From: Alphaproteobacteria bacterium | GTDB lineage: Bacteria; Pseudomonadota; Alphaproteobacteria; RF32; CAG-239 | DNA length: 64,000 nt | Direction of reading: 5' to 3' | Assembly: GCA_045632645.1 (NCBI GenBank) | Contig: JAZQXC010000012.1 | Span: 16,966 to 80,965, forward strand | Shown here: in pieces, positions 1-64,000 of the stretch | How positions within the stretch are numbered: the first letter of the stretch is position 1 | Layout: every line of letters starts with the position of its first letter | Translations under genes and position numbers: made by a program | The notes under the pieces: model-generated | Told to the model about the DNA's origin: nothing | The model's input: the letters and a program-made list of their open reading frames with translations, nothing else | Database searches by the model: none

Positions 1-35
1 GTAACTATCATGAGATTGTTCCTAATGCTCATAAT

Positions 36-614
36 TTGTTTTTTGAGCAAGTATTTGATGGCGAAGAATTTAAAGCTCTTTATGACTATTTTGGAAGATA
101 CCATAACAATTTTCCTATTTATAATGATTTTGGTGAATATGTAAAAACTCATGATATTTGGGTAGTTGAAGAAATTAGTACTGGACGTCCAATTGCTTTT
201 TCGACATATGCATTTATTAATGATAAAGAAACTCGTGATTTGTATGGTACATTAGATGAACAAAAATTGTTGTATCATGATACAGTGGTTTTAGACCCTA
301 TGTTACAAGGAAAGGGTATTGGTATGGCTATTATGGATATTATTGATGCATACTATTTACAAACTTTTGGATATGATAACATTAATTTTGCATTATGCAC
401 TGGAGAAATTAACACTAATGATAAAGGGATAACATCTATTGGTTTCCATGAAAAACGAGGTTTTGGACGTTGGAAGGAGGCGGAGGCACCTTTAAAAAAA
501 TGGGTGATGCGTTATAATGATGGTATTGCTAAAGAATATAATTCAAAAAGGCCAGAAAAGCCAAAAATGATGAGAAAATCTTATCTTTATGCTATTGAGG
601 ATCAAAGGCGGTAA
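36..614 (+). CDS. GNAT-family N-acetyltransferase (putative)
   Basis: 192-aa ORF. It has an acetyl-CoA-pocket style motif, LQGKGIGMAIM (Q/R-x-x-G-x-G/A), after a strand-like HDTVVLDP. The start at 36 is TTG, but the frame stays open back to the window edge (no stop in 3..35), so the true start may lie outside the window. Confidence 0.55.
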   Translation: MFFEQVFDGEEFKALYDYFGRYHNNFPIYNDFGEYVKTHDIWVVEEISTGRPIAFSTYAFINDKETRDLYGTLDEQKLLYHDTVVLDPMLQGKGIGMAIMDIIDAYYLQTFGYDNINFALCTGEINTNDKGITSIGFHEKRGFGRWKEAEAPLKKWVMRYNDGIAKEYNSKRPEKPKMMRKSYLYAIEDQRR

Positions 615-631
615 TTCTTGATTTTTAAAAT

Positions 632-665
632 AAAAAAGAGCTCACGTAAAAGTGAGCTTTTTTTA
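632..665. terminator. Bidirectional rho-independent terminator between convergent genes
   Basis: Stem AGCTCAC (639-645) pairs with GTGAGCT (652-658) around a 6-nt loop. An A-run lies on the left and a T-run on the right. Confidence 0.6.
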
Positions 666-1007
666 GTTAATAGCATTTCTATAGAGACGTATTGTTTCTT
701 TATACGCTTCATAGTTTTGATCTTCAATTGCGCTTGAGTGCTCCGGAAAATTCTTTTTAACTTCCTCGTAATACTCTTTTAAATAAATTTGGATTGCGTA
801 TTGTTTTCCAAAGCTTAATTTGAGTACAAAAGATTGGAAATTCCATAGACAATCTAGAGTTTGTGATGTTGGGTTGTTTTGGTGATACTTTTCCCATATC
901 CTCTTTCCTTCGTTTAGAATTTCGGTTTCTGTGAATTGTTTAGGATATCCAGAGCTGTAACGCAAGTACAACTTTCTAAAATAGAAAAATAATTTATTTA
1001 CTTTCAT
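663..1007 (-). CDS. Hypothetical protein (114 aa)
   Basis: Intact ORF with compact spacing to its neighbours. No motif recognised. Confidence 0.4.
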   Translation of the reverse strand: MKVNKLFFYFRKLYLRYSSGYPKQFTETEILNEGKRIWEKYHQNNPTSQTLDCLWNFQSFVLKLSFGKQYAIQIYLKEYYEEVKKNFPEHSSAIEDQNYEAYKETIRLYRNAIN

Positions 1008-1056
1008 TATATAATAATTTTGGTTTGATATTTGTATATACTATATCTATTTTTTG

Positions 1057-2439
1057 TCAATATGTTTTGTTTAATTTTTGGTAAATCTTTCGATATTCTT
1101 TTTTTATTTCTTTTTCATTTTTATTATAAACATTAACATAATATCCAATAAATACAATTATTGCACCAGCAATCCAAGCTAAGGGGCCTGCATAGTAAAT
1201 GCCTTGGTAATCTAGGCTTTTAGATAGTATTATTGCGGCAAATGAACGAATAATTAAATCTGCTATTACTGAGATTATTGGGTATTTTACTTTCCCCATG
1301 CTTTGTAGAGTGTTTCTAAATATAAATATGCTTCCTAAGAAGAAATAGAACATTATACTTATATTTAAATATGAGGCTCCTACATTTATAATAAATTCAT
1401 CTTTACTTTCTAGGAATGAGCTTATTAATGTTTTGCCAAAAATGTAGATAAATAAGCTTAATATGATGTTTATTGTAAACGATATTATTACTGCTTTTTT
1501 TACCCCATCTCTTATGCGACCAATCTTCCCTGCTCCATAATTTTGAGCAACATATGTTGCAACAGTAATACCAATGGCAAGTAATGGTTGAACTGCAAGT
1601 TGCTCTATTCTTAGTGCTATTGTGAAGCCAACAATTATCTTCTCACCAAATGAGTTACATATTGCTTGGATAATCATCATACTTAATGATAGAATCGTAA
1701 ATTGTATTGACATTGGAATTGCAATTTTTAGGTGTTCGTACATGAAGTCTTTGTTATATATCCAATCTTGTTTGGTTATATGAAGAATTGGATAGTTTTT
1801 TCTTATGTAGATTAAACAACAAATAACAGATATTGCTATTGCTATAACAGTGCCAAGAGCTGAACCAGCTACACCAAGATTAAAATATTTTATAAATACA
1901 AAATTAAAAATGATGTTTATTATTGTTGTAAATATTAAGAAATAAAGGGGGCTTCTACTATCACCTAAGGCTCTTATAAAACCATATAATAAGTTTGATA
2001 AAACAATTAAGGTTAAAGCTAAACCTAATATTAATATAAATTTATATGCATCATCATATATTGTTTGGGGAATATTTAGGATTTTTAGCATTGGTGTTAG
2101 AGTTGATAGTAGTATAATAGTTATTATTACTCCTAGTATAATGCTTGCTCTTATAGAATGAGTTACAGATAGTCTAACGCCATCATAATCTTTTGCACCA
2201 AAACGTTGCGCAGTTATTGCTGTTAGTCCACTTGTAAAACTAATAGTAATAATTAAAAATGTAAAAAAGATTGGTGCTGATGCGCCAACAGCAGCAAGAG
2301 CGTTTTCTCCAAGAAGGCGCCCTACTATAAAAATATCTGCTAATTGATATAATTGCTGAAAAAGATTACCTATTAGTATTGGTAGTGAAAATAATATAAT
2401 AAGTTTTAATGGGTTTCCCCTTGTCATGTCTTGTATCAT
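1057..2439 (-). CDS. MATE-family multidrug/toxin efflux transporter
   Basis: 460 aa, about 12 hydrophobic segments. The N-terminus PLKLIILFSLPILIGNLFQQLYQLADIFIVGRLLGENALAAVGASAPIFF is a typical MATE signature. Confidence 0.85.
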   Translation of the reverse strand: MIQDMTRGNPLKLIILFSLPILIGNLFQQLYQLADIFIVGRLLGENALAAVGASAPIFFTFLIITISFTSGLTAITAQRFGAKDYDGVRLSVTHSIRASIILGVIITIILLSTLTPMLKILNIPQTIYDDAYKFILILGLALTLIVLSNLLYGFIRALGDSRSPLYFLIFTTIINIIFNFVFIKYFNLGVAGSALGTVIAIAISVICCLIYIRKNYPILHITKQDWIYNKDFMYEHLKIAIPMSIQFTILSLSMMIIQAICNSFGEKIIVGFTIALRIEQLAVQPLLAIGITVATYVAQNYGAGKIGRIRDGVKKAVIISFTINIILSLFIYIFGKTLISSFLESKDEFIINVGASYLNISIMFYFFLGSIFIFRNTLQSMGKVKYPIISVIADLIIRSFAAIILSKSLDYQGIYYAGPLAWIAGAIIVFIGYYVNVYNKNEKEIKKEYRKIYQKLNKTY

Positions 2440-2595
2440 TTTTATTCCCCTAATCTATTGGTAATTTAGAGTTATTTATTTAATTTTCTACTAATATTTT
2501 TATTGATATAAATTTTATTAACAGTAATGTTTATTTTTTTTATTTTTATTATTGACATTATAAAAAATTGAATGTAAATATGTTTTCGTTGTGAT

Positions 2596-2672
2596 GGCGG
2601 AGTAGCTCAGTTGGTTAGAGCAGAGGAATCATAATCCTTGTGTCGGGGGTTCGAATCCCTCCTTCGCTACCA
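2596..2672 (+). tRNA. tRNA with CAT anticodon (elongator Met or lysidine-modified Ile2)
   Basis: 77-nt cloverleaf. The acceptor stem is GGCGGAG/CTTCGCT (two G-U pairs), the D-arm GCTC/GAGC, the anticodon stem GAGGA/TCCTT with loop ATCATAA, and the T-arm GGGGG-TTCGAAT-CCCTC; CCA is encoded. Position 1-72 is paired, so this is not an initiator. Confidence 0.9.
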
Positions 2673-2678
2673 GTTGAT

Positions 2679-2706
2679 AGCTTGCAGAAATGCAAGCTTT
2701 TTTTTG
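2679..2706 (+). terminator. Rho-independent terminator after tRNA-CAT
   Basis: Perfect 8-bp stem AGCTTGCA/TGCAAGCT with a GAAA loop, followed by a T-run. Confidence 0.75.
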
Positions 2707-2718
2707 TGGTTTTAAAAT

Positions 2719-2769
2719 AAAAAAAAGTCCCTCGATTTGTAGTAAAATACTACAAGTTGAGGGATTTTT
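2719..2769. terminator. Long hairpin flanked by A-run and T-run (end of the minus-strand lysis genes; second terminator on the plus strand)
   Basis: 17-bp stem 2728-2744/2748-2764 with an AAA loop. Two positions are G-U pairs in the plus-strand RNA and A-C mismatches in the minus-strand RNA. The A-run is at 2719-2726 and the T-run at 2765-2769. Confidence 0.55.
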
Positions 2770-2953
2770 AATATTTTAGTTTATATTCACTTAAACAATT
2801 TGCCATATCTAATGGTGTTTTTATTTTATCTATACAAACAATTGGTTCTTTAGGCATTTCCATATAAACATATTCAATTCTTTTGCAACTGCTTAATAAC
2901 GTAAGTGTTACTAATATCTGCATTCCAATCAAAAGAATCTTTTGTAGAGGCAT
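2768..2953 (-). CDS. o-spanin (Rz1-like outer-membrane lipoprotein), starting inside the i-spanin gene in another frame
   Basis: The signal peptide plus lipobox MPLQKILLIGMQILVTLTLLSS|C precedes a short mature peptide (~39 aa) containing Pro and 3 Cys. The gene starts within the Rz-like gene and ends beyond it, the 'overlapped' spanin architecture. The ORF track extends the frame to 2995; I chose the ATG at 2953. Confidence 0.6.
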   Translation of the reverse strand: MPLQKILLIGMQILVTLTLLSSCKRIEYVYMEMPKEPIVCIDKIKTPLDMANCLSEYKLKY

Positions 2954-3146
2954 TTTTGAGTTTTTGTGTTTGCTCTTTAAGTGTAAGCTTTTCATTGTAT
3001 ATATCCTTTATATGGTTTATTAAAATACGTTCGTTTTGTTGATTTAGTAATATTTGTTGTTTGATGTTATTAATTGTCTTTTGTTGTTGATTGATTATTG
3101 CAATTAAGAATGCTAGTATGATTAAAAATACTATATATATCTTCAT
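2874..3146 (-). CDS. i-spanin (Rz-like), N-terminal TM anchor plus coiled-coil
   Basis: 90 aa. The hydrophobic N-terminus MKIYIVFLIILAFLIAII is followed by a Q/K/E-rich helical region. Its position after the holin and the overlapping lipoprotein gene support the call. Confidence 0.6.
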   Translation of the reverse strand: MKIYIVFLIILAFLIAIINQQQKTINNIKQQILLNQQNERILINHIKDIYNEKLTLKEQTQKLKNASTKDSFDWNADISNTYVIKQLQKN

Positions 3147-3175
3147 GTGTTTATTCCTTAAAAAATAGAGCCTCG

Positions 3176-3490
3176 TTATTGAGGCTCCTTGTTTTTTATA
3201 CTTGATATAAAATTTAGTGGATCAGATTGTGCTGTTTTTAGAATAGAATCTAATATCATGTATATCCTTACAGCAAAAAGACCACAAACACCTGATATAC
3301 CATATTTAACAGGTTGAGGTATATCTACATATTCGGTTAAAAGACCTGCTAACATACTTACAATAAATGTAATTAACATGTCTCTTATACTTTGTTTTAT
3401 GGAAATAAAAGGCTTTATAATGATGGTTATAAAGCCGATAAACAATCCCCATAAACTATAATTTGATATTATATCTTTTATTTTTTCCAT
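3176..3490 (-). CDS. Holin (three predicted TM segments, charged C-terminus)
   Basis: 104 aa from the ATG at 3490, which is preceded by a strong SD (AGGAGGAGGT). The hydrophobic segments are LWGLFIGFITIII, MLITFIVSMLAGLL and GISGVCGLFAVRIYMIL, and the tail is polar. It lies immediately upstream of the spanin pair. Confidence 0.6.
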   Translation of the reverse strand: MEKIKDIISNYSLWGLFIGFITIIIKPFISIKQSIRDMLITFIVSMLAGLLTEYVDIPQPVKYGISGVCGLFAVRIYMILDSILKTAQSDPLNFISSIKNKEPQ

Positions 3491-3500
3491 ACCTCCTCCT

Positions 3501-4373
3501 TTATTGTAGTAAAATAATCGGTATTTCAAGTGATGGGTTTGTTGGTTTATTTTTTAAGTAAACTCTTACAAAGCCTTCAAAACTTTCAGCAAGAGGGGCG
3601 AAATTATCAGATATTGCATCGTTTAGGTTTAATATAATTGTTGGTGTATGGCTTGATTTTGCATCTGTTAAAGTAATATCAATATGATATGGGTATTCAC
3701 TATATGTATCTGATTTTATAATGGTTGATGTATCTATTGATATTGGACCATATTTTTTTGTTATTGCATTATCAATTATATCTTTTGTGTAATAATTGTC
3801 ACTTAAATGAGTTGCAACACCAGATGATGTTATTAAACCATTATTTTCTTTTGAAACAACATTAGTTGATGTTGTTAAAAGTTCCTCATATAGTGTATTT
3901 ATGGCACTTGCAAGAGTTGGAACTTTTTTTATTATATCAAAATCTTTGTTTATGTCTTCAATTAATGTTTTTAACTCATCAATAGTGTATGATGATGTAA
4001 CATCTAGTTTTAGAGTTCTATTTAGTACTTCTTCTATCATTTGTAGAGACATAACAATTTTATCTAAAGATGTTTCATAGTCTTTTGCAGGGAAACTTTC
4101 TCCTTCAATAAATGTTACTAATTGATTTAGAGGTACATTTCTGATTATTGTTACTTTAATTCCATCTTTAGGAGCTGTTTGTAGTTCTATTTCTCCTCCT
4201 GATGAATTTTGATTATTCTTTACAATATAATCTTTGCCTTCAATTAAAGGTTTTATTTGATTGCTTAGATAAACAGCAACTTGTTTATCTAAAAAATAAA
4301 ATGGAACAATAAAGTTTTTTACCATTCCATCTGCAATATAATCAATTCTTGATTTTTGTTGTTGTATTGTCAT
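3501..4373 (-). CDS. Phage tail-fibre protein with T7 gp17-like N-terminal (tail-attachment) domain
   Basis: The N-terminus RIDYIADGMVKNFIVPFYFLDKQVAVYL...GKDYIV...IELQTAPKDGIKVTIIRNVPLNQLVTFIEGESFPAKDYETSLDKIVMSLQMIEE follows the pattern I recall for the T7 gp17 N-domain (Y..DG....F.IPF.YL....V.V.L.....DY.....I.L....DG....I.R.....Q.V.F..G....A.D). The protein is only 290 aa, so the distal receptor-binding part is short. Confidence 0.5.
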   Translation of the reverse strand: MTIQQQKSRIDYIADGMVKNFIVPFYFLDKQVAVYLSNQIKPLIEGKDYIVKNNQNSSGGEIELQTAPKDGIKVTIIRNVPLNQLVTFIEGESFPAKDYETSLDKIVMSLQMIEEVLNRTLKLDVTSSYTIDELKTLIEDINKDFDIIKKVPTLASAINTLYEELLTTSTNVVSKENNGLITSSGVATHLSDNYYTKDIIDNAITKKYGPISIDTSTIIKSDTYSEYPYHIDITLTDAKSSHTPTIILNLNDAISDNFAPLAESFEGFVRVYLKNKPTNPSLEIPIILLQ

Positions 4374-4402
4374 ACTTTTCTCCTTTTATAAAATTATTAA
4401 AA

Positions 4403-4462
4403 CAAAAAAAGCCATAGAAAATCTATGACTTTAAAATAAAAAAAAACCGGCATTTGCCGGCT
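4403..4462 (-). terminator. Two tandem rho-independent terminators downstream of the 750-aa gene
   Basis: Read on the minus strand, the first is GCCGG-AAAT-CCGGC followed by a long T-run (plus-strand A-run 4434-4446). The second is a hairpin at 4411-4429 followed by a T-run (plus-strand A-run 4403-4410). Confidence 0.65.
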
Positions 4463-4540
4463 GAATGTCTAGTATTAGCATTCTATTTATTTTTATAACT
4501 AACTATGTCACAGATGTCAATAGTTTTAAGGATTTCTATT

Positions 4541-6793
4541 TTATCTATTATATGGGAGGTTAATACTTCTTATATGTGGCCCCTTACCATCATCGTAACT
4601 TTCTATAAATTTTTTTCTATTTTCATAAGTTAGTTCTATGTTGTTATGAGTAATTATACTATCTGTATCTGTTTTGCTCCATTTTGTTCCATCAGAAAAT
4701 GAAGCTAAAAAACCATTTTTTTGTTTTTTTAATGTAACATGTGCATATTTTTTGCCATTTCCATATTCAATTGATTTAAAATAACCTTTTTCATCAATTA
4801 TAATAGTGTGATTTGGAGATGGTTTTATTATCTCGTTATTACCGACATTTATTCTTCTTTGTTTTTCAATATATGATATTAGCTTAAAATCTGTATCTAA
4901 TATTAATTTAGCATTTGGCGTAACTAGATAACATTTATCATTATCTATGAAAAATTTTGTATCATCAGAGATATATAATCGACCTTTTTGTACATCTATT
5001 GTGCTTCCCTTGGGTAAGGTTATTGCTTGAATTTCAGCACCTTTTAGGCTGATTTTAGTGCCATTTGGGTATTCTTCAGTAAATCTTCCTCTTGGAATAG
5101 ATACGCGCTTAGTTTTTAATTTATTTCCATTATTATCTTTTATACTAAGAATTTCTTTGTTTTCGAAATCAACTTCTATAATCCGACCATCTTTGTGAGT
5201 TATCGTAAATATGTTATTTTCACCAACCGTTACTTCTGGTTTTAATTCATCAAGTCTACTGGATAGATTTATTGTTTCTTCAACAAGCAGTGGTAATGTT
5301 TCTCTTAGTTTTTCAAGTAAATCATCGCTTAAATATTTGTGACTTAGGTCATTTCGCAATGTTTTATATTGATTCCATTTTTCTGCTTCTTGTGGAGTTA
5401 ATATACGTTTATTAGCTAGTCTTGCCCATCCTTGGTGTGGTGGACATTTATCCCCCTCAAATAAGCAATACTCCCCTATTCTGTGTTCTATAACTTGGAA
5501 TAGTTCTAGATATTTACAGCGATCTAGATAATTATCAATTCTTACTGAAAATGCATCAATATTTCCTTCTTCTATATTATCTATTATTTCTACATTTGGC
5601 ACTAATTTTTTTAAGGCTTTTATTAGTGCTTCTTTCTTTTTTTCTTTAAAAGGATATGTTGTATCTATATAAATTGTTTGGTTTTTGTGGGTTGAGGCAT
5701 ATTCTTTTACTCTTTGAATGAATTTATTGTTGCTTTCTTCTTTGGCTCTTATAAATATATTGGGAACTAGAGTTTCAACAAGTGGTTTGAAGCCATTAGC
5801 TGTTTTTATATATCTTGCAACTCTTTCATAGAATGTTCCTTCGCACAAACGTTGATATGATTCCATATAACGCGTTCTTATAGATTTATTTTGATTATTT
5901 TCACCATTTATAAAACGACCATATCCATCTAAGGTTTCAAATTGATGATGTAGTAAATGACGAATATTTAATAAGTCTTGAAATTCAAGTGATGATTTTA
6001 TAAACCCTAAATCTTCAGCTTTATTTAGATAATTGTCAGGATGTTTTTTTTGTAATATTTCTCTTACAATATTGTGTGTTTCATCTGTTAGGGTTGATAA
6101 TGTCGATAATAAAATATTTTCATATGGAGACATTAATTCTCGTAATAATCCCTCTTTATTTGCTCGCTCGAATTCTTTATTTTGTTCTATTTTTGATGTA
6201 TATGGTAGTTCTGCTAAAATATTTAGCATACAATACATGCTTCGGCAAAAATTTTTATCTTCAAGTGCATCAGATACTAGCATATCACCTTTTTTGCCGA
6301 TATATTTAATAGATCTAACTCCATCTATTATAAATGTTGTGTCTTTTAGTAATGTATTTATAGGATATGCAACAACATAGCGCTCAATAGAGTGTGGTAA
6401 TGAATTTACATGACAATGCATACCATGTGTATTGGGAACTGAAATAATTGATGGATATTTGTCTTGTATATAAGGGTTGGTTTTGGTTAAGCTAACATAT
6501 GAGTAGTCATCCTCTTTTGGAGATGATGCATTTTCTTTATTAACAAAATTAGCAAATGCTTGTTCTTTAGTATTACTTAAAATTTCTAGCTCCCAAGGAA
6601 GCAAGTCATCATCTTCGCTTCTTATTGCCTCTAGTTGGTAATTTGCTAAGTAAATTGTTGAATGCATTTGTATCATTTGCTCAAAACTACGAGCAAATGA
6701 TGTGTAATCTCTATAAGCATCTAACAATAATTGTTTTTGTTTAGTATTTATTGAAGATGAGTATATGGCTATTGCATTGTTTTCATTTGGCAT
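4541..6793 (-). CDS. Large ORFan with two HEPN-type RxxxxH motifs and a beta-rich C-terminal repeat region
   Basis: 750 aa. Motif 1 is LLNIRHLLHHQFE (R278..H283, nt 5945-5962). Motif 2 is WNQYKTLRNDLSHKYLSDDLLEKL (R480..H485, nt 5339-5356), which is of the RNxxxHxY kind seen in DUF86/HepT and NTase-substrate-binding HEPN domains. The C-terminal ~230 aa are rich in short beta-hairpin-like G/K/N repeats. Confidence 0.55.
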   Translation of the reverse strand: MPNENNAIAIYSSSINTKQKQLLLDAYRDYTSFARSFEQMIQMHSTIYLANYQLEAIRSEDDDLLPWELEILSNTKEQAFANFVNKENASSPKEDDYSYVSLTKTNPYIQDKYPSIISVPNTHGMHCHVNSLPHSIERYVVAYPINTLLKDTTFIIDGVRSIKYIGKKGDMLVSDALEDKNFCRSMYCMLNILAELPYTSKIEQNKEFERANKEGLLRELMSPYENILLSTLSTLTDETHNIVREILQKKHPDNYLNKAEDLGFIKSSLEFQDLLNIRHLLHHQFETLDGYGRFINGENNQNKSIRTRYMESYQRLCEGTFYERVARYIKTANGFKPLVETLVPNIFIRAKEESNNKFIQRVKEYASTHKNQTIYIDTTYPFKEKKKEALIKALKKLVPNVEIIDNIEEGNIDAFSVRIDNYLDRCKYLELFQVIEHRIGEYCLFEGDKCPPHQGWARLANKRILTPQEAEKWNQYKTLRNDLSHKYLSDDLLEKLRETLPLLVEETINLSSRLDELKPEVTVGENNIFTITHKDGRIIEVDFENKEILSIKDNNGNKLKTKRVSIPRGRFTEEYPNGTKISLKGAEIQAITLPKGSTIDVQKGRLYISDDTKFFIDNDKCYLVTPNAKLILDTDFKLISYIEKQRRINVGNNEIIKPSPNHTIIIDEKGYFKSIEYGNGKKYAHVTLKKQKNGFLASFSDGTKWSKTDTDSIITHNNIELTYENRKKFIESYDDGKGPHIRSINLPYNR

Positions 6794-6933
6794 ATTTATT
6801 CCTTTTTTATTTTTTTATTATGTATAAAAAAGATGATTTTGTCAAATATTTTATTATAAACATTTACTAAAATTCAATAATTTTATTATAGTATGATTAG
6901 ATGAAGGGGTTATTATTCTTTAGAGGTGTAAAT

Positions 6934-7524
6934 ATGAAATATAAAATATTATCTTTTTTTCTCTTTGTTAGTGTAATGTTTAGTTGTGAGGTTAATGCCC
7001 ATCCTTATAGTGATGAAGAAATTTCTGATGCTATAAAAAATGAAGATACTAGTTTATTTTTAGAGATGATGGCTGCTGGTGTTGATATTAATGAAAAAGA
7101 TAAAGATGGTAATAATCCTTTAATAAAAGCATCTTCTTTTGGTAAAGTTAAATTTGTTAAATTTTTAATTGATATGGGGGCAGATGTTCATAAAAGAAAC
7201 TATAAGGGGATTACTGCTTTGCACAGAGCTTCTGGTACTGGAAATAATGAAATAGTTACTATTTTACTTGATAATGGTGCGTTTGTTGATATGCCTGATT
7301 TGGATGGAAATACTTCATTAATGGCAGCTGTTTCTGCTGAAAAACTTTCAACTGTTGAGTTATTGATAAAAAGAGGAGCAAATGTTGCCTTTAGAAATAA
7401 GCGCGGCGAAACTGCTATAAAAATAGCAAAAACAAAACGGTTTATTAATATATATTCATTCTTAAAGGTAGATAGAAGTAATGATGTATTAAAAAAAGAA
7501 TCTAATTATAGCTGGGATTATTAA
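6934..7524 (+). CDS. Secreted ankyrin-repeat protein
   Basis: The ATG at 6934 follows the SD AGAGGTG. The signal peptide is MKYKILSFFLFVSVMFSCEVNA. About 4 ANK repeats are present (DGNNPLIKASSFGKVKFVKFLIDMGADV, KGITALHRASGTGNNEIVTILLDNGAFV, DGNTSLMAAVSAEKLSTVELLIKRGANV, RGETAIKIAK). Confidence 0.85.
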   Translation: MKYKILSFFLFVSVMFSCEVNAHPYSDEEISDAIKNEDTSLFLEMMAAGVDINEKDKDGNNPLIKASSFGKVKFVKFLIDMGADVHKRNYKGITALHRASGTGNNEIVTILLDNGAFVDMPDLDGNTSLMAAVSAEKLSTVELLIKRGANVAFRNKRGETAIKIAKTKRFINIYSFLKVDRSNDVLKKESNYSWDY

Positions 7525-7648
7525 TTTAAATATTAAAAAAGGTGGAGAAATCCATCTTTTTTTTTATTTTAATCTCTTGCGATTAAAAAAAACGTTACCT
7601 ATATTTTATAACAAAGGCTATAGTATTATTTTAAGGAGTGATTTAAAA

Positions 7649-9484
7649 ATGGCTGATAGAATAGAATTTAAAACAGAAGTAAATAAGCTTCTTGATATTG
7701 TTATTAACTCTTTATATTCAGAAAAATATATCTTTTTAAGAGAGCTTATTTCTAACGCATCTGATGCTTTGGATAAACTTAAATATTTAAAACTTACGAA
7801 TCCTGATATAAAAACTGATGGAAGCTATAAAATTACTATCACTCCTAATAAAGATGAGGTTACTTTATCTATTTCTGATAATGGTATTGGTATGAATAAA
7901 GATGATTTAATAAATCATATTGGTACTATTGCAAAATCAGGAACAGCTGATTTTTTGAAAAATACAAAAGATAATACGTCAGTTGTTGATTTGATTGGTA
8001 AATTTGGTGTTGGTTTTTATTCTGCATTTATGGTTGCTAATAAGGTTGAAATTACAACTAAAAAAGCAGGTGAAAATGAGGCTTTTGTTTGGGTATCTAA
8101 TGGAATTGATGGATATACTATTGAAAAAACACAAAAAGAGCAAAATGGTACTGATATTAAATTATTCTTAAAAGATGATGCTAAAGATTTTATTGATACT
8201 ATTTATTTAAGAAATATTATTCATACCTATTCTGAACATATTGACTACCCTATTGTGTTAAATTTAGGAGAAGCTGGTGAAGAAACTGTTAATACAGCAA
8301 CAGCTCTTTGGACCAGAAATAAAGCAGATATAACTGAAAAGCAGTATATTGATTTTTATCAACATGTTACTAAAAACTTTGATGATCCATGGATGACGCT
8401 TCATTTTAAAGCTGAGGGTAGTATTGAGTATAGTGGTTTGTTATTTGTTCCAACAAAGGCGCCTTACGATTTGTTTCAACCTGATAGAATGAGTGGACTT
8501 AAATTATATGTTAATAAGGTATTTATTTCTGATAAGGTAGAAGGTTTGATGCCATTATATCTTCGTTTTGTTAAAGGTGTTATTGATAGCCAAGATTTAC
8601 CTCTTAACATTTCAAGAGAAATGCTTCAACAAAGTGCCTTAATTTCTAAGATTAGACAAGGTATCGTATCTAGAATTTTTAAAGAACTTAAAAATAAAGC
8701 CAAAGATGAAGAAAGCTATAATAAATTCTGGAATGCTTTTGGTATTGCGTTTAAGGAAGGTATTTATGAGGATTTTGCAAATAGAGAAGAAGTTGCAAGT
8801 TTGTCTCGTTTTTATACAACAAAATCAGTAGATAAACTTATATCTTTAGATCAATATATTGAGCGTTTAAGTGATAAACAAAAAGAAATCTATTATATTA
8901 CAGGAGATGATGCTAAGACATTAAGTTGCAATCCATCTTTAGAAATTTTTAAGCTTAATGATGTTGAAGTTTTATTATTAACAGATCCTATTGATGAATT
9001 TTGGACACAAACGTTACTTAACTACAAAGGTTATGAGTTAAAGCATATTAATCAAGCTAAATTGGATTTGGAGATTAAACGTAACGATGAAAAGGCAAAT
9101 GATGATAACTTAAATCTTTTAATTCAAAAAATGAATGAATGGTTTGTTGGCGAAGTTGGTAAGATAGAAATTACAGAAAAGCTATCAAATAGCCCTGCGA
9201 GCCTTGCTGTTAGTGAAGGACAGATGAGTATCCATATGGAACGCTTAATGCGTAATCACCAACAAAAAACAGCTTTTGATAGTACTAGAATCTTACAATT
9301 AAACCCATACCATCCTTTAATTATTAAATTATCATTATTAATTAAAGACGAGTGTAATATTGAAAGAGTAAAGGATGCATCTATGCTTATTTTAGAACAA
9401 GCTAAAATAGCTGAAGGTGAAGCTGTTTCTAATCCACAATTATTTAATGAGAAGCTTAGCGAATTTATCTTAAAGGCAATTTAA
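7649..9484 (+). CDS. htpG: Molecular chaperone HtpG (Hsp90)
   Basis: FKTEVNKLLDIVINSLYSEKYIFLRELISNASDALDKLKY and ISDNGIGM...IGKFGVGFYSAFMVA are GHKL/Hsp90 signatures. The ATG at 7649 follows the SD AAGGAG; the ORF track start at 7577 is probably too far upstream. Confidence 0.95.
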   Translation: MADRIEFKTEVNKLLDIVINSLYSEKYIFLRELISNASDALDKLKYLKLTNPDIKTDGSYKITITPNKDEVTLSISDNGIGMNKDDLINHIGTIAKSGTADFLKNTKDNTSVVDLIGKFGVGFYSAFMVANKVEITTKKAGENEAFVWVSNGIDGYTIEKTQKEQNGTDIKLFLKDDAKDFIDTIYLRNIIHTYSEHIDYPIVLNLGEAGEETVNTATALWTRNKADITEKQYIDFYQHVTKNFDDPWMTLHFKAEGSIEYSGLLFVPTKAPYDLFQPDRMSGLKLYVNKVFISDKVEGLMPLYLRFVKGVIDSQDLPLNISREMLQQSALISKIRQGIVSRIFKELKNKAKDEESYNKFWNAFGIAFKEGIYEDFANREEVASLSRFYTTKSVDKLISLDQYIERLSDKQKEIYYITGDDAKTLSCNPSLEIFKLNDVEVLLLTDPIDEFWTQTLLNYKGYELKHINQAKLDLEIKRNDEKANDDNLNLLIQKMNEWFVGEVGKIEITEKLSNSPASLAVSEGQMSIHMERLMRNHQQKTAFDSTRILQLNPYHPLIIKLSLLIKDECNIERVKDASMLILEQAKIAEGEAVSNPQLFNEKLSEFILKAI

Positions 9485-9498
9485 TATTAAACAAGGTA

Positions 9499-9533
9499 AA
9501 GGCGCACATTTTTTATATTTGTGCGCTTTTTTG
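9499..9533 (+). terminator. Putative terminator after htpG
   Basis: GCGCAC (9502-9507) pairs with GTGCGC (9521-9526) and is followed by a T-run. The loop is rather large (13 nt). Confidence 0.45.
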
Positions 9534-9639
9534 TGACTATAAATCAAATGGTTATATTTTATTATTAAAAAATGTGGAAAAAAATAAAAAAAGTACTTGC
9601 TATTATAAAAAATATTATATATAAATCATATTCGTGATT

Positions 9640-9715
<76 letters not shown>

Positions 9716-9721
9716 CTTAAA

Positions 9722-9748
9722 AAGCTCCCTTTTATGGGAGTTTTTTTG
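9722..9748 (+). terminator. Terminator after tRNA-Phe
   Basis: Hairpin GCTCCC-TTTTAT-GGGAG followed by a T7 run. Confidence 0.6.
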
Positions 9749-9855
9749 TGTTTGTTTTAAAATCCATTGACTTATCGATGTTTTTCTGCCCGCCTTTTGC
9801 TTGCAACGAACTCACTGTTGTGAATTCAAACCTAATTATGTTGCAATTTAGTCAT

Positions 9856-9882
9856 AAAAAAAAACTCCATTTACTGGAGCTT
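9856..9882 (-). terminator. Terminator after tRNA-Arg (minus strand)
   Basis: Read on the minus strand: CTCCA-GTAAA-TGGAG followed by a T9 run. Confidence 0.6.
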
Positions 9883-9889
9883 AAAAAAA

Positions 9890-9966
9890 TGGCGCACTCG
9901 GCGGGGTTCGAACTCACAACCTTCTGATCCGTAGTCAGATGCTCTATCCAGTTGAGCTACGAGTGC
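9890..9966 (-). tRNA. tRNA-Arg (ACG)
   Basis: The reverse complement is GCACTCGTAGCTCAACTGGATAGAGCATCTGACTACGGATCAGAAGGTTGTGAGTTCGAACCCCGCCGAGTGCGCCA. The anticodon loop is CTACGGA (ACG), the cloverleaf is canonical, and CCA is encoded. Confidence 0.93.
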
Positions 9967-10139
9967 TTGACTGGAGGTATTTATAGACACTCTTTTTTTA
10001 TTTGTAAAGAGTTTTTTTTATCTTTTTTTTGTTTTTTAGGTAACACATTGTTTTATTGATAATTTTTTTGAAGCAATCTTATTGATTTTTTGTGATTAAA
10101 TTCCTAAATAATGTATTAGATTAATTTAAGGAGTTTTAA

Positions 10140-10397
10140 ATGGAAATTGAATATATTTATCCTGATCCTGATGATAAGGATTTTAATAAACAAATTAAGC
10201 AAATGCATAAACAAAATATGATTGGATGTTTAGTCCTAGGTCTTTTGCTTTTAGGTGGGGTTTTTATTTTTTTAACGATGCTACCTATTATTCTTATAGT
10301 GATTGGTTACTCCATACTATTTTTAAGCATTTATATTGTTTATAAAGCTTATTTGGAGGATTTTGTGGTTAAAATTATTAATAAGCTTAGAGGATAA
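10140..10397 (+). CDS. Small membrane protein (85 aa, two hydrophobic segments)
   Basis: The SD AAGGAG lies upstream. The hydrophobic stretches are IGCLVLGLLLLGGVFIFL and LPIILIVIGYSILFLSIYIV. A terminator follows the gene. Confidence 0.5.
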   Translation: MEIEYIYPDPDDKDFNKQIKQMHKQNMIGCLVLGLLLLGGVFIFLTMLPIILIVIGYSILFLSIYIVYKAYLEDFVVKIINKLRG

Positions 10398-10429
10398 AAA
10401 ATACCCCGCTAAGTGCGGGGATTTTTTTA
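10396..10429. terminator. Bidirectional terminator between convergent genes
   Basis: CCCCGC (10404-10409) pairs with GCGGGG (10415-10420) around the loop TAAGT. It is flanked by an A-run and a T-run. Confidence 0.7.
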
Positions 10430-11239
10430 TTCATCGTCCTCATCATCTAAGAGATCATTGTCAAAATCTTCATTATCATAATCATCATCGTACTCTTCAT
10501 CGTCGAGCATATCATCTTGAGTATCTTGACCTTCTAGCATTAAAGCTTCTTGTATCTCTGATTTTTTACGACGACCTCTGCGTTTTTTGGCGGGAGCTTT
10601 TTTAGACAATGCTCCGATCACATAGTTGCCAACAATCTTATATAAATCTACTAAGTGTCCATTTAACATATGATCACCATCTTCAATAAGAGCAAAATCA
10701 ACATCAATGTGACGTTGTGTATTTAATCTTGATGCAAGTTGTTCAACAAGTTTAGCATTGACAATGTCATCTTTACCACCTTGAATCATAAGACCAGATG
10801 TTGGACAAGGTGCTAAGAAACTGAAATCTTTTTCATTTGCGGGAGGAGCTACTGCAATAAAATTATTAATATCTGGACGGCGCATAAGTAATTGTAACCC
10901 TACCCAAGCACCAAATGAATAGCCTGCTATCCAGCATTGACGAGCGTTAGGATGATTTGCTTGTAACCAGTCAAGAGCCATTGTCGCATCTGACAATTCG
11001 CCTGGACCATCTTCAAACTCTCCTTGTGAGCGCCCTACTCCTCTGAAGTTAAAGCGAAGTACAGAAAATCCCAAATCTTTAAAACAAGTAAACAACGCAT
11101 AAGCAACTTTGTTGTTCATTGTTCCACCATATTGAGGGTGTGGGTGTAAAATTAGTGCAACTGGAGCGTCATCTCTTTTGGCTTTATGAAAGCGCCCCTC
11201 TAGCCTTCCGGCATGTCCGTTAATTATTACTTCTACCAT
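10427..11239 (-). CDS. Alpha/beta-fold hydrolase with basic-then-polyacidic C-terminal tail
   Basis: ALILHPHPQYGGTMNNKV...LRFNFRGVGRSQGEF and the nucleophile-elbow-like AGYSFGA (G-x-S-x-G) indicate an alpha/beta hydrolase. The C-terminal ~58 aa read KKAPAKKRRGRRKK...DDMLDDEEYDDDYDNEDFDNDLLDDEDDE. Confidence 0.75.
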   Translation of the reverse strand: MVEVIINGHAGRLEGRFHKAKRDDAPVALILHPHPQYGGTMNNKVAYALFTCFKDLGFSVLRFNFRGVGRSQGEFEDGPGELSDATMALDWLQANHPNARQCWIAGYSFGAWVGLQLLMRRPDINNFIAVAPPANEKDFSFLAPCPTSGLMIQGGKDDIVNAKLVEQLASRLNTQRHIDVDFALIEDGDHMLNGHLVDLYKIVGNYVIGALSKKAPAKKRRGRRKKSEIQEALMLEGQDTQDDMLDDEEYDDDYDNEDFDNDLLDDEDDE

Positions 11240-11336
11240 TGTATAACTCTTTTTAACCTTGATTACATTTATTTTGTGTTTATTTTAATTGATAATTCTT
11301 AATTTGGATTTAACATTCTTTAGGAGTTTAGCAAAA

Positions 11337-11981
11337 ATGAAATCAAATTTCAAGCAATTTTTATCTGAACTAGATACGATTATCGCAAAAGATCCAGCTA
11401 CATCAAGTAGATTGGAGGCTTTTTTGTGTAGTCCTGGTTATCATGGTGTTTTGTTTTATAGGCTATCTTCGAAACTTTGGGATAAAAAATTAAGAATTTT
11501 AGCTAAACTTGTTTCGCTTATTGGTAGATTTTTTACTGGTATTGAAATTCATCCTGGGGCTAAAATTGGTAAAAACTTCTTTATAGACCATGGTATGGGG
11601 GTAGTTATTGGGGAAACTTCAGTTATTGGAGATAATGTTACAATGTATCATGGTGTAACTTTAGGGGGGACTCGTTCTTATGATGCATCTCAAAATGCAA
11701 GGCGACACCCGATTATTTCAGATAATGTTGTTATTGGGGCCGGTTCTTTAATTCTTGGGCCTATTACTATTGGTAAAAATGCTAAGATTGGCGCAAATGC
11801 TACTGTTTTAAAAGATGTTAGCGCTAACTCAACTGTTGTTGGAGTGGCGGCTCACAAGGTTAATAACCTTAAAAATAAAGAGTTTATACCGTATGGTGTT
11901 ACAAACAAAATGGAAGATCCATATGAGAAACATATTCTTGAGTTAGAAAAGAGAATTGCAAATCTTGAAAAATCTATTTAG
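11337..11981 (+). CDS. cysE: Serine O-acetyltransferase
   Basis: The left-handed beta-helix hexapeptide repeats [44 protein letters not shown] are the classic CysE core. The ATG at 11337 follows the SD AGGAG. Confidence 0.9.
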
Positions 11982-13075
11982 TATTTTGTGATGCAAGATA
12001 AGCTTGAAGGAAGATATCTATATCACCATCTAATACTGATTTATCATCAGATGTTTCAACCTCTGTTCTTAAGTCTTTAATCATTTTGTATGGTTGAAGA
12101 ACATAACTTCTGATTTGGTATCCCCAACCATTATCTCCTTGTTCTTCCCATTTTTTCTCAGCAATTGCTTCTTTTTTACGCTGCTCTATTTCATATAGTT
12201 TTGCTTTTAACATATTAAGAGCGTGTTCTCTGTTTGCAAATTGTGAACGTTCTGTTTGGCATGAAACAACAACACCTGATGGAATATGGGTTAGTCTTAC
12301 AGCTGACTCTGTTTTATTGACGTGTTGGCCTCCAGCTCCTGAGGAACGATATGTATCCATCTTTATGTCTGCTGGATTTAATTCTATATTTATTTTATCA
12401 TCAACACTTGGGTAAACCGTTACAGATGCAAAGCTTGTATGGCGCCTTGCGTTGCTATCAAATGGAGATATTCTAACAAGTCTATGCACTCCTGTTTCCC
12501 CTTTTAACCATCCGTATGCGTTTATTCCTGATATTTTAATTGTGGCAGATTTTAAGCCTGCAACATCGCCTTCTGTTTCTTCTATATATGAAACTTTATA
12601 TTTATTTTTTTCTGCCCAGCGTGTATACATTCTAAGTAACATTTCAGCCCAATCTTGTGCTTCTGTACCGCCAGAGCCGGAATGTACCTCGAGATAGGCA
12701 TCATTTTTATCTAATTCTCCTGATAATAATGATAAGAGTTCTTTTTGTTTTGCAGATGCTTTTAATTCTTCTAGATGGCTAAAAATGTCTTTTAGCATAT
12801 CTTCATCTTCTTCTATTTCTGCTAATTCTATTAATTCAATTGTATTATTTAGAGAATCGACAAGATTTTCATAAAATGATATATTTTCATCAAGTGTATT
12901 TTTTTCTGCAGTTAGCTTGAGAGCTTGTTCTTGATTATCCCATAAAGCAGGATCTGATGTAAGGTGTGTCAGCTCTTCTTGACGAAGTTTAGCGTTATCA
13001 TAGTCAAAGAAACCTCCTTAAGATTTCTTTGCTTTCGTTTATTTCGCTTATCAAGTTATAAAACTCTGCTCTCAT
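11974..13075 (-). CDS. prfB: Peptide chain release factor 2, expressed through a programmed +1 frameshift
   Basis: ORF0 (13075..13007) encodes [23 protein letters not shown] and runs into TGA. Shifting +1 at CTT-TGA-C gives [15 protein letters not shown]... and joins the 274-aa ORF, which contains the SPF-type tripeptide (RISPFDS) and the GGQ motif ([17 protein letters not shown]). Confidence 0.95.
13003..13018 (-). promoter_or_regulatory. prfB recoding site: internal SD-like AGGAGG, 3-nt spacer, slippery CTT TGA C
   Basis: The minus strand reads AGGAGG TTT CTT TGA C. This has the same architecture as the well-studied RF2 autoregulatory frameshift site. Confidence 0.9.
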
Positions 13076-13180
13076 GTTATATTCTCCATTAAAAATTTCA
13101 TTTAATTTGAATGAAAACTCTTTATTTGTAAAGTTTTTTTTAAACAAAACTTATTTAAATTATTATATAGAGAGGTTGAT

Positions 13181-13951
13181 ATGGAAAATTTAGATATAAA
13201 TTATAAGCATAGTGTTTATTTTAGAGAGCGTGAAGATGATATTAAATATATTGTTCTTCACTCAACTGCTTTTACCCCTACTAAGATGATAAAAGTATTT
13301 AATGAGCTTAAATTAAGTTCTCATTATATTGTGGGGAGAAAAGGTGAAATATATGAAACAGTTTCACCTTCAAAAGTGGCTTTTCATGCAGGAGTTAGTA
13401 AATGGCAGAATAGTCAGAATTTATCTTTGAATGATTGTTCGATAGGTATTGAGCTTGAGGCTCCTACCTTGGGGCAAAAAAGGAGTGATTTTACTAAAAA
13501 ACAAATAGCCTCTCTTGTTAGGTTGCTTAATAAACTTGTAAAAGATTATAATATCCCCTCTTATAATATCTTAGGACATAGTGATATTGCTGTTTTAAGA
13601 AAACCTGACCCTGGTGCATTATTTCCCTGGAAAAGGTTAGCAGAGCATGGGCTGGGTGTATGGTATGATTTAAGAAAAACTCTAAAAATTGATGATGAAA
13701 AAGAGTTACTTAGTTTGATTGGTTATGATGTGAGTAATATTATTGCAACACGTGTCGCTTTTTGCCGTCATTTTAATAATAAAGAAATAGATTGTTGTTT
13801 GAATGTAGATGAATTATTAAAGATGCCGGTTGATATTAATTTTAAAATTAAGGACTATTGTAGATATATGAAAATATTAAGAGCAGTTGCCTTTAGTTTT
13901 AATAATATTCATTTATTATTTTGTTGCATTGTCTCTAAAATTCTGCTATAA
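13181..13951 (+). CDS. N-acetylmuramoyl-L-alanine amidase (Amidase_2/AmpD-PGRP type) with C-terminal extension
   Basis: IVLHSTA...SSHYIVGRKGEIYETV...AFHAGVSKWQ...SIGIELE...LGHSDIA..RKPDPGALFPW matches the Zn-amidase_2 pattern. Confidence 0.8.
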   Translation: MENLDINYKHSVYFREREDDIKYIVLHSTAFTPTKMIKVFNELKLSSHYIVGRKGEIYETVSPSKVAFHAGVSKWQNSQNLSLNDCSIGIELEAPTLGQKRSDFTKKQIASLVRLLNKLVKDYNIPSYNILGHSDIAVLRKPDPGALFPWKRLAEHGLGVWYDLRKTLKIDDEKELLSLIGYDVSNIIATRVAFCRHFNNKEIDCCLNVDELLKMPVDINFKIKDYCRYMKILRAVAFSFNNIHLLFCCIVSKILL

Positions 13952-13976
13952 TGATAATGTAGTGGAGGATTTTTAG

Positions 13977-14570
13977 ATGATTACAAAGATTAAAATGGTT
14001 ATGCGTCTAAAGCTTTTTAAGCGCAAGTTTGTGCGCCCTCTTTTGTATTCTATTATAGCATCAATCATTCTTTATTTGCTTATTTCTAATATTGTAATAA
14101 GAAAAGAATTAAAAGATTTTGACAAACCTCACTTTACAATATCTTCTATTTCAACTAAATTTACAAAAGTTGAATATATGCATATGTTACTTACGATACA
14201 AGAAATATTAGAAGATACCCCATTTAAAGATGACTTGATTAGATTTGTAAATGCTTCTTTTCCAAATCCTTGTTCACCTTTATTAACAAGAGAACTTTAT
14301 CTAATGAACTGGGAGCCTCAGGCTTTTCTTATAAGAGTTAAGAAAATGTTTGAAATGCTGGAAATTTATGACCATATAAACAGAATTGATGAAAGTATTG
14401 CTTTTTTAGAAAATGATGCAAAATATAGCGATTATGCAATGGTTATAAGAGCTCAAATTGAAATTTTATTAAAAGAAAAAGAAGAAATATTGTCATCAGA
14501 AATTTCTGAGGCTGAATATAACTTTATCAAGGAATATGCAGGAATTGCAGTTAAATTAAAGAAAATCTAA
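13977..14570 (+). CDS. Hypothetical membrane-anchored protein (197 aa)
   Basis: One N-terminal hydrophobic segment, LLYSIIASIILYLLISNIVI. No motif recognised. Confidence 0.4.
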   Translation: MITKIKMVMRLKLFKRKFVRPLLYSIIASIILYLLISNIVIRKELKDFDKPHFTISSISTKFTKVEYMHMLLTIQEILEDTPFKDDLIRFVNASFPNPCSPLLTRELYLMNWEPQAFLIRVKKMFEMLEIYDHINRIDESIAFLENDAKYSDYAMVIRAQIEILLKEKEEILSSEISEAEYNFIKEYAGIAVKLKKI

Positions 14571-14572
14571 CT

Positions 14573-15202
14573 TTATGCAGTACCACTATGGCGAATGTAT
14601 GATTTCATGTCTATTTGACTTTTATCTTTAGCTCTTTGCCAGCGCTCGTTGTAATTTGTGTCGAACATTAGGTTTAAATCTGAATTTATAATGAGCCATT
14701 TATTGTTAAATATTTCCCATTCAAGCTGTCCAGCTTCCCACTTACAATGTCCCATTGCAATAATTTTTTTATCGGGACCAGAACCATCAAGAATTTCTTG
14801 TAAAATACCAAAAGATGTTGAGATAGCAATTTCTCCGTTAACTGTTGCTAGGGGATCGCTTGAAAGGTAGTCATCTTTAGGAAATAAAACGAATCCATGT
14901 GCTGGGTTTTCTGGTCCACCTTGGTATAGGTCTTCATACACATTTTTAAATTCGTGCTCATCTTGGTTTTTGCTACGTTTACACTCAATGCTTGCAGAAC
15001 CAAATAAGAGCTTATTTATCATTATGCCTTTTGTAGACTTGCTTGAACTTTCAGTAATATATATAACAGATTTATCATATAATTCATTTTCATCATTACC
15101 AATATAAACTAAACACTTACCTACTAGGCTTTTGTTTTTTGTATCTACTAAAAACTCATTGTTTTCATTTTCAATAAAATTATTTGTTGTATCTTTTTTC
15201 AT
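14573..15202 (-). CDS. YqgE/AlgH-family protein (UPF0301)
   Basis: SVIYITESS..STKGIMINK, LYQGGPENPAHGFVLF and GHCKWEAGQLEWEI..NKWLI are typical of the family. Confidence 0.7.
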   Translation of the reverse strand: MKKDTTNNFIENENNEFLVDTKNKSLVGKCLVYIGNDENELYDKSVIYITESSSKSTKGIMINKLLFGSASIECKRSKNQDEHEFKNVYEDLYQGGPENPAHGFVLFPKDDYLSSDPLATVNGEIAISTSFGILQEILDGSGPDKKIIAMGHCKWEAGQLEWEIFNNKWLIINSDLNLMFDTNYNERWQRAKDKSQIDMKSYIRHSGTA

Positions 15203-15301
15203 GTAAGCTGTGTCTTTCGTTTAAAAGTTTATTTACTTTTGGTAATTGTAATAATATTATTCCCTCATATATTAATATTGTTTTTAAATCAACTGTAAAA
15301 T

Positions 15302-17926
15302 ATGATGAATAAGTTTATTTTTTATATAGGTTTGTTTTTTATAATTTTCAACTCTTTGAGTGTAAAAGCTCAAGATAATATTGATAATAGTATTAATGTT
15401 ATTAAAGAGTATGTTGTTGATGAATATAAAGTTATTGATTCTGGTGATAAAAGAATTGATACAGAAAAACCAAAGCCTGTATTTAAAGGAAATAATAAAT
15501 TTACAACAGTTATTATTTTACCTTATATGATTGATAAAATTTATAGTGGTGATAAATTAAAAGAAGATGTTACTCCTTTTTTAGAGCTTGTATATCCAGA
15601 GGTTAAAACTGAAACTTTGAGAAGTTTTGGAAAGTTTTTAAAATCTTTGGTTATTGTAAAAAGAGTGTATAAGAAAATTATTGCTAAACTTGAAAAAGAT
15701 AATTTAGGTAAAAAAATATTCCCTAAAGATGCACCAATTATTGCAAAAGATGGAGAATTTCTTTCTGAAGATGCTGAATTTGTTAATACTTCTGCTCCAG
15801 GTGAATATAAGGTTTCAAATAATTTTTATAAATATATCGGGTATGATTTGGGTGAATCTGGTGAGCCGGTTAGAATGCGTGATAAAAATTATATACCTAC
15901 CTCAGATCCTGATGATTTAATAATTTCAATGTTAAAATTTGATATGAAAGGTATTGTTAACGCACTTAAAAAAATGCCTCATCATAATGATGGTTCGGCA
16001 GAAAAAACAGTTTTAAGTAAACATGACCTTAAAGCTAGAATTCTCCTTGATAGTATGCTAATGGGAGAGCAAAAAAATATCAATGGAGTTATTGAAGTTC
16101 AAGTACCCCAAGGGTTTTATATTAAAGGTGACTATCTTAATGATTGGTCTTTACCTAAGTTTATATTAAAAGAAGATAAAGATGATGCTCTAAATATTGC
16201 TAAATTTCAATTTTTTATGCCTTTAGCTATAGGTGTTGAGCGTGATAATGTAGCAAGAAGAGTTTTTGTTGATACTGTTACTTTTCCGTTTACTGTTGAG
16301 AGAAGTGATATTAAGAAAAGCCTTGTTATTAATGGTGAGTTTAGTTTTGAATTATGTGATAAAGATGAAAATTGTGAAATACTTACAACAGAACATAGGA
16401 TTAAATTAAAAAAATCAGTAGATGAATCTCCTTCTATGTATTATAACTATGTTACACAATCTCATGCTAAACTTCCAAAAGAAGAACTTAAATTTGCAAA
16501 AATATCTGATGTTATTTACGATAAATCTAATAAACAGCTTGCTGTATTTTTTGATACCACAAAAAAAATGAGCAATATTGCCGTTATGGTTGAAGATAAG
16601 AAAGGAACTCACTTCTTAAATCCTAAATATAGGATTGAAAATGATAGAGTTGTTGCAACTTTTGATGTTGGTAATGCAAATGACGATAATCTTGAAAATG
16701 TTGCAGTTAGCGCATCATTTGATGATAGAAAAACAATTAGAAAAGTTGCAAATGTTCAAAACGGTGAAATTTTGCCAAATATTACTTATAAAAAACACTC
16801 GTGGTGGTATTTTTATTTGATAGGAATATTTGTAAATTTGATGCCTGGGGTGTTTTATTTATATCTAAAATTACTTAATCTTATTAATTTAAAAAAAGAT
16901 AGAATTAAGATATATTTAAGATATTCTTTATCTGTTTTATTGGGGTTGTCTTCATACTTTTTATTACTTAATGGCAAAGCTGTTGGTGATGTTTTTTCAA
17001 ATCCATGGATTTTAAATCTGGCCTTATTTATTGCAATATCGTTTTTGTTTTCTTTGCTTGGATATATGGATTTTGTTTTATTTAGACCACTTAAAAAGAT
17101 ATTTAAGTATGGAGTGTTTAGTGGAATATTTACAATTATTTTAGCTATATCCTTTCCTTTTATTGGGGAAAATTTAGGAGAAGCTATTTTAGGAGAAGGA
17201 GACTTAAGTTTTAAAATTAAAGTTCTTTTTGCGATATTTTTAGGTATAATATCCCTTCCCCTTGTTGGTTTTATTTTGCATAAAAAGAAAGTCAAATATA
17301 ATATAGATTTTAAGAACTTTAACGTTTTATATGGCTTTGTATATACATTAGCTATTTTATTTATAGCTTATTGCACTCAAGGCATAATAGGCTTTTGTGT
17401 AATTGTTTTAGGGGGATGTTGTTTGATTTATTTGTGGTATAATTATCCTACAAAATTATCAATGTCTTACAAAGGAAAAATTATCAGTAAAAACAATGAA
17501 AAAAGAATAATCTTGTTCCAATTAAAAACATTGGTGGTGATTTCTTTTATCTATTTATTTTCTTGTGTTGTTGTCTCTAATCTTCCGAAAAAGCATATTG
17601 ATAATCCATCTTTGGAAGAGATTAATGAAGTTATTTTGGATAGAAATCAAAGAGGAGGCTCAACAATCGTTGCTGTTACTGCTGATTGGTCATTATTGTC
17701 TGTTTATAATAGATTTATACTTAAAGAGCTAATTAAAAGAGGTATTGCAGTTGCAGAGATTGATGCAACATTGTCTTATAAAGAAGGAAAATATTGGTTT
17801 GATAGATTTAACAAGCAAAATGTTCCACTATTTGTTTTATTTAATAAAAGACACTCAAATGGACTTTTATTACCCAATAATCTTAAAGATATTAATTTTA
17901 GAAAAACGGTACAATTTTTTGATTAA
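15302..17926 (+). CDS. DsbD/ScsB-family membrane protein lacking the catalytic cysteines (probable pseudo-reductase)
   Basis: 874 aa with a signal peptide, a large periplasmic N-domain and a polytopic core. The first core helix carries GIFVNLMPGVFYL (nt 16835-16855), whereas I recall DsbD having ..NLMPCV.P. The C-terminal thioredoxin-like segment VAVTADWSLLSVYN (nt 17687-17701) stands where DsbD has W-C-x-x-C. Confidence 0.55.
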   Translation: MMNKFIFYIGLFFIIFNSLSVKAQDNIDNSINVIKEYVVDEYKVIDSGDKRIDTEKPKPVFKGNNKFTTVIILPYMIDKIYSGDKLKEDVTPFLELVYPEVKTETLRSFGKFLKSLVIVKRVYKKIIAKLEKDNLGKKIFPKDAPIIAKDGEFLSEDAEFVNTSAPGEYKVSNNFYKYIGYDLGESGEPVRMRDKNYIPTSDPDDLIISMLKFDMKGIVNALKKMPHHNDGSAEKTVLSKHDLKARILLDSMLMGEQKNINGVIEVQVPQGFYIKGDYLNDWSLPKFILKEDKDDALNIAKFQFFMPLAIGVERDNVARRVFVDTVTFPFTVERSDIKKSLVINGEFSFELCDKDENCEILTTEHRIKLKKSVDESPSMYYNYVTQSHAKLPKEELKFAKISDVIYDKSNKQLAVFFDTTKKMSNIAVMVEDKKGTHFLNPKYRIENDRVVATFDVGNANDDNLENVAVSASFDDRKTIRKVANVQNGEILPNITYKKHSWWYFYLIGIFVNLMPGVFYLYLKLLNLINLKKDRIKIYLRYSLSVLLGLSSYFLLLNGKAVGDVFSNPWILNLALFIAISFLFSLLGYMDFVLFRPLKKIFKYGVFSGIFTIILAISFPFIGENLGEAILGEGDLSFKIKVLFAIFLGIISLPLVGFILHKKKVKYNIDFKNFNVLYGFVYTLAILFIAYCTQGIIGFCVIVLGGCCLIYLWYNYPTKLSMSYKGKIISKNNEKRIILFQLKTLVVISFIYLFSCVVVSNLPKKHIDNPSLEEINEVILDRNQRGGSTIVAVTADWSLLSVYNRFILKELIKRGIAVAEIDATLSYKEGKYWFDRFNKQNVPLFVLFNKRHSNGLLLPNNLKDINFRKTVQFFD

Positions 17927-17940
17927 AATGGAGGTATATT

Positions 17941-18633
17941 ATGGAAAAATGTTGTATAAAGCATAACTTTGATGAAAAATCTTTTGTTTTTTCTAATATA
18001 AATAAAAATGACCTTGTTGTACTTGTATCCTCTATTGAAGATAGCTTTGCTATACCTCAAGCTATGGTTATAAAAGAAGTATTAAACAAAGGTTCTTTCG
18101 TTGTAACTGCAAGAATTGATAATCTAACTGATGTTTTGTCAATGTTTAAGGTCAAACCAAACCTTGTAATCACTCAATCTACATTAATTGATGACGTAAT
18201 TTTAAAGGTTGGAAATGATATAAAAGTAACCACCTTTTCTTGTTTGTTTGCAAAACTTAAGGGAGATTTTGATGTGATGCTAAAAGGAATAAACAAACTA
18301 GATACTCTTAATGATGGCGATAAAATACTTATTGCAGAAGGTTGTTTTGATAGACCAACTTGCAAAGGTATTGGAAGAAATGAAATACCTTTAATGATTA
18401 AAAAGTATACGAATAAAGAGCTTGTTTTTGATTTTGTTTCTGGTGATGAATTTCCAAATTATTTAAATGACTATGCTCTTGTTGTGCATTGTAGTGGTTG
18501 TATGCTTTCTAAAGATGAGATTTTAACTCGTATTAATTTATGTGCTAGTAAGAATATTTGCATTACAAACTATGGGCTTCTTATTTGTAAAACAAAAGGA
18601 GTTTTAGATAAAGTAATTGAGGATATTAAGTAA
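17941..18633 (+). CDS. HydF-like protein comprising only the dimerisation and FeS-cluster domains (no GTPase domain)
   Basis: PNLVITQSTLIDDV...VTTFSCLFAKLKGDFDVMLKG...LNDGDKILIAEGC....GIGRNEIP...DYALVVHCSGCMLSKDEILTRINLC...ICITNYGLL tracks the HydF C-terminal two-thirds as I recall it (LVITDSQ.F, TSFSIL.A..KGD, LI.EaCtH, DIGR.KIP, HCGGCM, PITNYG). The CxH motif is replaced by CFD. Confidence 0.5.
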   Translation: MEKCCIKHNFDEKSFVFSNINKNDLVVLVSSIEDSFAIPQAMVIKEVLNKGSFVVTARIDNLTDVLSMFKVKPNLVITQSTLIDDVILKVGNDIKVTTFSCLFAKLKGDFDVMLKGINKLDTLNDGDKILIAEGCFDRPTCKGIGRNEIPLMIKKYTNKELVFDFVSGDEFPNYLNDYALVVHCSGCMLSKDEILTRINLCASKNICITNYGLLICKTKGVLDKVIEDIK

Positions 18634-18668
18634 AAAAAGGGGGAGATTAGCCCCCCTATTTTATTTTT
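18633..18668. terminator. Bidirectional terminator
   Basis: GGGGG (18639-18643) pairs with CCCCC (18651-18655) around a 7-nt loop. It has an A-run upstream and a T-rich tract downstream, between convergent genes. Confidence 0.6.
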
Positions 18669-19209
18669 CATATTTGCATTTTTGTTTTATTAACTTTTTA
18701 ATTTTTTTAGCATCATTTTTTGTCATTGCATATAGAGGAATAGAAAAAGGTGTAAAAGCGTTGTGTCTACACATATATTGCATAAAGGTTAGGTTGTGTT
18801 TTACATTATCTTTTGTATATAGAGCAATAGCATTATGCCATAAAAGAGCGTTTACCTCTTTTGCAACAGATATTTCATCCCATTTTAATTCTTCATTGTG
18901 GTCGATGGTTATACCTTGTTCATTTAGGAAAGCCAATCTTTGTGGGTGTATGCTCACAAATAAACTCCCTCCTAGAGCTAATAAAGCTAAACTCATTACT
19001 ACTATAAGCAAGATTATCATTAGGTTTGATGAGGCTAATCCTTTTATAATAAGGCATTCAGTCATTTTCCAGATAAAACTTACCAGCAATATATTAAATA
19101 TAGTAAGAAGTATAAGCTTTTTTCTATCATAAAAGAATGTTTCATTTAGTTTTTTAGGTGTTTTTGTGTTTTTTTTCGTTGTTTTTGTATTAATTGCTTT
19201 TTTAGCCAT
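18661..19209 (-). CDS. Hypothetical membrane protein (182 aa)
   Basis: A strong SD (GAGGAGGGGAC) precedes the ATG at 19209. The N-terminus is lysine-rich, and two hydrophobic segments are present. Confidence 0.5.
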   Translation of the reverse strand: MAKKAINTKTTKKNTKTPKKLNETFFYDRKKLILLTIFNILLVSFIWKMTECLIIKGLASSNLMIILLIVVMSLALLALGGSLFVSIHPQRLAFLNEQGITIDHNEELKWDEISVAKEVNALLWHNAIALYTKDNVKHNLTFMQYMCRHNAFTPFSIPLYAMTKNDAKKIKKLIKQKCKYEK

Positions 19210-19352
19210 AGTCCCCTCCTCTTCTTTTTTATTATTTTACATAACCAAAGTTAAATATTAGTTAAGTGTGTTTTTGGTAAAAGCTGAAAAAGTACTTGAA
19301 TTAATCTTTTATCTCAATAGAATGGCTTTGTACTTAATTTTAGGAGGGAAAT

Positions 19353-19631
19353 ATGAAAAAAATATTTTTAGTTTTATTTTTAGGTTTGTTTGGTGTTAAT
19401 GCTCATGCATTTGATTTGAACAAAGCCGTTAATGATGTTAATTCAACTGCACAAAATATTGAAGCATCAAAGGCTGAAGCTAAAGCAAAGTTAGAGGCAA
19501 AAATATCAGAAGCCGAAGCTAAAAAGAAAGCAATGAGGGAAAAAGCTGAAGAAAAAAAACAACATCGAGAAAAGAAAGTAAAAGAAGCAAAAGATAGTTT
19601 AGATAATTTAAAAAATGCTTTTGTTAAATAA
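19353..19631 (+). CDS. Small secreted A/K/E-rich coiled-coil protein
   Basis: The SD AGGAGGG lies upstream. The signal peptide is MKKIFLVLFLGLFGVNAHA, and the rest is a helical KAEAKAKLEAK... repeat-like sequence. Confidence 0.55.
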   Translation: MKKIFLVLFLGLFGVNAHAFDLNKAVNDVNSTAQNIEASKAEAKAKLEAKISEAEAKKKAMREKAEEKKQHREKKVKEAKDSLDNLKNAFVK

Positions 19632-19789
19632 TTTTTATTTCTTTTAACTTTTTTTAGAGCTTTCCTTTAGTGAGAGCTCTTTGTTTTTGCTATATTATTT
19701 TTGGGTATAATACAAAAATGAGGTTGCTATTATTGGTATATAAAATATATTAAATTAAGTTTGTTGGACTTTGTTTTAAGGGATTTTTT

Positions 19790-22192
19790 ATGCATAAACT
19801 TTTGCTAAATATAATAAGTTTGGGGATGATTGCTTTAATAGCGCTTATTGCTTGCGTTATTATTTGGTTTAAAATTAATGGTTTTGATATTCCCGATTAT
19901 AAAAAGCTATCAACATATGAACCACCTGTAACAACTAGACTTTATGCTGGTGATGGGCAGGTTATGATGGAATATGCAGTTGAGAAGCGTATATTTGTAC
20001 CAGAATCTAAAATACCTGAACGTGTTAAACAAGCTTTTATTTCAGCAGAAGATAAGCATTTTTATTCTCACCCTGGTATCGATTTAATTGGTATTACAAG
20101 AGCTGTTATAACTAATGTTAAGAACTATGCGCAAGGAAAGCGTTTTGTCGGTGCATCTACTATTACTCAACAAGTGGCTAAAAACTTTTTGCTTAGTTCT
20201 GAGCGCTCTTTAACTAGAAAGATAAAAGAAGCTATTTTAGCATATAGAATGAGTAAAGCTTATTCTAAAGAACACGTGTTAGAACTTTATTTGAATGAAA
20301 TTTATCTTGGTAACCGCGCTTATGGTGTTGCTGCGGCTGCATTAAATTACTTTGATAAATCCCTTACTGAGCTTAATTTAGAAGAAATAGCATATTTGGC
20401 TGCTCTTCCTAAAGGTCCTAACAACTATCACCCCAAAAAACGTTATGATGCAGCTATCGCTAGACGTAATTGGGTTATTGAACGTATGAGGGAAGATGGA
20501 TATATTTCTGATGATGAGGCTAAAGATGCTTCCTCTAAGCCTCTTGTTGTTACTAATAAGCATTTTGGATATTTGAAAGATAGTGAATATTTTAGTGAAG
20601 AAGTTAGAAGGCTAATACAAAAAAGTTTAGGTGAAGATGCTGTTTTTGAAGGTGGTTTAATGGTTAGAACAACTGTTGATCCAGAACTTCAACAATTAGC
20701 GACTAAAACTTTTAGAAAAGGTTTAATTGATTATGATAGACGCCATGGATATAGAAATTTGGGCTTAAAAATTTCGTTAGAAGGCAATTATAGTGAAGAA
20801 TTAAAAAAAGTTGAACTTCCTAAAGGAGCCCCAAAAGAATGGAAGAAGTCAGTAGTGCTAAATGTTAAAAATAACGAAGCATTTGTTGAAAATATTGATG
20901 GAGTTCAAGGTAAAATAAATCTTAAATCTGCTTTATGGGCAAGAAAAACTTTAGATGATCAAAGAATTAGTGATGCCCCTAAAAAGATGAGTGATATCTT
21001 AGCTAAAGGCGATGTTATTTATACTGAAATGGTTAAAGATGGTGTTTTTGAGTTAAGACAAGTTCCTAATGTTGAAGGAGCTATGATTGTTATGAGCCCT
21101 CACAACGGTAAGATTTTGGCTATGGTTGGAGGATACTCTTTTGATAAATCACAGTTTAATAGAGCAACTCAAGCTTATCGCCAAACTGGTTCTACATTTA
21201 AGCCATTTGTTTATGCTGCGGCATTAGAAATTGGCTATTCGCCAACTGATTTGATTTTAGATGCACCATTTGTTTTGGATCAAGGTGTTGGGCTTCCATT
21301 GTGGAAACCTTCAAATTATTCAAAAGAATTTTCTGGACTTACCACTTTAAGACAGGGTATTGAAAAATCTAAAAACTTGATGACAGTTAGACTTGCTCAA
21401 GATATTGGAATGGATAAAGTGTCTTTAATGGCTAAAAGACTTGGTGTTATGGAGAAATTACCTGAGCTTTTATCAATGTCTTTGGGGGCAGCGGATACAA
21501 GGCTTATTGATATGGTTACAGCTTATAGTGTATTTGTTAATGGCGGCATGAAAGTAACCCCATATTTAATTGAGCAAATTCAAGATAGATATGGTAAAAG
21601 CTTATATAAAAACAATGATAGCGAGTGTTTTGGATGCGTTGTTGCTCATTTTGATGAAAAAACAGAGGGACCATCAATAATTGATAATAGAGAGCGAGTT
21701 TTAGATGAACTTACCTCTTATCAAATGGTGTCAATTATGCAGGGTGTTGTGCAGCGTGGTACAGGTGCAAGACTTGCGCAATTAAAAAGAAATCTTGCTG
21801 GTAAAACTGGTACAACAAATGAAAATAAAGATGCATGGTTTATTGGTTTTTCTCCTGATATGGTGGTTGGTATTTATGTTGGTTTTGATGAACCTAGGAC
21901 TTTAGGTAAAGTTGAAACAGGTGCAAAAGCAGCTCTTCCTATATTTTATGACTTCATGAAAGAAGCATTAAAAAACAAACCTAATTTAGAATTTAGAGTG
22001 CCAAAGGGGATAAAATTTGTTAGAATTAACCCTAAAACAGGTAAACCTGCAACTTTAGATGATAAAGTGGTTATATTAGAAGCATTAAAGCCAGATTTTG
22101 AATTTAACAATAATCAAAGGGTTATTGGAGATGATGGAACTCCTATGCTTGATAATGATGATACTGGCTTTGAACTTGGGGTAGAATATTAA
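19790..22192 (+). CDS. mrcA: Penicillin-binding protein 1A (bifunctional glycosyltransferase/transpeptidase)
   Basis: GT51 motifs EDKHFYSHPGID, GASTITQQVAKN and RKIKEA. Transpeptidase motifs TGSTFKPF (SxxK), SKN and KTGTT. Confidence 0.93.
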   Translation: MHKLLLNIISLGMIALIALIACVIIWFKINGFDIPDYKKLSTYEPPVTTRLYAGDGQVMMEYAVEKRIFVPESKIPERVKQAFISAEDKHFYSHPGIDLIGITRAVITNVKNYAQGKRFVGASTITQQVAKNFLLSSERSLTRKIKEAILAYRMSKAYSKEHVLELYLNEIYLGNRAYGVAAAALNYFDKSLTELNLEEIAYLAALPKGPNNYHPKKRYDAAIARRNWVIERMREDGYISDDEAKDASSKPLVVTNKHFGYLKDSEYFSEEVRRLIQKSLGEDAVFEGGLMVRTTVDPELQQLATKTFRKGLIDYDRRHGYRNLGLKISLEGNYSEELKKVELPKGAPKEWKKSVVLNVKNNEAFVENIDGVQGKINLKSALWARKTLDDQRISDAPKKMSDILAKGDVIYTEMVKDGVFELRQVPNVEGAMIVMSPHNGKILAMVGGYSFDKSQFNRATQAYRQTGSTFKPFVYAAALEIGYSPTDLILDAPFVLDQGVGLPLWKPSNYSKEFSGLTTLRQGIEKSKNLMTVRLAQDIGMDKVSLMAKRLGVMEKLPELLSMSLGAADTRLIDMVTAYSVFVNGGMKVTPYLIEQIQDRYGKSLYKNNDSECFGCVVAHFDEKTEGPSIIDNRERVLDELTSYQMVSIMQGVVQRGTGARLAQLKRNLAGKTGTTNENKDAWFIGFSPDMVVGIYVGFDEPRTLGKVETGAKAALPIFYDFMKEALKNKPNLEFRVPKGIKFVRINPKTGKPATLDDKVVILEALKPDFEFNNNQRVIGDDGTPMLDNDDTGFELGVEY

Positions 22193-22226
22193 CTATTAGA
22201 ATTTAAGCCTTTATTTTTATTATATA

Positions 22227-22262
22227 AATAAGCAATAAATGATGTTTTATTGCTTATTTTTG
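22227..22262 (+). terminator. Terminator after mrcA
   Basis: Perfect 13-bp AT-rich stem AATAAGCAATAAA (22227-22239) / TTTATTGCTTATT (22246-22258), followed by Ts. Confidence 0.55.
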
Positions 22263-22356
22263 TGTATTATTGGGGAGAGATGGAAGAAAAAGCTTGTAAA
22301 TTTTTGACAATTACGTTAGAAGTTATGATGAATTTAATTTTAATGAGAGGATAACT

Positions 22357-22842
22357 ATGTCTAATCCATTGGATACAAAAATTATAAGCAGATTGGCTGA
22401 AATCTTAGATAAAACAAATTTAACAGAACTAGAATATGAAGATGAAAGCTGTAGAATTTCTCTAGTTAGAAACGTTGGTGGGATTCAAACTCAAGCAGCA
22501 TATGCACCTGTTCAACAAGTTGCTTCTGCGCCTGTTCAAGTACAAACAGCTAGCATACCAACTCAAAGTGCAGAACCTGCTAGTTCTGATGTAGACTATA
22601 CAAATAGCCCTAATGCTGTTAAATCACCAATGGTTGGTGTTGTATACTTGTCTGCTGATCCTAAATCTCCAAACTATGTAAAAGTTGGCGATAATGTTGC
22701 AGAAGGTGATACTGTTTGCTTAGTTGAAGCTATGAAGACATTTAACCCTGTTAAAGCTCATAAAGGTGGTAGAGTTGTAAAAATTTTAGTTGAAGCAGGA
22801 GATCCTGTTGAATATGGCGAGCCTTTAGTTATTATTGAGTAA
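22357..22842 (+). CDS. accB: Biotin carboxyl carrier protein of acetyl-CoA carboxylase
   Basis: The biotinylation motif CLVEAMKTFNPV (E-A-M-K) follows an A/P/Q-rich linker. The gene lies directly upstream of accC. Confidence 0.95.
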   Translation: MSNPLDTKIISRLAEILDKTNLTELEYEDESCRISLVRNVGGIQTQAAYAPVQQVASAPVQVQTASIPTQSAEPASSDVDYTNSPNAVKSPMVGVVYLSADPKSPNYVKVGDNVAEGDTVCLVEAMKTFNPVKAHKGGRVVKILVEAGDPVEYGEPLVIIE

Positions 22843-22876
22843 GCAATTTAGAGTATAATAAATAGGAATAAAATCT

Positions 22877-24220
22877 ATGTTTGAAAAAGTTTTAATTGCC
22901 AACCGTGGTGAAGTTGCCTTAAGAATTCATAGAGCTTGTAGAGAAATGGGTATTAGAACAGTTGCTGTTCACTCAGAAGCAGATGCTAATGCTATGCATG
23001 TACGTTTAGCTGATGAAGCTGTTTGTATTGGACCTGCAAGATCAAGTGATTCTTATCTTAATAAGCCAGCTATTATTTCTGCTGCATTAATTACTGGCGC
23101 TGATGCTATTCACCCTGGATTTGGTTTTTTGTCTGAAAATGCTGACTTTGCTGAAATGGTTGAAAAGCACGGTATAACATTTATTGGACCAACTGCTGAA
23201 CAAATGCGTTTATTAGGCGACAAAATTACTGCTCGTAAGGCAGCTATTGAAGCTGGTCTTCCAATTACTCCTGGCTCTAGTGCTTTAGAAAGTGTTGAAG
23301 ATGCAAAAGAATGGGCAAATAAAATTGGCTACCCTGTTATTATTAAAGCGAAAGATGGTGGTGGCGGTAAAGGTATGAAAGTTGCTTTCTCTGATGATGA
23401 AATTGCTGAAGCATTTACTATGGCTAAAGCAGAAGCTAAGGCAGCTTTTCCTTCTGATGTTGTTTATATGGAAAAATATTTACAACGCCCTCGCCATATT
23501 GAAATGCAAATTTTAGCTGATAAATATGGAAATGTTGTTCATTTGGGAGAACGTGATTGTTCTATTCAAAGAAATCATCAAAAAGTTATTGAAGAGTGCC
23601 CTTCTCCTGCTTTAAACCAAGAACAACGTAAAGAAATTGGTGATATTGTTTGTAATGCGATTAAGAAAATTGGTTACCAAAATGCAGGAACTTTAGAGTT
23701 TATGTATGAAGATGGTAAGTTCTATTTCTTAGAGATGAATACTCGTTTACAAGTTGAACACCCTATTACAGAAGCTATTTCTGGTATTGACTTGGTTCGT
23801 GAGCAAATTCGCGTTGCAAGTGGTGCGCAGCTTGGATATACTCAAGATGATATTCAATTTAGAGGTCATGCTATTGAGTGTCGTATTAATGCTGAAGATC
23901 CTTCAACATTCGCCCCATGCCCTGGGAAAATTGCTGAATGGCATGCTCCTGGTGGTTTGGGAATTAGAGTTGATTCTGAAATTTATTCAGGTTATAGCAT
24001 TCCACCTTATTATGATAGTATGATTGCAAAGCTTATTGTGCATGCAAAAACAAGAAATGCTGCATTAATGCGCTTAAGAAGAGCTTTGGAAGAGTTTATC
24101 ATTATGGGGGTTAAAACTACTATCCCTCTACATGAGGAAATTATTTCTCAAAACGAGTTTATTGATGGACAATACAATATCCATTGGTTAACTGAATATA
24201 TGAATAAGAATAGTAAATAG
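22877..24220 (+). CDS. accC: Biotin carboxylase subunit of acetyl-CoA carboxylase
   Basis: KVLIANRGEVALRI..., GYPVIIKAKDGGGGKGMKV, ERDCSIQRNHQKVIEE and FLEMNTRLQVEHPITE are canonical ATP-grasp biotin carboxylase motifs. Confidence 0.97.
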   Translation: MFEKVLIANRGEVALRIHRACREMGIRTVAVHSEADANAMHVRLADEAVCIGPARSSDSYLNKPAIISAALITGADAIHPGFGFLSENADFAEMVEKHGITFIGPTAEQMRLLGDKITARKAAIEAGLPITPGSSALESVEDAKEWANKIGYPVIIKAKDGGGGKGMKVAFSDDEIAEAFTMAKAEAKAAFPSDVVYMEKYLQRPRHIEMQILADKYGNVVHLGERDCSIQRNHQKVIEECPSPALNQEQRKEIGDIVCNAIKKIGYQNAGTLEFMYEDGKFYFLEMNTRLQVEHPITEAISGIDLVREQIRVASGAQLGYTQDDIQFRGHAIECRINAEDPSTFAPCPGKIAEWHAPGGLGIRVDSEIYSGYSIPPYYDSMIAKLIVHAKTRNAALMRLRRALEEFIIMGVKTTIPLHEEIISQNEFIDGQYNIHWLTEYMNKNSK

Positions 24221-24227
24221 GATTATA

Positions 24228-24959
24228 ATGATAGAAAAATTGTCAGTTAGAAAAGTGTATAGAAATGCTTATCGATATGTTGTAAGCCATTTGTTTGCGT
24301 TTTTCTTTCTGACATTTTTTTATTTTTTAGGTAGTTTATTACCTAAATTTATTGGCACACCTTTTTTGTTTGTTGTGTCGCCAATTTTTACATTTTTATT
24401 TTTTTATTTTGCTGCCGGATGTTATTTTAAACAGCAAATATTATGGGATAAGCAGATATTTATTGCCTCTACATTAAGATTTATTACAGCTGTTGTTTTA
24501 TTTCTTATAGCGCTTTTAATTACAACTTTATTTATTAATATAGCTCTTCATTTTATTAAAATATCTTTCAATTTAGGAGAATTTATTAATGTTTTCTTGA
24601 AAGGAAGCTCTTGGCTTATTGCTAAATATATTTGTATTTATATGTTGTTTATAATATTCTTTTTGATCCCCTCTTTTGCTTTTGTGTCAGAAATCACTGG
24701 AAAGAATAGATCTCTTCTTATGACTTATGCTAAGACAAGAGGAAATATTTTGAGAATTGCATTAGTTTCGCTTATTGCTGTTATTTTGCTTGTATTAACA
24801 ATGTTTATGATGTTACATGCCAATATTTGGGTTGCATCTTTTGTTAGAGCTCTTATTTGGGTGTTTATATCTATTTTATATTTTAAAATGTATGATTTCT
24901 TCTATAATTATACTATTGATAAAGCTAAAAAATTAAACAATATTACTTCTAATTCATAA
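24228..24959 (+). CDS. Hypothetical polytopic membrane protein (243 aa)
   Basis: About 6 hydrophobic segments. It is tightly packed after accC. Confidence 0.45.
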   Translation: MIEKLSVRKVYRNAYRYVVSHLFAFFFLTFFYFLGSLLPKFIGTPFLFVVSPIFTFLFFYFAAGCYFKQQILWDKQIFIASTLRFITAVVLFLIALLITTLFINIALHFIKISFNLGEFINVFLKGSSWLIAKYICIYMLFIIFFLIPSFAFVSEITGKNRSLLMTYAKTRGNILRIALVSLIAVILLVLTMFMMLHANIWVASFVRALIWVFISILYFKMYDFFYNYTIDKAKKLNNITSNS

Positions 24960-24982
24960 TATATTATTTGAGGAGTGGATTT

Positions 24983-25837
24983 ATGTTAATTAAAGATAAA
25001 GATATTTTATCTAACAAGCCTAAAGAAGAATTAAATAAGAGTGAAGAAACAAATGTAAAACCTAAATCAATTGCTTCTGAATATACAAAAAAAGCATGGG
25101 TTAATGTTTTTGATTACTATCTTAGAGGTATTAGTGAAAATTTTATTCATTTTCATGGTAGAGCAACGCCTCTTGAGTTTTGGGGGTTTATGGCTATATC
25201 TGGAATATTATTTTTCCCTTTATACCTTTTGGGTTGCTATAGTGGAAATAAAATGGTGATTTTTTATTTTTATTTAGCCACACTATTGCCCTCTTTAGCT
25301 ATTTGTGTTAGACGTTTTCATGATTTAAGTAAAAGTGCAATTCTTTATTTTTTATGTGGTTTTATCTCCTTTGTTAGTTGTTTTTTTATTGGATTTTATT
25401 CACTTATTTTAATTTTCCTTTGGTTTATTGTTATGATTAAGCTTATGCTTAAAAGTTCGTATATTGGCGATGTTATATTTGGTAATTATGTTGATGAAGC
25501 AAAGGAATATGATGGAAATTATGATAAAATAGTTCGTAAATTTTTTAGTATTGCTATTTCATGTTTTATTATATTTTCGACTTATTCTTATATGAATATT
25601 GATTTATGGAAACAACAAAATATGCAAAAAATAGCATTTGAAGATATCTTTAATTTAGTTTATAAAGATGCTAAAGAGAATAATTTATCTGAGGAGCAAA
25701 TTAAACAAGCAAATGATGAAGTTAGAAATTTTTTAAAAACTTTATCAGGCCAAAAAATATCAGAAGATGATTTAAAAAAGCAAATAAATTTAATTATTGA
25801 AAATATTATACCTAAAGAATCTATGGATGCAAAATGA
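24983..25837 (+). CDS. DUF805-family inner-membrane protein with C-terminal soluble extension
   Basis: GRATPLEFWGFMAISGILFF and CVRRFHDL are DUF805 (YhaH/YhaI-like) hallmarks. The ATG at 24983 follows the SD GAGGAG. Confidence 0.65.
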   Translation: MLIKDKDILSNKPKEELNKSEETNVKPKSIASEYTKKAWVNVFDYYLRGISENFIHFHGRATPLEFWGFMAISGILFFPLYLLGCYSGNKMVIFYFYLATLLPSLAICVRRFHDLSKSAILYFLCGFISFVSCFFIGFYSLILIFLWFIVMIKLMLKSSYIGDVIFGNYVDEAKEYDGNYDKIVRKFFSIAISCFIIFSTYSYMNIDLWKQQNMQKIAFEDIFNLVYKDAKENNLSEEQIKQANDEVRNFLKTLSGQKISEDDLKKQINLIIENIIPKESMDAK

Positions 25838-27660
25838 AAATAAGTTTTTTAAAATATATAGTTATATTTGTTATAATATCTATTTGTTTTTTCTTGGGTT
25901 TCTTTTATTTTAAAGATAATATTTTTCTCATTGATAAATATGAAAAACGTAATTCTAGACTTTTTGAAAATGTTATTAGTGAATTAAATAAGAGGAATAT
26001 TTTTTCTTTTAAAAAAATTAGTATTTATCCTGCTAATTTTACTAATATGCCTAATATTGAAGCACCTTATAATGATGATGGTATTTCAATTGTTTGGCTT
26101 GGTAGTATTTCTAATTTTAGATTGGATAATCTAGATAAATATGATTATGTATTTGCCTCTACCCCTCTTCTCAATGACTTCCTTAAAAATAATAATATTA
26201 ACACCTTTTATGTTCCTTTGGGAAGCTTTGATGATGAGATAAAGGTGAATAAAAATAATGATGAATCATTTTTTGGTATAATTGGCAATCCTTTATATGT
26301 AAAAGAAGTGCTTTTAGAGAGAGGATTAAATTTTAAGATTTATAACAAAAATGATAAAATTATAAATGATATTGATAAGCTTCGTGCGGTCTTTGTTGAA
26401 GATACTGCACTTAATGCGCAGTCTTTGGATTTGCATCCAATATTTTTTAAGTTGGCATATCATAAAGTTCCTATTGCTACCTATTGGGGATGGCCACATA
26501 TTGTTGAAAATATTAATATGTTTAATGATTATATTAGTTTTTATATGGAAAAAGATGATTTAGAAATTTTATTAGATGAAATGCTTTCTAAGCATAATTT
26601 CATTACTAATAGAAGTGATTTTTTATATAAATTAGTTAATAAAGAATATTCCTTGCGAAGTATAGTTGATAGAATTGAGTATATTTTAAGGACAAACTCT
26701 GAATATCCTTTTAATATTGATGAAAAGAGCATAAATTTTGATTTAGGTGTTGCTGTTGGACATATTGGAAGTGGAGATTTTTGGCTAATTAAAGATTTAG
26801 AAAATTATTTTGTTAATAAAGGATATATACCAAGTATAACATATTTTAACTCATTTTATAAATATAAAACAGATATTAATATTGTTGTTAGTGGTTTTTT
26901 ACCCAAAGGTAAAAGAGATATTGTTGGTAGAACAAATATATTATATATCGCATACCCAATGTTTGGAAATGATGGAAAAAGAGAGTTTGTTAAGGATATT
27001 GATGATTATGCTAAAGAAATATCTGATTTAAAAAAAGATATTGATGCAATTGTAGTGGCATCAAAAAGTTTTAATGATGAACTGAATAAAAGAGGTATAA
27101 AGTCTTATTATGTTTCGCAATTTACAAATACAGATAAGTTTTTTTATGATTATGATGAAAACTTAAAAAGCGAAGTTTTTTTTGTTGGGGTTAATGCTTT
27201 TTATAGAAAAGCACCACATATTTTGCTTGAAGCCAATCTTCCAATTACTATTTATGGACCTAATTATCCTCAAGGTATTTCTAAAGGAGAATATTTGGAT
27301 AATAGAATACTTAGAAAATATTATAGTTCTGCAAAAATTGTATTAAATGATACAAGAGATGGAATGAAAGAGTTTGGTTTTATTAGTAATAGAATCTTTG
27401 ATGCGTCAGCTTGTGGAACACTGGTTATCTCTGACTATGTAAAAGAGATTGAAGAGGTTTATGGTGATAGCGTTCCTATGTATAAAACAAAAGAAGAATT
27501 AATTGAACTTGTTAAGTATTACCTTGACCCTAAAAATGAAGCTGAACGACTAAATAAGGCTCAAAGAGCTAAAGATATAACTCTAAAAAACTTTACAGCA
27601 GATATAGCAGGAGAGAAATTTGATGCTATAATAAAGGAAATTAAAAAAAATGAAATCTAG
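25834..27660 (+). CDS. Membrane-anchored CgeB-like/GT1-type glycosyltransferase family protein, paralog 1
   Basis: N-terminal TM segment. The C-terminal region ...FVGVNAFYRKAP...YYSSAKIVLNDTRDGMKEFGFISNRIFDASACGTLVISDYV.EIEEVYGDSVPMYKTKEEL...YYL...ER is of the CgeB/Glyco_trans_1_2 type. The start overlaps the upstream stop (ATGA). Confidence 0.55.
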   Translation: MKISFLKYIVIFVIISICFFLGFFYFKDNIFLIDKYEKRNSRLFENVISELNKRNIFSFKKISIYPANFTNMPNIEAPYNDDGISIVWLGSISNFRLDNLDKYDYVFASTPLLNDFLKNNNINTFYVPLGSFDDEIKVNKNNDESFFGIIGNPLYVKEVLLERGLNFKIYNKNDKIINDIDKLRAVFVEDTALNAQSLDLHPIFFKLAYHKVPIATYWGWPHIVENINMFNDYISFYMEKDDLEILLDEMLSKHNFITNRSDFLYKLVNKEYSLRSIVDRIEYILRTNSEYPFNIDEKSINFDLGVAVGHIGSGDFWLIKDLENYFVNKGYIPSITYFNSFYKYKTDINIVVSGFLPKGKRDIVGRTNILYIAYPMFGNDGKREFVKDIDDYAKEISDLKKDIDAIVVASKSFNDELNKRGIKSYYVSQFTNTDKFFYDYDENLKSEVFFVGVNAFYRKAPHILLEANLPITIYGPNYPQGISKGEYLDNRILRKYYSSAKIVLNDTRDGMKEFGFISNRIFDASACGTLVISDYVKEIEEVYGDSVPMYKTKEELIELVKYYLDPKNEAERLNKAQRAKDITLKNFTADIAGEKFDAIIKEIKKNEI

Positions 27661-29530
27661 GACTAAAATATATTCCTTATTTACTTTTGTGCTATGTGCT
27701 ATTTTAGGAGGATTTTTTGTTCTTAAATCTCATTCTAATAGTATTAAAGTTAGTCTTATCTATTCTGATAGTTCGTTTATGCAAAAGCAAATGGATAGCC
27801 TTCTTCTTAAAATAAAAAAATATGCAAAAACAAACTCTAAATTACAAAAGAATATAGATTTTTATATTGCTAATTTTATTAATACCGATATTCCTGATAT
27901 TAAAAATCATGAACACCTTAATATTTTATGGCTTGGTAGTAATAATAATTTTAATGTAGATAAAGTAAAGAAGTTTGATCATGTATTTGCAAGCACAAAA
28001 GATTTGATTGCTTATTTAAAAATAAAAGATATTAAGGCTCATTATCAGCCTCAATTTATTGACTCCACAAATAAAAATGTTAAACAACCAATATGTGCCT
28101 TAAATCCTAATAATGAAACTTGCTATTTTATTGTTATTGGCTACCCGCCTAAAATTTTGGATTATTTTAATAAGCATAATGTAAAATACAAAATCTATTC
28201 AAATCTAAACAGAGAAACTGCTAAATTATTATCTGATAACTTTGATAATATTAGTGGTGTAGTTATTAATTATTCCCGTATATCTAATAGTAGTTTTGAT
28301 GTTTCACCATTTTTGTTAGATGTTATTAATTATCAAATCCCTATTTTATCTCCCAATTCTTATTATATTGACGATAACTCGTTGAGTGATGTTGCTTACT
28401 TTTCTTTAATGTTTATGGATACCCTTAGTTATTATACTTATGAGAGTGATATTGAAAAGTTTTTAAATTGTCTATCTTGTCGCTTGGATAATGCGAAAAA
28501 GGCTAAATATTTGCTTGATAAGGTGTATTCAACAGATGTCTTTTATGAGCATATCAAATCTATTTTAGAAGAAAAGCAATTTGTTCCTTATATTAAAAAT
28601 GCTATGCTTATTATGTCTCCAACGTATGCAGGTATTTATAATAATGGTGATTATTGGATTTCTAAAGATTTAGAAAATGCCTTTTCTTTTAAATATGACC
28701 AATCGCTTACCATTTTTCCAACATCTCTTATTGATAATATTGGAGATGTATTTATTTTTGTTCGAGGTGGTATACCTTTGAAAAAAAATCAAATTAAGAA
28801 TTATTCTTCTTCTATTTATTTTTTATTATTCCCTTCATTTGTTGATGAAAGTAATCTTCCTTCAATTGGGGGATTTATTGATAGTATAAAAGAAGAATTT
28901 AATCGTGTTGATGCAGTAGCTGTTGCATCAAAACTCGTTTATAATGAACTAAAAAATAGAGGAATTAATGCATATTATATTCCACAATTTACCAATACTA
29001 ATAAGTTTTATTATGATTATAAAGAAGATAAAAAATCAGAAGTTTTATTTGTTGGCAATTATCTTCCTTATAGAACTGCTGCTCAGAGTGTTTTTAATGC
29101 AGGGTTACCTATAACTATATATGGTAACGGTTGGCCAGATAACATGGCTAAATCACCATATATTGATAATCAAATTTTACGTCAATACTATAGTTCAGCT
29201 AAGATTGTATTAAATGATGCTAGAGATAGTATGAAAAAGTTTGGATTTATTATAAATCGTATTTTTGATGTTACTGCTTGTGGTAGTTTAATTATTTCGG
29301 ATTATGTAAAAGAAATTGAAGATGTTTATGGGGATAGTGTTCCTATGTATAAAACAAAAGAGGAATTAGTTAAACTTGTTGAATATTATCTTGATCCTAA
29401 AAATGAAGCTGAACGATTAAATAAGGCTCGAAGAGCTAAAGAAATCACTTTAGAAAACTTTACAGCTGAGATTGTTGCTGAAATGTTTGATGAAGTGATA
29501 AAAGATATAAAGAAACAAAAGGGGTTATAA
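27650..29530 (+). CDS. Membrane-anchored CgeB-like/GT1-type glycosyltransferase family protein, paralog 2
   Basis: Collinear with the preceding gene. The C-terminal ~80 aa are nearly identical to it (ISDYVKEIEDVYGDSVPMYKTKEEL..LV.YYLDPKNEAERLNKA.RAK.ITL.NFTA). Confidence 0.55.
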   Translation: MKSRTKIYSLFTFVLCAILGGFFVLKSHSNSIKVSLIYSDSSFMQKQMDSLLLKIKKYAKTNSKLQKNIDFYIANFINTDIPDIKNHEHLNILWLGSNNNFNVDKVKKFDHVFASTKDLIAYLKIKDIKAHYQPQFIDSTNKNVKQPICALNPNNETCYFIVIGYPPKILDYFNKHNVKYKIYSNLNRETAKLLSDNFDNISGVVINYSRISNSSFDVSPFLLDVINYQIPILSPNSYYIDDNSLSDVAYFSLMFMDTLSYYTYESDIEKFLNCLSCRLDNAKKAKYLLDKVYSTDVFYEHIKSILEEKQFVPYIKNAMLIMSPTYAGIYNNGDYWISKDLENAFSFKYDQSLTIFPTSLIDNIGDVFIFVRGGIPLKKNQIKNYSSSIYFLLFPSFVDESNLPSIGGFIDSIKEEFNRVDAVAVASKLVYNELKNRGINAYYIPQFTNTNKFYYDYKEDKKSEVLFVGNYLPYRTAAQSVFNAGLPITIYGNGWPDNMAKSPYIDNQILRQYYSSAKIVLNDARDSMKKFGFIINRIFDVTACGSLIISDYVKEIEDVYGDSVPMYKTKEELVKLVEYYLDPKNEAERLNKARRAKEITLENFTAEIVAEMFDEVIKDIKKQKGL

Positions 29531-31489
29531 TTAATTCCACAAACGTTTTGTTTCTCTGTTGTGATAATATACTCCTTTTTTAAGGTTAATATAACCTCCA
29601 TCTTTTAATGGAATATTTTTACCATTTAATTTGATAAATTGGGGCCCAAATTCTATTTGTTCTTTATATATACAGCGCTCTTTAGTACATTTTATGTCTT
29701 CATTATTGGGATACTCTTTTTTTCCTTTAATATTATCTTTAGTCCACATTCTTTCAAGGAAGTTGTTTTTATGCCATGGTGACATTTCTAATTTATTAGC
29801 ACTTGTTCTATATGCGTATGTTGTACCGTCTTTATCAAATATAAAATCTGGCCTTGGGTAGGTTATGATGCATAGTATTCCTATTGCAATAAAACTAAAA
29901 CCCCATATGCGCCATTTGGCCTGCCATATGCATAACCATAATAACCCTAATGTTAAAAATAATACTCCCCACTCAGAGCTTGAACCTATGGAATATCCTA
30001 AATCAGCTCCCGGTAAATTAGTAACAAAATCAGCTATTTGGTTAACTACCCAAACCCCTTTTTCTAATAATATTAAGCTATATTTACTGATACTAAATGG
30101 TGATGTTATTAAGAATAATAATATTGCAGGCATTATCCAAAATGCAATTACCGGACCTGCTAGCATATTGCCTAGCGTTGTATAGATTGCTATTTGGTTG
30201 AAAAAATATAGACTATAAGGTAGCGTCATTAGGCTTGCTATTATATCTGTTATAAGTACTCCTACAACATATACCATAATTTTACCAAAGATTGTTTTTC
30301 TATTAAACCAAGTATTTACTTTGTTTGTGTTTTTTTCATAATACGATATTAAGCCGAGGGTTGCGGAGAATGACATTAGAAAACCAGGAGATATAACAGC
30401 AGCTGGAGTTATAATAACAACTATTAGAAGCGCAAAAGCCCATAATCTTAATGTTATTGCTCTTCGATTAAATAGAATTGCAAGCAATATAAAGGTTGTC
30501 ATTATAAAAGCTCTTATGCATGAGATGCTTTGTCCTGAAATTAAGAAATATAAAAATGTTATGATTAATGAAACAACTGCTGCTGGTTTTCTTAAATCAT
30601 ATTGACCTTTTGTAAATGGTAGTAATAATAATCGTACAACAAAAAAGACTAATAGCGCAATTATACTCATATGCATACCAGATATTGATAAAAAATGAGC
30701 TAATCCTGACATTCGATAATTTTCATATAAATTCTCACTTATTGTTGCTCTATCACCAATAGTGATTGCATTAATAATTGCACCTTCATCTTTAGTTGTA
30801 TTTTGTAAGACTTTGTTTTTTATAAATTCTCTTGTTTTAAATATAAGCTCGCTTAATTTGTTTTTTTCTTTTTGACAATCTTTTTCATAAACTGGACCTA
30901 TTGAGTATCCGACACCAGATATTCCTTTATAAAAGTTTGTTCTATCATTATTATAATTTCCGATAGGATTTGGCGTTAGTGATGTTGGGAGTTTAGCAAC
31001 AAGTTCTACACATTTTCCTTCTTTTAACCAATCGAGTTTTTGGTTTAAGCTTATTTTAAAATCACCTTTAAGTTCTTTTTCATAATTATTTACATTAGTT
31101 AATAATATTCTTTGACGGTTGTTTCGATTATAATCTAATACTTTAACTTCGCCGTTTAAATACGTAATTTGGCTTAAGTTGTGCTCTATTTTTTTGTTGC
31201 GATATAATGCGTCTGATTTAGCTACACATAACCCTAGCATAAATAACAAAGCATACGTTAATATCTTAAATGGTGCTTCTTTATTTTTGTATATGTATAA
31301 AAGAAATAGTATTGCCTCTAGATATATTACTACTAGCCATGATTCTACTTCGTATGGTATTACAAAGTAAAAAGCTGCACCAAATGCAAAACTGATAGCG
31401 TACCAAGTGATTAAACTTTCTGCTTCATTTTGGTAACATTCAGCTATGTATAATTTAAGGCGTAGTAGCTCCCTTTTTATCCACCACAT
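29531..31489 (-). CDS. comEC: ComEC/Rec2-family DNA internalisation channel protein
   Basis: The polytopic competence-domain motif SGLAHFLSISGMHMSIIA is present, preceded by a DUF4131-like N-terminal region. No obvious C-terminal metallo-beta-lactamase domain. Confidence 0.8.
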   Translation of the reverse strand: MWWIKRELLRLKLYIAECYQNEAESLITWYAISFAFGAAFYFVIPYEVESWLVVIYLEAILFLLYIYKNKEAPFKILTYALLFMLGLCVAKSDALYRNKKIEHNLSQITYLNGEVKVLDYNRNNRQRILLTNVNNYEKELKGDFKISLNQKLDWLKEGKCVELVAKLPTSLTPNPIGNYNNDRTNFYKGISGVGYSIGPVYEKDCQKEKNKLSELIFKTREFIKNKVLQNTTKDEGAIINAITIGDRATISENLYENYRMSGLAHFLSISGMHMSIIALLVFFVVRLLLLPFTKGQYDLRKPAAVVSLIITFLYFLISGQSISCIRAFIMTTFILLAILFNRRAITLRLWAFALLIVVIITPAAVISPGFLMSFSATLGLISYYEKNTNKVNTWFNRKTIFGKIMVYVVGVLITDIIASLMTLPYSLYFFNQIAIYTTLGNMLAGPVIAFWIMPAILLFLITSPFSISKYSLILLEKGVWVVNQIADFVTNLPGADLGYSIGSSSEWGVLFLTLGLLWLCIWQAKWRIWGFSFIAIGILCIITYPRPDFIFDKDGTTYAYRTSANKLEMSPWHKNNFLERMWTKDNIKGKKEYPNNEDIKCTKERCIYKEQIEFGPQFIKLNGKNIPLKDGGYINLKKGVYYHNRETKRLWN

Positions 31490-31492
31490 AGG

Positions 31493-32647
31493 TTATTTTC
31501 TTTCTTTTATATTTTCTAAAATAATTTCTGCTGCTTTTTGACTTGGATTTAACTTTCCTACCCCTAATTTTATTTTTAGCTCTTCAAAGCCTTTTTTTTC
31601 TTTAATGTGGAGTTCTGATTTTTCATCCATTAGTTCATGGGAGAGTTTTAATATCTTGTTTTTATTACATTCTTCTTGGATGAGCTCAGGGATAATCTGT
31701 TTATCTAGCAAGATGTTGGTTAGGTTTATATATTTAATATTTGTAAAGTGTTTTGCAATCCAAGCTGTTAATTTGGGTACTTTATAACATACAATATGTG
31801 GTACATTTATTATCGCAAGCTCTAATGCTACGGTTCCTGATGCTGCGATAGCAAATTTGGCTAAGCGTGCAGCTTGATAGCGTTCTTTTTGAGTGTTTAT
31901 AACTAATATATCGCTTTCAAACTCTTTAACCATTTCTTTTACTCGTTTTTCAACTGTTGAAACTGTGGGTAAAACAAATAGTAAATTATTGTTTTCTTTC
32001 TTTAACTCTTTTGCTGTTTCTAAAAAGGTTGGAAGCAAGTTTGCAACTTCATTATGGCGAGAGCCTGGAAGAATTAATGCTATTTCTTTATTTTCATTGA
32101 TATTATATTTTTCTTTAAAATCGTCAGTTTTTGTTGTAAGCATTGAGCTCTCAATGGCTGGATGACCAATAAAATCTGCCTTTAGCTTATATGGTGTAAA
32201 ATACTTTGGTTCATGAGGAAACAATGTTAATAGATGATCTATATATTTATACATTGTTTTAGCACGACGCTTTTTCCATGCCCATACTTGTGGAGCTACA
32301 TAGTGCATTTGGAATGTTTTTATATTTTGTTTGCGTAAAGCCTTGTGTATTCTTGCAGAAAAGCTCCAACTATCTATCGTTATAACAATATCAGGTTTTT
32401 TAGATGTTATATCTTTTACTGTGTTTTTGATATGTCTTAACACTTTGGGAATGCTAGGTATTACCTCAACTAGTCCCATTATAGCTAAATCTGTAATATC
32501 AAAAAGAGATTTTAGCCCCTCTTTTTGCATATTATCGCCCCCAACGCCACAAAACTCTATTGTTTTATCTTTTTCCTTTAAGGCGCGCATTAATCTTGCG
32601 CCCAACATATCTCCAGATGGTTCTCCTGCTATTAAATATATTAACAT
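31493..32647 (-). CDS. lpxB: Lipid-A-disaccharide synthase
   Basis: The N-terminus MLIYLIAGEPSGDMLGARLMRAL is typical, as are the length (~384 aa) and the position downstream of lpxI. Confidence 0.9.
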   Translation of the reverse strand: MLIYLIAGEPSGDMLGARLMRALKEKDKTIEFCGVGGDNMQKEGLKSLFDITDLAIMGLVEVIPSIPKVLRHIKNTVKDITSKKPDIVITIDSWSFSARIHKALRKQNIKTFQMHYVAPQVWAWKKRRAKTMYKYIDHLLTLFPHEPKYFTPYKLKADFIGHPAIESSMLTTKTDDFKEKYNINENKEIALILPGSRHNEVANLLPTFLETAKELKKENNNLLFVLPTVSTVEKRVKEMVKEFESDILVINTQKERYQAARLAKFAIAASGTVALELAIINVPHIVCYKVPKLTAWIAKHFTNIKYINLTNILLDKQIIPELIQEECNKNKILKLSHELMDEKSELHIKEKKGFEELKIKLGVGKLNPSQKAAEIILENIKERK

Positions 32648-33498
32648 ATATCATACTCCGTTGGGGTTATACCTTTTATAAACATCTTGTATTTATTAGC
32701 AAGTTTTATAACTTCTTCTTGATTTACAATGAGTGTGTTTCCGGTGTGTACTGCAATTCCATTAAAACCTGCTTTATGAGCATTTTCAATTGTTCTTACA
32801 CCAATTGTTGGCAAATCAACACGCATATCTTGCTCTGGCTTTCTTAATTTTACTAAAATTGGGGCCTTTCCTTTTCTTTTATAGTCTGCACATCTTATTA
32901 TAAGTTTATCTGTACCTTCTATTCCTTCAACACCTAAGACTAATCCCTGTTGTATGACAACTGATTGACCAACATCTAGTTTACCTAAGGTTAAACCAAC
33001 CTCTATCCCTCTTTTTATATCGTTTTCATCATCTTGGCTTGGTTTTTGCTTAGTTAAAACTCCCTCTGGCGCTAATAAATTGGGAACAACCTCTTGTATC
33101 CCAACAACTTTCATTTGTTCTTTTTCTATCTCTTTAACTAGTGCTCTTAAAATACCATCATCTCCTAGAGCTTTGGCGCCTAATTTGGCGAAAAATGCTG
33201 TTGTTCTTAAATCTGGAACTAAATCTGATAGTGTTGGGCGCTTTATGGTACCAATTAAGACGATTTCTTTAACACCTTCTTGTTTTAACATATTAAAACC
33301 TGTACCGGCTTGCCCTATTCTTATCCATTGATGATTAACATCTGAGGTAAAATATTCTTCGTTTGCATTATCTTTAATAGCTAAAGCAAAGTATGGACGC
33401 TCATTTTTTTGGCACCATTTGATTATTTTATCAGGAAGTTCCCCTCCACCACAAATTATACCAAGTTTTCTTTCTTTATTTAAGTTGATATCTACCAT
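32641..33498 (-). CDS. lpxI: UDP-2,3-diacylglucosamine pyrophosphatase LpxI (DUF1009)
   Basis: KLGIICGGGELP...RPYFALAI at the N-terminus, GVEGIEGTD in the middle and DLPTIGVRTIENAHKAGFNGIAV..G at the C-terminus support the call. I chose the start at the ATG at 33498 (285 aa); the ORF track extends to 33585. Confidence 0.8.
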   Translation of the reverse strand: MVDINLNKERKLGIICGGGELPDKIIKWCQKNERPYFALAIKDNANEEYFTSDVNHQWIRIGQAGTGFNMLKQEGVKEIVLIGTIKRPTLSDLVPDLRTTAFFAKLGAKALGDDGILRALVKEIEKEQMKVVGIQEVVPNLLAPEGVLTKQKPSQDDENDIKRGIEVGLTLGKLDVGQSVVIQQGLVLGVEGIEGTDKLIIRCADYKRKGKAPILVKLRKPEQDMRVDLPTIGVRTIENAHKAGFNGIAVHTGNTLIVNQEEVIKLANKYKMFIKGITPTEYDIC

Positions 33499-33638
33499 AT
33501 TTTGCCTGCTAATGTTGTTTAATTCTCTATTTTTTCTAGCATAATTTAAAAAAAAAAGCAAAATATTAAAAAATATTATTGACAATTATTTTTTTTAATA
33601 TTATATCTGTTTTACGTTGTAAGGCAACACTTATGTAT

Positions 33639-33715
<77 letters not shown>

Positions 33716-33718
33716 ACA

Positions 33719-33743
33719 AAGCACCATAAAGGTGCTTTTTTTA
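33719..33743 (+). terminator. Terminator after tRNA-fMet
   Basis: AAGCACC/GGTGCTT form a perfect 7-bp stem with loop ATAAA, followed by a T-run. Confidence 0.7.
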
Positions 33744-33747
33744 TTGT

Positions 33748-35364
33748 CTAATATGGACATACTAAATATATCGATGCTTCAAATGTCATTGCAGCAGTTT
33801 TATCACTCTTTATTGTATACATATAATATCCTTGGCGGTTCGTTGCCTTTTTTATCCACTCTTCAGCACCTTCTGGTATTTGTTCTTGTGTTTTAGGCAT
33901 AAATAAATAAGCATATTTTTTATTTTCCTTACCCTTTTGAGCTAAGTTTAAAAATTCTTCATTATCAAAATCTACAAGTGTCCATACTTTATCTGCTAAG
34001 GCTAATTTATCTAAATAATTATGAATTATCCACGAATATTGGTTTCCTCCACCTAAAGCCCACCATATTTCAGCATCCTTAACAATATTTTCTGTTCTTT
34101 TATATTTATCATTTCCTCTTAGATAAAATGCTCTATTAGGGTAATTTATAATATAATATCCGTTTATTCCAACTATTAACCATAAAAAAATGTGTAGCTT
34201 GAATGGTTTGGCTTTTATTAGCTTTATAAATACAAAACCAAAATAGATAATTAAAATTGTTCCTATTGATAAAATTGGAGCAAAATATCGAATTTGATAG
34301 GTCGTCATATTGGGCATAATTAGTGATGATATAAAACCATATCCTATAAATGTGAGATATGACATTATTAAGATTTCTCTTTTATTTTCATCTAACACTG
34401 TCTTAGATAAAAAAACTAATATCAATGATATAGATAACAACATAATAGCAATATAGTTATTTATGAAAAAGGTATTAATAAATAATGGTAGTTGATTGGA
34501 AAGAATTTTTAATGGTTCTTTTATGTATTGACTTAATAATAATACTAATTGCCCTCCTCTTTCGCCTTTTGTTCCAACTGTTAACATTTCTGGATATATA
34601 AAATATGAAATCACAACAGATATTAACATTGCTAATGCATATTTGAATATTTTTTTATATCTTTTTTGTTTTAACAAGATAATGCTTCCTGTTAGTGTTA
34701 ATATAAAGCAATATATAATGCTATAATAGTGAGTTAGAATTGTTAAACTTGATAAAATGCATATTATTAATAACATTTTCAAAGTATTTTCTTTATCATT
34801 TAACATAAACCTTAAAACCATATAAAATAGCATGGTTGAAGAAAGTATTTGCAATAAATACATTCTTATAAAAATAGATAAAAACATTATACTTTCAGTT
34901 AGCATAAATAACGAGATTGTGACTAGAGCTATTTCTTTATCGTTAAATACAAATATTGCTAGTTTATATAAACTAATTAGAAGAGTTAGTAAAATAATTA
35001 CATTTAATATTATCCCTGGATATGGTGTAAACCCTGTGGAAAAAAAATTACTTATGGTGTGTAATAACACAAAATATAGCGGCATGTGGTTGTCATATTT
35101 TAGGTTATCCCACATTTTTGCATAAGTTGAATTTTGAGTTTGGGTTAAATAATTAATGAAAAAATCTTTTTTGAGTAGTTTATTATCTATTTCTGATGCA
35201 TCTTTAAAAAGATATACTCCATTTTCACCATTTGCTAATCCGTATGAAAATAATTCATCTATATGGTAAACTTCTTTTTGACTGAAGTTGAATAATTGCA
35301 CAAATATGGCTAATCCTAAAATTAGGAATAATCTAATCTTATATAATAAAGCATCATTTTTCAT
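33748..35364 (-). CDS. GT-C-fold (ArnT/PMT-like) polytopic membrane glycosyltransferase (tentative)
   Basis: 538 aa with more than 10 TM segments and an early loop containing an acidic motif (HIDELFSYG). It also has a C-terminal soluble domain. Confidence 0.45.
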   Translation of the reverse strand: MKNDALLYKIRLFLILGLAIFVQLFNFSQKEVYHIDELFSYGLANGENGVYLFKDASEIDNKLLKKDFFINYLTQTQNSTYAKMWDNLKYDNHMPLYFVLLHTISNFFSTGFTPYPGIILNVIILLTLLISLYKLAIFVFNDKEIALVTISLFMLTESIMFLSIFIRMYLLQILSSTMLFYMVLRFMLNDKENTLKMLLIICILSSLTILTHYYSIIYCFILTLTGSIILLKQKRYKKIFKYALAMLISVVISYFIYPEMLTVGTKGERGGQLVLLLSQYIKEPLKILSNQLPLFINTFFINNYIAIMLLSISLILVFLSKTVLDENKREILIMSYLTFIGYGFISSLIMPNMTTYQIRYFAPILSIGTILIIYFGFVFIKLIKAKPFKLHIFLWLIVGINGYYIINYPNRAFYLRGNDKYKRTENIVKDAEIWWALGGGNQYSWIIHNYLDKLALADKVWTLVDFDNEEFLNLAQKGKENKKYAYLFMPKTQEQIPEGAEEWIKKATNRQGYYMYTIKSDKTAAMTFEASIYLVCPY

Positions 35365-35501
35365 TGTATATTTCCTTATGGCTTTATTTAATTTAAAGTA
35401 CTTATTCTTTTATGCAATGATGAAAAATATTTTATCCTAATTAATATTTTTTTAATTTTGACTTGGTTTAATTTTAGTAACTTAACAATGAAAGATTGAT
35501 A

Positions 35502-35903
35502 ATGAAAAAGGTTATTTTCTTTTTATTTCTTTTAGTTCCTGCTATTTCTTTTGCTGATATGAGTTGCAAAACAAACTCTATTGGAATAACAAGATGTAAT
35601 GGTGATAACAATAGACATATTGTTGGTAGAAATACTTTTAACGGAAATTCTATTTATACTGATAATTATGGAAGAACAGTTAATAAGCGCACAAACTCAC
35701 TTGGTGTTACCACATATAGTGACAATGAAGGAAATGTAACTAGTGCAAGGACAAACTCTCTTGGTGTTACGACTTATCAAGATAATAATGGAAATACATG
35801 GAAATCAAGAACAAACTCTCTTGGGTGGACTATTTTTCAAGACAACAATGGAAATACTACAAGATGTAAAACTAACTCACTTGGTGTTACAAGATGTAAT
35901 TAA
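35502..35903 (+). CDS. Secreted tandem-repeat protein (TNSLGVTTYxDNxGN units)
   Basis: The signal peptide is MKKVIFFLFLLVPAISFA. It is followed by about 5.5 copies of a 20-aa unit, and the first and last half-units carry Cys (TRCN). Confidence 0.65.
   Translation: MKKVIFFLFLLVPAISFADMSCKTNSIGITRCNGDNNRHIVGRNTFNGNSIYTDNYGRTVNKRTNSLGVTTYSDNEGNVTSARTNSLGVTTYQDNNGNTWKSRTNSLGWTIFQDNNGNTTRCKTNSLGVTRCN
35571..35900 (+). repeat. In-frame 60-nt tandem repeats (three near-identical units 35691-35750, 35751-35810, 35811-35870; degenerate or half units at both ends)
   Basis: Each unit starts ACAAACTC(A/T)CTTGG(T/G)... and encodes RTNSLG(V/W)T. Confidence 0.85.
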
Positions 35904-36152
35904 AAATAGGTCATGGTGCTTAAATTTTTTTTAGCATATTGCTCAATATCTTTTTTTCATTTCATTTTTTTCTTTTAATGAGATTTTGCACGTTTTTCAG
36001 CTTTTTTTATGTACTTTCTAGATTTGCATGCAATAAATTGCAATCTCTTTCAGGCTTCTATTCTAGTTTTCTAATATTACTTCCACACTAATTTAAGTTT
36101 TAAAATTGTATTTTTCGATATAATTTTATCATATTAATTATTTTGGGTGATA

Positions 36153-36638
36153 TTATCTTTTATTTTTAAAAAAATCTTTTAATAGCTTGGAGGTTTCCTC
36201 ACATTTTATACCGGATATTACTTCGGGTTTATGAAAACAGCTTGGTTGATTAAAGAATTTTACACCACTTTCTACCCCTCCTCCTTTAGGATTTGGAGCT
36301 CCATACACTAGCTTTTTTATTCTCATCATAGATATTGCTGTTGCACACATTGTGCATGGCTCTATTGTTACATACAATGTACAATCCCATAGTCTTTTTT
36401 GCTTTAAGATGGTAGATGCTTTATTCATAACCTTTATTTCAGCGTGTTCCAATGCGTTTTTACCATGTTCTGCTCTGTTATAAGCTTTGGCTATTATTTT
36501 ATTATCTAACACTAAAACAGCACCTATTGGCACTTCGTCCCGTTTATAGGCTTTGATTGCCTCTTTTATGGCTAAATCCATAAAATATTCATCTGATAAA
36601 GGTTTAATTTTATCCATTAAGCTTTTTCTTTTCTTCAT
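36153..36638 (-). CDS. tadA: tRNA-specific adenosine-34 deaminase
   Basis: It has the CDA zinc motifs HAEIKVM and PCTMCATAI and is of typical size. An alternative start at 36617 would reduce the overlap with the upstream gene. Confidence 0.9.
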   Translation of the reverse strand: MKKRKSLMDKIKPLSDEYFMDLAIKEAIKAYKRDEVPIGAVLVLDNKIIAKAYNRAEHGKNALEHAEIKVMNKASTILKQKRLWDCTLYVTIEPCTMCATAISMMRIKKLVYGAPNPKGGGVESGVKFFNQPSCFHKPEVISGIKCEETSKLLKDFFKNKR

Positions 36639-37461
36639 TTTTCTTTAATATTTCAAGATTGCGCTCTGTTGAAATTTTTTCTAAAATTGTTTTTACAACA
36701 GTATCAATTGCTGTTCCTTCAGAATAATCAGCAGGCAAGGCAAAATTTACACGCTTATCTTTTAATAATTTGATTGCTTTTTCTTTTTGTGGACTCTTTG
36801 GTTTATATACAGCAATAGCGTTACCACCTCTTGTTTTAACAAGCTTCATTGATGGAATATCTGTCATCCCGTCACCAAAGTAGATAATTCTAGGAAATGG
36901 TATGCGACGTTTTTCATCTTCCATATATTCATTTACTAGCTTATCATCTAGCTTCCCTAAACCTTTGTTTATTTTAGATAAATATTGCACTTTAGTTGAG
37001 TAGTTTACAACTCTTGCAGGCCAAACAGGTGTTCCATCTTCGCCAAATGCATAACTACAACCAAATACGTCTTTACAATATTTGCAAATTGATGCACCTT
37101 GCAATATTTCTTCATATCCTGATGATATAATATAGTGCTCTATTTGAAGACCTAGTTTTTTACCATATTCATTGATACGTTCAAACCACTCTTCCACACC
37201 TTTGTAATATTTTACAAGTGTTCCACAATATCTAAAGTTTTCTCTTGTTAGCTTAATACCCTTTTCTTTAGCTGTTTTCATAAAGTAATACATGCTGCCA
37301 GTTATTTGGTCTGCACAATTATCAATAGACCATTGGTTGGCTTTTTTCCAAAAGTTTTTGGGACTCATACCTAATTCTGGTATTAAAACATAGTCTTGCA
37401 TATATGTTGTAGATAGGGTTTCATCAAAGTCATATACAAGTGCAACAATTGTATTTTTCAT
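36610..37461 (-). CDS. HAD-superfamily hydrolase
   Basis: Motif I is LVYDFDETLS (DxDxT) and motif IV is YFGDGMTDIPSMK. The ATG at 37461 follows the SD GGAG. Confidence 0.7.
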   Translation of the reverse strand: MKNTIVALVYDFDETLSTTYMQDYVLIPELGMSPKNFWKKANQWSIDNCADQITGSMYYFMKTAKEKGIKLTRENFRYCGTLVKYYKGVEEWFERINEYGKKLGLQIEHYIISSGYEEILQGASICKYCKDVFGCSYAFGEDGTPVWPARVVNYSTKVQYLSKINKGLGKLDDKLVNEYMEDEKRRIPFPRIIYFGDGMTDIPSMKLVKTRGGNAIAVYKPKSPQKEKAIKLLKDKRVNFALPADYSEGTAIDTVVKTILEKISTERNLEILKKNEEKKKLNG

Positions 37462-37507
37462 ATCATCTCCACTCCTCAAATAAAATAAGCAATTAAAATA
37501 TTATATA

Positions 37508-37888
37508 TTATTGATTATTTTCTTTTTGATTACAATTTCCGATTAGCACTGCGCCTGGTTCAATAGCGATTGTTTTATATACAGAATCACCAATAAATTT
37601 AGCGCTTGATGCTATTGATAAATTTTCTACAACTAATGAACCATTAAGCTCGCCAAATAGTTCTAGAGTTTTAGCATTAATTTTACCGAGTACCGTTCCG
37701 GTTGGGCCGATAATTAACTCTTTGCAACTAATATCGCCTTCAAGCTTACCGTCTACATGGATTATATCTCCATCTGTTATATTACCAACAACCTTGGTTC
37801 CTGCGCTAATGATACATGGAACAATATTCTTTTCACCACGCATAAGCCTTGCAAGCTTTAAGAATAATACTCGTCTTAATTTTCTCAT
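37508..37888 (-). CDS. Bactofilin-family cytoskeletal protein
   Basis: It has a DUF583-like beta-helical repeat: GTKVVGNITDGDIIHVDGKLEGDISCKELIIGPTGTVLGKINAKTLELFGELNGSLVVENLSIASSAKFIGD. Confidence 0.8.
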   Translation of the reverse strand: MRKLRRVLFLKLARLMRGEKNIVPCIISAGTKVVGNITDGDIIHVDGKLEGDISCKELIIGPTGTVLGKINAKTLELFGELNGSLVVENLSIASSAKFIGDSVYKTIAIEPGAVLIGNCNQKENNQ

Positions 37889-37901
37889 CTTTAATTCTCC
37901 T

Positions 37902-39131
37902 TTATTTTGCTTTCATAAAGACCATTGGATCCATTGGTACTCCCTCATATAATACTTCATAGTGCAAATGAGGGCCTGTTGAACGTCCGGTTGAACCAAC
38001 CTCACCTATTGCTTGGTTTGCTTCAACTTTTTTGCCTTTATTTACATATATTGCGTTTAGATGCGCATATTTTGTTTTAAAACCATTACCATGATCTATT
38101 TCGACAACCTTTCCGTATCCAGTTGCCCAGCCTGATTTAGTGACAATACCTTCTGCCATTGTTCTTACTTTATTTCCTTTGTTTGACGCAAGGTCTATAC
38201 CTTTGTGCTTTGCACTTTTGGAATTGAATGGGTCGGTACGTTTACCAAAATGAGATGATACCCAATATGACCATACTGGTTTTCCAAGTGGGACTTTTTT
38301 CATCACTTCATTATAATATACGTTATCATCTACTGTTTTAAATGTTTTAGATATTTGGCTTGCAAAATCTTCATTGTTATTAATAGCTAGACTATCTGGA
38401 ACATATACTCCACCTTTGTTGTCTTTTTTTGAGTTTGCAAGTGGATTAAAATATTTACCACGCTTTTTTAATTCATTATTTACGGTGGTTATTGAAGATT
38501 TTATTTTATCTATCTCTTTGCCAGATAATGTTTCCATTCTTTTTAGAATATCTAGCTCAAATGATTGAAGCGAGGTTATTATTTCTTCTAGATGTTTTAT
38601 TTTTTCTTCTAGTAATTTCTTTTCTTCTATAGCTAAATCTTTGTGTAATAATGCATTACGTAGTGCGTGTTTTTCATCAACTTCTTTTTCGTCTATCCAG
38701 TCTTCTCTGGCTGATATTTTCTTTATCTTTTCTTCTATAACTTGTGCTTTTTTGATATATTCATCAATACTATCTGCGTTATCGCTAGCTTTTCCAATGT
38801 TTTCTACCAAGCCTGTTATGTTTTTATGAACAGTAACAAAGTCACTCATTAAGTCAACATAAGCATCTCTTGTTTCATCTAATTTTTGTTCTTGATATGT
38901 GATAATTTTGTCTGATACGCTATACATTTGATAAGAATACCCAGTCCACAAACCAACAATTATCATTGAAATAAAAACTCCCCATTGTAATTTTGATGAG
39001 AGCTTAAATATTTTCATACGGCCATTTGAACGGATAATAAATTCCTTTTCAGAAAATAGCTTAGTACTTTCTGTTGGCTGATAATTGGTTATTGGGCGCC
39101 TTTTGAGGCGTTTTTTATATCTCTTTATCAA
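37902..39131 (-). CDS. M23 (LytM-type) metallopeptidase with N-terminal cytoplasmic tail, TM anchor and coiled-coil
   Basis: HKGIDLA...GYGKVVEIDHGNGFKTKYAHL...GEVGSTGRSTGPHLHYEV is the M23 pattern. The TM segment is WGVFISMIIVGLWTGY. Confidence 0.9.
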   Translation of the reverse strand: MIKRYKKRLKRRPITNYQPTESTKLFSEKEFIIRSNGRMKIFKLSSKLQWGVFISMIIVGLWTGYSYQMYSVSDKIITYQEQKLDETRDAYVDLMSDFVTVHKNITGLVENIGKASDNADSIDEYIKKAQVIEEKIKKISAREDWIDEKEVDEKHALRNALLHKDLAIEEKKLLEEKIKHLEEIITSLQSFELDILKRMETLSGKEIDKIKSSITTVNNELKKRGKYFNPLANSKKDNKGGVYVPDSLAINNNEDFASQISKTFKTVDDNVYYNEVMKKVPLGKPVWSYWVSSHFGKRTDPFNSKSAKHKGIDLASNKGNKVRTMAEGIVTKSGWATGYGKVVEIDHGNGFKTKYAHLNAIYVNKGKKVEANQAIGEVGSTGRSTGPHLHYEVLYEGVPMDPMVFMKAK

Positions 39132-39223
39132 TTATAGTTCCTATAAAATAAACAAAGATTACATTCTATAATAAAATGCATCTTTAGTTTAATAACAGAA
39201 AAATTATAAATTACAATTAAAAT

Positions 39224-39550
39224 TTAGCGCTTATCAATATCTTTATCTAAAATGATATATTCGTTATTACCTACCATATTTAATACAATTCTTGCTCTTT
39301 CTTCTAAATAATCTAAATCAAGAGACTCTTCTGATAACATGGATACTTTGTACTCTAAATCTTTTTTGATTGATTGATATCTTGCTCTTTCTTGTTCTGC
39401 TTGCTCTACTTTATTTTTTAGGTACATATATTTAAATATACCTCTATCGCCTTTGATAGCGTTGATTGTAAAATAAAAAGAAAATACACCTAATACAATA
39501 AACAAACCTGACTTTTTTATTTTTTCAAAAAAATTATTAAATGTTTCCAT
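39224..39550 (-). CDS. ftsB: Septum-formation initiator FtsB/DivIC-family protein
   Basis: 108 aa with an N-terminal TM segment and then GDRGIFKYMYLKNKVEQAEQERARYQ, a leucine-zipper-like coiled coil. Confidence 0.7.
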   Translation of the reverse strand: METFNNFFEKIKKSGLFIVLGVFSFYFTINAIKGDRGIFKYMYLKNKVEQAEQERARYQSIKKDLEYKVSMLSEESLDLDYLEERARIVLNMVGNNEYIILDKDIDKR

Positions 39551-39706
39551 TGTGATGTTTTTCCTAATACTGTTACCTTAATGCCCTATTAGATACATAC
39601 TTTGGTTAATTTTTAGTATAATAATAAACTTTTTTTGTTTTTTTGCATCTTTAAAAAAACTGAAAATATATTAGATATTACAACAGCTTAAAGAAGGTAT
39701 TGTATA

Positions 39707-40573
39707 ATGGATTGGATTTTATTTAGTTTTATTTATGCTATTTTTAATGCAATATATGTTAATTATAATGAAAAACACCATTTTAATGGATACGTTTTAG
39801 GAATCGTTCGTGGATTTGGTATTTCTTTTTTGTTATTTCCTCTTATATTTACTACAAATATGAATTTAAGTCTTAATATGTTTTTAATTCTTGTTTTCCA
39901 AGGTGTTTTAATTGGTTTTTATGATAGTCATATCTTTTTTGCTTCATCTATTTATGGTGGACATACAACATCTGGATTTATGTCGCTTTCTGTTATAATA
40001 ACCCTTATTTTATGGTGGAGTATTAGATTTAATGATTTAGAAGAACTACTAAATGAAGAGCATAGAATTTTATCCTTGTGTCTTATTGTGGCAGGAATTA
40101 CTATTTCTTATTGGCAAATGATGAAAGTACATATAGTAAAGAAAGCAGAAAGTTATCTTTATTCTTCTGTTTTTGCTCTTGCTTTTATGAGTATTACGAC
40201 TAGATATATTGCCCTTTTTAATACTAATATATATGATGGAATCATTTATTATCTTGTGGTATCTTGTTTTGTTAGTGGTGTATATAACTATATAATGTAT
40301 TTAATTGATTTATTTTATTTAAAATCTCAAAATAAAACAAAAAATATACCTTTTATATCTCAAATTTGGGTTGTTATTTTTAGTATGATTTTAATTGCTG
40401 CAAAATCTATTGCATTAAGAGAGGCCTACAACCCGTGTTATGTGGTGGCGTTACTTCTTATCTCTCCTCTTTTAGCTGACTTAATAAAATATAAGCGTAT
40501 TAATCTTAACTACAACACTTTTATTTTTTTAAGTTTTTTAGTTTTGTTAATATTATTTAGCACTAATAATTAA
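39707..40573 (+). CDS. Hypothetical polytopic membrane protein (possible EamA/DMT-like)
   Basis: 288 aa, about 9-10 hydrophobic segments. No motif recognised. Confidence 0.4.
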   Translation: MDWILFSFIYAIFNAIYVNYNEKHHFNGYVLGIVRGFGISFLLFPLIFTTNMNLSLNMFLILVFQGVLIGFYDSHIFFASSIYGGHTTSGFMSLSVIITLILWWSIRFNDLEELLNEEHRILSLCLIVAGITISYWQMMKVHIVKKAESYLYSSVFALAFMSITTRYIALFNTNIYDGIIYYLVVSCFVSGVYNYIMYLIDLFYLKSQNKTKNIPFISQIWVVIFSMILIAAKSIALREAYNPCYVVALLLISPLLADLIKYKRINLNYNTFIFLSFLVLLILFSTNN

Positions 40574-41280
40574 TCTTCTTTTATTGAGCTTGTAATTGCT
40601 CCCAAAAGAGATATTAGATACTCTTTACTATTAAGCGATAACGTTTTCTCATCATCTTTTTTTAGCTTAGGCAATATCTTAAGTGGTGTAACTAATCTAT
40701 ATAAACTAGAAACCTCTGTTTTCCCTTTATAATTACTGCCTATTGGGGAATTATATATATTTACAGGAAACCCCTCTTTATCAGAGATTTTATTCATCAT
40801 TTTTATTATTTTATCATTTACTTTGTTAGAGTTATCTGATGCAAAGAAGAAGCTTTTAAATACTTTGGGATGAGCTTGCCAGTATGCTCTTGTTACTTCT
40901 AATAAATTAACAGTGTCACCTAAATCAGGGTGGTAGGCATGAGGTGATGTCTTTTGAATTTCTTTATTTGCTGATAGATGTATTACATGTTCTATTTCTA
41001 TATTATTACTATCGGCTGATGAGAAAATGGAAGCAAGAAATGATATATCACTTAAATCGCCAAAACAAAACTGAATATCGTGTTTTGAAAACGATTTATT
41101 AGTCACAGGAAGAGCTGTATTAACTTTAATATTATGTGTTTTTAAGACATCTGGTGAAAAAATATCATCAACCTCGCCTAGTGCTAAAACTTTTTTGCCA
41201 TTTGCAACGAGTTTTAATAAAACTTGTTGCCCTATTTTACCTGCGGCTCCTGTTACTAAACAAACTTTTTGTGAACTCAT
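40570..41280 (-). CDS. NAD(P)-binding Rossmann-fold protein (epimerase/SDR-like)
   Basis: It has the VCLVTGAAGKIGQQV glycine-rich loop. The ATG at 41280 follows the SD GAGGTGG. Confidence 0.55.
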   Translation of the reverse strand: MSSQKVCLVTGAAGKIGQQVLLKLVANGKKVLALGEVDDIFSPDVLKTHNIKVNTALPVTNKSFSKHDIQFCFGDLSDISFLASIFSSADSNNIEIEHVIHLSANKEIQKTSPHAYHPDLGDTVNLLEVTRAYWQAHPKVFKSFFFASDNSNKVNDKIIKMMNKISDKEGFPVNIYNSPIGSNYKGKTEVSSLYRLVTPLKILPKLKKDDEKTLSLNSKEYLISLLGAITSSIKED

Positions 41281-41362
41281 ATTCCACCTCATTACTTTAT
41301 ACTTGTTATATGGTGGAACTAAATTCATTTTTTGTCAATTATTTTTTATTGTTTTGTTATGT

Positions 41363-42031
41363 TTAAATTAACTCAAACATCTCTTTACCTACCCCACACA
41401 GAGGACAGCGCCAATCATCACTTAAATCTTCAAAAGCAATATTACCGTCATATTCATAATGACATATTGTGCAGGTCCATTTTTTATTTATATCTAAAGT
41501 TTTTGAGCCTTTTTCACGTGGTGCTGTTTTTAATTTACATATTGTATTTTCATTAAATGCTTGATAACACAATGGTTTTAAGACTTCTCTATAATGTTTA
41601 TATGTTAAAGGAGAGCCTTCTTTTATATCGTAGCTTTCGATTATTTCTGCAATAAAAAGTGTGTTATGAGGATAAACTATTTTATTTTCAACTTTAGCTC
41701 TTAGTTTTGCTATTGCATTATCGATATACGGCAAGCCTTTTATTTCTTTATATTCTATTTGCTCCCATTTTTTTATATTTTGACCACTTTGAAAACCAAA
41801 GTTTGCAATAATGAATGGCTCTGTTTCTTTTGATAACACACTTATTGAAAATTCTTTTGTTTTATCAATACATGATTTTGTATGAGAATGATTCATCATT
41901 GATAGCATAACAAGTGGAGGATTTGCTGAAATTTGTGTCAAAGCATCAACTAGTGATCCTGCATAATGTGGTTTATTGCATGCACCGATTATATATAATC
42001 CATTTGTAAATGTGTATAATGCCTCTTGCAT
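41363..42031 (-). CDS. Flavin-reductase-domain protein fused to a C-terminal rubredoxin
   Basis: The N-terminal [10 protein letters not shown]...[20 protein letters not shown] resembles a flavin reductase domain. The C-terminal [10 protein letters not shown]...[15 protein letters not shown] supplies the two rubredoxin CxxC knuckles. Confidence 0.7.
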
Positions 42032-42174
42032 ATTTCCTCCTTTGTTATGGTTTTAAATAAGAATAGTTTTTCTTGTTTCAAGCTTTTAATTAAAGTGTTA
42101 TAATTTTTTAAAATTATATTTACTTTATTTTAGATTAAGCTACCCTTTATTTATTATTAGATAGGAGTTGTTTT

Positions 42175-42909
42175 ATGAAAAGAATCTTCGTTTTATTGGC
42201 TTTTTTTGTTTTTCTTAGTGCTTGTCATGTTGGGCAACTAACTACGCTTTATACAGATAAAACATCTTATGAAAAAGATGGAGTTAGATATGATGCTCAT
42301 GACAAACCAATCACGGGGGTTTATCATTTATATTCTAAAACAATGAGACTAAAAGAAGAAAGACATTATGTTAATGGTTTAATAAATGGTATATACCTTG
42401 TTTATAATAACAAAGGAAAGATTGTGCTTAACGCTCAATATATAGACGGACTTCCACATGGTAAAGTTGTTTTGTATTTTGATAATGGAAAAGAACAAGA
42501 AGTTAGTTATTACGATAAAGGTAAACTTGTTGGAGGTCGGATTTTTTATTATAAAAATGGCAATATATTAAGAAAAGAAAGCTATAAAAAAGGTAAAAAG
42601 AATGGTGTTATTGAGGAATATTTTGACACAGGAGCTGTTAAATATTCTATTACATTTAGCAAAGGGGTGCAAAATGGACCAGCAAGATTTTATACAAAAG
42701 CTAATAATCTAACTAGTTATTCTGAATTTGTTAAAGGTAAATGCAATGGTGACACACAAAGCTTTTATAAAGATGGAAAGCCTAAAGTTTTAGCAAAATG
42801 CTTAAATGGTAGATTACATGGTAAAGCTAAATACTTTGATAAAAAAGGAAATCTTACTAATATTATAACTTATGATATGGGTAATGAGATTAGTAATATA
42901 AAATTTTAA
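42175..42909 (+). CDS. MORN-variant (YwqK-like) repeat lipoprotein
   Basis: The lipobox is FVFLSAC. It carries repeated G..NG....Y..NGK units (YVNGLINGIYLVYNNKGK, IDGLPHGKVVLYFDNGK, KGKLVGGRIFYYKNGN, KGKKNGVIEEYFDTG...). Confidence 0.7.
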   Translation: MKRIFVLLAFFVFLSACHVGQLTTLYTDKTSYEKDGVRYDAHDKPITGVYHLYSKTMRLKEERHYVNGLINGIYLVYNNKGKIVLNAQYIDGLPHGKVVLYFDNGKEQEVSYYDKGKLVGGRIFYYKNGNILRKESYKKGKKNGVIEEYFDTGAVKYSITFSKGVQNGPARFYTKANNLTSYSEFVKGKCNGDTQSFYKDGKPKVLAKCLNGRLHGKAKYFDKKGNLTNIITYDMGNEISNIKF

Positions 42910-42974
42910 TAAGCTGTAATTTATACATTATAGCTTATTAATCTTATAGTTATTTTGTTATATTTATCTTAAAG

Positions 42975-43349
42975 TTAGTATATAGGATTTAACTTATTGA
43001 TTTTTGCTTTTAAATCAATATCTTTAAACTCTTCTATAAGGGTGTTACGATATTCTTCTGCCCAAGCAACCATTGATTCTATAACTGGTTTTAAGTTATA
43101 CCCAATAGCTGTTAAGGTATAGTCAACACGTGGAGGAATCTCTGCATAAACATGGCGAATTAGAATACCATTTTCTTCTAACATTCTAAGATTTGATGTT
43201 AAAACTTTTTGAGTTATATCGCCTAGCTCCTTTTTGAGCTCACCAAAACGTTTGGTACCATCCATCAAGCATTCTATAATTTGCATTTTCCAACGGTCAC
43301 CAAGCATTTTTATTGTTGTTTCTGCTAAATTTTTAGAAACATTTTCCAT
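42975..43349 (-). CDS. HxlR-family winged-helix transcriptional regulator
   Basis: LGDRWKMQIIECLMDGTKRFGELKKELGDITQKVLTSNLRMLEENGILIRHVYAEIPPRVDYTLT is the typical HxlR/DUF24 pattern. Confidence 0.85.
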   Translation of the reverse strand: MENVSKNLAETTIKMLGDRWKMQIIECLMDGTKRFGELKKELGDITQKVLTSNLRMLEENGILIRHVYAEIPPRVDYTLTAIGYNLKPVIESMVAWAEEYRNTLIEEFKDIDLKAKINKLNPIY

Positions 43350-43536
43350 TTTATTACCCTTATTTATGTTATTATAGTTTGTATTTAATATGATTTTTAT
43401 TTTATTGACAAGGATATTATCAATTTAATCAAAAGTTTTTTTAAGTGATTTATGTTGATATATTTAGTTAGATATTGAAGTATCAAGATATGTTTTGTAT
43501 CATCTTTTATGGATTTAGTATTTATAAGGTTTAGAT

Positions 43537-44169
43537 ATGAAAAAACTTTGTTATTCATCTGATTTATATTATATTAGAGTAAGCGACCTTTTGGCGCTTG
43601 ATGATGCCGAGGTAAATATTGGTAATAGTAAAGATTTAGAAGCTGGTATTTTAGTTAATAAAGATACATGTAAGCTTTGTTTTAATAGGGATTATCTTTT
43701 GCAAAAGGATAAAAATGATTTTGTTAAAACAAGAGTTTTTTATTATTCTTATCCTCTTTTTATTGGCTTTTTAATTAATTTTGTTAAGAAATTTAAGCGT
43801 AAATCTTGGGTTATGAATGATATGAGTTTTAGAGTTTTGTTTGATGAGCTTATAGATGCTAACTTAACAAGATGTGATAGAACTAGAGAAAATGCTTATG
43901 ATTGGACTAGCAAACGATGGAGAATGAGTCGTGAGCAGGCAAATAAGAGATATAATGATTTGTATAAATCATTAAAAGAGAATGGATATGATGAAAAATA
44001 TCCAATGATTGTTTTGATTAATAGAAAACTTGGTGTTAAAGATCAAATTTATCAAGGACATCACAGAATTGGTATATGTAAAGAGGTTGGGATTAAAGAG
44101 GTTAATATATGCTTTGGCTTAAACCCTATGTCGTTTGATTTTTTAAGACTATTTACTAAAAAAAGATAA
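43537..44169 (+). CDS. Hypothetical protein with C-terminal ParB/Srx-fold-like segment
   Basis: SLKENGYDEKYPMIVLINRKLGVKDQIYQGHHRIGICKEVGIKEVNI resembles the ParB N-terminal/sulfiredoxin pattern (...P..V......Y.I.DG.HR..A....G...I). Confidence 0.4.
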   Translation: MKKLCYSSDLYYIRVSDLLALDDAEVNIGNSKDLEAGILVNKDTCKLCFNRDYLLQKDKNDFVKTRVFYYSYPLFIGFLINFVKKFKRKSWVMNDMSFRVLFDELIDANLTRCDRTRENAYDWTSKRWRMSREQANKRYNDLYKSLKENGYDEKYPMIVLINRKLGVKDQIYQGHHRIGICKEVGIKEVNICFGLNPMSFDFLRLFTKKR

Positions 44170-44194
44170 AATATTTGTTTTAGATGATAAAATT

Positions 44195-44225
44195 AAAGCG
44201 CCTTAAGACAAAGGCGCTTTTTTAT
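44195..44225. terminator. Bidirectional terminator
   Basis: Perfect 9-bp stem AAGCGCCTT (44196-44204) / AAGGCGCTT (44211-44219), followed by a T-run, between convergent genes. Confidence 0.75.
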
Positions 44226-44237
44226 TAATTTAATTAT

Positions 44238-45104
44238 TTATTTTGAGCTTTCACCCATTTGTGTTCCCATTTTAACAATAGTTTCGGGCTTTAAGCCTTT
44301 TGCTAGTTTTACTTTTTTATTTTCAAACACACAAATTACAGTACTTCCTAGCATAAACTTGCCTAATTCTTGACCTTTTTCAATAACTATATTGTCTTTT
44401 GTATAGTCGTATATTGTTATTTCTTTTCCACATTTTGGAGCAACTGTTCCTGCAAATACTGTTGCAATACTTGCAACGATTGTTGCGCCTACTAATACAA
44501 CAGCAAAACGCCCTATTGTATCGTTATTAAAAAAGCAAATTACTCTTTCGTTTCTTGCAAAAAGATTATCTACATTGTTAGCAGTTAAAGGGTTTACAGA
44601 GAATAAATCACCAGGAACAAATACCATTTTTTCTAATTTACCAGTATATGGCATGTGCACTCTATGATAATCTTTAGGAGAAAGATAAATTGTTATAAAT
44701 GTTCCATTTTCAAATGATTTTGTATCGTTTGGATTTCCGCCTAATAGTTTTTCTAAGCTATAATAATGCCCTTTGGCTTGGAGCATTGCATCTTTATAAA
44801 TATCTCCTAATTGGCTAACAGCTCCATCCACAGGCATCGCTAATGATTTAGGTTCAGATATGATTGTTCTTGCTCCTTTTTTTAGTTCACGTGTGAAAAA
44901 CTCATTAAAAGTTTTGAATTTTGTAGTATCTTGTATTTTAGCTTCTTTCATATCTATTTGATAATGCTTTATAAACATATCAATTAGAAAGGTTGTAAAC
45001 TTGCCTAAAGGTTGTGAGGCTAAAGCGCCTACAGTGCGTGATAAAAACGTTTTTGGTAGAAAATATTGTACTTTTACTTTAAGATTGTCCGTAAATGAGG
45101 TCAT
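44238..45104 (-). CDS. psd: Phosphatidylserine decarboxylase proenzyme
   Basis: FFTRELK..AR, DYHRVHMP and the self-cleavage site FMLGSTVI (G-S-T) are present. Confidence 0.9.
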   Translation of the reverse strand: MTSFTDNLKVKVQYFLPKTFLSRTVGALASQPLGKFTTFLIDMFIKHYQIDMKEAKIQDTTKFKTFNEFFTRELKKGARTIISEPKSLAMPVDGAVSQLGDIYKDAMLQAKGHYYSLEKLLGGNPNDTKSFENGTFITIYLSPKDYHRVHMPYTGKLEKMVFVPGDLFSVNPLTANNVDNLFARNERVICFFNNDTIGRFAVVLVGATIVASIATVFAGTVAPKCGKEITIYDYTKDNIVIEKGQELGKFMLGSTVICVFENKKVKLAKGLKPETIVKMGTQMGESSK

Positions 45105-45174
45105 TTTATACTCCCTTTAATAATATTAGGATTGTAAAATAACAATTCTTGTCTTTAATGTCAATGAAATTAAA

Positions 45175-45213
45175 CAAAAAAAACTCCACCATTTGAGGTG
45201 GAGTTCTTTTTTT
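45175..45213 (-). terminator. Terminator downstream of the 549-aa lipoprotein gene
   Basis: Perfect 9-bp stem AACTCCACC (45182-45190) / GGTGGAGTT (45197-45205), flanked by an A-run and a T-run. Confidence 0.75.
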
Positions 45214-46861
45214 ATATATAGTCTGCTTTGGATGAATGAAATGTTCTTGTTTGACCATTTTTTGATGTTAATGTTAGAGTATAGTTGTCATCGGTATATT
45301 CTTCTATATAGCTATCCATTTTCGAACAATATTTTCCGTTAACAATATTTTTCCAACCAATAACTTTACAGGTGATTGCATCTATTGCTGAAAGCAATGT
45401 GTTATTCTCGGCGTACCAATATATAACACTTGATGTATCAACAGCTCTTGCTAATCTGTAATTGTTTTCACCTGATTTTATGGCGACAGAGTTAAATCCG
45501 GAATAACCACTTTGTGTATATGTGAAGATTGTTGGAAAATCTTCTTCATAATCACATACCCCCCAGTCGTATCCTTTCTCATAACGTATTACAATACATT
45601 TTTTTGTTGTATTATTTTGAACGTCAAAGATTGCGCTCACATGGTGTGATATTATCCTACCATGGGTTGGATATGTTGGTGATGGAGGAGTTGGAGTTGG
45701 CTCTTCTTGTCTTAACTCTAGTGTTGTTATTACATCTTTATCGAATGTTTGAGAGGCGATAGAAAAAGTTGCAATAGTTTTATTTATTGCTGTTGTATCG
45801 TTTTCTATAGTTAATTCATTATAAGATGTAAAATGAGTATCCAAATCAAACTCAAAGGTTTTACCCCATATATAACAACTAATTATGTAATTCGAATAGG
45901 TAAATTCATCAAAAAAGCTATCTGTACCATTAGTGTAGATGTGCTTTTCAGATATAATATTCTCTGATATACACCAATTTTCTTTACATAAATCTCTTGT
46001 TACAAGAGGGGCTTTCTCTTTTTTGAGGGTGAAATTGAAATTATCTACGCTAATTGTTTTATTAGATGATGATGTAAAGCTTATCTCCAAAGGATCAGTT
46101 ATATATCTTTCTTTGCGCTCTCCTTTGTTTTTCCATACATCTATTTTTTCTATATATAAAACAATGCTATTAGATGTTATCCAATCACATCCTTGCTTGA
46201 AAGTTGTTTCGATAAGAGTGTCATTCCTGTCTTGAGCTGATGAGTGTTTTGTATATTCAATAGTTAGATTTTCACTGCCCTTTTGGTTTAAGTTGGTAAC
46301 TTCCCAATTAAACTTAAAGTTTAGCTCAACAAAATACAAGCCCTCAATAAATGTATCTTCTTTAATGCTTGATGATACAAAATCTATAGAGGTTATGCTC
46401 ATTGTTGGCATTGCAAATGATGATGTTTCATTTTCTAATATGAATGTTTCAAACATTATATCTGCACATACAGTTTGCGTGTCGCTAAAGGTAAACTCTT
46501 TAGTAAATGTGGTAACTATTGGGTTCATACCTCGGGTGTCTTTTGATGTTTGGCTATCTTCTAAAACAGGTGTTAGAGAAGATGCATCATCAAACATAAT
46601 GGTGTCTTTTTTAGGATAAACCCTAACATTTGCATTTGGGCGTAAAACCAGACCTCTATTACCATAGTTAACTCTTAGTATCTGCGCATTTTCAAAAATG
46701 ACTGTATCACCTTTGATGGTTGAGCTCCACTCTTGACGATAATCTTTTACAGCACCTTCAAATGCGGTAAAATTTGTTGTTTCTTTTGCACAACTTGATA
46801 ACACACTCATGAATATGCCTATACCTAGTACAAGCATAAACCATTTAACTATCTTTTTCAT
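45212..46861 (-). CDS. Large ORFan lipoprotein (549 aa)
   Basis: The signal peptide plus lipobox is MKKIVKWFMLVLGIGIFMSVLSS|C. The body is beta-rich, with a P/T-rich linker EEPTPTPPSPTYPT. No family recognised. Confidence 0.6.
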   Translation of the reverse strand: MKKIVKWFMLVLGIGIFMSVLSSCAKETTNFTAFEGAVKDYRQEWSSTIKGDTVIFENAQILRVNYGNRGLVLRPNANVRVYPKKDTIMFDDASSLTPVLEDSQTSKDTRGMNPIVTTFTKEFTFSDTQTVCADIMFETFILENETSSFAMPTMSITSIDFVSSSIKEDTFIEGLYFVELNFKFNWEVTNLNQKGSENLTIEYTKHSSAQDRNDTLIETTFKQGCDWITSNSIVLYIEKIDVWKNKGERKERYITDPLEISFTSSSNKTISVDNFNFTLKKEKAPLVTRDLCKENWCISENIISEKHIYTNGTDSFFDEFTYSNYIISCYIWGKTFEFDLDTHFTSYNELTIENDTTAINKTIATFSIASQTFDKDVITTLELRQEEPTPTPPSPTYPTHGRIISHHVSAIFDVQNNTTKKCIVIRYEKGYDWGVCDYEEDFPTIFTYTQSGYSGFNSVAIKSGENNYRLARAVDTSSVIYWYAENNTLLSAIDAITCKVIGWKNIVNGKYCSKMDSYIEEYTDDNYTLTLTSKNGQTRTFHSSKADYI

Positions 46862-47058
46862 ATATATGATATTTTTTTTGCAAGATTATTTATAAAAATA
46901 TTACAATATAATTTTTTGATTAAAATAATAAATTTAGCACTTTTAATTTAACAAAAAAAAAATAAATTGCAAGCTTTTTGTCTTATTATTTGTCCATTTA
47001 TAGTTGACTTTTTATTTTTTTAGGAATAAAAGACTATAAACACTAAAATTATGATGAT

Positions 47059-47808
47059 ATGAATTATGATGAAATTAAGGGGGTACTTTTAGATGATTCT
47101 AAGAGGCTCGCGTCGAAAGAAGCAAAGGATATTATTTTTTGCTGGAAAAGAGATCATGGTTTGCTAGAAAAACTGTTAAGTGATGATGATTGTACATGCA
47201 CTTTGAGAGTGTATGATAGCTATTCAAGTGATGACAATGCTCATTACTTTATCGAGTCAAATGTTAGGTTTGTTTCTGAAAAAATTGCTCTTAAGTTTTT
47301 GGAGGCACAAAACGACATTGTTTCTGCTGACTTTATTGATATTGTGTCAGCTATTGCCTTTAAAGATGAGGAGGAAAGCCCAGTTGTTTTTGCCTGGCCT
47401 TTTCTTTCAGAGCGCTCTTTGGAATGCTTAACTTATGGAGTTATAAAGCATCTCATTGCTAACAATTTCTTTGTATTTGATTTTTCATCAGATACTGAAG
47501 GCGATATTTTTGCTTGTTTTGTTAATATTGTTTCTGATGACATGTATCTAACAGAACTTTTGGCTGTTAATAGCTTTAATATTACTTCGTATGTATCTAA
47601 CTCTAAGTTTGTAGATCAAATGGAGTTATCGGGAGCTATTGCACTTTATGCTTATTCATCTCATGGATTTAGCAATGATTCAACAGATTATGGCATCTAC
47701 CGAAAATTATTTATTAGGTATATGTCTTTTGTTCTTAATACAGTTGAGACTGTTAAAAGAACATGTGCAAGTCAAGAAATGAAATCTAGCAACGGAAGGC
47801 TAAGTTAA
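47059..47808 (+). CDS. Hypothetical acidic cytoplasmic protein (249 aa)
   Basis: Intact ORF ending at a strong terminator. No motif recognised. Confidence 0.45.
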   Translation: MNYDEIKGVLLDDSKRLASKEAKDIIFCWKRDHGLLEKLLSDDDCTCTLRVYDSYSSDDNAHYFIESNVRFVSEKIALKFLEAQNDIVSADFIDIVSAIAFKDEEESPVVFAWPFLSERSLECLTYGVIKHLIANNFFVFDFSSDTEGDIFACFVNIVSDDMYLTELLAVNSFNITSYVSNSKFVDQMELSGAIALYAYSSHGFSNDSTDYGIYRKLFIRYMSFVLNTVETVKRTCASQEMKSSNGRLS

Positions 47809-47838
47809 AAAAAGTCGGGTAATACCCGACTTTTTTTA
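47807..47838. terminator. Bidirectional terminator closing the AAA+/vWA operon and the convergent 249-aa gene
   Basis: GTCGGGT (47814-47820) pairs with ACCCGAC (47824-47830) around a 3-nt loop. It has an A-run upstream and a T7 run downstream. Confidence 0.75.
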
Positions 47839-48150
47839 TTCTTGTACTTCAAAGGCACAATATATATCTTTGCTAATCGAGGTTCTATTTAAGACTGTTG
47901 TTAGCCCTTTTGAAGTGATTGCGGCAAACTTTGGAATATAAACGTTTTTTACATTTGGATTATTCATCGCTTCTTCTAGTTCGCTTAATGTTCCAACCTC
48001 TTTATTTCCTTTTAGGTTTTGAACAACAATTTCTTCACCTTCTTTGTTAAGGTTATAAACTTTGTTACCACCAATAATTGTATAATCTCTTGCCATTATG
48101 GTTTTTAATATAATGGTTTCGATTTGGTCTTTATTAAACCCTTTAGTCAT
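47836..48150 (-). CDS. Small ORFan (104 aa), translationally coupled to the AAA+ gene
   Basis: Its start overlaps the stop of the upstream 896-aa gene by 8 nt. No motif recognised. Confidence 0.5.
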   Translation of the reverse strand: MTKGFNKDQIETIILKTIMARDYTIIGGNKVYNLNKEGEEIVVQNLKGNKEVGTLSELEEAMNNPNVKNVYIPKFAAITSKGLTTVLNRTSISKDIYCAFEVQE

Positions 48151-50833
48151 TACCCATACCTCCTATATTTCTTCTCATAAGCATAGATGGTTCAAGCTTT
48201 TGCTCTGTTTTGTATTTTTCGTTTGATAAAAGAACTACATTACCATTTGTTTCTCCACCAAAGCTAGTAGATGAATCGCTTGTGAAAATTGATAAGAATG
48301 TTGCAACAGAATTTTCATCATAACTAATATTTGCAAGACTCTGATTTACCCTTAGCATTACACTATTTAATAATTCACTTATATCTACATCGCTATTATA
48401 AATTTGTCTTTTTAGAAAGTTTGCGATTGCTTCATAGTCATTTGTTTCTGCTTTATTATAATTAACAAATACAATGCTAGCATCTTTTAGTTTTGCTCTA
48501 TCGTCACCACTTGGTTCAAAATCTGCAAGAATAACTGTTTCGCCGTTTTTTTTGTTATATATAATATAAGCCTTACCTAAATCACCATTTTCTTGTCCTT
48601 GGCTATTATTTACCATAACACATGTTGTAAAGAATTCTGAGTCACATCCATTAGCAATTTTTTTAGATCTCTCAGGAGCGCCGCTTGCATCTTCTGTTAT
48701 TTCAACATGTTCTGCTTCGAGTTTTTTCATATTATACTCACGAAGCTGTTTAATTATTAAGCTATCGATAAATTGTTCACTTGTAATTAATGAATTAGGG
48801 TTAACATTCTCTGTATTACCATCTAGTGAAGTAGTGTGAACTATTAAAATAGGCTCATCAGGACAGGCTTTCATATCATGGTTTGGAATTGCTATGTTAT
48901 TGCTTATCTCCTCATTATTGATATTTGTGCTAAGCAATGCTATCGCCTCCTCTAGTATATCATCATCAATAATATCTTCAGAAGTTAAACCTTGTTTATT
49001 ATATATTTTTTGGATTGAAGATGTGATAACTTCTTTTATATTTGCAAAGTTATGTGATGGAAAATCATCTTCTCTTGCATTATAAAGTTTTTCAACACTA
49101 TCTTCACCAACATATCCTGCTGATGCAAATTTATTTCTTTTTGCAATATCTTGTATGCCCTCAGCTAATGTTTGAACGGCCTCTGCGTCTTCTTTATATG
49201 TTGCAACATCATCTAGATAATCGTTGATTGTTGTTGGTTTAATTAAGTCTATTACTCTTTCAACAACTGTATAATCAAGAGATGAACCTCGTGTATACAT
49301 TCTATTTTTTTGACGAGCTTTTATTCTTTTATTTAACTTTTCTTGTGTTGTTATTTGACGCTCTTCATCTGTTTTAGAAGATGCTGACTTTCTTCTCCCC
49401 TTAAAAGGAGATTTGTGTTCTGTCTCTGTTGCTTCAATTTTTCTATCACTTTCTGAGCGTTGAATAAGCTTAAATACATAACGAAGGTCTAAAAGAGCTC
49501 TGTTTGTTAAATAATCTCTATATTTTTGGGGCAATGCTTCGTTTTGAGAAGCCTCTTTTGCAAATTCCCTTGCCTCATATACAAAGTTTGCTATATGTTC
49601 AGCTACTCTAAGAGTTCTATCAATATGTTTAATATTGAATAGTTCTTCTTCAGGAATTTGTTTTTTCTCTTCGGCGCTTAACCCTATAGTTCTCATATCT
49701 AGTAAAATTTCTGATAACTCTTGTGGGTGGTTATCATAATATTCTGGATCTGTTATATAAACATAATATGCAGGAACGCCTGTTAAATGTTTTAGTGTAC
49801 GAGAAAAGAAGTCAGCCTTTGATGGATTTGGAATTTTACAAATATCAATATTTGCACCTTCACGAGAAATCATAGGTTTTGTGAGTTCTTTTGCACTTGT
49901 ACCCATATCATCTGTTGCTTCGTTACATGTTGAAAAACAGAAAAATACAGGTGGAAGTTCTTTACGTTTTAATGTGAAAGGAATATCATCTTCACCTTTT
50001 AAGGTTATTTTTGGAGTACCTTGCTCTGATAAAAACGATTTAATTTGAAGCCATGCATCAACTTGAGGAATACGATTACTTTCATCGAGGATAACAATAC
50101 GACCATAGTTTGGATCTTCTTGATCTGATAATGCTTGTAATAAAGGACCATTTGATGTTGCAAAACCTACATTATTTTGGTTTTCTTTATATTCTATTCC
50201 TTCCATAGACATTACTTTATCACAAACACCTTCAATATATGAGCTATTTTTAACTTTTGCAAGAGCTCCTACCCAGTCAATAGCGACTATTTTTTGTCCT
50301 TCTCTTTCTTCTATACTAACAGCGTCTTCTAGCATTTTTTGTAAGTATTCAATCGTTTCGGGAAGTAGCTCTTTTCCTTCTTTATTAATTATTTTCAAGT
50401 GCGAGTCTATTTGTCTTGTTTTATCTTTTTGCCCTACGTTAAAAGTTGTTGTACGATATAATTCATCTGGGTTATCTAAACTTTCACAGTTTACGACAAA
50501 TGCTCCTAATGGATGCATTAGCTCACCAAAAGCTTTTGCCATAAAGGTTTTACCAGAACCAGGGCTACCCTCTATTGTATAACCATAGCTTTTATCGTTT
50601 CCGCTTCTTGATGTATCAAAACGATATATCATCTCAGTCATAGGCTCCATCATAGATGGGTCTGAGATAACTCTTCTTAAAAATCTTCCATAAAACTGCT
50701 CGGTAGTATCTTCGCGCATTGTTGGAAGGAAGACAGACTCTTCTTCTGAGGCTATCCATTTTATTCCTTGCCTAGTAAATATTGGAATTGGATACTCTTC
50801 TGTTCCTAATTGATGGTATTTTATTTCTCTCAT
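48143..50833 (-). CDS. Giant MoxR/AAA_5-like (CobS-like) AAA+ ATPase with long C-terminal extension
   Basis: Walker A is GSPGSGKT (nt 50546-50569). Walker B is RIVILDESNR (D250-E251 at nt 50081-50086). About 150 aa separate the two motifs, and about 550 aa of unrecognised sequence follow the ATPase core. Confidence 0.7.
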   Translation of the reverse strand: MREIKYHQLGTEEYPIPIFTRQGIKWIASEEESVFLPTMREDTTEQFYGRFLRRVISDPSMMEPMTEMIYRFDTSRSGNDKSYGYTIEGSPGSGKTFMAKAFGELMHPLGAFVVNCESLDNPDELYRTTTFNVGQKDKTRQIDSHLKIINKEGKELLPETIEYLQKMLEDAVSIEEREGQKIVAIDWVGALAKVKNSSYIEGVCDKVMSMEGIEYKENQNNVGFATSNGPLLQALSDQEDPNYGRIVILDESNRIPQVDAWLQIKSFLSEQGTPKITLKGEDDIPFTLKRKELPPVFFCFSTCNEATDDMGTSAKELTKPMISREGANIDICKIPNPSKADFFSRTLKHLTGVPAYYVYITDPEYYDNHPQELSEILLDMRTIGLSAEEKKQIPEEELFNIKHIDRTLRVAEHIANFVYEAREFAKEASQNEALPQKYRDYLTNRALLDLRYVFKLIQRSESDRKIEATETEHKSPFKGRRKSASSKTDEERQITTQEKLNKRIKARQKNRMYTRGSSLDYTVVERVIDLIKPTTINDYLDDVATYKEDAEAVQTLAEGIQDIAKRNKFASAGYVGEDSVEKLYNAREDDFPSHNFANIKEVITSSIQKIYNKQGLTSEDIIDDDILEEAIALLSTNINNEEISNNIAIPNHDMKACPDEPILIVHTTSLDGNTENVNPNSLITSEQFIDSLIIKQLREYNMKKLEAEHVEITEDASGAPERSKKIANGCDSEFFTTCVMVNNSQGQENGDLGKAYIIYNKKNGETVILADFEPSGDDRAKLKDASIVFVNYNKAETNDYEAIANFLKRQIYNSDVDISELLNSVMLRVNQSLANISYDENSVATFLSIFTSDSSTSFGGETNGNVVLLSNEKYKTEQKLEPSMLMRRNIGGMGND

Positions 50834-50903
50834 TTTAATCTCCTCTTTTTTTTTATTATTATACTATTTTTTTATCCCTTTGTCAAATACACCATTATTA
50901 ACT

Positions 50904-53900
50904 TTACATTTCTAATACATCTTCAATTAATTTTTTCTTAACTCTATTAGTTGTTTTTTCTTTAACTTCGCTAAATTTCAACCTCTTTTGTAGCATTTCT
51001 ATTATTTTTTTACTTACTGTTTCTTTTATTCCTTCTGCAGTTGTTCCTCCAAATACATTATTAACATAGTCTATTTGGGTTGAACCTTTGCTTTTCATTT
51101 CATCAATAAGTGGTCTTGTGTAGTTATTCCAACCGTGATCTATAAAGAAACTATCAAAGGTAATGTCTGGATTATTTTCTAAAATATTTCTGATATAACC
51201 ATTAACATCTTTATTGCGATAGTCGTTATTACCTCCATCTGTTATACTAAATATGTGTGTAAAACCACTTGTTTTGTTAGGTTTTTTACCAAGATTTTCA
51301 GCAACATCTTCTAAACATCTCTTTATGGCTGGAGATAAATGGTCGTTACATCCTGTTCCATCTGATCTTTTAGCTGCTGATATGTTTTCTGCAATTTCTT
51401 TTGTTGACATCCCTGGTTTTGCAATTGTATATGGTGTTGGATCACCCATCATATAAATATATACGTTTACCTCTTTGATGCTTTTTACTGCCTCATATAA
51501 AATACAAGCTGTTGCAAGAGCATTATCAAATGGACCACCACACATTGAGCCAGAGCCATCAATTAAAATACAAAAATTACTTTCTTCTATTATGGTTTCC
51601 TTTATTACCTCATCTTCTGAAACAGATATTTCTGTATCAAAACGCTGTAAATCTTTTTTAGTAATTTTAGGATCACGTTTTTGAATTTTCTCCAATAACC
51701 TTTTGTGTCTTTCTTTATCAAGAGTTGTTGCGCCCTGAATTGGTAATACTGTTTTTAATGTTTTACTGTGAGCATGCCCTCTTCTTATGCTATCACGTTT
51801 TTTTTGTTTTATAATTTCTGTAATAATTCGCTTAGCACTAGCAATTGGCTCTTTATACTGAGCTACATATTTTTGATAATCATCATATGAGCCCTCAAGC
51901 AACTTTCTTACATATTCGCTACTTTCTCTATTTGGATTTTGCATTTGAGTTATATCTATAAGTATTGGTTCTGTTCTTTTAGGCATAAAATCACTAAAAT
52001 CATCCACACCTTCAGATGAAGGTTCACTATCATTTGTGTCTTGAGAATCACTATTTTCACCTCTATTGCCAAGCTCTTCCTTAGTCATTTCTCTTTTAGC
52101 CTCTTCGCCTAGCTTTCCTATTTCTTCAGCTTTTTCAATCATTTCTTTTATTTCTTCTTCGGTAAACTCTTTTGATTTCTCGTTTGGAGTTGTATCAAAG
52201 GTTGAAGCAGAAGGATAACCATCTTCTGTTTCTAGTTCTTGTTCATTACCATTGCCTGTACCTGATTTATTTTCTTGCTCTTGTTCTTGCTTCTCACCTT
52301 TGCTACTACCTTCTCCATTTTCTTGTTCTTCTTGAGTGGTATCGTTGTTGTTACTATTATTTCCTTGATTTTGTCCACCATCTCCTTCTTGATCTTGGCT
52401 TTGCTCTTCTTGGTTGTCTGGATTATGAGAATCTCCTTCTTTGCCTTCTTGAGGACTTTGATCTTGATTTGATCCACTACTTTGATTTGAGCTACCTCTT
52501 TCGCCTTGATCCCCTCCTGATTGAGGTGTACTACTTCCATTTTGTCTTTGTTGTTCCGCTTGATCTAACATTCTTTCAGCAGACTTTTCAGCCTCTTTAT
52601 AAATTTCTTCCATATGGTGAGCGACAAATTTATCAAAGAACTCATCAGCCATTTTAGCTCTTTTTTGGCTTAAACGTGTCATTCGTTTTTCATACAACCC
52701 TTCATTAATAGTTCTTAAAGAATTTGATGGTTGACTTGCCTCAAATTCATTGCAAATACGTCTTATTTCATCAAAACTTTCATCAGCGGTCATTTTGACG
52801 CCATCACTATCAACACCATCTAAAAGCTCTGGAAATAGATTTATTCTATGCCAATCTTGATATGAATGATTTATAACCAATTCATTATTAGCAAAAAAGC
52901 TGTTTCTTGCAATTGCTTTAACATGAGCGATACGAGCTTGGGCACTTTGTGATATCTCTTGTTTAAAATCTGATATTTTTCTGGGAGATAAAAACTTTTC
53001 TCCGACATTTATTATTGTTTCTAACTCATTTAGGTGTGCTTTATCATAATCACCACCAACATTTACGGCGCGACGGTTAGCATACATATTTTCTAATTCA
53101 TCTAAAAACCTAAATCTGTATTGATATTCTGCTTGTAATCTTGCTGCCTCTTTGGCTACTTTTAACCATTCATCCTTTGCATTTTTTTTGGCTAAATCCC
53201 TCATTTGTTCTTGTAATTCTTTTACTCTTTTATCTATAACCTCCATTTTTGGAGTTTGTAATGTTTGTGTCCCTTTAGAGTGAGCTATTTCGTGGTTTAT
53301 GGCTGTTGCTGAGGCATCTGTTCCACAAACAAGTGTCCATAGCATATCATCTACAATTATGTTTTCGCTTGGAATAAAACAATAGCTTATATTAGGATAT
53401 CCATGCTCTGAATATACAATTTTAGTCTTTTTATTTGCTTCTGCCACGCTTATAATATATGCATGCTTTTTTAATTCTTTTTGCATATATGATGATTTTT
53501 CTATTCTTTTCCATATTGTTGTTTGAGATATCTTTCCTGTTCTATGTTTAGCATCCCAAGTGTTGCCAATTTCCCTATGGGTTGCATAGTAACCAAGAAC
53601 CATCCCCCAAAATAGCATTGACTCTTCGCTATCTAAAGTTAGGGGTTTTTTGATATCACCAGTTTTTATAAAATGTTCAAAATTTTCTCTATGAGTGGCA
53701 AATATTTCTTTTTTCTCATTTGTATCAAACAACTCCTCAAGCTCATTAAATAAATCTTCTAGCTTTTCTATACTAAAATTCTCTTTAGCTCTTGGTGATA
53801 AAAACGCCTCAGAAAACTGTACTCTGATTCTGTTTAATGGACGGGCTACAATACTTTCCACATGGCGTATTTGGGCTTCTTGTTCTCTTTGTTGGTTTTC

Positions 53901-53918
53901 TTTTGATGATACTATCAT
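50904..53918 (-). CDS. HExxH (putative metallopeptidase) + acidic low-complexity linker + C-terminal vWA (MIDAS) domain protein
   Basis: HEIAH is at residues 209-213 (nt 53280-53294). Residues ~455-640 are Q/E/N/G/S/D-rich low complexity. The MIDAS-type DGSGS sits in FCILIDGSGSMCGG (nt 51546-51560), with later IFSITDGGNN. The architecture resembles DUF2201/COG3864 or CobT-type partners of MoxR ATPases, but the protein is much longer. Confidence 0.65.
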   Translation of the reverse strand: MIVSSKENQQREQEAQIRHVESIVARPLNRIRVQFSEAFLSPRAKENFSIEKLEDLFNELEELFDTNEKKEIFATHRENFEHFIKTGDIKKPLTLDSEESMLFWGMVLGYYATHREIGNTWDAKHRTGKISQTTIWKRIEKSSYMQKELKKHAYIISVAEANKKTKIVYSEHGYPNISYCFIPSENIIVDDMLWTLVCGTDASATAINHEIAHSKGTQTLQTPKMEVIDKRVKELQEQMRDLAKKNAKDEWLKVAKEAARLQAEYQYRFRFLDELENMYANRRAVNVGGDYDKAHLNELETIINVGEKFLSPRKISDFKQEISQSAQARIAHVKAIARNSFFANNELVINHSYQDWHRINLFPELLDGVDSDGVKMTADESFDEIRRICNEFEASQPSNSLRTINEGLYEKRMTRLSQKRAKMADEFFDKFVAHHMEEIYKEAEKSAERMLDQAEQQRQNGSSTPQSGGDQGERGSSNQSSGSNQDQSPQEGKEGDSHNPDNQEEQSQDQEGDGGQNQGNNSNNNDTTQEEQENGEGSSKGEKQEQEQENKSGTGNGNEQELETEDGYPSASTFDTTPNEKSKEFTEEEIKEMIEKAEEIGKLGEEAKREMTKEELGNRGENSDSQDTNDSEPSSEGVDDFSDFMPKRTEPILIDITQMQNPNRESSEYVRKLLEGSYDDYQKYVAQYKEPIASAKRIITEIIKQKKRDSIRRGHAHSKTLKTVLPIQGATTLDKERHKRLLEKIQKRDPKITKKDLQRFDTEISVSEDEVIKETIIEESNFCILIDGSGSMCGGPFDNALATACILYEAVKSIKEVNVYIYMMGDPTPYTIAKPGMSTKEIAENISAAKRSDGTGCNDHLSPAIKRCLEDVAENLGKKPNKTSGFTHIFSITDGGNNDYRNKDVNGYIRNILENNPDITFDSFFIDHGWNNYTRPLIDEMKSKGSTQIDYVNNVFGGTTAEGIKETVSKKIIEMLQKRLKFSEVKEKTTNRVKKKLIEDVLEM

Positions 53919-54064
53919 ATTTTTCTCCCTTTTGATTATTCTAGCATATTTGTAAAGTTATTACAAGATTTTTTTGATTTTATTAATGGGGGTTGTTTTG
54001 TTTAATGCTTGACTTGAGCTTTTAAGTATTGTTATTTGTATTTAAACGTTTTTTTGAGGGTAGT

Positions 54065-55612
54065 ATGTTTTGTCGTTTTCCAATTATAAGCTCCTTTTTT
54101 ATAATTTTATTATTTTATTTTTCTACGCTTTTAGGTATTTCTTTAGGATTTGATGTACAAAAGGCTAACTTTTTATTATTTATTTTATCTATTTTAGGAT
54201 TTAATATTTTTAATATTGAGAAAAAAAACATATTAGCACCTCTATTAATTGGATTAATTGCTTTTGTTTGTTCATTATTATTAAAGGAAAATATATATTT
54301 ATTATATTTACTTTTGATGTTTATGTTTTCTGTTTTGTATTTTATAGATAGAAAAAATGATATTGAACTCGGTAAGTTTGTTATTGCATTTGCTTTATTT
54401 TTCAATCTTTCATTTATAACATGCACAAATCTTCAAGCTGTCCAATATGATTTTTTGTCATGCTATAACTATATTGAATATATAATTGAAAATAATTTTA
54501 TGTTTTGGAACGAAAATCCACTACATACTCGCCCCAGCTATTCATCCTACCACCCTATTTTACATTTTTTTATTGCAGGATTGGTGCGTAAATTTGGAAT
54601 TATTACTACATTGTCTAATGAGGCAAGCGATGAAGCTATGCAAGTTATTTTTCTTAGCTATATGTTTTTATTTTATGTTGTTTCAGCTAAAATATTAAGG
54701 ACACTTAATGTTAATGGTATATCTTATGTTGCACTAGTTTCTTTTATAGCATTCTTCCCAATATTCAATGCATTAGGAGGATATATTAACAATGATGCAT
54801 TATTGCTCCCTTTACAAGCATTAGTAATCTTAAACTCTATTTTGTATTTTAAAACGGATACATCTAAATATTTGTATTACATAGCTATTTATGCAACTCT
54901 TGCTTGTTTAACCAAGCTTTCTGGTATTTTAGTCTTAGGTGGAACTGGTTTTATATTTTTAGTAAAATTGTATCAAAAAAGGGATAAAAATACATTTAGA
55001 TATATTTTTATTGCATCTTTATTGATTTTAATTGGTATTTCTATTTGGCCTTTATATCAGCGTTTTGTTTTAGGAGTTGACTTTTCTTTTGTCCCTCCTC
55101 AAGAGCATTTAAGTCTTGTTAAATATTCTATGTTTGAAAGGTTTAATCCACTTAAAATATTTACATACACGCAAATCTTTTACAATGATTTTGGAATAAA
55201 TCTTTTTGAAACAATGACTAAGACTGCCTTGTTTGGCCAATGGGACTTTACTATAAAAATAAAGTACAATATGTGGCTTATATTTCTTGTTATGAATTTG
55301 TATAAGGTTATTATTTTTAGCGTAATTGTTTTGGGTGGATGGATATTTATTATTGAGCGTAAAAATATATTAACTTTGTTTACTTTTATATTATTTTTAA
55401 GTGTTATCGCCGGGCAAATCGCTTTTAGTCTAAAGCATCCATATATGTGTAATCAAGACTTTAGATATGTTGCAATACTTGTTCTTATTATGGCGATGAT
55501 ACTTGGCCTTGCCTTTAATAAATTAAATTATAAGCTAAAAACGATACTTAGTGTTATTATTTTAATTTTTGGCTTAAGTTCCTTATTTATATGGTGGTTT
55601 GTAACAATTTAG
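54065..55612 (+). CDS. Polytopic membrane protein, GT-C/ArnT-like glycosyltransferase or polymerase (tentative)
   Basis: About 515 aa from the ATG at 54065 (SD GAGGGTAG), with more than 12 hydrophobic segments. No soluble domain or catalytic motif securely recognised. Confidence 0.35.
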   Translation: MFCRFPIISSFFIILLFYFSTLLGISLGFDVQKANFLLFILSILGFNIFNIEKKNILAPLLIGLIAFVCSLLLKENIYLLYLLLMFMFSVLYFIDRKNDIELGKFVIAFALFFNLSFITCTNLQAVQYDFLSCYNYIEYIIENNFMFWNENPLHTRPSYSSYHPILHFFIAGLVRKFGIITTLSNEASDEAMQVIFLSYMFLFYVVSAKILRTLNVNGISYVALVSFIAFFPIFNALGGYINNDALLLPLQALVILNSILYFKTDTSKYLYYIAIYATLACLTKLSGILVLGGTGFIFLVKLYQKRDKNTFRYIFIASLLILIGISIWPLYQRFVLGVDFSFVPPQEHLSLVKYSMFERFNPLKIFTYTQIFYNDFGINLFETMTKTALFGQWDFTIKIKYNMWLIFLVMNLYKVIIFSVIVLGGWIFIIERKNILTLFTFILFLSVIAGQIAFSLKHPYMCNQDFRYVAILVLIMAMILGLAFNKLNYKLKTILSVIILIFGLSSLFIWWFVTI

Positions 55613-55698
55613 TCTTTATTTAGTGGATAATATCCTCTATTTATTGAATAATTTTAGCTTTTATATATTCTCTTTATTAATATAAAAGGAGTTTTAGT

Positions 55699-57141
55699 AT
55701 GTGGCAACCTGTTTTGATGATTAATGGTTTTATTGTGTTTGTACTTGGTATTACAATGTTTATACCAGCTTTTTGCCATTTTTATTATATGGGAACTCCT
55801 GACTATATTTTTATTCAAAGTGGTATAACTTCAATGTTTATTGGTGGCCTCTTATTTTTTGCTAACTTTGGTAAATTTGAAAAAATATCGATATTACAAG
55901 GTTATCTTATTACTATTGTATGTTGGTTTTTACTCCCTTTTGTTTGTTCTCTTCCACTGTATAACAATGGCTCTATTACTAATTATATTGATGCATTGTT
56001 TGAAGCAACATCTGGAATAACTGCAACTGGTGCTACAATTTTAAACAATGTTGAAGCTGAGCCTTGCTCTATTTTGCTATGGAGAGCTATGTTAAATGGT
56101 ATGGGGGGGATTGGAATTGTTATCTTTGCTGTTGCTTTAATGCCATTTTTAGGTATTGGTGGTATGCATTTATTTAGTAAAGAAAATTCTGATACTGAAG
56201 AAAAGTTTTTACCTAAAGTTAGGGATATTGCCAAAGATATTATTATTACTTATGTGTTTTTTAGTTTGCTTTGTGCTGTATTGTTAAATTTAGCTGGAAT
56301 GAGTAAATTTGATGCTGTATCTTTTGCAATGTCAACGCTTGGAACTGGTGGTCTTTCACCTAAAAATACATCTGTTCAATTTTTTGACAACCCAATAATT
56401 GAGCTGATTATTGGTATTTTTATGATTATTGGTGCTTTACCTATTACATATTTTATTTTAATTTTCAAAAGAAAGACTTTTTCATCTATTATATCTAATG
56501 AGCAAGTTAATACTTTTCTCAAGCTTATTGCTATTTATATAGCTCTTCTTAGTTGTTTTTATGCGTGTGATGCAAATATAAACTTCTTTAAGTCTTTGAG
56601 ATATGTATCTTTTAATACAATATCGGCAATAACAACAACTGGTCTTACTTCTTCTGACTTTATTAGTTGGGGAAACTGGTCTTTTATTGTGTTTTTAATT
56701 TTTTATATGCATGGCGGATGCACCGGTTCAACAACTGGTTCTATTAAAATATTTAGATGGCAGGTCATTGTTTCGTTTTTCAAGAAAAATTCGATAAAAT
56801 CACTATCTCCTAACCAAGTTACTGTTATGAAAATTGGAGATAAATTGATAGATGACAATATCGTCTCCTCAGTTTTTGTGCTTGTATTTGGTTTTATTTT
56901 TGCAATTGTATTTTTAACTCTTATTCTTTGCTTAACTGGTATTGATTTTGCAACAGCTCTTGGTAGTGTTACTGCTTGTGTTACTAATAGTGGCATTGGT
57001 CTAACAAGTGCAACTGGTCCTAGTGGTAATTTTTTTGAATTTAGTGATTTTGCAAAATCTATACTATCATTTGCGATGGTTTTAGGTCGATTAGAGGTTG
57101 TGGCAGTAATTGTGTTATTTTCTAAGATAAAAACTGCATAA
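55699..57141 (+). CDS. trkH: TrkH/KtrB-family potassium uptake protein
   Basis: Repeated M1-P-M2 pore-like segments: EATSGITATGATIL, MSTLGTGGLSP, ISAITTTGLTS and TACVTNSGIGL. Confidence 0.85.
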   Translation: MWQPVLMINGFIVFVLGITMFIPAFCHFYYMGTPDYIFIQSGITSMFIGGLLFFANFGKFEKISILQGYLITIVCWFLLPFVCSLPLYNNGSITNYIDALFEATSGITATGATILNNVEAEPCSILLWRAMLNGMGGIGIVIFAVALMPFLGIGGMHLFSKENSDTEEKFLPKVRDIAKDIIITYVFFSLLCAVLLNLAGMSKFDAVSFAMSTLGTGGLSPKNTSVQFFDNPIIELIIGIFMIIGALPITYFILIFKRKTFSSIISNEQVNTFLKLIAIYIALLSCFYACDANINFFKSLRYVSFNTISAITTTGLTSSDFISWGNWSFIVFLIFYMHGGCTGSTTGSIKIFRWQVIVSFFKKNSIKSLSPNQVTVMKIGDKLIDDNIVSSVFVLVFGFIFAIVFLTLILCLTGIDFATALGSVTACVTNSGIGLTSATGPSGNFFEFSDFAKSILSFAMVLGRLEVVAVIVLFSKIKTA

Positions 57142-57168
57142 ATAATGTGTTTTTAGTTCAAAAAAAAC

Positions 57169-57197
57169 TTGCTATATAAAAAAATATATTTTATATT
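57169..57197 (+). promoter_or_regulatory. Candidate sigma70-type promoter for rne (TTGCTA-N17-TATATT)
   Basis: The -35 element is at 57169-57174 and the -10 at 57192-57197, which would give a ~260-nt leader. Such matches occur by chance in AT-rich DNA. Confidence 0.3.
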
Positions 57198-57462
57198 CCT
57201 TTTTGTTGTATATTTTGATAAATAGTGCAGAAATAGCAACGGTGTTTTAAATGATTGATAGCATAGAGTTTACACTTTGAACTATACTGCAACAAAATAA
57301 TAAAAAATATCAAAGTATTATGACATTATGTCGAGCTTAAAAAACAACTAATTAATCAAAAACAAACTATTTTTTAAGCATTTATTTTATAAACTAAAGT
57401 GAATTATATATCGTCTTTAAACCAAACTTAGGCGATAATTATTAGATAGGAAATAGAACGTT

Positions 57463-60078
57463 ATGAAAAGAATGTTGATTGATGACACTCAACCGGAAGA
57501 AACACGTGTTGTGATTGTCGATGGTAATAAAATTGAAGATGTAGAGTTTGAAACATGCTCTAAAAAACAAATAAAAGGTAATATTTTTACTGCAAAAGTG
57601 GTTCGTATTGAACCTTCACTACAAGCTGCTTTTATTGATTATGGCGGGAATCGTCATGGTTTTTTAGCTTTTGGTGAAATTCATCCTGACTACTATAATA
57701 TTTCAAATGAAATTAAACAAGAGGTTGAAAAAGAAGTTGATGAAATTATTGAGCGTAAACGCCAATATCAATTAGAGCGTCAAGCTGAACGTGAGCGTCG
57801 TCGTTTAGAACGTGAGCAAAAACGTGCTGAATATGAAGCTCGTATTGCAGCTGAGAAAGCAAATAATGATGCAAAACATTGTGATTGCAAAGCAGAACGT
57901 AAAGTTATTTGCGATTGTTGTTGTGATGCATGGTGTAGCTGTCAAATAGATTATCAAAATATCTCTTCTTGTAAAAAAGAGGATAATGAGACTTCTTTAG
58001 TTAAAGAAAATGAAGTTGTTTCTGATTGTGGCTGTTCTAGCAATTGTGAATGTCGTAAAGAAGACGGATTTTGCCATTGTGCTGAAAATGGCGAATGCAC
58101 ATGCTCTTTAGCTAAAGAAAATGAAGCTTCTATTGTTGAAGCTCAGGAAGAGAATTTAACTGAGTGTGTTGAAAATTCTGATGATACTGAGGTTGTGGTT
58201 GATTCAGAAGACGAAACAACATCTGATATGGAAGAAGAAAACCAACAACGTAAACCTCGTCGTCGTGGAACTAGATTTTTAGGTTGTAGATCTGGTTCTA
58301 AAGGTAAATATAAGGTTGCTTTAGAGGCTAGCGCTATTAAGGATGATTGCTTGGCTGAAAATATCTTAGAAGAAGATGATGATTTTGACGATGATGATGC
58401 TTCTTTTGAAAATAAGCGAAAATCTTATGATAATGACAACGATTGCGATGATGAAGAAGTTGAAGATGGCGATACAGAACGTTATTTAGAAATTCAAAGA
58501 AAGCTTATTTATGCAAGAAAGCTTTATCATCGTTCTTCTATTCAAGATGTTATAAAAGAAGGTCAAACTGTTCTTGTTCAAGTTGTTAAAGAAGAAAGAG
58601 GTAATAAAGGTGCAGCTTGTACGACATATTTGTCTTTAGCTGGTCGTTATTGCGTTTTAATGCCTAACAGAATTAAATCTGGTGGTGTTTCTAGAAAAAT
58701 TACAAGCGCTCAAGATCGTAAGCGTTTGAAAGATTTGATGAAAGAATTACCATTAAATGATGATATGTCTATGATTATTAGAACAGCTGGCGAAGATAAA
58801 AAACGTGAAGATATTATAAGAGATTATAATTACTTAATTCGTACATGGAACCATATCCGTCATAGCGCTTTGAGCTCTCATGTTCCTTCTATTATCTATG
58901 AAGAAGGTGATTTGATTAAACGTGCTCTTCGTGACATGTGCACAAAAGATATTGGTGAAGTTATCATTGATGGGGATAATGCATATAAAGTTGCCAAAGA
59001 CTTTGCAAAAATTTTATCTCCTAATTTAAGCAAAAAGATAAAATGTCGTAAACCAAATGAAATTCCAGTGTTTCAACACTACCAAATCGAAAGAGAATTA
59101 GATAAACTTCATAATCCTATTGTTCAACTTGCTAGTGGTGGTTATTTGGTTATTAACCCAACTGAGGCTTTGGTTGCAATTGACGTTAACTCTGGCCGTG
59201 CAACTGCTGAAATGGATATTGAAGAAACAGCTTTAAAAACTAACCTTGAGGCTGCTGATGAAATTGCTAGACAATTAAAGCTTCGTAACCTTGCTGGTCT
59301 TATTGTTGTTGATTTTATTGACATGGACGAACCTGCTAATAATCATGCTGTTGAAAAACGTATGAAAGAAGCATTAAAATCTGATCGTTCTCGCGTTCAA
59401 ATTGCTAAAATGAGTATTTTTGGTTTATTAGAGATTTCTCGCCAAAGAATGCACTCTTCTTTTGTTGAAAGTAACTATGTAACCTGCCCTTATTGTAAAG
59501 GTCAAGGTGTTCAAAGAACCACAGAATCTGGTGCAAACTTAATACTTAGAGCATTAGAAGAAGAAGGTATTAAAAAAGCGTATAACCATTTAGAGGCTAG
59601 ACTACCTTCTGATACTGCTATTTATATCTTAAATCACAAACGTAGGATTTTAGCAGATTTAGAAGAAAAATACGATATTGAAATTATAATATCTGCTGAT
59701 TCTTCTATTAAAAATATATCTGATTATAAGATTGATCGTACAAAAGTGGTTAAAGAGGTTAAAACTCAAGTTGCAGCAACTTCTGCTTATGATCATGCTT
59801 CTATGTGTGAAACTGATGATGAAGACGAAGAAATTGAAGATGAAGTTATAGAAACTGAAGATAATTATAGAGAAAATAATCGTCGTCAACGTCGAAGATT
59901 TGATAATAGACGCAAATCTAAGATGAAAAATCGTCGTGACAGAAATAATAGAAGAGAACGTGGTAACAATGTTGAAGAGTTTGAAAACAATGTTGTTGAA
60001 ACGGTAAAAGTTGAAGAAGAAGTTGCTATTAAACCAAAAGAAGAAAAGAAAACTTGGTGGAAAAAGCTTATTGGATAA
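57463..60078 (+). CDS. rne: Ribonuclease E with a ~275-residue insertion in the S1 subdomain
   Basis: MKRMLID...ETRVVIVDGNKIEDVEFE, the S1 halves KGNIFTAKVVRIEPSLQAAFIDYGGNRHGFLAF and IQDVIKEGQTVLVQVVKEERGNKGAACTTYLSLAGRY, the DNase-I-like segment LVAIDVNSG...GLIVVDFIDM, the Zn-link CPYCKGQG and an Arg-rich C-terminus are all present. Confidence 0.92.
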   Translation: MKRMLIDDTQPEETRVVIVDGNKIEDVEFETCSKKQIKGNIFTAKVVRIEPSLQAAFIDYGGNRHGFLAFGEIHPDYYNISNEIKQEVEKEVDEIIERKRQYQLERQAERERRRLEREQKRAEYEARIAAEKANNDAKHCDCKAERKVICDCCCDAWCSCQIDYQNISSCKKEDNETSLVKENEVVSDCGCSSNCECRKEDGFCHCAENGECTCSLAKENEASIVEAQEENLTECVENSDDTEVVVDSEDETTSDMEEENQQRKPRRRGTRFLGCRSGSKGKYKVALEASAIKDDCLAENILEEDDDFDDDDASFENKRKSYDNDNDCDDEEVEDGDTERYLEIQRKLIYARKLYHRSSIQDVIKEGQTVLVQVVKEERGNKGAACTTYLSLAGRYCVLMPNRIKSGGVSRKITSAQDRKRLKDLMKELPLNDDMSMIIRTAGEDKKREDIIRDYNYLIRTWNHIRHSALSSHVPSIIYEEGDLIKRALRDMCTKDIGEVIIDGDNAYKVAKDFAKILSPNLSKKIKCRKPNEIPVFQHYQIERELDKLHNPIVQLASGGYLVINPTEALVAIDVNSGRATAEMDIEETALKTNLEAADEIARQLKLRNLAGLIVVDFIDMDEPANNHAVEKRMKEALKSDRSRVQIAKMSIFGLLEISRQRMHSSFVESNYVTCPYCKGQGVQRTTESGANLILRALEEEGIKKAYNHLEARLPSDTAIYILNHKRRILADLEEKYDIEIIISADSSIKNISDYKIDRTKVVKEVKTQVAATSAYDHASMCETDDEDEEIEDEVIETEDNYRENNRRQRRRFDNRRKSKMKNRRDRNNRRERGNNVEEFENNVVETVKVEEEVAIKPKEEKKTWWKKLIG

Positions 60079-60112
60079 ACTTCTTTTAAGCAAAAAAATC
60101 AATATTGCAAAT

Positions 60113-60142
60113 AAAAAAGGAGGCGCATTGCCTCCCTTTTTC
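60113..60142. terminator. Bidirectional terminator between rne and plsC
   Basis: GGAGGC (60119-60124) pairs with GCCTCC (60130-60135) around the loop GCATT. It has an A-run upstream and a T-run downstream. Confidence 0.7.
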
Positions 60143-60862
60143 TTAAACCATTTTTTGACATGCAGTTTCTATTTTATCTTGTAATGCATCCATGAATTCT
60201 TTTTTGCTTTTGTAGTCAGACACTCTCATTGGTTCCATAAATTCAAAAATAACTTTTCCTGGATATTTTATATATGAAGATTTTGGCCAACATGTTCCTG
60301 TATTAAGAGCTACTGGAACTATTGGTAAATCAAGCCCTTCTGATAAGAATACAATACCTGGTTTATAACCTTTTACTTCTAGATGCTTACAACGAGTACC
60401 TTCTGGGAATATAACTATTGAGCGCCCGTCTTCAACACGTTTTTTAGCTTCTTTTAGCATATCTCTCATAGCCTTGCCACCGGACTTTCTATCTATTGGT
60501 ATCATTCCATAAACAGCTTGAGCCCATCCAAAAATAGGAATATATGTTAATTCTTTTTTCATAACAAAGGCTGAGTTTTTAACAATTGCAGTATATAGAT
60601 ATGTCTCCATTGCAGATTCATGTTTGGAGGCATATATTTGTTTTGGGTTAATATATTCTTTTCCTCTTACTTCAACTTCAATTCCGTAAAGCTTTAGAGA
60701 TATTTTAAATACTGCACGATGAATATAATTATCCCAAAAATAAATTGATTTTTTTCGTGAAAATATACCTATTATAACAATTAAGGATAAACCTATCATT
60801 AATGCTGGGTAAAAATAGATATTTCCAATTGTTGAACGTAAAAATAATTTTAACTTATTCAT
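60143..60862 (-). CDS. plsC: 1-acyl-sn-glycerol-3-phosphate acyltransferase
   Basis: N-terminal TM segment, block I as KHESAMET (H-x4-E variant of H-x4-D), block III as IFPEGTR, and PIVPVAL. Confidence 0.75.
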   Translation of the reverse strand: MNKLKLFLRSTIGNIYFYPALMIGLSLIVIIGIFSRKKSIYFWDNYIHRAVFKISLKLYGIEVEVRGKEYINPKQIYASKHESAMETYLYTAIVKNSAFVMKKELTYIPIFGWAQAVYGMIPIDRKSGGKAMRDMLKEAKKRVEDGRSIVIFPEGTRCKHLEVKGYKPGIVFLSEGLDLPIVPVALNTGTCWPKSSYIKYPGKVIFEFMEPMRVSDYKSKKEFMDALQDKIETACQKMV

Positions 60863-60865
60863 TGC

Positions 60866-61462
60866 TTATAATCCTAACACTTTATATTGAACAAATACAA
60901 TTAAATATTTGGTGTATTCCATAGCTAAAAACTTAAAGCTTTTAATGCTTTGCCACCACTTTTCAGACACAAAGTCTGAAGGAATTGCTATAAATTCTAT
61001 CTTTTTATTTTTTATCACATTATCCATTTCTAGCTTAGTTCTTGGAATGTGATAAAATGATGTTACTAAAATTATGTTATCTATATTATATTTTTGAGCC
61101 CAGATATTTACTTCTTTAGAGTTACCAACTGTGTCTGTTGCATAATAACCTAAGTCTATTGGTAATTTGCTATTTAATTTAACGTCTTCTCTTGAAGTTA
61201 TAGCATCAAGAGTTATCCCCTTTTTCACGCCAGAAATAAGTAATCTTTTGCCTTTGTTTTGATTTAGCAATTCCACTGCTCTAGAGATGCGATTACGCCC
61301 ACCAGTTAGTACTGCTATACCTGTGGTATCTTGCTTGAAATTAGCTAAAATATTTATATTTTTGTATGAAAAAACAGTTTGTGTAAAAATGATAAAACCA
61401 ATAAACCAAAGAAGCACTAATGTACTTATTATTATAATAAAATTTTTATTTTTTTCAAACAT
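60866..61462 (-). CDS. DUF218 (YdcF/ElyC/SanA-like) membrane-anchored protein
   Basis: N-terminal TM segment, then GIAVLTGGRNRISRAVELL...RLLISGV and a later FYHIPR. Confidence 0.6.
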   Translation of the reverse strand: MFEKNKNFIIIISTLVLLWFIGFIIFTQTVFSYKNINILANFKQDTTGIAVLTGGRNRISRAVELLNQNKGKRLLISGVKKGITLDAITSREDVKLNSKLPIDLGYYATDTVGNSKEVNIWAQKYNIDNIILVTSFYHIPRTKLEMDNVIKNKKIEFIAIPSDFVSEKWWQSIKSFKFLAMEYTKYLIVFVQYKVLGL

Positions 61463-61645
61463 TGGCTTTATTACATCCTTTTTTTTAATATCCTTACATT
61501 ATCATAGATAATATTGCATAATAGTTATTTTTCTTATTTCTCCACAATTTACAAACATTATATTTGATAAAAAAATTGATTGACTTAATTGTTTTTGTCT
61601 ATATAGTGTCTATAAATTGTATATGTTTATGTAAAAAATAGGATT

Positions 61646-62506
61646 ATGGAAAAATTACTAGGTGAAGTTCTTAACAAAGAACAATATTTAGACGTTCCAG
61701 AGGAGATTAGCAATCTTTCTAATAGTATTAAAGCAAAACACTTCTTTGAGGAAACCATTGGTATTGATAACATCTTTGTTGCGCCAGTTTTGGTTAAAAT
61801 TACGTCACTTAAGTGTAGTAATTTACTATGTTGGGCGGCAATTAGAGAAGATTTTAAAGAAGTTTTGCGCCTAGCTACAATCTTTAATACTGATATGTCT
61901 CATATAAAGAATTGTGCTATTAAATCTATCGAACTACTAGATAAAGAGTATTACTACATTTGGAATGGTCAGTTCTATTGCGTTATAGGAACGACAACTG
62001 GCGAAGTTGTTCTTAAAAAAGTTTATGGGGTGTGGAGTGAGGCTGATGTTAGGAATTTTATGAAAATTAAAGATCCTGATGCTGTTGCTCCAGATATATT
62101 TCCGGTTGAGTTGTTTTCTATAAGCGGACATAATTTTATTTGTTCAGCTTGGGCTGTTGCTTGTGAAGATGTCGTCTATTGGTATCCTGTGCAATGGGAC
62201 GACTATGATAAACTGCAAAAATATGGCAATAAAGACATCAACATGCTCCCTATTAACGTTGGAGACGTTACAAGGGCTGGAAATATAAACTTTGAGATTT
62301 TATATAATGAAGCGCTAGGATTATATTTTGAAAAAACAGATAAAAAACTATCCTGGCATCATTTATTAAATCAAGAAGATAGTGAGCCTTTGTCTTCGGA
62401 AAAAGGCAAGACAATAAAGCTAGAATTACCTTCTAATCTTAAGAAGCATCAAAAGAGTAAAGATGGTAAAACTTTAACACTATCTCTTAATTCTAGAAAG
62501 AATTAA
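61646..62506 (+). CDS. Hypothetical protein (286 aa)
   Basis: Intact ORF with a strong terminator downstream. No motif recognised. Confidence 0.4.
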   Translation: MEKLLGEVLNKEQYLDVPEEISNLSNSIKAKHFFEETIGIDNIFVAPVLVKITSLKCSNLLCWAAIREDFKEVLRLATIFNTDMSHIKNCAIKSIELLDKEYYYIWNGQFYCVIGTTTGEVVLKKVYGVWSEADVRNFMKIKDPDAVAPDIFPVELFSISGHNFICSAWAVACEDVVYWYPVQWDDYDKLQKYGNKDINMLPINVGDVTRAGNINFEILYNEALGLYFEKTDKKLSWHHLLNQEDSEPLSSEKGKTIKLELPSNLKKHQKSKDGKTLTLSLNSRKN

Positions 62507-62512
62507 ACAATT

Positions 62513-62546
62513 AAGCTCAAACTACTAAAGTTTGAGCTTTTTTTTA
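62513..62546. terminator. Bidirectional terminator
   Basis: Perfect 11-bp stem AAGCTCAAACT (62513-62523) / AGTTTGAGCTT (62529-62539), followed by a T-run. Confidence 0.8.
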
Positions 62547-63056
62547 TTTTGATGTTGAGCCAAATCCACCATTTCGTATGCCATCTGCATTATCATTATA
62601 TGTTATACCAAATGGGATAAATATACCTTGGCATACTGATTGTCCTTGTTTTAGCTCTAATAATTTGGGATGTTTAGAATCATTAGTTAATTTTACAAAA
62701 ATATGCCCTTCATTATCAGAATAGTAGTAATCACTATCTATTATACCAACTGTATTATCTAGCTGAAGACGATATTTAAATCCTAATCCTGATTTTGGGA
62801 ATACACCTAAAAACCAGCCCTCTTCTATTTTTACTCTTATACCTGTTGGAAATGTTATGGTCTGATTTGTGGCAAGATTAATATCTGTTGGTAAATAAAA
62901 GTCATACCCTGCTGAGCCTTTAGTTGCTCTTGATGGAAGCTTTATTTTAGAGTATATTTCTTCAATTAGAGATAGTTGTGCATTTGGATACATTTTTTTC
63001 CATGCTGTTTCAAACTCTTTAAAGCTTACTTTGAAAAACTCTGCTACTTGTTGCAT
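62544..63056 (-). CDS. dut: dUTP diphosphatase (trimeric dUTPase fold) with N-terminal extension
   Basis: The motifs are RATKGSAGYDFY, GVFPKSG, GIIDSDYY, QGIF and the C-terminal RNGGFGSTSK. Confidence 0.8.
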   Translation of the reverse strand: MQQVAEFFKVSFKEFETAWKKMYPNAQLSLIEEIYSKIKLPSRATKGSAGYDFYLPTDINLATNQTITFPTGIRVKIEEGWFLGVFPKSGLGFKYRLQLDNTVGIIDSDYYYSDNEGHIFVKLTNDSKHPKLLELKQGQSVCQGIFIPFGITYNDNADGIRNGGFGSTSK

Positions 63057-63142
63057 TTATTTTCTCCTTTTTTTTATTTTAGAGTATATCAAACTTCTAT
63101 TTTCGCAAGTAAAACTTTTATTTTTTAAGAGAAAAAACAATA

Positions 63143-63191
63143 GAACAATTTAGAAACATTTGTTGACTTTTTAATTTAATGTTGTTAAATA
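63143..63191 (+). promoter_or_regulatory. Candidate promoter (TTGACT-N17-TAAATA) preceded by a GAAC-N7-AAAC element resembling the alphaproteobacterial SOS box
   Basis: GAACAATTTAGAAAC is at 63143-63157, the -35 TTGACT at 63163-63168 and the -10 TAAATA at 63186-63191. The box is imperfect, and the background is AT-rich. Confidence 0.25.
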
Positions 63192-63230
63192 ACTACTAGT
63201 TTTTAAATGTTTATTTTTTGAGATGTGTGT

Positions 63231-64000
63231 ATGAAACGCTATTATGCCCTTGTGGATTGTGATTGCTTTTTTGTTTCTGCTGAACGAGCTTTTAATCCAA
63301 AGCTTAATAACATTCCTGTTGCAGTTCTTTCAAATAACGATGGTTGCGTTATATCACGTTCTTTAGAGGCTAAATCACTGGGGCTAAAAATGGGGGAACC
63401 ATACTTTAAGGCTAAGCATAGCCATCATCAAGTTCTCTACATTAGGGCAAATCATGAACTTTATCAAAAAGTATCAGATAAAGTGATGAATAAATTAAAA
63501 ACTTTTACTAATGATGTTGAAATTTGCTCAGTTGATGAAGCTTTTGTTGAGCTTACTGGGCTTAAAAGGTTATATAAGAAAAACTATATAGAAATTGCCA
63601 AAATGATTAGAGCTGAGATATTAAAAGAACTTAAAATCCCTGTTTCTATTGGTATATCATCAACTAAAACTTTGGCCAAGCTTGCTAGTGATAAAGCAAA
63701 ACATTGTGGTGGAATATTTGTTATTGGAAATGCTAAACGAAAAAAGATTTTAAGCCAGACTTTAATTTCTGATGTATCTGGAGTTGGAAAAAAATTAGGT
63801 GAAAAAATGAGGGCTGAATGTATTTTTAGTGCTCTTGATTTCATATCTAGACCTGATTATTGGATTAAGGCAGAATTTCATAAGCATGGAATGGATTTAA
63901 AAAATGAATTATCTGGTATTTCTTTATTTAAGTTAGAAAAAGAACATATTAACCCAATATCTATTCAACAAACTTCAGCACTAAAGGAATTTACATCTGA
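63231..64000 (+). CDS. umuC: UmuC-like Y-family DNA polymerase (partial, continues beyond the window)
   Basis: I translated this frame by hand; it is open to the window end and absent from the ORF track. It reads MKRYYALVDCDCFFVSAERAFNPKL..IPVAVLSNNDGCVISRSLEAKSLGLKMGEPYFK...CSVDEAFVELTG...GISSTKTLAKLAS, so the catalytic D..D and DE residues are present. Confidence 0.8.
   Translation, partial: MKRYYALVDCDCFFVSAERAFNPKLNNIPVAVLSNNDGCVISRSLEAKSLGLKMGEPYFKAKHSHHQVLYIRANHELYQKVSDKVMNKLKTFTNDVEICSVDEAFVELTGLKRLYKKNYIEIAKMIRAEILKELKIPVSIGISSTKTLAKLASDKAKHCGGIFVIGNAKRKKILSQTLISDVSGVGKKLGEKMRAECIFSALDFISRPDYWIKAEFHKHGMDLKNELSGISLFKLEKEHINPISIQQTSALKEFTS

Follow-up and report, generated by a model that had tools for sequence, protein, structure and literature searches.

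A conserved gene trio of Alphaproteobacteria-labelled genomes encodes a probable ATP-driven remodelling machine of the CobS/CobT type

The window analyzed here, a stretch of 64,000 nucleotides from a contig of an Alphaproteobacteria bacterium, contains three minus-strand genes that most likely encode a lineage-specific ATP-driven remodeller, possibly a proteolytic one. In our view, the trio is probably a three-subunit remodelling machine of the CobS/CobT type that is chromosomal and inherited vertically, and that forms a separate and unannotated branch in metagenome-assembled genomes (MAGs) labelled as Alphaproteobacteria. It is apparently not a new defence system.

The three genes encode proteins of 1004, 896 and 104 aa (Table 1). 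An earlier note, made from the DNA sequence alone, had described them as an operon with a gap of 70 nt between the first two genes, an 8-nt overlap between the start of the 104-aa gene and the ATPase stop codon, and a terminator at the end of the unit. All of these coordinates were confirmed. The HEIAH, DGSGS, Walker A and Walker B motifs, with coordinates recomputed from the translations, were likewise found where the note had placed them, and their conservation across the family indicates that they are more than chance occurrences. The assignment of the unit as an AAA_5/MoxR-class ATPase, an HExxH-linker-VWA protein and a coupled third gene was borne out by an AAA_5 match above the cut-off and by the conservation of the trio: an AAA_5-type ATPase gene stands beside a VWA gene with intact MIDAS, which is the pairing typical of MoxR-class systems. 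No Pfam, NCBIfam, PADLOC or PDB-sequence model covered the N-terminal domain of the 1004-aa protein, the C-terminal half of the ATPase or the small protein, in agreement with the note's view that the system is undescribed.

Table 1. Features of the trio locus, with positions in the window
Feature	Position	Strand	Basis
CobT-like adaptor, 1004 aa	50904..53918	-	ORF, AF2, Foldseek
N-domain, residues 1-461	52536..53918	-	AF2, pLDDT ~90
HEIAH motif, residues 209-213	53280..53294	-	translation, alignment
Disordered acidic/polar linker, residues 462-679	51882..52535	-	AF2 pLDDT, composition
C-terminal VWA/MIDAS region of adaptor	50907..51881	-	Foldseek, MIDAS conservation
DGSGS, residues 787-791	51546-51560	-	translation
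Probable internal sigma-70-type promoter, upstream of ATPase gene in 70-nt gap	50858..50886	-	sequence match
Clade-7 AAA+ ATPase, 896 aa	48143..50833	-	Pfam AAA_5, conserved motifs, AF2
Walker A GSPGSGKT, residues 89-96	50546..50569	-	translation, conservation
Walker B D250-E251	50081..50086	-	translation, conservation
Small third subunit, 104 aa	47836..48150	-	ORF, homologues after ATPase gene
Bidirectional intrinsic terminator	47806..47838	.	15-bp stem, T-runs on both strands

The second gene product (896 aa) belongs to the clade-7 (MoxR/CobS/NorQ-like) AAA+ ATPases and is intact. Its chain begins with a beta-rich region and continues through an AAA+ core, in which Walker A and Walker B are separated by an enlarged insert, to a lid and a C-terminal extension. 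The AF2 model (mean pLDDT 79.5) contains one AAA+ module per chain and hairpin inserts at residues 172-185 and 275-289. Walker A, Walker B, sensor 1 and the arginine finger expected of a clade-7 motor are all present, and residues G89-T96, D250/E251, N253/R254, T302/N304 and R324 were invariant in 29 ATPases of the family. The distance from K95 to D250 is 155 residues, and positions 50081-50089 span the LDE (residues 249-251) of ILDES. Pfam AAA_5 scored 26.6 bits against a cut-off of 22, and was found in 12 of the 29 members. In Foldseek searches, the leading matches were NorQ, dynein, HslU, ClpB, CbbQ, McrB and Rea1, with a best E-value of 3.9e-3 and none reaching 1e-3. The best solved structure, with this weak E-value, was NorQ of the NorQ-NorD VWA complex. 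The C-terminal extension (residues ~471-896, ~430 aa) is specific for the family and conserved throughout it, as judged from the 29 ATPases.

The 1004-aa protein, for which we collected 183 homologues, begins with a zincin-like N-domain and ends with a VWA/MIDAS domain, the two being joined by a disordered acidic linker (AF2 model, mean pLDDT 73.9). In the predicted N-domain, three strands (residues 166-191) precede the HExxH helix (200-216), which is followed by long helices. E276 lies in one of these (248-310), and we propose H209, H213 and E276 as zinc ligands. An HExxH helix after a small beta-sheet and a glutamate in a later helix are typical of zincins, and both the conservation and the topology of the predicted model fit this pattern. 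The topology also agrees with the published description of the M48C-like CobT_N. H209, E210, H213, G216, D273, E274, E276 and N277 were invariant in the 24-adaptor alignment, and HExxH and D273-E274-x-E276-N277 were so in alignments A3 and A4. Among the 33 adaptors derived from loci, both histidines are gone in one subclade (L025-L028). About 77% of the 50%-identity representatives retain HExxH, with E276 as the best-kept residue, and ~18% of the family members lack the histidine ligands (RExxK/Y). The core function can therefore not depend on proteolysis, and peptidase activity, if the motif confers it at all, is not universal in the adaptor family.

The linker is rich in E, S, G, Q, N and D, its pLDDT is 24-40 over residues 462-560 and 620-678, and its length differs within a species in units of 10 aa. 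In the VWA domain, with which the chain ends, the MIDAS residues D787, S789, S791 and D894 (D-x-S-x-S...D) were invariant in 24 sequences. The best PDB match of this domain in Foldseek was Rea1-MIDAS (6qt8, E 9.1e-5, 360 aligned columns), followed by other VWA domains; Pfam VWA_2 stayed below the cut-off at 23.4 bits. Directly before strand beta-1 of the VWA domain, the model shows a basic segment (713-778) that may, by analogy, occupy the place of the CobT shaft or NorD finger. Full-length comparison with BFVD retrieved phage CobT/VWFA proteins over ~870-1060 aligned columns, with E-values down to 2.7e-11. The top matches carry the annotation cobalt chelatase CobT subunit or cobalamin biosynthesis protein. 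Gp45 of phage GMA2 is one of the leading fold matches.

The 104-aa gene had been taken for an ORFan. It is instead a member of a conserved family that follows the ATPase gene directly, in both gene orders, at all loci with DNA downstream except L026 and L029. In L026, the small gene is absent and the distance from the ATPase stop to the next gene is only 37 nt; in L029, no homologue was recognizable and the ATPase ORF is truncated to 476 aa. The homologues are 95-106 aa long, and up to 157 aa in L004 and L030, where a mechanical ORF caller set the start. R89 is invariant, and E59, A61, L87 and I96 are present in at least 90% of the sequences.

We found the trio in 34 species representatives, where its genes follow one of two orders. 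All carriers are Alphaproteobacteria-labelled MAGs, except for one labelled Bdellovibrionales. The adaptor and ATPase genes adjoin in every locus that holds both, and locus L038 ends within the ATPase gene. In the gut clade, the trio occupies a single syntenic position (RNase E-TrkH-glycosyltransferase-trio-...-PSD), which is kept among species with ATPases 37-46% identical to that of the window. With dN/dS ratios of 0.02-0.18, comparable to those of TrkH and PSD, the trio is under strong purifying selection. Relatives were found in none of the phage, plasmid and IMG/VR contig collections searched. A profile of the N-domain retrieved only 189 clusters among 1.84 billion representatives; most are ~850-1350 aa long, and those below this range seem to be fragments. 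By these sequence searches, the family is small and closed. In the non-gut clades, the trio has genes for eukaryote-like repeat proteins next to it or in its vicinity: an RNI-type LRR gene directly downstream, and ankyrin genes either directly downstream or in flanking arrays.

CobT, a protein of 637 aa, has a three-stranded sheet in its M48C-like N-domain, which a disordered linker of ~90 aa connects to an extended VWA domain with a shaft in the CobS ring. Like CobS/CobT, the trio has a clade-7 motor, and its adaptor joins a peptidase (M48C)-like N-domain through a disordered linker to a MIDAS-bearing VWA domain with N-terminal extension. It differs in the size of the adaptor (1004 aa, with a linker of ~220 aa), in the large Walker A-B insert and the C-terminal extension of the motor, which at 896 aa is about 2-3 times the size that the earlier note expected of a canonical CobS or MoxR, and in a constant third subunit of ~100 aa. 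It also lies outside all CobS/CobT sequence models. CobT (PF06213), CobT_C (PF11775) and CobS_N (PF12556) gave no match to the window proteins at E-values up to 0.1, nor to 24 adaptors and 29 ATPases (E up to 0.01) or 8 distant representatives. With no match to the DUF2201 models either, the kinship with CobS/CobT is one of predicted folds and architecture only.

These data bear on two readings that stay closer to CobS/CobT than ours. Instead of a separate system, the trio could be a strongly diverged orthologue of the conserved alphaproteobacterial CobS/CobT-like housekeeping pair that grew through insertions in fast-evolving, AT-rich lineages. Such a pair is present even in alphaproteobacteria that do not synthesize cobalamin. 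The fold and architecture of the adaptor, the near-restriction of carriers to Alphaproteobacteria-labelled genomes, and the core syntenic position under purifying selection would all fit. Nevertheless, we regard this explanation as rather unlikely: diverse and distant members alike escape the CobT and CobS models, the ~430 additional ATPase residues are conserved family-wide, and the trio has a constant third gene, for which we know of no counterpart in CobST. The earlier proposal that the locus is not housekeeping CobS/CobT stands as far as sequence models go, but the contrast had been drawn too sharply, as the adaptor architecture and the best full-length folds are CobT-like. Of the collinear orthology at a core position that the earlier note had set against its own reading, a syntenic core position and a CobT-like collinear architecture were found, but not orthology to the canonical pair. 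That the trio is a genuine cobaltochelatase CobST, serving a CobN encoded elsewhere in aerobic B12 synthesis, is very hard to believe. The CobT-like fold and the annotations of the top matches would suggest it, but no cob or CobN-sized genes lie within ~10 kb at ~40 loci, the Pfam models are silent, and the peptidase motif is intact in proteins that are much larger and accompanied by an extra subunit.

The earlier note had also raised a defence or conflict function, and this was not supported. In vWA-MoxR ternary systems, the third component is VMAP, iSTAND, FtsH or a beta-propeller, variable effector domains follow the VWA domain, and the genomic surroundings are variable or mobile (Kaur et al., 2020, PMC7159879). 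As an anti-phage system of this kind, the trio would use its VWA/MoxR core to sense an invader and to free or activate the metallopeptidase effector. The gene cluster does combine a vWA-MoxR core with a third conserved protein, LRR and ankyrin repeat genes are found beside or near it in non-gut clades, and at long range the trio is more diverged (37-46% identity) than its housekeeping neighbours (62-79%). However, its third protein of ~100 aa is none of the four known types, no effector domain follows the VWA domain, and no PADLOC model matched. A mobile defence island is unlikely in view of the gut-clade synteny, the purifying selection, and the lack of relatives in the phage, plasmid and defence libraries. 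With the trio fixed among housekeeping genes and its low dN/dS, we consider the conflict reading improbable.

Several further systems resemble the trio in part. Phage CobST-like proteins come close, as GMA2 gp45 also has an HETGH motif, an acidic G/S linker and a DxSxS VWA domain; the trio, however, is chromosomal and resides in Alphaproteobacteria-labelled MAGs. In NorQ/NorD and CbbQ/CbbO, the partner of the ATPase likewise has a linker and a MIDAS-bearing VWA domain, but NorD and CbbO lack an HExxH N-domain. The genes of these systems adjoin those of their clients (NOR and Rubisco, respectively), whereas no client gene is evident at the trio. Midasin/Rea1 shares the AAA_5-type motor and the C-terminal MIDAS domain, and its linker is likewise acidic (D/E-rich). 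It is a single polypeptide with six AAA modules, in contrast to the single module of the trio ATPase, and lacks a peptidase-like domain; the ligands of its MIDAS are UBL domains, whereas the small protein of the trio has no family match. DUF2201 (COG3864) proteins with their COG0714 MoxR partners also unite an N-terminal HExxH domain, a VWA-type domain and a MoxR-class ATPase. However, PF13203 (DUF2201_N) and PF09967 matched none of the window proteins, 24 adaptors or 8 distant representatives, and the trio proteins are much larger, with a long acidic linker and a third subunit.

For the preferred reading of the trio as a remodelling machine, we suggest the following mechanism. The 896-aa protein would form a hexameric motor, and the 1004-aa protein would serve as the adaptor, with its VWA domain docked on the ring. 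In NorQ/NorD, the NorD finger occupies the NorQ pore and the NorD linker is remodelled by the motor. By analogy with this finger and the CobT shaft, the basic segment before strand beta-1 could be fed into the pore of the ring. The peptidase-like N-domain, on its acidic tether of ~200 aa, might bind the lid of the motor and, together with the MIDAS face, clamp a client protein, which ATP hydrolysis would then remodel. The N-domain may also cleave the client, because most members retain HExxH and the downstream glutamate. Produced in step with the ATPase, the 104-aa protein would be a dedicated partner, be it client, adaptor or regulator.

A bolder version of the remodelling machine, which we offer tentatively and consider doubtful, is that the family preserves a catalytically active CobT-type adaptor: an ATP-driven metalloprotease tethered by its VWA domain, to whose zincin site the clade-7 ring presents a specific client. 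The co-encoded 100-aa protein, or the LRR/ankyrin proteins whose genes adjoin the trio or lie near it in several clades, may be such clients. If true, this would make the trio a two-polypeptide analogue of FtsH-type AAA+ proteases, and hint at how chelatase adaptors arose from peptidases.

Among AAA+ proteins, the clade-7 AAA+/VWA machines (CobST, BchID, NorQD, CbbQO, RavA-ViaA and midasin) are, to our knowledge, the group about which least is understood, and it was reported only very recently that the N-domain of CobT resembles an M48 peptidase. The trio family is small and closed, and most of its members keep the peptidase motif; with a third subunit and a large extension of the motor besides, it could show what the CobT-type peptidase-like domain does, and whether some adaptors are true ATP-dependent proteases. 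It also offers a first way into the function of genes that are conserved in uncultured gut Alphaproteobacteria and have no annotation.

The ATPase and 104-aa genes probably also have a promoter of their own, since the 70-nt gap contains a perfect TTGACA-17-TATAAT (12 of 12 consensus positions), and most of 14 related loci that were compared keep a promoter-like TTGnnn...TGnTAnAAT in the corresponding gap. The terminator ends not only the trio unit but also the convergent plus-strand gene at 47059-47808.

The three minus-strand genes, hereafter the trio of adaptor, ATPase and small gene, were recovered on recheck with the reading frames, gap, overlap, terminator and motif positions described in the earlier note: HEIAH falls on adaptor residues 209-213, DGSGS on adaptor residues 787-791 and GSPGSGKT on ATPase residues 89-96, and the Walker B assignment covers LDE. 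The adaptor and ATPase genes lie 70 nt apart, and the ATPase gene overlaps the small gene by 8 nt. Translation of the small protein is coupled to that of the ATPase motor. The terminator is common to the trio and a convergent gene ending at 47808. The adaptor/ATPase gap contains a promoter, and in the majority of 14 related loci compared (drawn from L001, L003 and L005-L022) this gap has a conserved TTGnnn...TGnTAnAAT element with an extended -10, followed by AGGAG. Besides any transcript that starts ahead of the adaptor gene, transcription of the ATPase and small genes probably also starts here.

Coordinates of the trio and of associated features in the window and in trio loci of related genomes (L handles)
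Feature	Sequence	Position	Strand	Remark
Adaptor gene	window	50904-53918	(-)	1004 aa
ATPase gene	window	48143-50833	(-)	896 aa
Small gene	window	47836-48150	(-)	104 aa
Bidirectional terminator	window	47806-47838	both	15-bp stem, T-runs either side
Internal promoter	window	50858-50886	(-)	perfect TTGACA-17-TATAAT in the 70-nt adaptor/ATPase gap
Adaptor linker	window	51882-52535	(-)	
Adjoining gene	window	45212-46861	(-)	lineage-specific, function unknown
Adjoining gene	window	47059-47808	(+)	lineage-specific, function unknown
LRR gene after trio	L025	7306-8520		
LRR gene after trio	L026	12620-13765		
LRR gene after trio	L027	12867-14000		
LRR gene after trio	L028	12937-14139		
LRR gene after trio	L030	13010-14587		
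Gene after trio	L032	9022-9642		weak LRR match
Ankyrin-repeat genes	L004	386-8597 and 18829-19758		
Ankyrin-repeat genes	L039	13066-15671		
Ankyrin-repeat genes	L040	960-5583		
Ankyrin-repeat genes	L024	6211-7878		
RNase E with Cys-rich insert	window	57463-60078	(+)	
RNase E with Cys-rich insert	L001	434-3067		
RNase E with Cys-rich insert	L016	221-2860		
RNase E with Cys-rich insert	L017	384-3053		

Full-length relatives of the ATPase number 38 (875-980 aa, 24-53% identity), and every one comes from uncultured Alphaproteobacteria of the gut or the environment. Trio loci numbered 34 among 185,579 species genomes scanned, a lower bound because the scan relied on specific peptide patterns. Adaptor and ATPase genes are neighbours in every locus holding both. 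Two gene orders occur, adaptor-ATPase-small and ATPase-small-adaptor, with the small gene after the ATPase gene in either. Its homologue of 95-106 aa (up to 157 aa by the ORF caller in two loci) lies directly 3' of the ATPase gene in all loci that cover the downstream DNA, except two without a recognisable small gene. In L026, labelled Micavibrio sp., the ATPase stop and an LRR gene are just 37 nt apart (12583-12620), and the sister genome has the small gene (L027 12565-12864); in L029 the ATPase ORF is itself truncated (476 aa). Because the homologue follows the ATPase across loci in both orders, the third gene is a conserved subunit, and its status as an ORFan in the earlier note was dropped. 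The small protein showed no relationship to the ATPase or the adaptor in hhalign comparisons.

[quoted passage not shown] Within the N-domain, three strands (166-191) lead into the HEIAH helix (200-216) and then into long helices. The residues of the proposed metal site, H209, E210, H213, G216, D273, E274, E276 and N277, were invariant in an alignment of 24 sequences. Among representatives at 50% identity, about 77% of N-domains keep HExxH and about 18% have RExx[K/R/Y] in its place, and in the second motif E276 is retained most often. The site has decayed to RExxN/Y/H in the L025-L028 subclade; L030 retains HEIAH. A chance occurrence of HExxH was dismissed, as the motif is conserved across the adaptor family. 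A search of 1.84 billion representative proteins with the N-domain profile returned only 189 clusters, most of them 850-1350 aa long and the shorter ones fragment-like, and in distant members Pfam again shows the C-terminal VWA domain only. The N-domain family is thus small and closed, with a constant architecture.

The low-complexity linker is the sole hypervariable part of the trio. Within one species its length shifts in steps of 10 aa, the unit being QSQSGQGQPQ, and proteins of 1053, 1063 and 1073 aa result. Larger indels also occur in the linker of adaptor homologues that are otherwise at least 99% identical (P0044, P0061, P0102, P0050, P0052, P0136). The adaptor of L013 is split within the linker region into two overlapping ORFs (6898-8529, 8318-9946), the result of a frameshift or else of misassembly of the low-complexity DNA.

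Walker A (G89-T96) and Walker B (D250-E251) were invariant in 29 ATPase sequences, as were N253, R254, T302 and N304 (sensor 1), and R324; we take N253 and R254 to recall the DExNR signature of MoxR-type ATPases. The AF2 model (mean pLDDT 79.5) has a small beta-rich N-terminal region, then an alpha/beta core and a helical lid, and the C-terminal approximately 430 residues, for which no relative was detected, fold into long helices plus an alpha/beta domain. The insert between Walker A and Walker B is enlarged and includes a hairpin (172-185), and a second hairpin (275-289) stands immediately before the sensor-1 strand. Judging from the order of secondary structure in the model, the two hairpins would occupy the helix-2 and pre-sensor-1 insert positions of clade-7 AAA+ proteins. 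Foldseek against the PDB placed NorQ of the NorQ-NorD VWA complex first, then dynein, HslU, ClpB, CbbQ, McrB and Rea1, all as weak matches with no E-value under 1e-3.

In Pfam the trio has just two matches, both graded marginal: AAA_5 on ATPase residues 87-149 (26.6 bits, over the cut-off of 22) and VWA_2 on adaptor residues 784-874 (23.4 bits, under the cut-off). A Pfam scan of all alignment members gave these two models and nothing further. NCBIfam returned a single chance-level match to the trio (E 0.027; 13.5 bits, where the cut-off is 365), and PHROGs one weak match, phrog_1576, over the adaptor linker and pre-VWA region. PDB sequence searches with single sequences and with profiles of the ATPase, N-domain and small protein yielded nothing significant. 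In Foldseek searches of the PDB with the adaptor, the VWA domain alone scored (Rea1-MIDAS 6qt8 first, E 9.1e-5). The best BFVD matches came from phages and carry the annotation CobT or VWFA (E down to 2.7e-11), with alignments of about 870-1060 columns that span the full length.

One of these top fold matches, phage GMA2 gp45, runs from HETGH through an acidic G/S linker to a DxSxS VWA domain. Because this phage protein has it too, the HExxH-linker-VWA arrangement is a general CobT-like architecture and no novelty of the window locus. The Gordonia phage GMA2 cluster (L042 1899-7508) resembles the trio in combining a large motor, small genes in between and an HExxH-linker-VWA protein: it encodes an ATPase of 677 aa with the AAA_5 domain at its C-terminus, proteins of 153 and 250 aa, and a CobT-like protein of 731 aa. 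As hhalign gave only low probabilities between the two, the likeness lies in architecture and not in detectable sequence homology. The trio probably works in the manner of canonical CobS/CobT or NorQD, but by sequence it belongs to none of Pfam CobT, CobT_C and CobS_N, and no cob gene was seen within about 10 kb in roughly 40 loci. A true cobaltochelatase was dropped on these grounds, and DUF2201 membership is likewise lacking by sequence. That the trio is instead the alphaproteobacterial CobST-like pair itself, as a diverged orthologue, is a less likely reading. The contrast that the earlier note drew with housekeeping CobS/CobT holds for sequence membership but is too sharp for architecture.

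The earlier note had also entertained a defence or conflict system, possibly in variable islands. In the gut clade, however, the trio occupies one syntenic position (RNase E-TrkH-PMT-like glycosyltransferase-[trio]-249-aa gene-lipoprotein-PSD), kept even by species in which the ATPase shares just 37-46% identity with that of the window. Between sister species, the three genes have dN/dS values of 0.02-0.18, compared with 0.03-0.10 for TrkH and PSD. Neither tblastn against GenBank phages and PLSDB plasmids nor a scan of IMG/VR detected relatives. Because of the fixed synteny, the dN/dS values and the lack of relatives in these sets, the trio behaves as a vertically inherited core function and not as a defence island; a mobile island was rejected as unlikely on this evidence. 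In the vWA-MoxR ternary conflict systems (PMC7159879), the third component is VMAP, iSTAND, FtsH or a beta-propeller, effector domains are present and the context is variable. These defining features are missing from the trio, whose third protein is none of these, which lacks effector domains and whose locus is not in a variable context. PADLOC gave no match to the trio either, and a defence role is quite improbable. The earlier interpretation is supported in part; what stands is the AAA+/VWA machine.

We lean towards regarding the trio as a separate, enlarged branch of the CobS/CobT-type motor-adaptor machine with a dedicated third subunit. In the cobaltochelatase, the CobT VWA domain extends a shaft into the ring of CobS, whose lid is bound by CobT_N, and the two CobT domains hold the client CobN between them (bioRxiv 10.64898/2026.07.21.739949); NorD similarly inserts a finger in the pore of NorQ (PMC13036017). 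If the trio works as CobSTN and NorQD do, the ATPase would form a hexamer on which the adaptor VWA domain would dock, with the basic segment 713-778 entering the ring pore and the N-domain binding the lid. The N-domain and the MIDAS face would then grip a client from two sides, and ATP hydrolysis would remodel it. Retention of HExxH...E suggests that most family members may also cut the client, and since roughly one fifth of the family has lost the His ligands, such cutting would not be indispensable. Client and regulator are both candidate roles for the small protein; more speculatively, its near-invariant E59 might act as the ligand that completes the MIDAS.

In clades other than the gut one, the trio has genes for eukaryote-like repeat proteins next to it or close by. 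A gene for an LRR protein of RNI type with a conserved C-terminal domain is directly downstream in L025-L028 and L030 (LRR_6 35.9 bits in L030), and it adjoins the trio in both L025 and L030 although the LRR proteins are just 26% identical. This LRR protein is a possible client or fourth component. An ankyrin protein gene directly follows the trio in L039 and, by a weak match, in L024; ankyrin arrays flank it in L004 and L040, and ankyrin genes also lie within L033-L037. In the clade with ATPase-small-adaptor order, ankyrin genes flank the trio, some in arrays of three to six genes. Such repeat genes could point to clients, or may reflect only genomes rich in them.

Two lineage-specific genes adjoin the trio and are both syntenic in the gut clade. 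The 549-aa neighbour is a lipoprotein (lipobox LSSC) that evolves fast, with 55% amino acid identity versus 95% for TrkH and a dN/dS of 0.29. RNase E in the clade of the trio has a Cys-rich insert resembling metallothionein (17-28 Cys within residues 120-330); in L017 the insert forms tandem CxCxxADGECHCKDGAECTC units.

Follow-up and report, generated by a model that had tools for sequence, protein, structure and literature searches.

RNase E, its S1 insert and known Cys-rich metal sites

RNase E governs mRNA decay globally in Proteobacteria, and in Alphaproteobacteria its S1 domain is known to carry an insert of only partly understood function. The enzyme also contains the Zn-link, a Cys-based metal site with the motif CPxCxGxG that is, to our knowledge, universal in RNase E. 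Metallothioneins are generally defined as small free-standing proteins with a high Cys content in CxC/CC arrangements and metal-thiolate clusters. Related solutions occur on bacterial housekeeping proteins, including (i) the Cys/His-rich metal-binding tails of SlyD and H. pylori HspA, (ii) the Zn-thiolate redox switch of Hsp33, and (iii) the ribosomal proteins that exist in Zn-ribbon (C+) and C- versions.

The closest described insert is that of Caulobacter crescentus (PDB 4OXP; Voss et al. 2014, PMC4245959), which overlies the RNA-binding site and falls within the RhlB-binding fragment; that report describes alphaproteobacterial S1 inserts as 50-150 aa long, strongly charged, disordered for the most part and placed at a fixed point of S1. 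The closest described Cys pattern is that of modular fungal Cu-thioneins, including the 7-Cys unit of Neurospora/Agaricus, Cryptococcus CnMT1/2 and Tremella TmMT, for which the source (PMC4755600) gives patterns such as CXCX3CSC... and X2-[CXC]-X5-[CXC]-X3-[CXC]-X2-C, together with modular tandem growth. A search of the full-text literature for RNase E with Cys-rich or metallothionein elements returned unrelated papers only, with no description of an S1-insert module such as the one reported below.

The rne gene and the anatomy of its S1 insert

The window, the whole stretch of 64,000 nucleotides that was analysed, contains an rne gene at 57463..60078 on the + strand, the strand of all features described here, encoding an RNase E of 871 aa. 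The assignment relies on the open reading frame, on Pfam, on TIGR00757 and on the E. coli RNase E structures, which match the protein at 2e-129. In Pfam, the protein displays RNase_E_G (1e-97, residues 391-663), RNase_E_G_Thio (9e-24, residues 674-759) and S1 (PF00575, 1.5e-09, 38.5 bits, residues 36-105), the latter split by the insert; it scores 327.3 bits against PF10150 (cut-off 25.5) and 499.8 bits against the Rne/Rng model TIGR00757 of NCBIfam (cut-off 325.95). The score against the RNase E equivalog NF008074 (PRK10811), a model built from proteins of Gammaproteobacteria whose C-terminal half is long, is 503.2 bits, below its cut-off of 908. The protein is named RNase E and not RNase G because it bears the Caulobacter-type insert and a separate RNase G-like paralogue is encoded in the same genome (G000:C2:17124-18038). 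Both RNase E/G hallmarks, the S1 subdomain and the Zn-link, are present, the latter at residues 675-682 (59485..59508), outside the insert and aligned to E. coli CPRCSGTG, with C675, C678, G680 and G682 unchanged across 27 sequences. The GC content is 0.35-0.38 in the insert and 0.32-0.35 in the remaining gene, with no foreign-DNA signature in the base composition of the gene, and Rfam returned between 57000 and 60300 sub-threshold sRNA rows only, with no rne leader family. The gene encodes a true RNase E that was inherited vertically.

Alignment to E. coli RNase E (PDB 2VMK) pairs residues 1-79 with 1-79 and residues 355-744 with 85-474, leaving residues 80-354 unpaired, a run of about 275 residues versus about 5 in the E. 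coli enzyme at the same point; the value of about 15 for E. coli in the first-pass annotation is thus corrected. With limits set from the conserved S1 halves, the insert comprises residues 79-359 (281 aa; 57697..58539) and contains 76 D/E, 45 K/R and 21 Cys. Its N-terminal part is an R/E-rich helix, residues 79-136 (57697..57870), which AF2 models as helical over residues 82-142 with a block pLDDT of 86-92; 52 of its 58 residues are identical in the near-identical protein P0002, and the same motif is kept in the genus and the family. The Cys clusters follow, and are succeeded by (i) an acidic variable linker, defined by composition, at residues 215-262 (58105..58248), with 18 D/E and a single K/R; (ii) a conserved Arg/Lys-rich patch at residues 263-290 (58249..58332), recognized by composition and genus consensus, with 10 K/R per 28 residues, 24/28 identity to P0002 and an analogous basic patch in 16 other genera; (iii) a second acidic tract at residues 291-335 (58333..58467), with 22 D/E, recognized by composition and aligned with the acidic tract that the S1 insert of Caulobacter contains (PDB 4OXP); and (iv) a second helix at residues 336-359 (58468..58539; AF2 helix 335-357; 23/24 identical to P0002), which returns to S1 and aligns with the helix of the Caulobacter insert. 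Outside the helices, the AF2 pLDDT of the insert is about 30.

The insert resembles that of C. crescentus in its entry point directly after the HPDYY motif, in the homologous acidic tract and returning helix, and in being charged, partly helical and otherwise disordered. It agrees with the description, in PMC4245959, of a strongly charged and largely disordered insertion at a fixed point of S1. In contrast to the Caulobacter insert, it displays an extra Arg-rich patch and Cys modules, and its 281 aa exceed the 50-150 aa given in that report. Inserts measure 252-362 aa in the genus and 185-298 aa in the 16 other family genera, where they contain 0-2 Cys, none of them in the same linker. What this protein carries is the known S1 insert of Alphaproteobacteria in a long, charged form, enlarged family-wide and not special to this protein.

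The Cys clusters

The first-pass annotation had described an RNase E with an S1 insert, charged tracts and a CxC-rich cluster of 17 Cys within about 75 residues, a description borne out by the open reading frame, Pfam and the alignments. The 17 Cys occupy residues 140-214 (57880-58104), at positions 140, 142, 150, 152, 153, 154, 158, 160, 170, 189, 191, 195, 197, 204, 206, 212 and 214, and form seven CxC pairs and a CCC run. Cys accounts for 1.26% of residues in the 1174 genome ORFs of at least 150 aa, among which this stretch ranks first with 17 Cys per 76 aa, the next ORF reaching 13; the binomial probability of at least 17 Cys in 75 residues is 7.5e-17. Tandem Repeats Finder detected no DNA-level tandem array in the Cys region, the only arrays lying in the 3' part of the gene.

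Cluster A, delimited from the sequence at residues 139-161 (57877..57945), contains 8 Cys, including the CCC run, as well as W and Y, and is followed in the linker by a ninth Cys, C170. All 8 Cys are retained in P0002, the AF2 pLDDT is below 40, and a comparable CCC cluster occurs at the matching place in L010 and L013. Module B, defined at residues 187-214 (58021..58104) by alignment A1, a profile and AF2, has the pattern [CxC]x3[CxC]x6[CxC]x5[CxC], with 8 Cys per 26 residues, a CHC pair and E-D/N-G turns. Its pLDDT is 63-68 in the full protein, with about 30 in the linker around it, and the module modelled alone by AF2 forms a hairpin with a pLDDT of 64.5. The Cys modules are strongly acidic and about 30% Cys, with a conserved His and almost no hydrophobic core.

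Distribution and conservation of the 8-Cys module

The 8-Cys module occurs in 20 of 36 genus genomes, with 1-4 tandem copies each; all 29 profile matches in these 20 genomes lie within rne and none elsewhere. The profile found no module in the 247 other genomes of the order or in 400 other genomes of the class, and its sole match among 1.84 billion representative proteins is a near-identical fragment of the same orthologue. No stand-alone copy was found in the genome itself, in 283 genomes of the order or in those 1.84e9 proteins, and a word-indexed homologue search with residues 130-220 recovered the window's own protein alone. Only a single genus carries the Cys clusters.

The first-pass annotation had named a lack of conservation in the nearest relatives as grounds for refutation. 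Within the genus, the cluster is conserved in most cases: among 26 complete inserts, 21 contain at least 8 Cys, four contain 0-1, and one, with 5 Cys, is degenerate (L008). The module is dispensable, since it is missing or degenerate in four or five lineages of the genus. Loss or degeneration happened at least twice, in the clade L128/L012/L127, which is Cys-free and retains the same insert length, and in L009, which is nested among carriers; the number of independent loss events is about 2-3. Copy number varies from 0 to 4 and differs even between near-identical genes (one copy in L005, two in L125), the two copies of L019 are identical in DNA, and L002, L011 and L124 carry variants with other spacings. 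Almost all subclades of the genus nevertheless include carriers, with overall protein identities of 63-78%.

Alignment A1, comprising 17 copies of module B from 13 genomes, displays invariant 8 Cys and G16, with R12 and E22 conserved in at least 90%; the 8-Cys spacing is recovered in P0002 and in G041, G043, G046 and G051, which were left out of profile building. Relative to P0002, modules A and B are identical at 18/23 and 22/28 positions, and the linkers at 13/26 and 18/52. Between species, TGT and TGC are exchanged about 50:50 at each Cys position. The pN/pS ratio is 0.25 in the module, 0.45 in its non-Cys codons and 0.125 in the catalytic core; pN = 0 at the Cys codons is circular because the sequences were picked by their Cys pattern. 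When the complete variable linker was aligned for 18 pairs, with no selection by pattern, 209/318 Cys columns were identical versus 1213/2988 of the others, figures to be read with the preference of BLOSUM62 for Cys-Cys pairing and the non-independence of the pairs in mind; examples are the pairs L003-L015 (12/12 Cys columns versus 40% of the others) and L015-L020 (11/12 versus 33%).

Resemblance to metallothioneins

The term metallothionein-like, proposed in the first-pass annotation, holds for composition and CxC pattern, with 17 Cys in 75 residues and seven CxC pairs, and goes no further as regards family or fold. As parts of an 871-aa enzyme, the modules are not small free-standing proteins, and no curated family matches above threshold. 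The weak Pfam matches of 17 modules are metallothionein families only, namely PF00131 in 4/17 (best E 0.0057), PF02067 in 7/17 and PF02068 in 1/17, all below cut-offs; the module encoded in the window gives no Pfam metallothionein match. For the Cys stretch and the whole insert, Pfam at E values up to 10 gave a chance methyltransferase row only; PF02069 (SmtA/BmtA) has no match in the insert, and the rest of the genome reaches at best 15.7 and 15.0 bits, where the cut-off is 33. Among PDB sequences, phmmer and profile searches returned only a non-significant eggshell Cys-rich protein, Foldseek with the module model (36 residues, pLDDT 64) found nothing in the PDB below E = 3.6, and the ESM Atlas gave no usable match.

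The modules share with the fungal Cu-thioneins, as described in PMC4755600, the CxC pairs, the CXC-X3-CXC start, and the tandem amplification of spacer-separated units. The fungal proteins are, in contrast, free-standing and rich in Pro, Gly and Lys, while the units described here have 8 Cys, are acidic, display other spacers and reside in an enzyme. No sequence match between the two is significant; shared ancestry is unlikely, and the similarity would represent convergence at most. The Zn-link is likewise Cys-based and a metal site of the same protein; unlike this element of the small-domain region, the Cys modules are additional, genus-specific and located in S1. With SlyD, HspA, Hsp33 and the C+/C- ribosomal proteins they have in common a disordered, lineage-variable Cys-rich site on an abundant housekeeping protein, although those cases comprise terminal tails on other hosts with no sequence relation, and the present one is an internal loop of a nuclease.

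Proposed role and alternative explanations

Taken together, the Cys modules are somewhat more probably than otherwise a lineage-specific, modular metal-thiolate (metallothionein-like) element in the disordered tether adjoining the RNA channel, with metal binding and any regulatory effect inferred from the protein sequence. The alphaproteobacterial S1 insert has grown to about 280 aa in a family of uncultured gut bacteria, with the order long charged helix, variable acidic linker, Arg-rich patch, second acidic tract and helix to S1. In the variable linker, one genus evolved Cys modules built from CxC pairs and short E-D/N-G turns, amplified in tandem to 0-4 copies. In the cytoplasm of a gut anaerobe, the modules would most probably need a metal-thiolate cluster of Zn(II) or Cu(I) in order to fold, as metallothionein building blocks do, creating a metal-dependent, and therefore also oxidation-dependent, knot in an otherwise disordered tether beside the RNA channel. 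As a result, the access of substrates or partners may be switched, or an abundant protein may simply buffer metal. The strongly acidic character of the modules, compared to the Lys-rich classical metallothioneins, speaks against the metal-thiolate proposal, as do the W and Y of cluster A, the dispensability of the module and the strain variant C154Y.

If metal is bound, the insert would offer a natural metal- or redox-dependent fold within a regulatory loop that is intrinsically disordered and belongs to an essential nuclease, and a clear case of a metal-binding element that arose de novo in recent times and grew by modules, with close species carrying 0, 1, 2 or 4 copies as natural controls; if not, the module still illustrates the ease with which new sequence is taken up by the S1 insert. 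There are hints that RNA decay in the genus may be coupled to metals or oxidation. A more specific version, which we regard as unlikely, envisages a de novo modular metal-thiolate sensor derived from an amplified 8-9-residue CxC-E-D/N-G unit, in which Zn/Cu load or oxidation would fold or unfold the knot, coupling global mRNA decay or degradosome/condensate assembly to gut metal and oxygen, with the copy number (0-4) tuned in each species.

The Cys unit could instead be a near-neutral repeat, of recent origin and under weak constraint, amplified by slippage in a permissive disordered linker and devoid of specific function. This explanation, to which we assign a low yet appreciable probability, agrees with the location where the insert varies most, with the copy-number changes between near-identical genes, which could be plain repeat instability, with the repeated losses and the other-spacing variants, and with assemblies that break at the module repeats, where G021 and G005 reach contig ends and the array of G004 is likewise interrupted. 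It accounts poorly for the presence of the module in nearly all subclades, with invariant Cys/Gly and conserved R/E/D/N/H between unalignable flanks, for the absence of Cys loss in carriers despite saturated synonymous turnover of the Cys codons, and for the appearance of a residue that is rare in the proteome and missing from the same linker of 16 other genera.

CxC redox switches are known, and a metal-free thiol/disulfide module, whose CxC disulfides would reshape the tether or crosslink protomers under oxygen or ROS, would suit the CxC and CGC pairs, the gut-anaerobe habitat indicated by MAG titles and runs, and the site beside the RNA channel. It appears rather improbable, since the 8 to 33 Cys per insert are far above the needs of a switch, the conserved His and E-D/N-G turns fit metal knuckles better, and Pfam matched no thioredoxin-like or known redox domain in the insert or modules. 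An iron-sulfur cluster that would render RNase E oxygen- or iron-responsive is very improbable: the many Cys, in an anaerobe likely rich in Fe-S proteins, and the other Cys-dense ORFs of the genome speak for it, but CxC with x3/x5/x6 spacers differs from the usual CxxC-type spacings of Fe-S sites, and even the weak Pfam matches include metallothionein families and no Fe-S family.

Independent support for the Cys region

The source is a draft genome of 17 contigs, and the first-pass annotation had asked whether the region could be an assembly artefact. A chimera in the MAG, from sequencing or from assembly, has a negligible probability, and is ruled out by the spanning contigs, the presence in several studies and the orthologous modules in 19 other genomes; the reading frame is, moreover, unbroken. 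The Cys region is not an assembly artefact because contigs from independent runs bridge it: single contigs span it in 4 gut metagenome runs of 4 studies, with 4-9 substitutions and 0 indels, and the stretch is present in 20 runs from 14 studies. In one contig of run X3, 57752 is directly followed by 58540, which leaves out 787 bases, and one side measures 29 letters; this contig probably derives from the conserved flanks of a relative and was set aside as evidence. One strain variant carries C154Y in cluster A.

RNase E and Its S1 Insert

The rne gene is an intact ORF (window 57463..60078, forward strand) encoding an 871-aa RNase E, in which Pfam recognizes the S1 domain (residues 36-105), RNase_E_G (1e-97, residues 391-663), and the thioredoxin-like domain of RNase E/G (residues 674-759). 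The protein scores above the cut-off of the NCBIfam Rne/Rng subfamily model and reaches 503 bits, against a cut-off of 908, with the gammaproteobacterial RNase E equivalog; an RNase G-like paralogue (30% identity) is encoded by a separate gene of the same genome (G000:C2:17124-18038). Alignment with E. coli RNase E (2VMK) pairs residues 1-79 with 1-79 and residues 355-744 with 85-474, so that about 275 residues take the place of about 5 in E. coli, confirming the S1-domain insertion of this length proposed by the first-pass annotation. Delimited by the conserved S1 halves, the insert spans residues 79-359 (281 aa, with 76 D/E, 45 K/R, and 21 Cys).

The insert comprises (i) an R/E-rich helix 1 (residues 79-136), (ii) Cys cluster A (residues 139-161, 8 Cys), (iii) a linker holding the lone C170 (residues 162-186), (iv) module B (residues 187-214, 8 Cys), (v) a variable acidic linker (residues 215-262), (vi) a conserved Arg/Lys-rich patch (residues 263-290, window 58249-58332), (vii) acidic tract 2 (residues 291-335), and (viii) helix 2 (residues 336-359). 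The full-length AF2 model, weak overall (mean pLDDT 58, from 27 sequences), predicts helices at residues 82-142 (pLDDT 86-92) and 335-357, and gives module B a pLDDT of 63-68, while the linkers stay near 30. The insert aligns with the Caulobacter RNase E fragment 4OXP at its beginning, in acidic tract 2, and in helix 2, which identifies it as the known alphaproteobacterial S1 insert, for which Voss et al. (2014, PMC4245959) give a length of 50-150 aa, a charged composition, and a prediction of disorder.

The Arg/Lys-rich patch has an RFLG core and is common to the genus, and 16 other genera of the family have a comparable basic patch ahead of an ELKVLSE-like motif; the patch may bind a partner or RNA.

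Cysteine Density and Sequence Support

Residues 140-214 (nt 57880-58104) contain 17 Cys, arranged as seven CxC pairs and a CCC run, in agreement with the 17 mostly CxC-type cysteines within about 75 residues previously noted. Cys accounts for 1.26% of residues genome-wide (1174 ORFs, each 150 aa or longer), and this stretch is the densest 76-aa Cys window among these ORFs (17 Cys, with 13 in the runner-up ORF; binomial tail 7.5e-17). An 831-base stretch recurs in 20 public metagenome runs (14 studies), every one of them from animal gut or manure. Single contigs bridge the Cys region in four runs of four studies, namely X2 (record 8, 57649-58501, 9 differences), X3 (record 11, 57679-58261, 6 differences), X1 (record 2, 57739-58284, 4 differences), and X6 (record 19, 57752-58235, 7 differences), with no indels in any of the four, so that the region is genuine and not the assembly artefact considered earlier. 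Among 21 translated variant sites (57630-58470), 16 are synonymous and five are not (A144V, C154Y in X3 only, A222T, D241Y, and C275R in all four runs); module B shows synonymous variants only, at C212 and C214. The Cys-module finding is real and reproducible across independent data.

Residue 275 (window 58285), within the RFLG-R motif, is Cys in the window and Arg in the orthologues and in the contigs of the four runs; this Cys is either a strain-specific substitution or a MAG consensus error.

A Repeated Eight-Cysteine Module

The pattern of module B, [CxC]x3[CxC]x6[CxC]x5[CxC], is common to most members of the genus. Its consensus is xGCGCSxxCxCRxEDGxCHCAENGVCTC, behind which another ..CHC is often present. 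Alignment A1, of 17 module copies, shows no variation at the 8 Cys and at one Gly, and has R12 and E22 in at least 90%. A profile built from A1 finds a single match in the window's own genome, within rne; 29 matches in 20 of 36 genomes of the genus, all in rne frames; none in 247 genomes from 23 other genera of the order or in 400 genomes from 307 other genera of the class; and one protein among 1.84e9 representative proteins. This protein, P0002, is a fragment (424 aa) of an almost identical orthologue and keeps 16 of the 17 clustered Cys, lacking C170 alone.

Copy number differs from species to species; among the RNase E loci compared, it is one in, e.g., L003, L004, L015, and the window, two in L002, L019, and L125, and four with a 23-aa period in L007, while L011, L124, and L123 carry variants with other spacings. 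L010 and L013 have a similar CCC-containing cluster where the window has cluster A; the latter appears to be a diverged half-module.

The four repeats of L007 (G022, residues 146-245) are near-perfect. L007 and L021 (G004), from sister species of the window's clade, have the largest arrays, their inserts containing 30-33 Cys. In three genomes of the genus rne is split at contig ends inside the array (G021:C43:1-99 and G021:C33:2-97; G005:C30:8161-8220; G004:C23/C57). Tandem modules probably break short-read assemblies, and copy numbers may therefore be underestimated.

Taxonomic Distribution

The long charged insert is common to the family and the Cys clusters are specific to one genus. In 20 RNase E genes sampled from 16 other genera of the family, the insert keeps the layout of helix, linker, basic patch, acidic tract, and helix (185-298 aa), with 0-2 Cys and no CxC; in eight genomes of the order and class outside the family (L027 left out) it measures 50-207 aa and has 0 Cys. 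The genome collection returned 80 loci, 74 with a readable insert, of which four are Cys-rich (12-30 Cys), all assigned to the genus by coordinates and titles, and 70 have 0-1 Cys. Of the 36 genomes of the genus, 29 yielded an RNase E gene, with a complete insert in 26 (252-362 aa): 21 have at least 8 Cys (maximum 33), one has 5, and four have 0-1, so that the cluster is conserved in most of the nearest relatives. The anatomy, distribution, and conservation of the modules are direct observations. RNase E was not found in the remaining seven genomes of the genus, two of which are 96-98% complete.

Gain, Loss, and Constraint

In a maximum-likelihood tree of the 420 residues behind the insert (37 rows, L027 left out), the genus forms a 100/100 clade with unresolved branching at its base. 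The Cys-free inserts L128, L012, and L127 group together (100/99), L009 (1 Cys) falls within the module carriers, and L008 (5 Cys) looks degenerate, which together indicate at least one loss, probably two or three; alternatively, the module was never present in the Cys-free clade. Amplification is ongoing, as judged from L005 and L125, with near-identical cores and one vs two copies, and from the two L019 copies, identical in DNA. The absence of the module from entire lineages speaks for an accessory rather than a core role.

Across 17 species, the module has a pN/pS of 0.25 (0.45 for its non-Cys codons) and the catalytic core one of 0.125; that pN is zero at the Cys codons is circular, since the sequences were selected by a Cys pattern. 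TGT and TGC are about equally used at every module Cys position. In global alignments of the variable linker from 18 species pairs, made without Cys-pattern selection, Cys columns are identical in 209 of 318 cases and other columns in 1213 of 2988, although BLOSUM62 rewards aligning Cys with Cys and the species pairs are non-independent; the Cys mismatches stem mostly from copy-number differences. The window's modules are 78-79% identical to those of P0002, its linkers 35-50%.

A Putative Metal-Thiolate Fold

The module falls into no curated family; Pfam gives only sub-threshold matches to metallothionein families, PF00131 (4/17 copies, best E 0.0057), PF02067 (7/17), and PF02068 (1/17), with none for the window's own copy. 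PDB sequence searches, Foldseek with the AF2 module model (pLDDT 64.5, a short helix and a hairpin), and an ESM Atlas search found nothing, and no SmtA/BmtA-type metallothionein scores above cut-off in the window's genome. The module shares its opening Cys pattern and mode of growth with fungal Cu-thioneins, whose blocks are given as CXCX3CSC... and X2-[CXC]-X5-[CXC]-X3-[CXC]-X2-C and which expanded by tandem modular amplification with spacers (PMC4755600); the likeness is one of pattern and growth mode, not ancestry. Alphaproteobacterial RNase E with an S1 insert was already known; the genus-restricted Cys modules in it appear to be new, our literature search having found no earlier description of them in RNase E.

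The 26-residue module combines 8 Cys, a conserved His, turn-forming D/N-G, and at most 1-2 hydrophobic residues, a composition that makes a protein core impossible. A metal-thiolate fold is the economical and most likely reading, in which the module, in a gut anaerobe with its reducing cytoplasm, would fold around a metal-thiolate cluster; the candidates that suggest themselves are Zn(II) and Cu(I), judging from known metallothionein-domain stoichiometries such as Zn3Cys9 (PMC10243857). Both the binding of metal and any consequence for RNase E are inferred. The module lies between the helical stalk, which in Caulobacter overlies the RNA site (PMC4245959), and the conserved Arg-rich patch. Metal loading, or metal loss upon oxidation, would shorten or release this tether, with a possible change in the access of substrates or partners; alternatively, the modules may do no more than buffer metal on an abundant protein. 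The interest of the finding rests on its unusual chemistry, recent modular origin, and the ready natural controls that species with 0-4 copies offer.

Genomic Setting and C-Terminal Tail

The genome (1.59 Mb, 32% GC) has its nearest records among MAGs from the guts of ruminants and other animals. The neighbours of rne are housekeeping genes: TrkH lies upstream, and the downstream genes, on the opposite strand, encode an acyltransferase and a DUF218 protein. A 286-aa ORF downstream of rne (window 61646-62506, forward strand) has no Pfam match at E <= 0.001. W865 and W866 (window 60055-60060) are invariant in all 27 RNase E sequences aligned from across the class; in Caulobacter RNase E, PNPase binds at a C-terminal GWW motif. 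The C-terminal tail measures only about 110 aa, which leaves the S1 insert as the largest disordered region of the protein.
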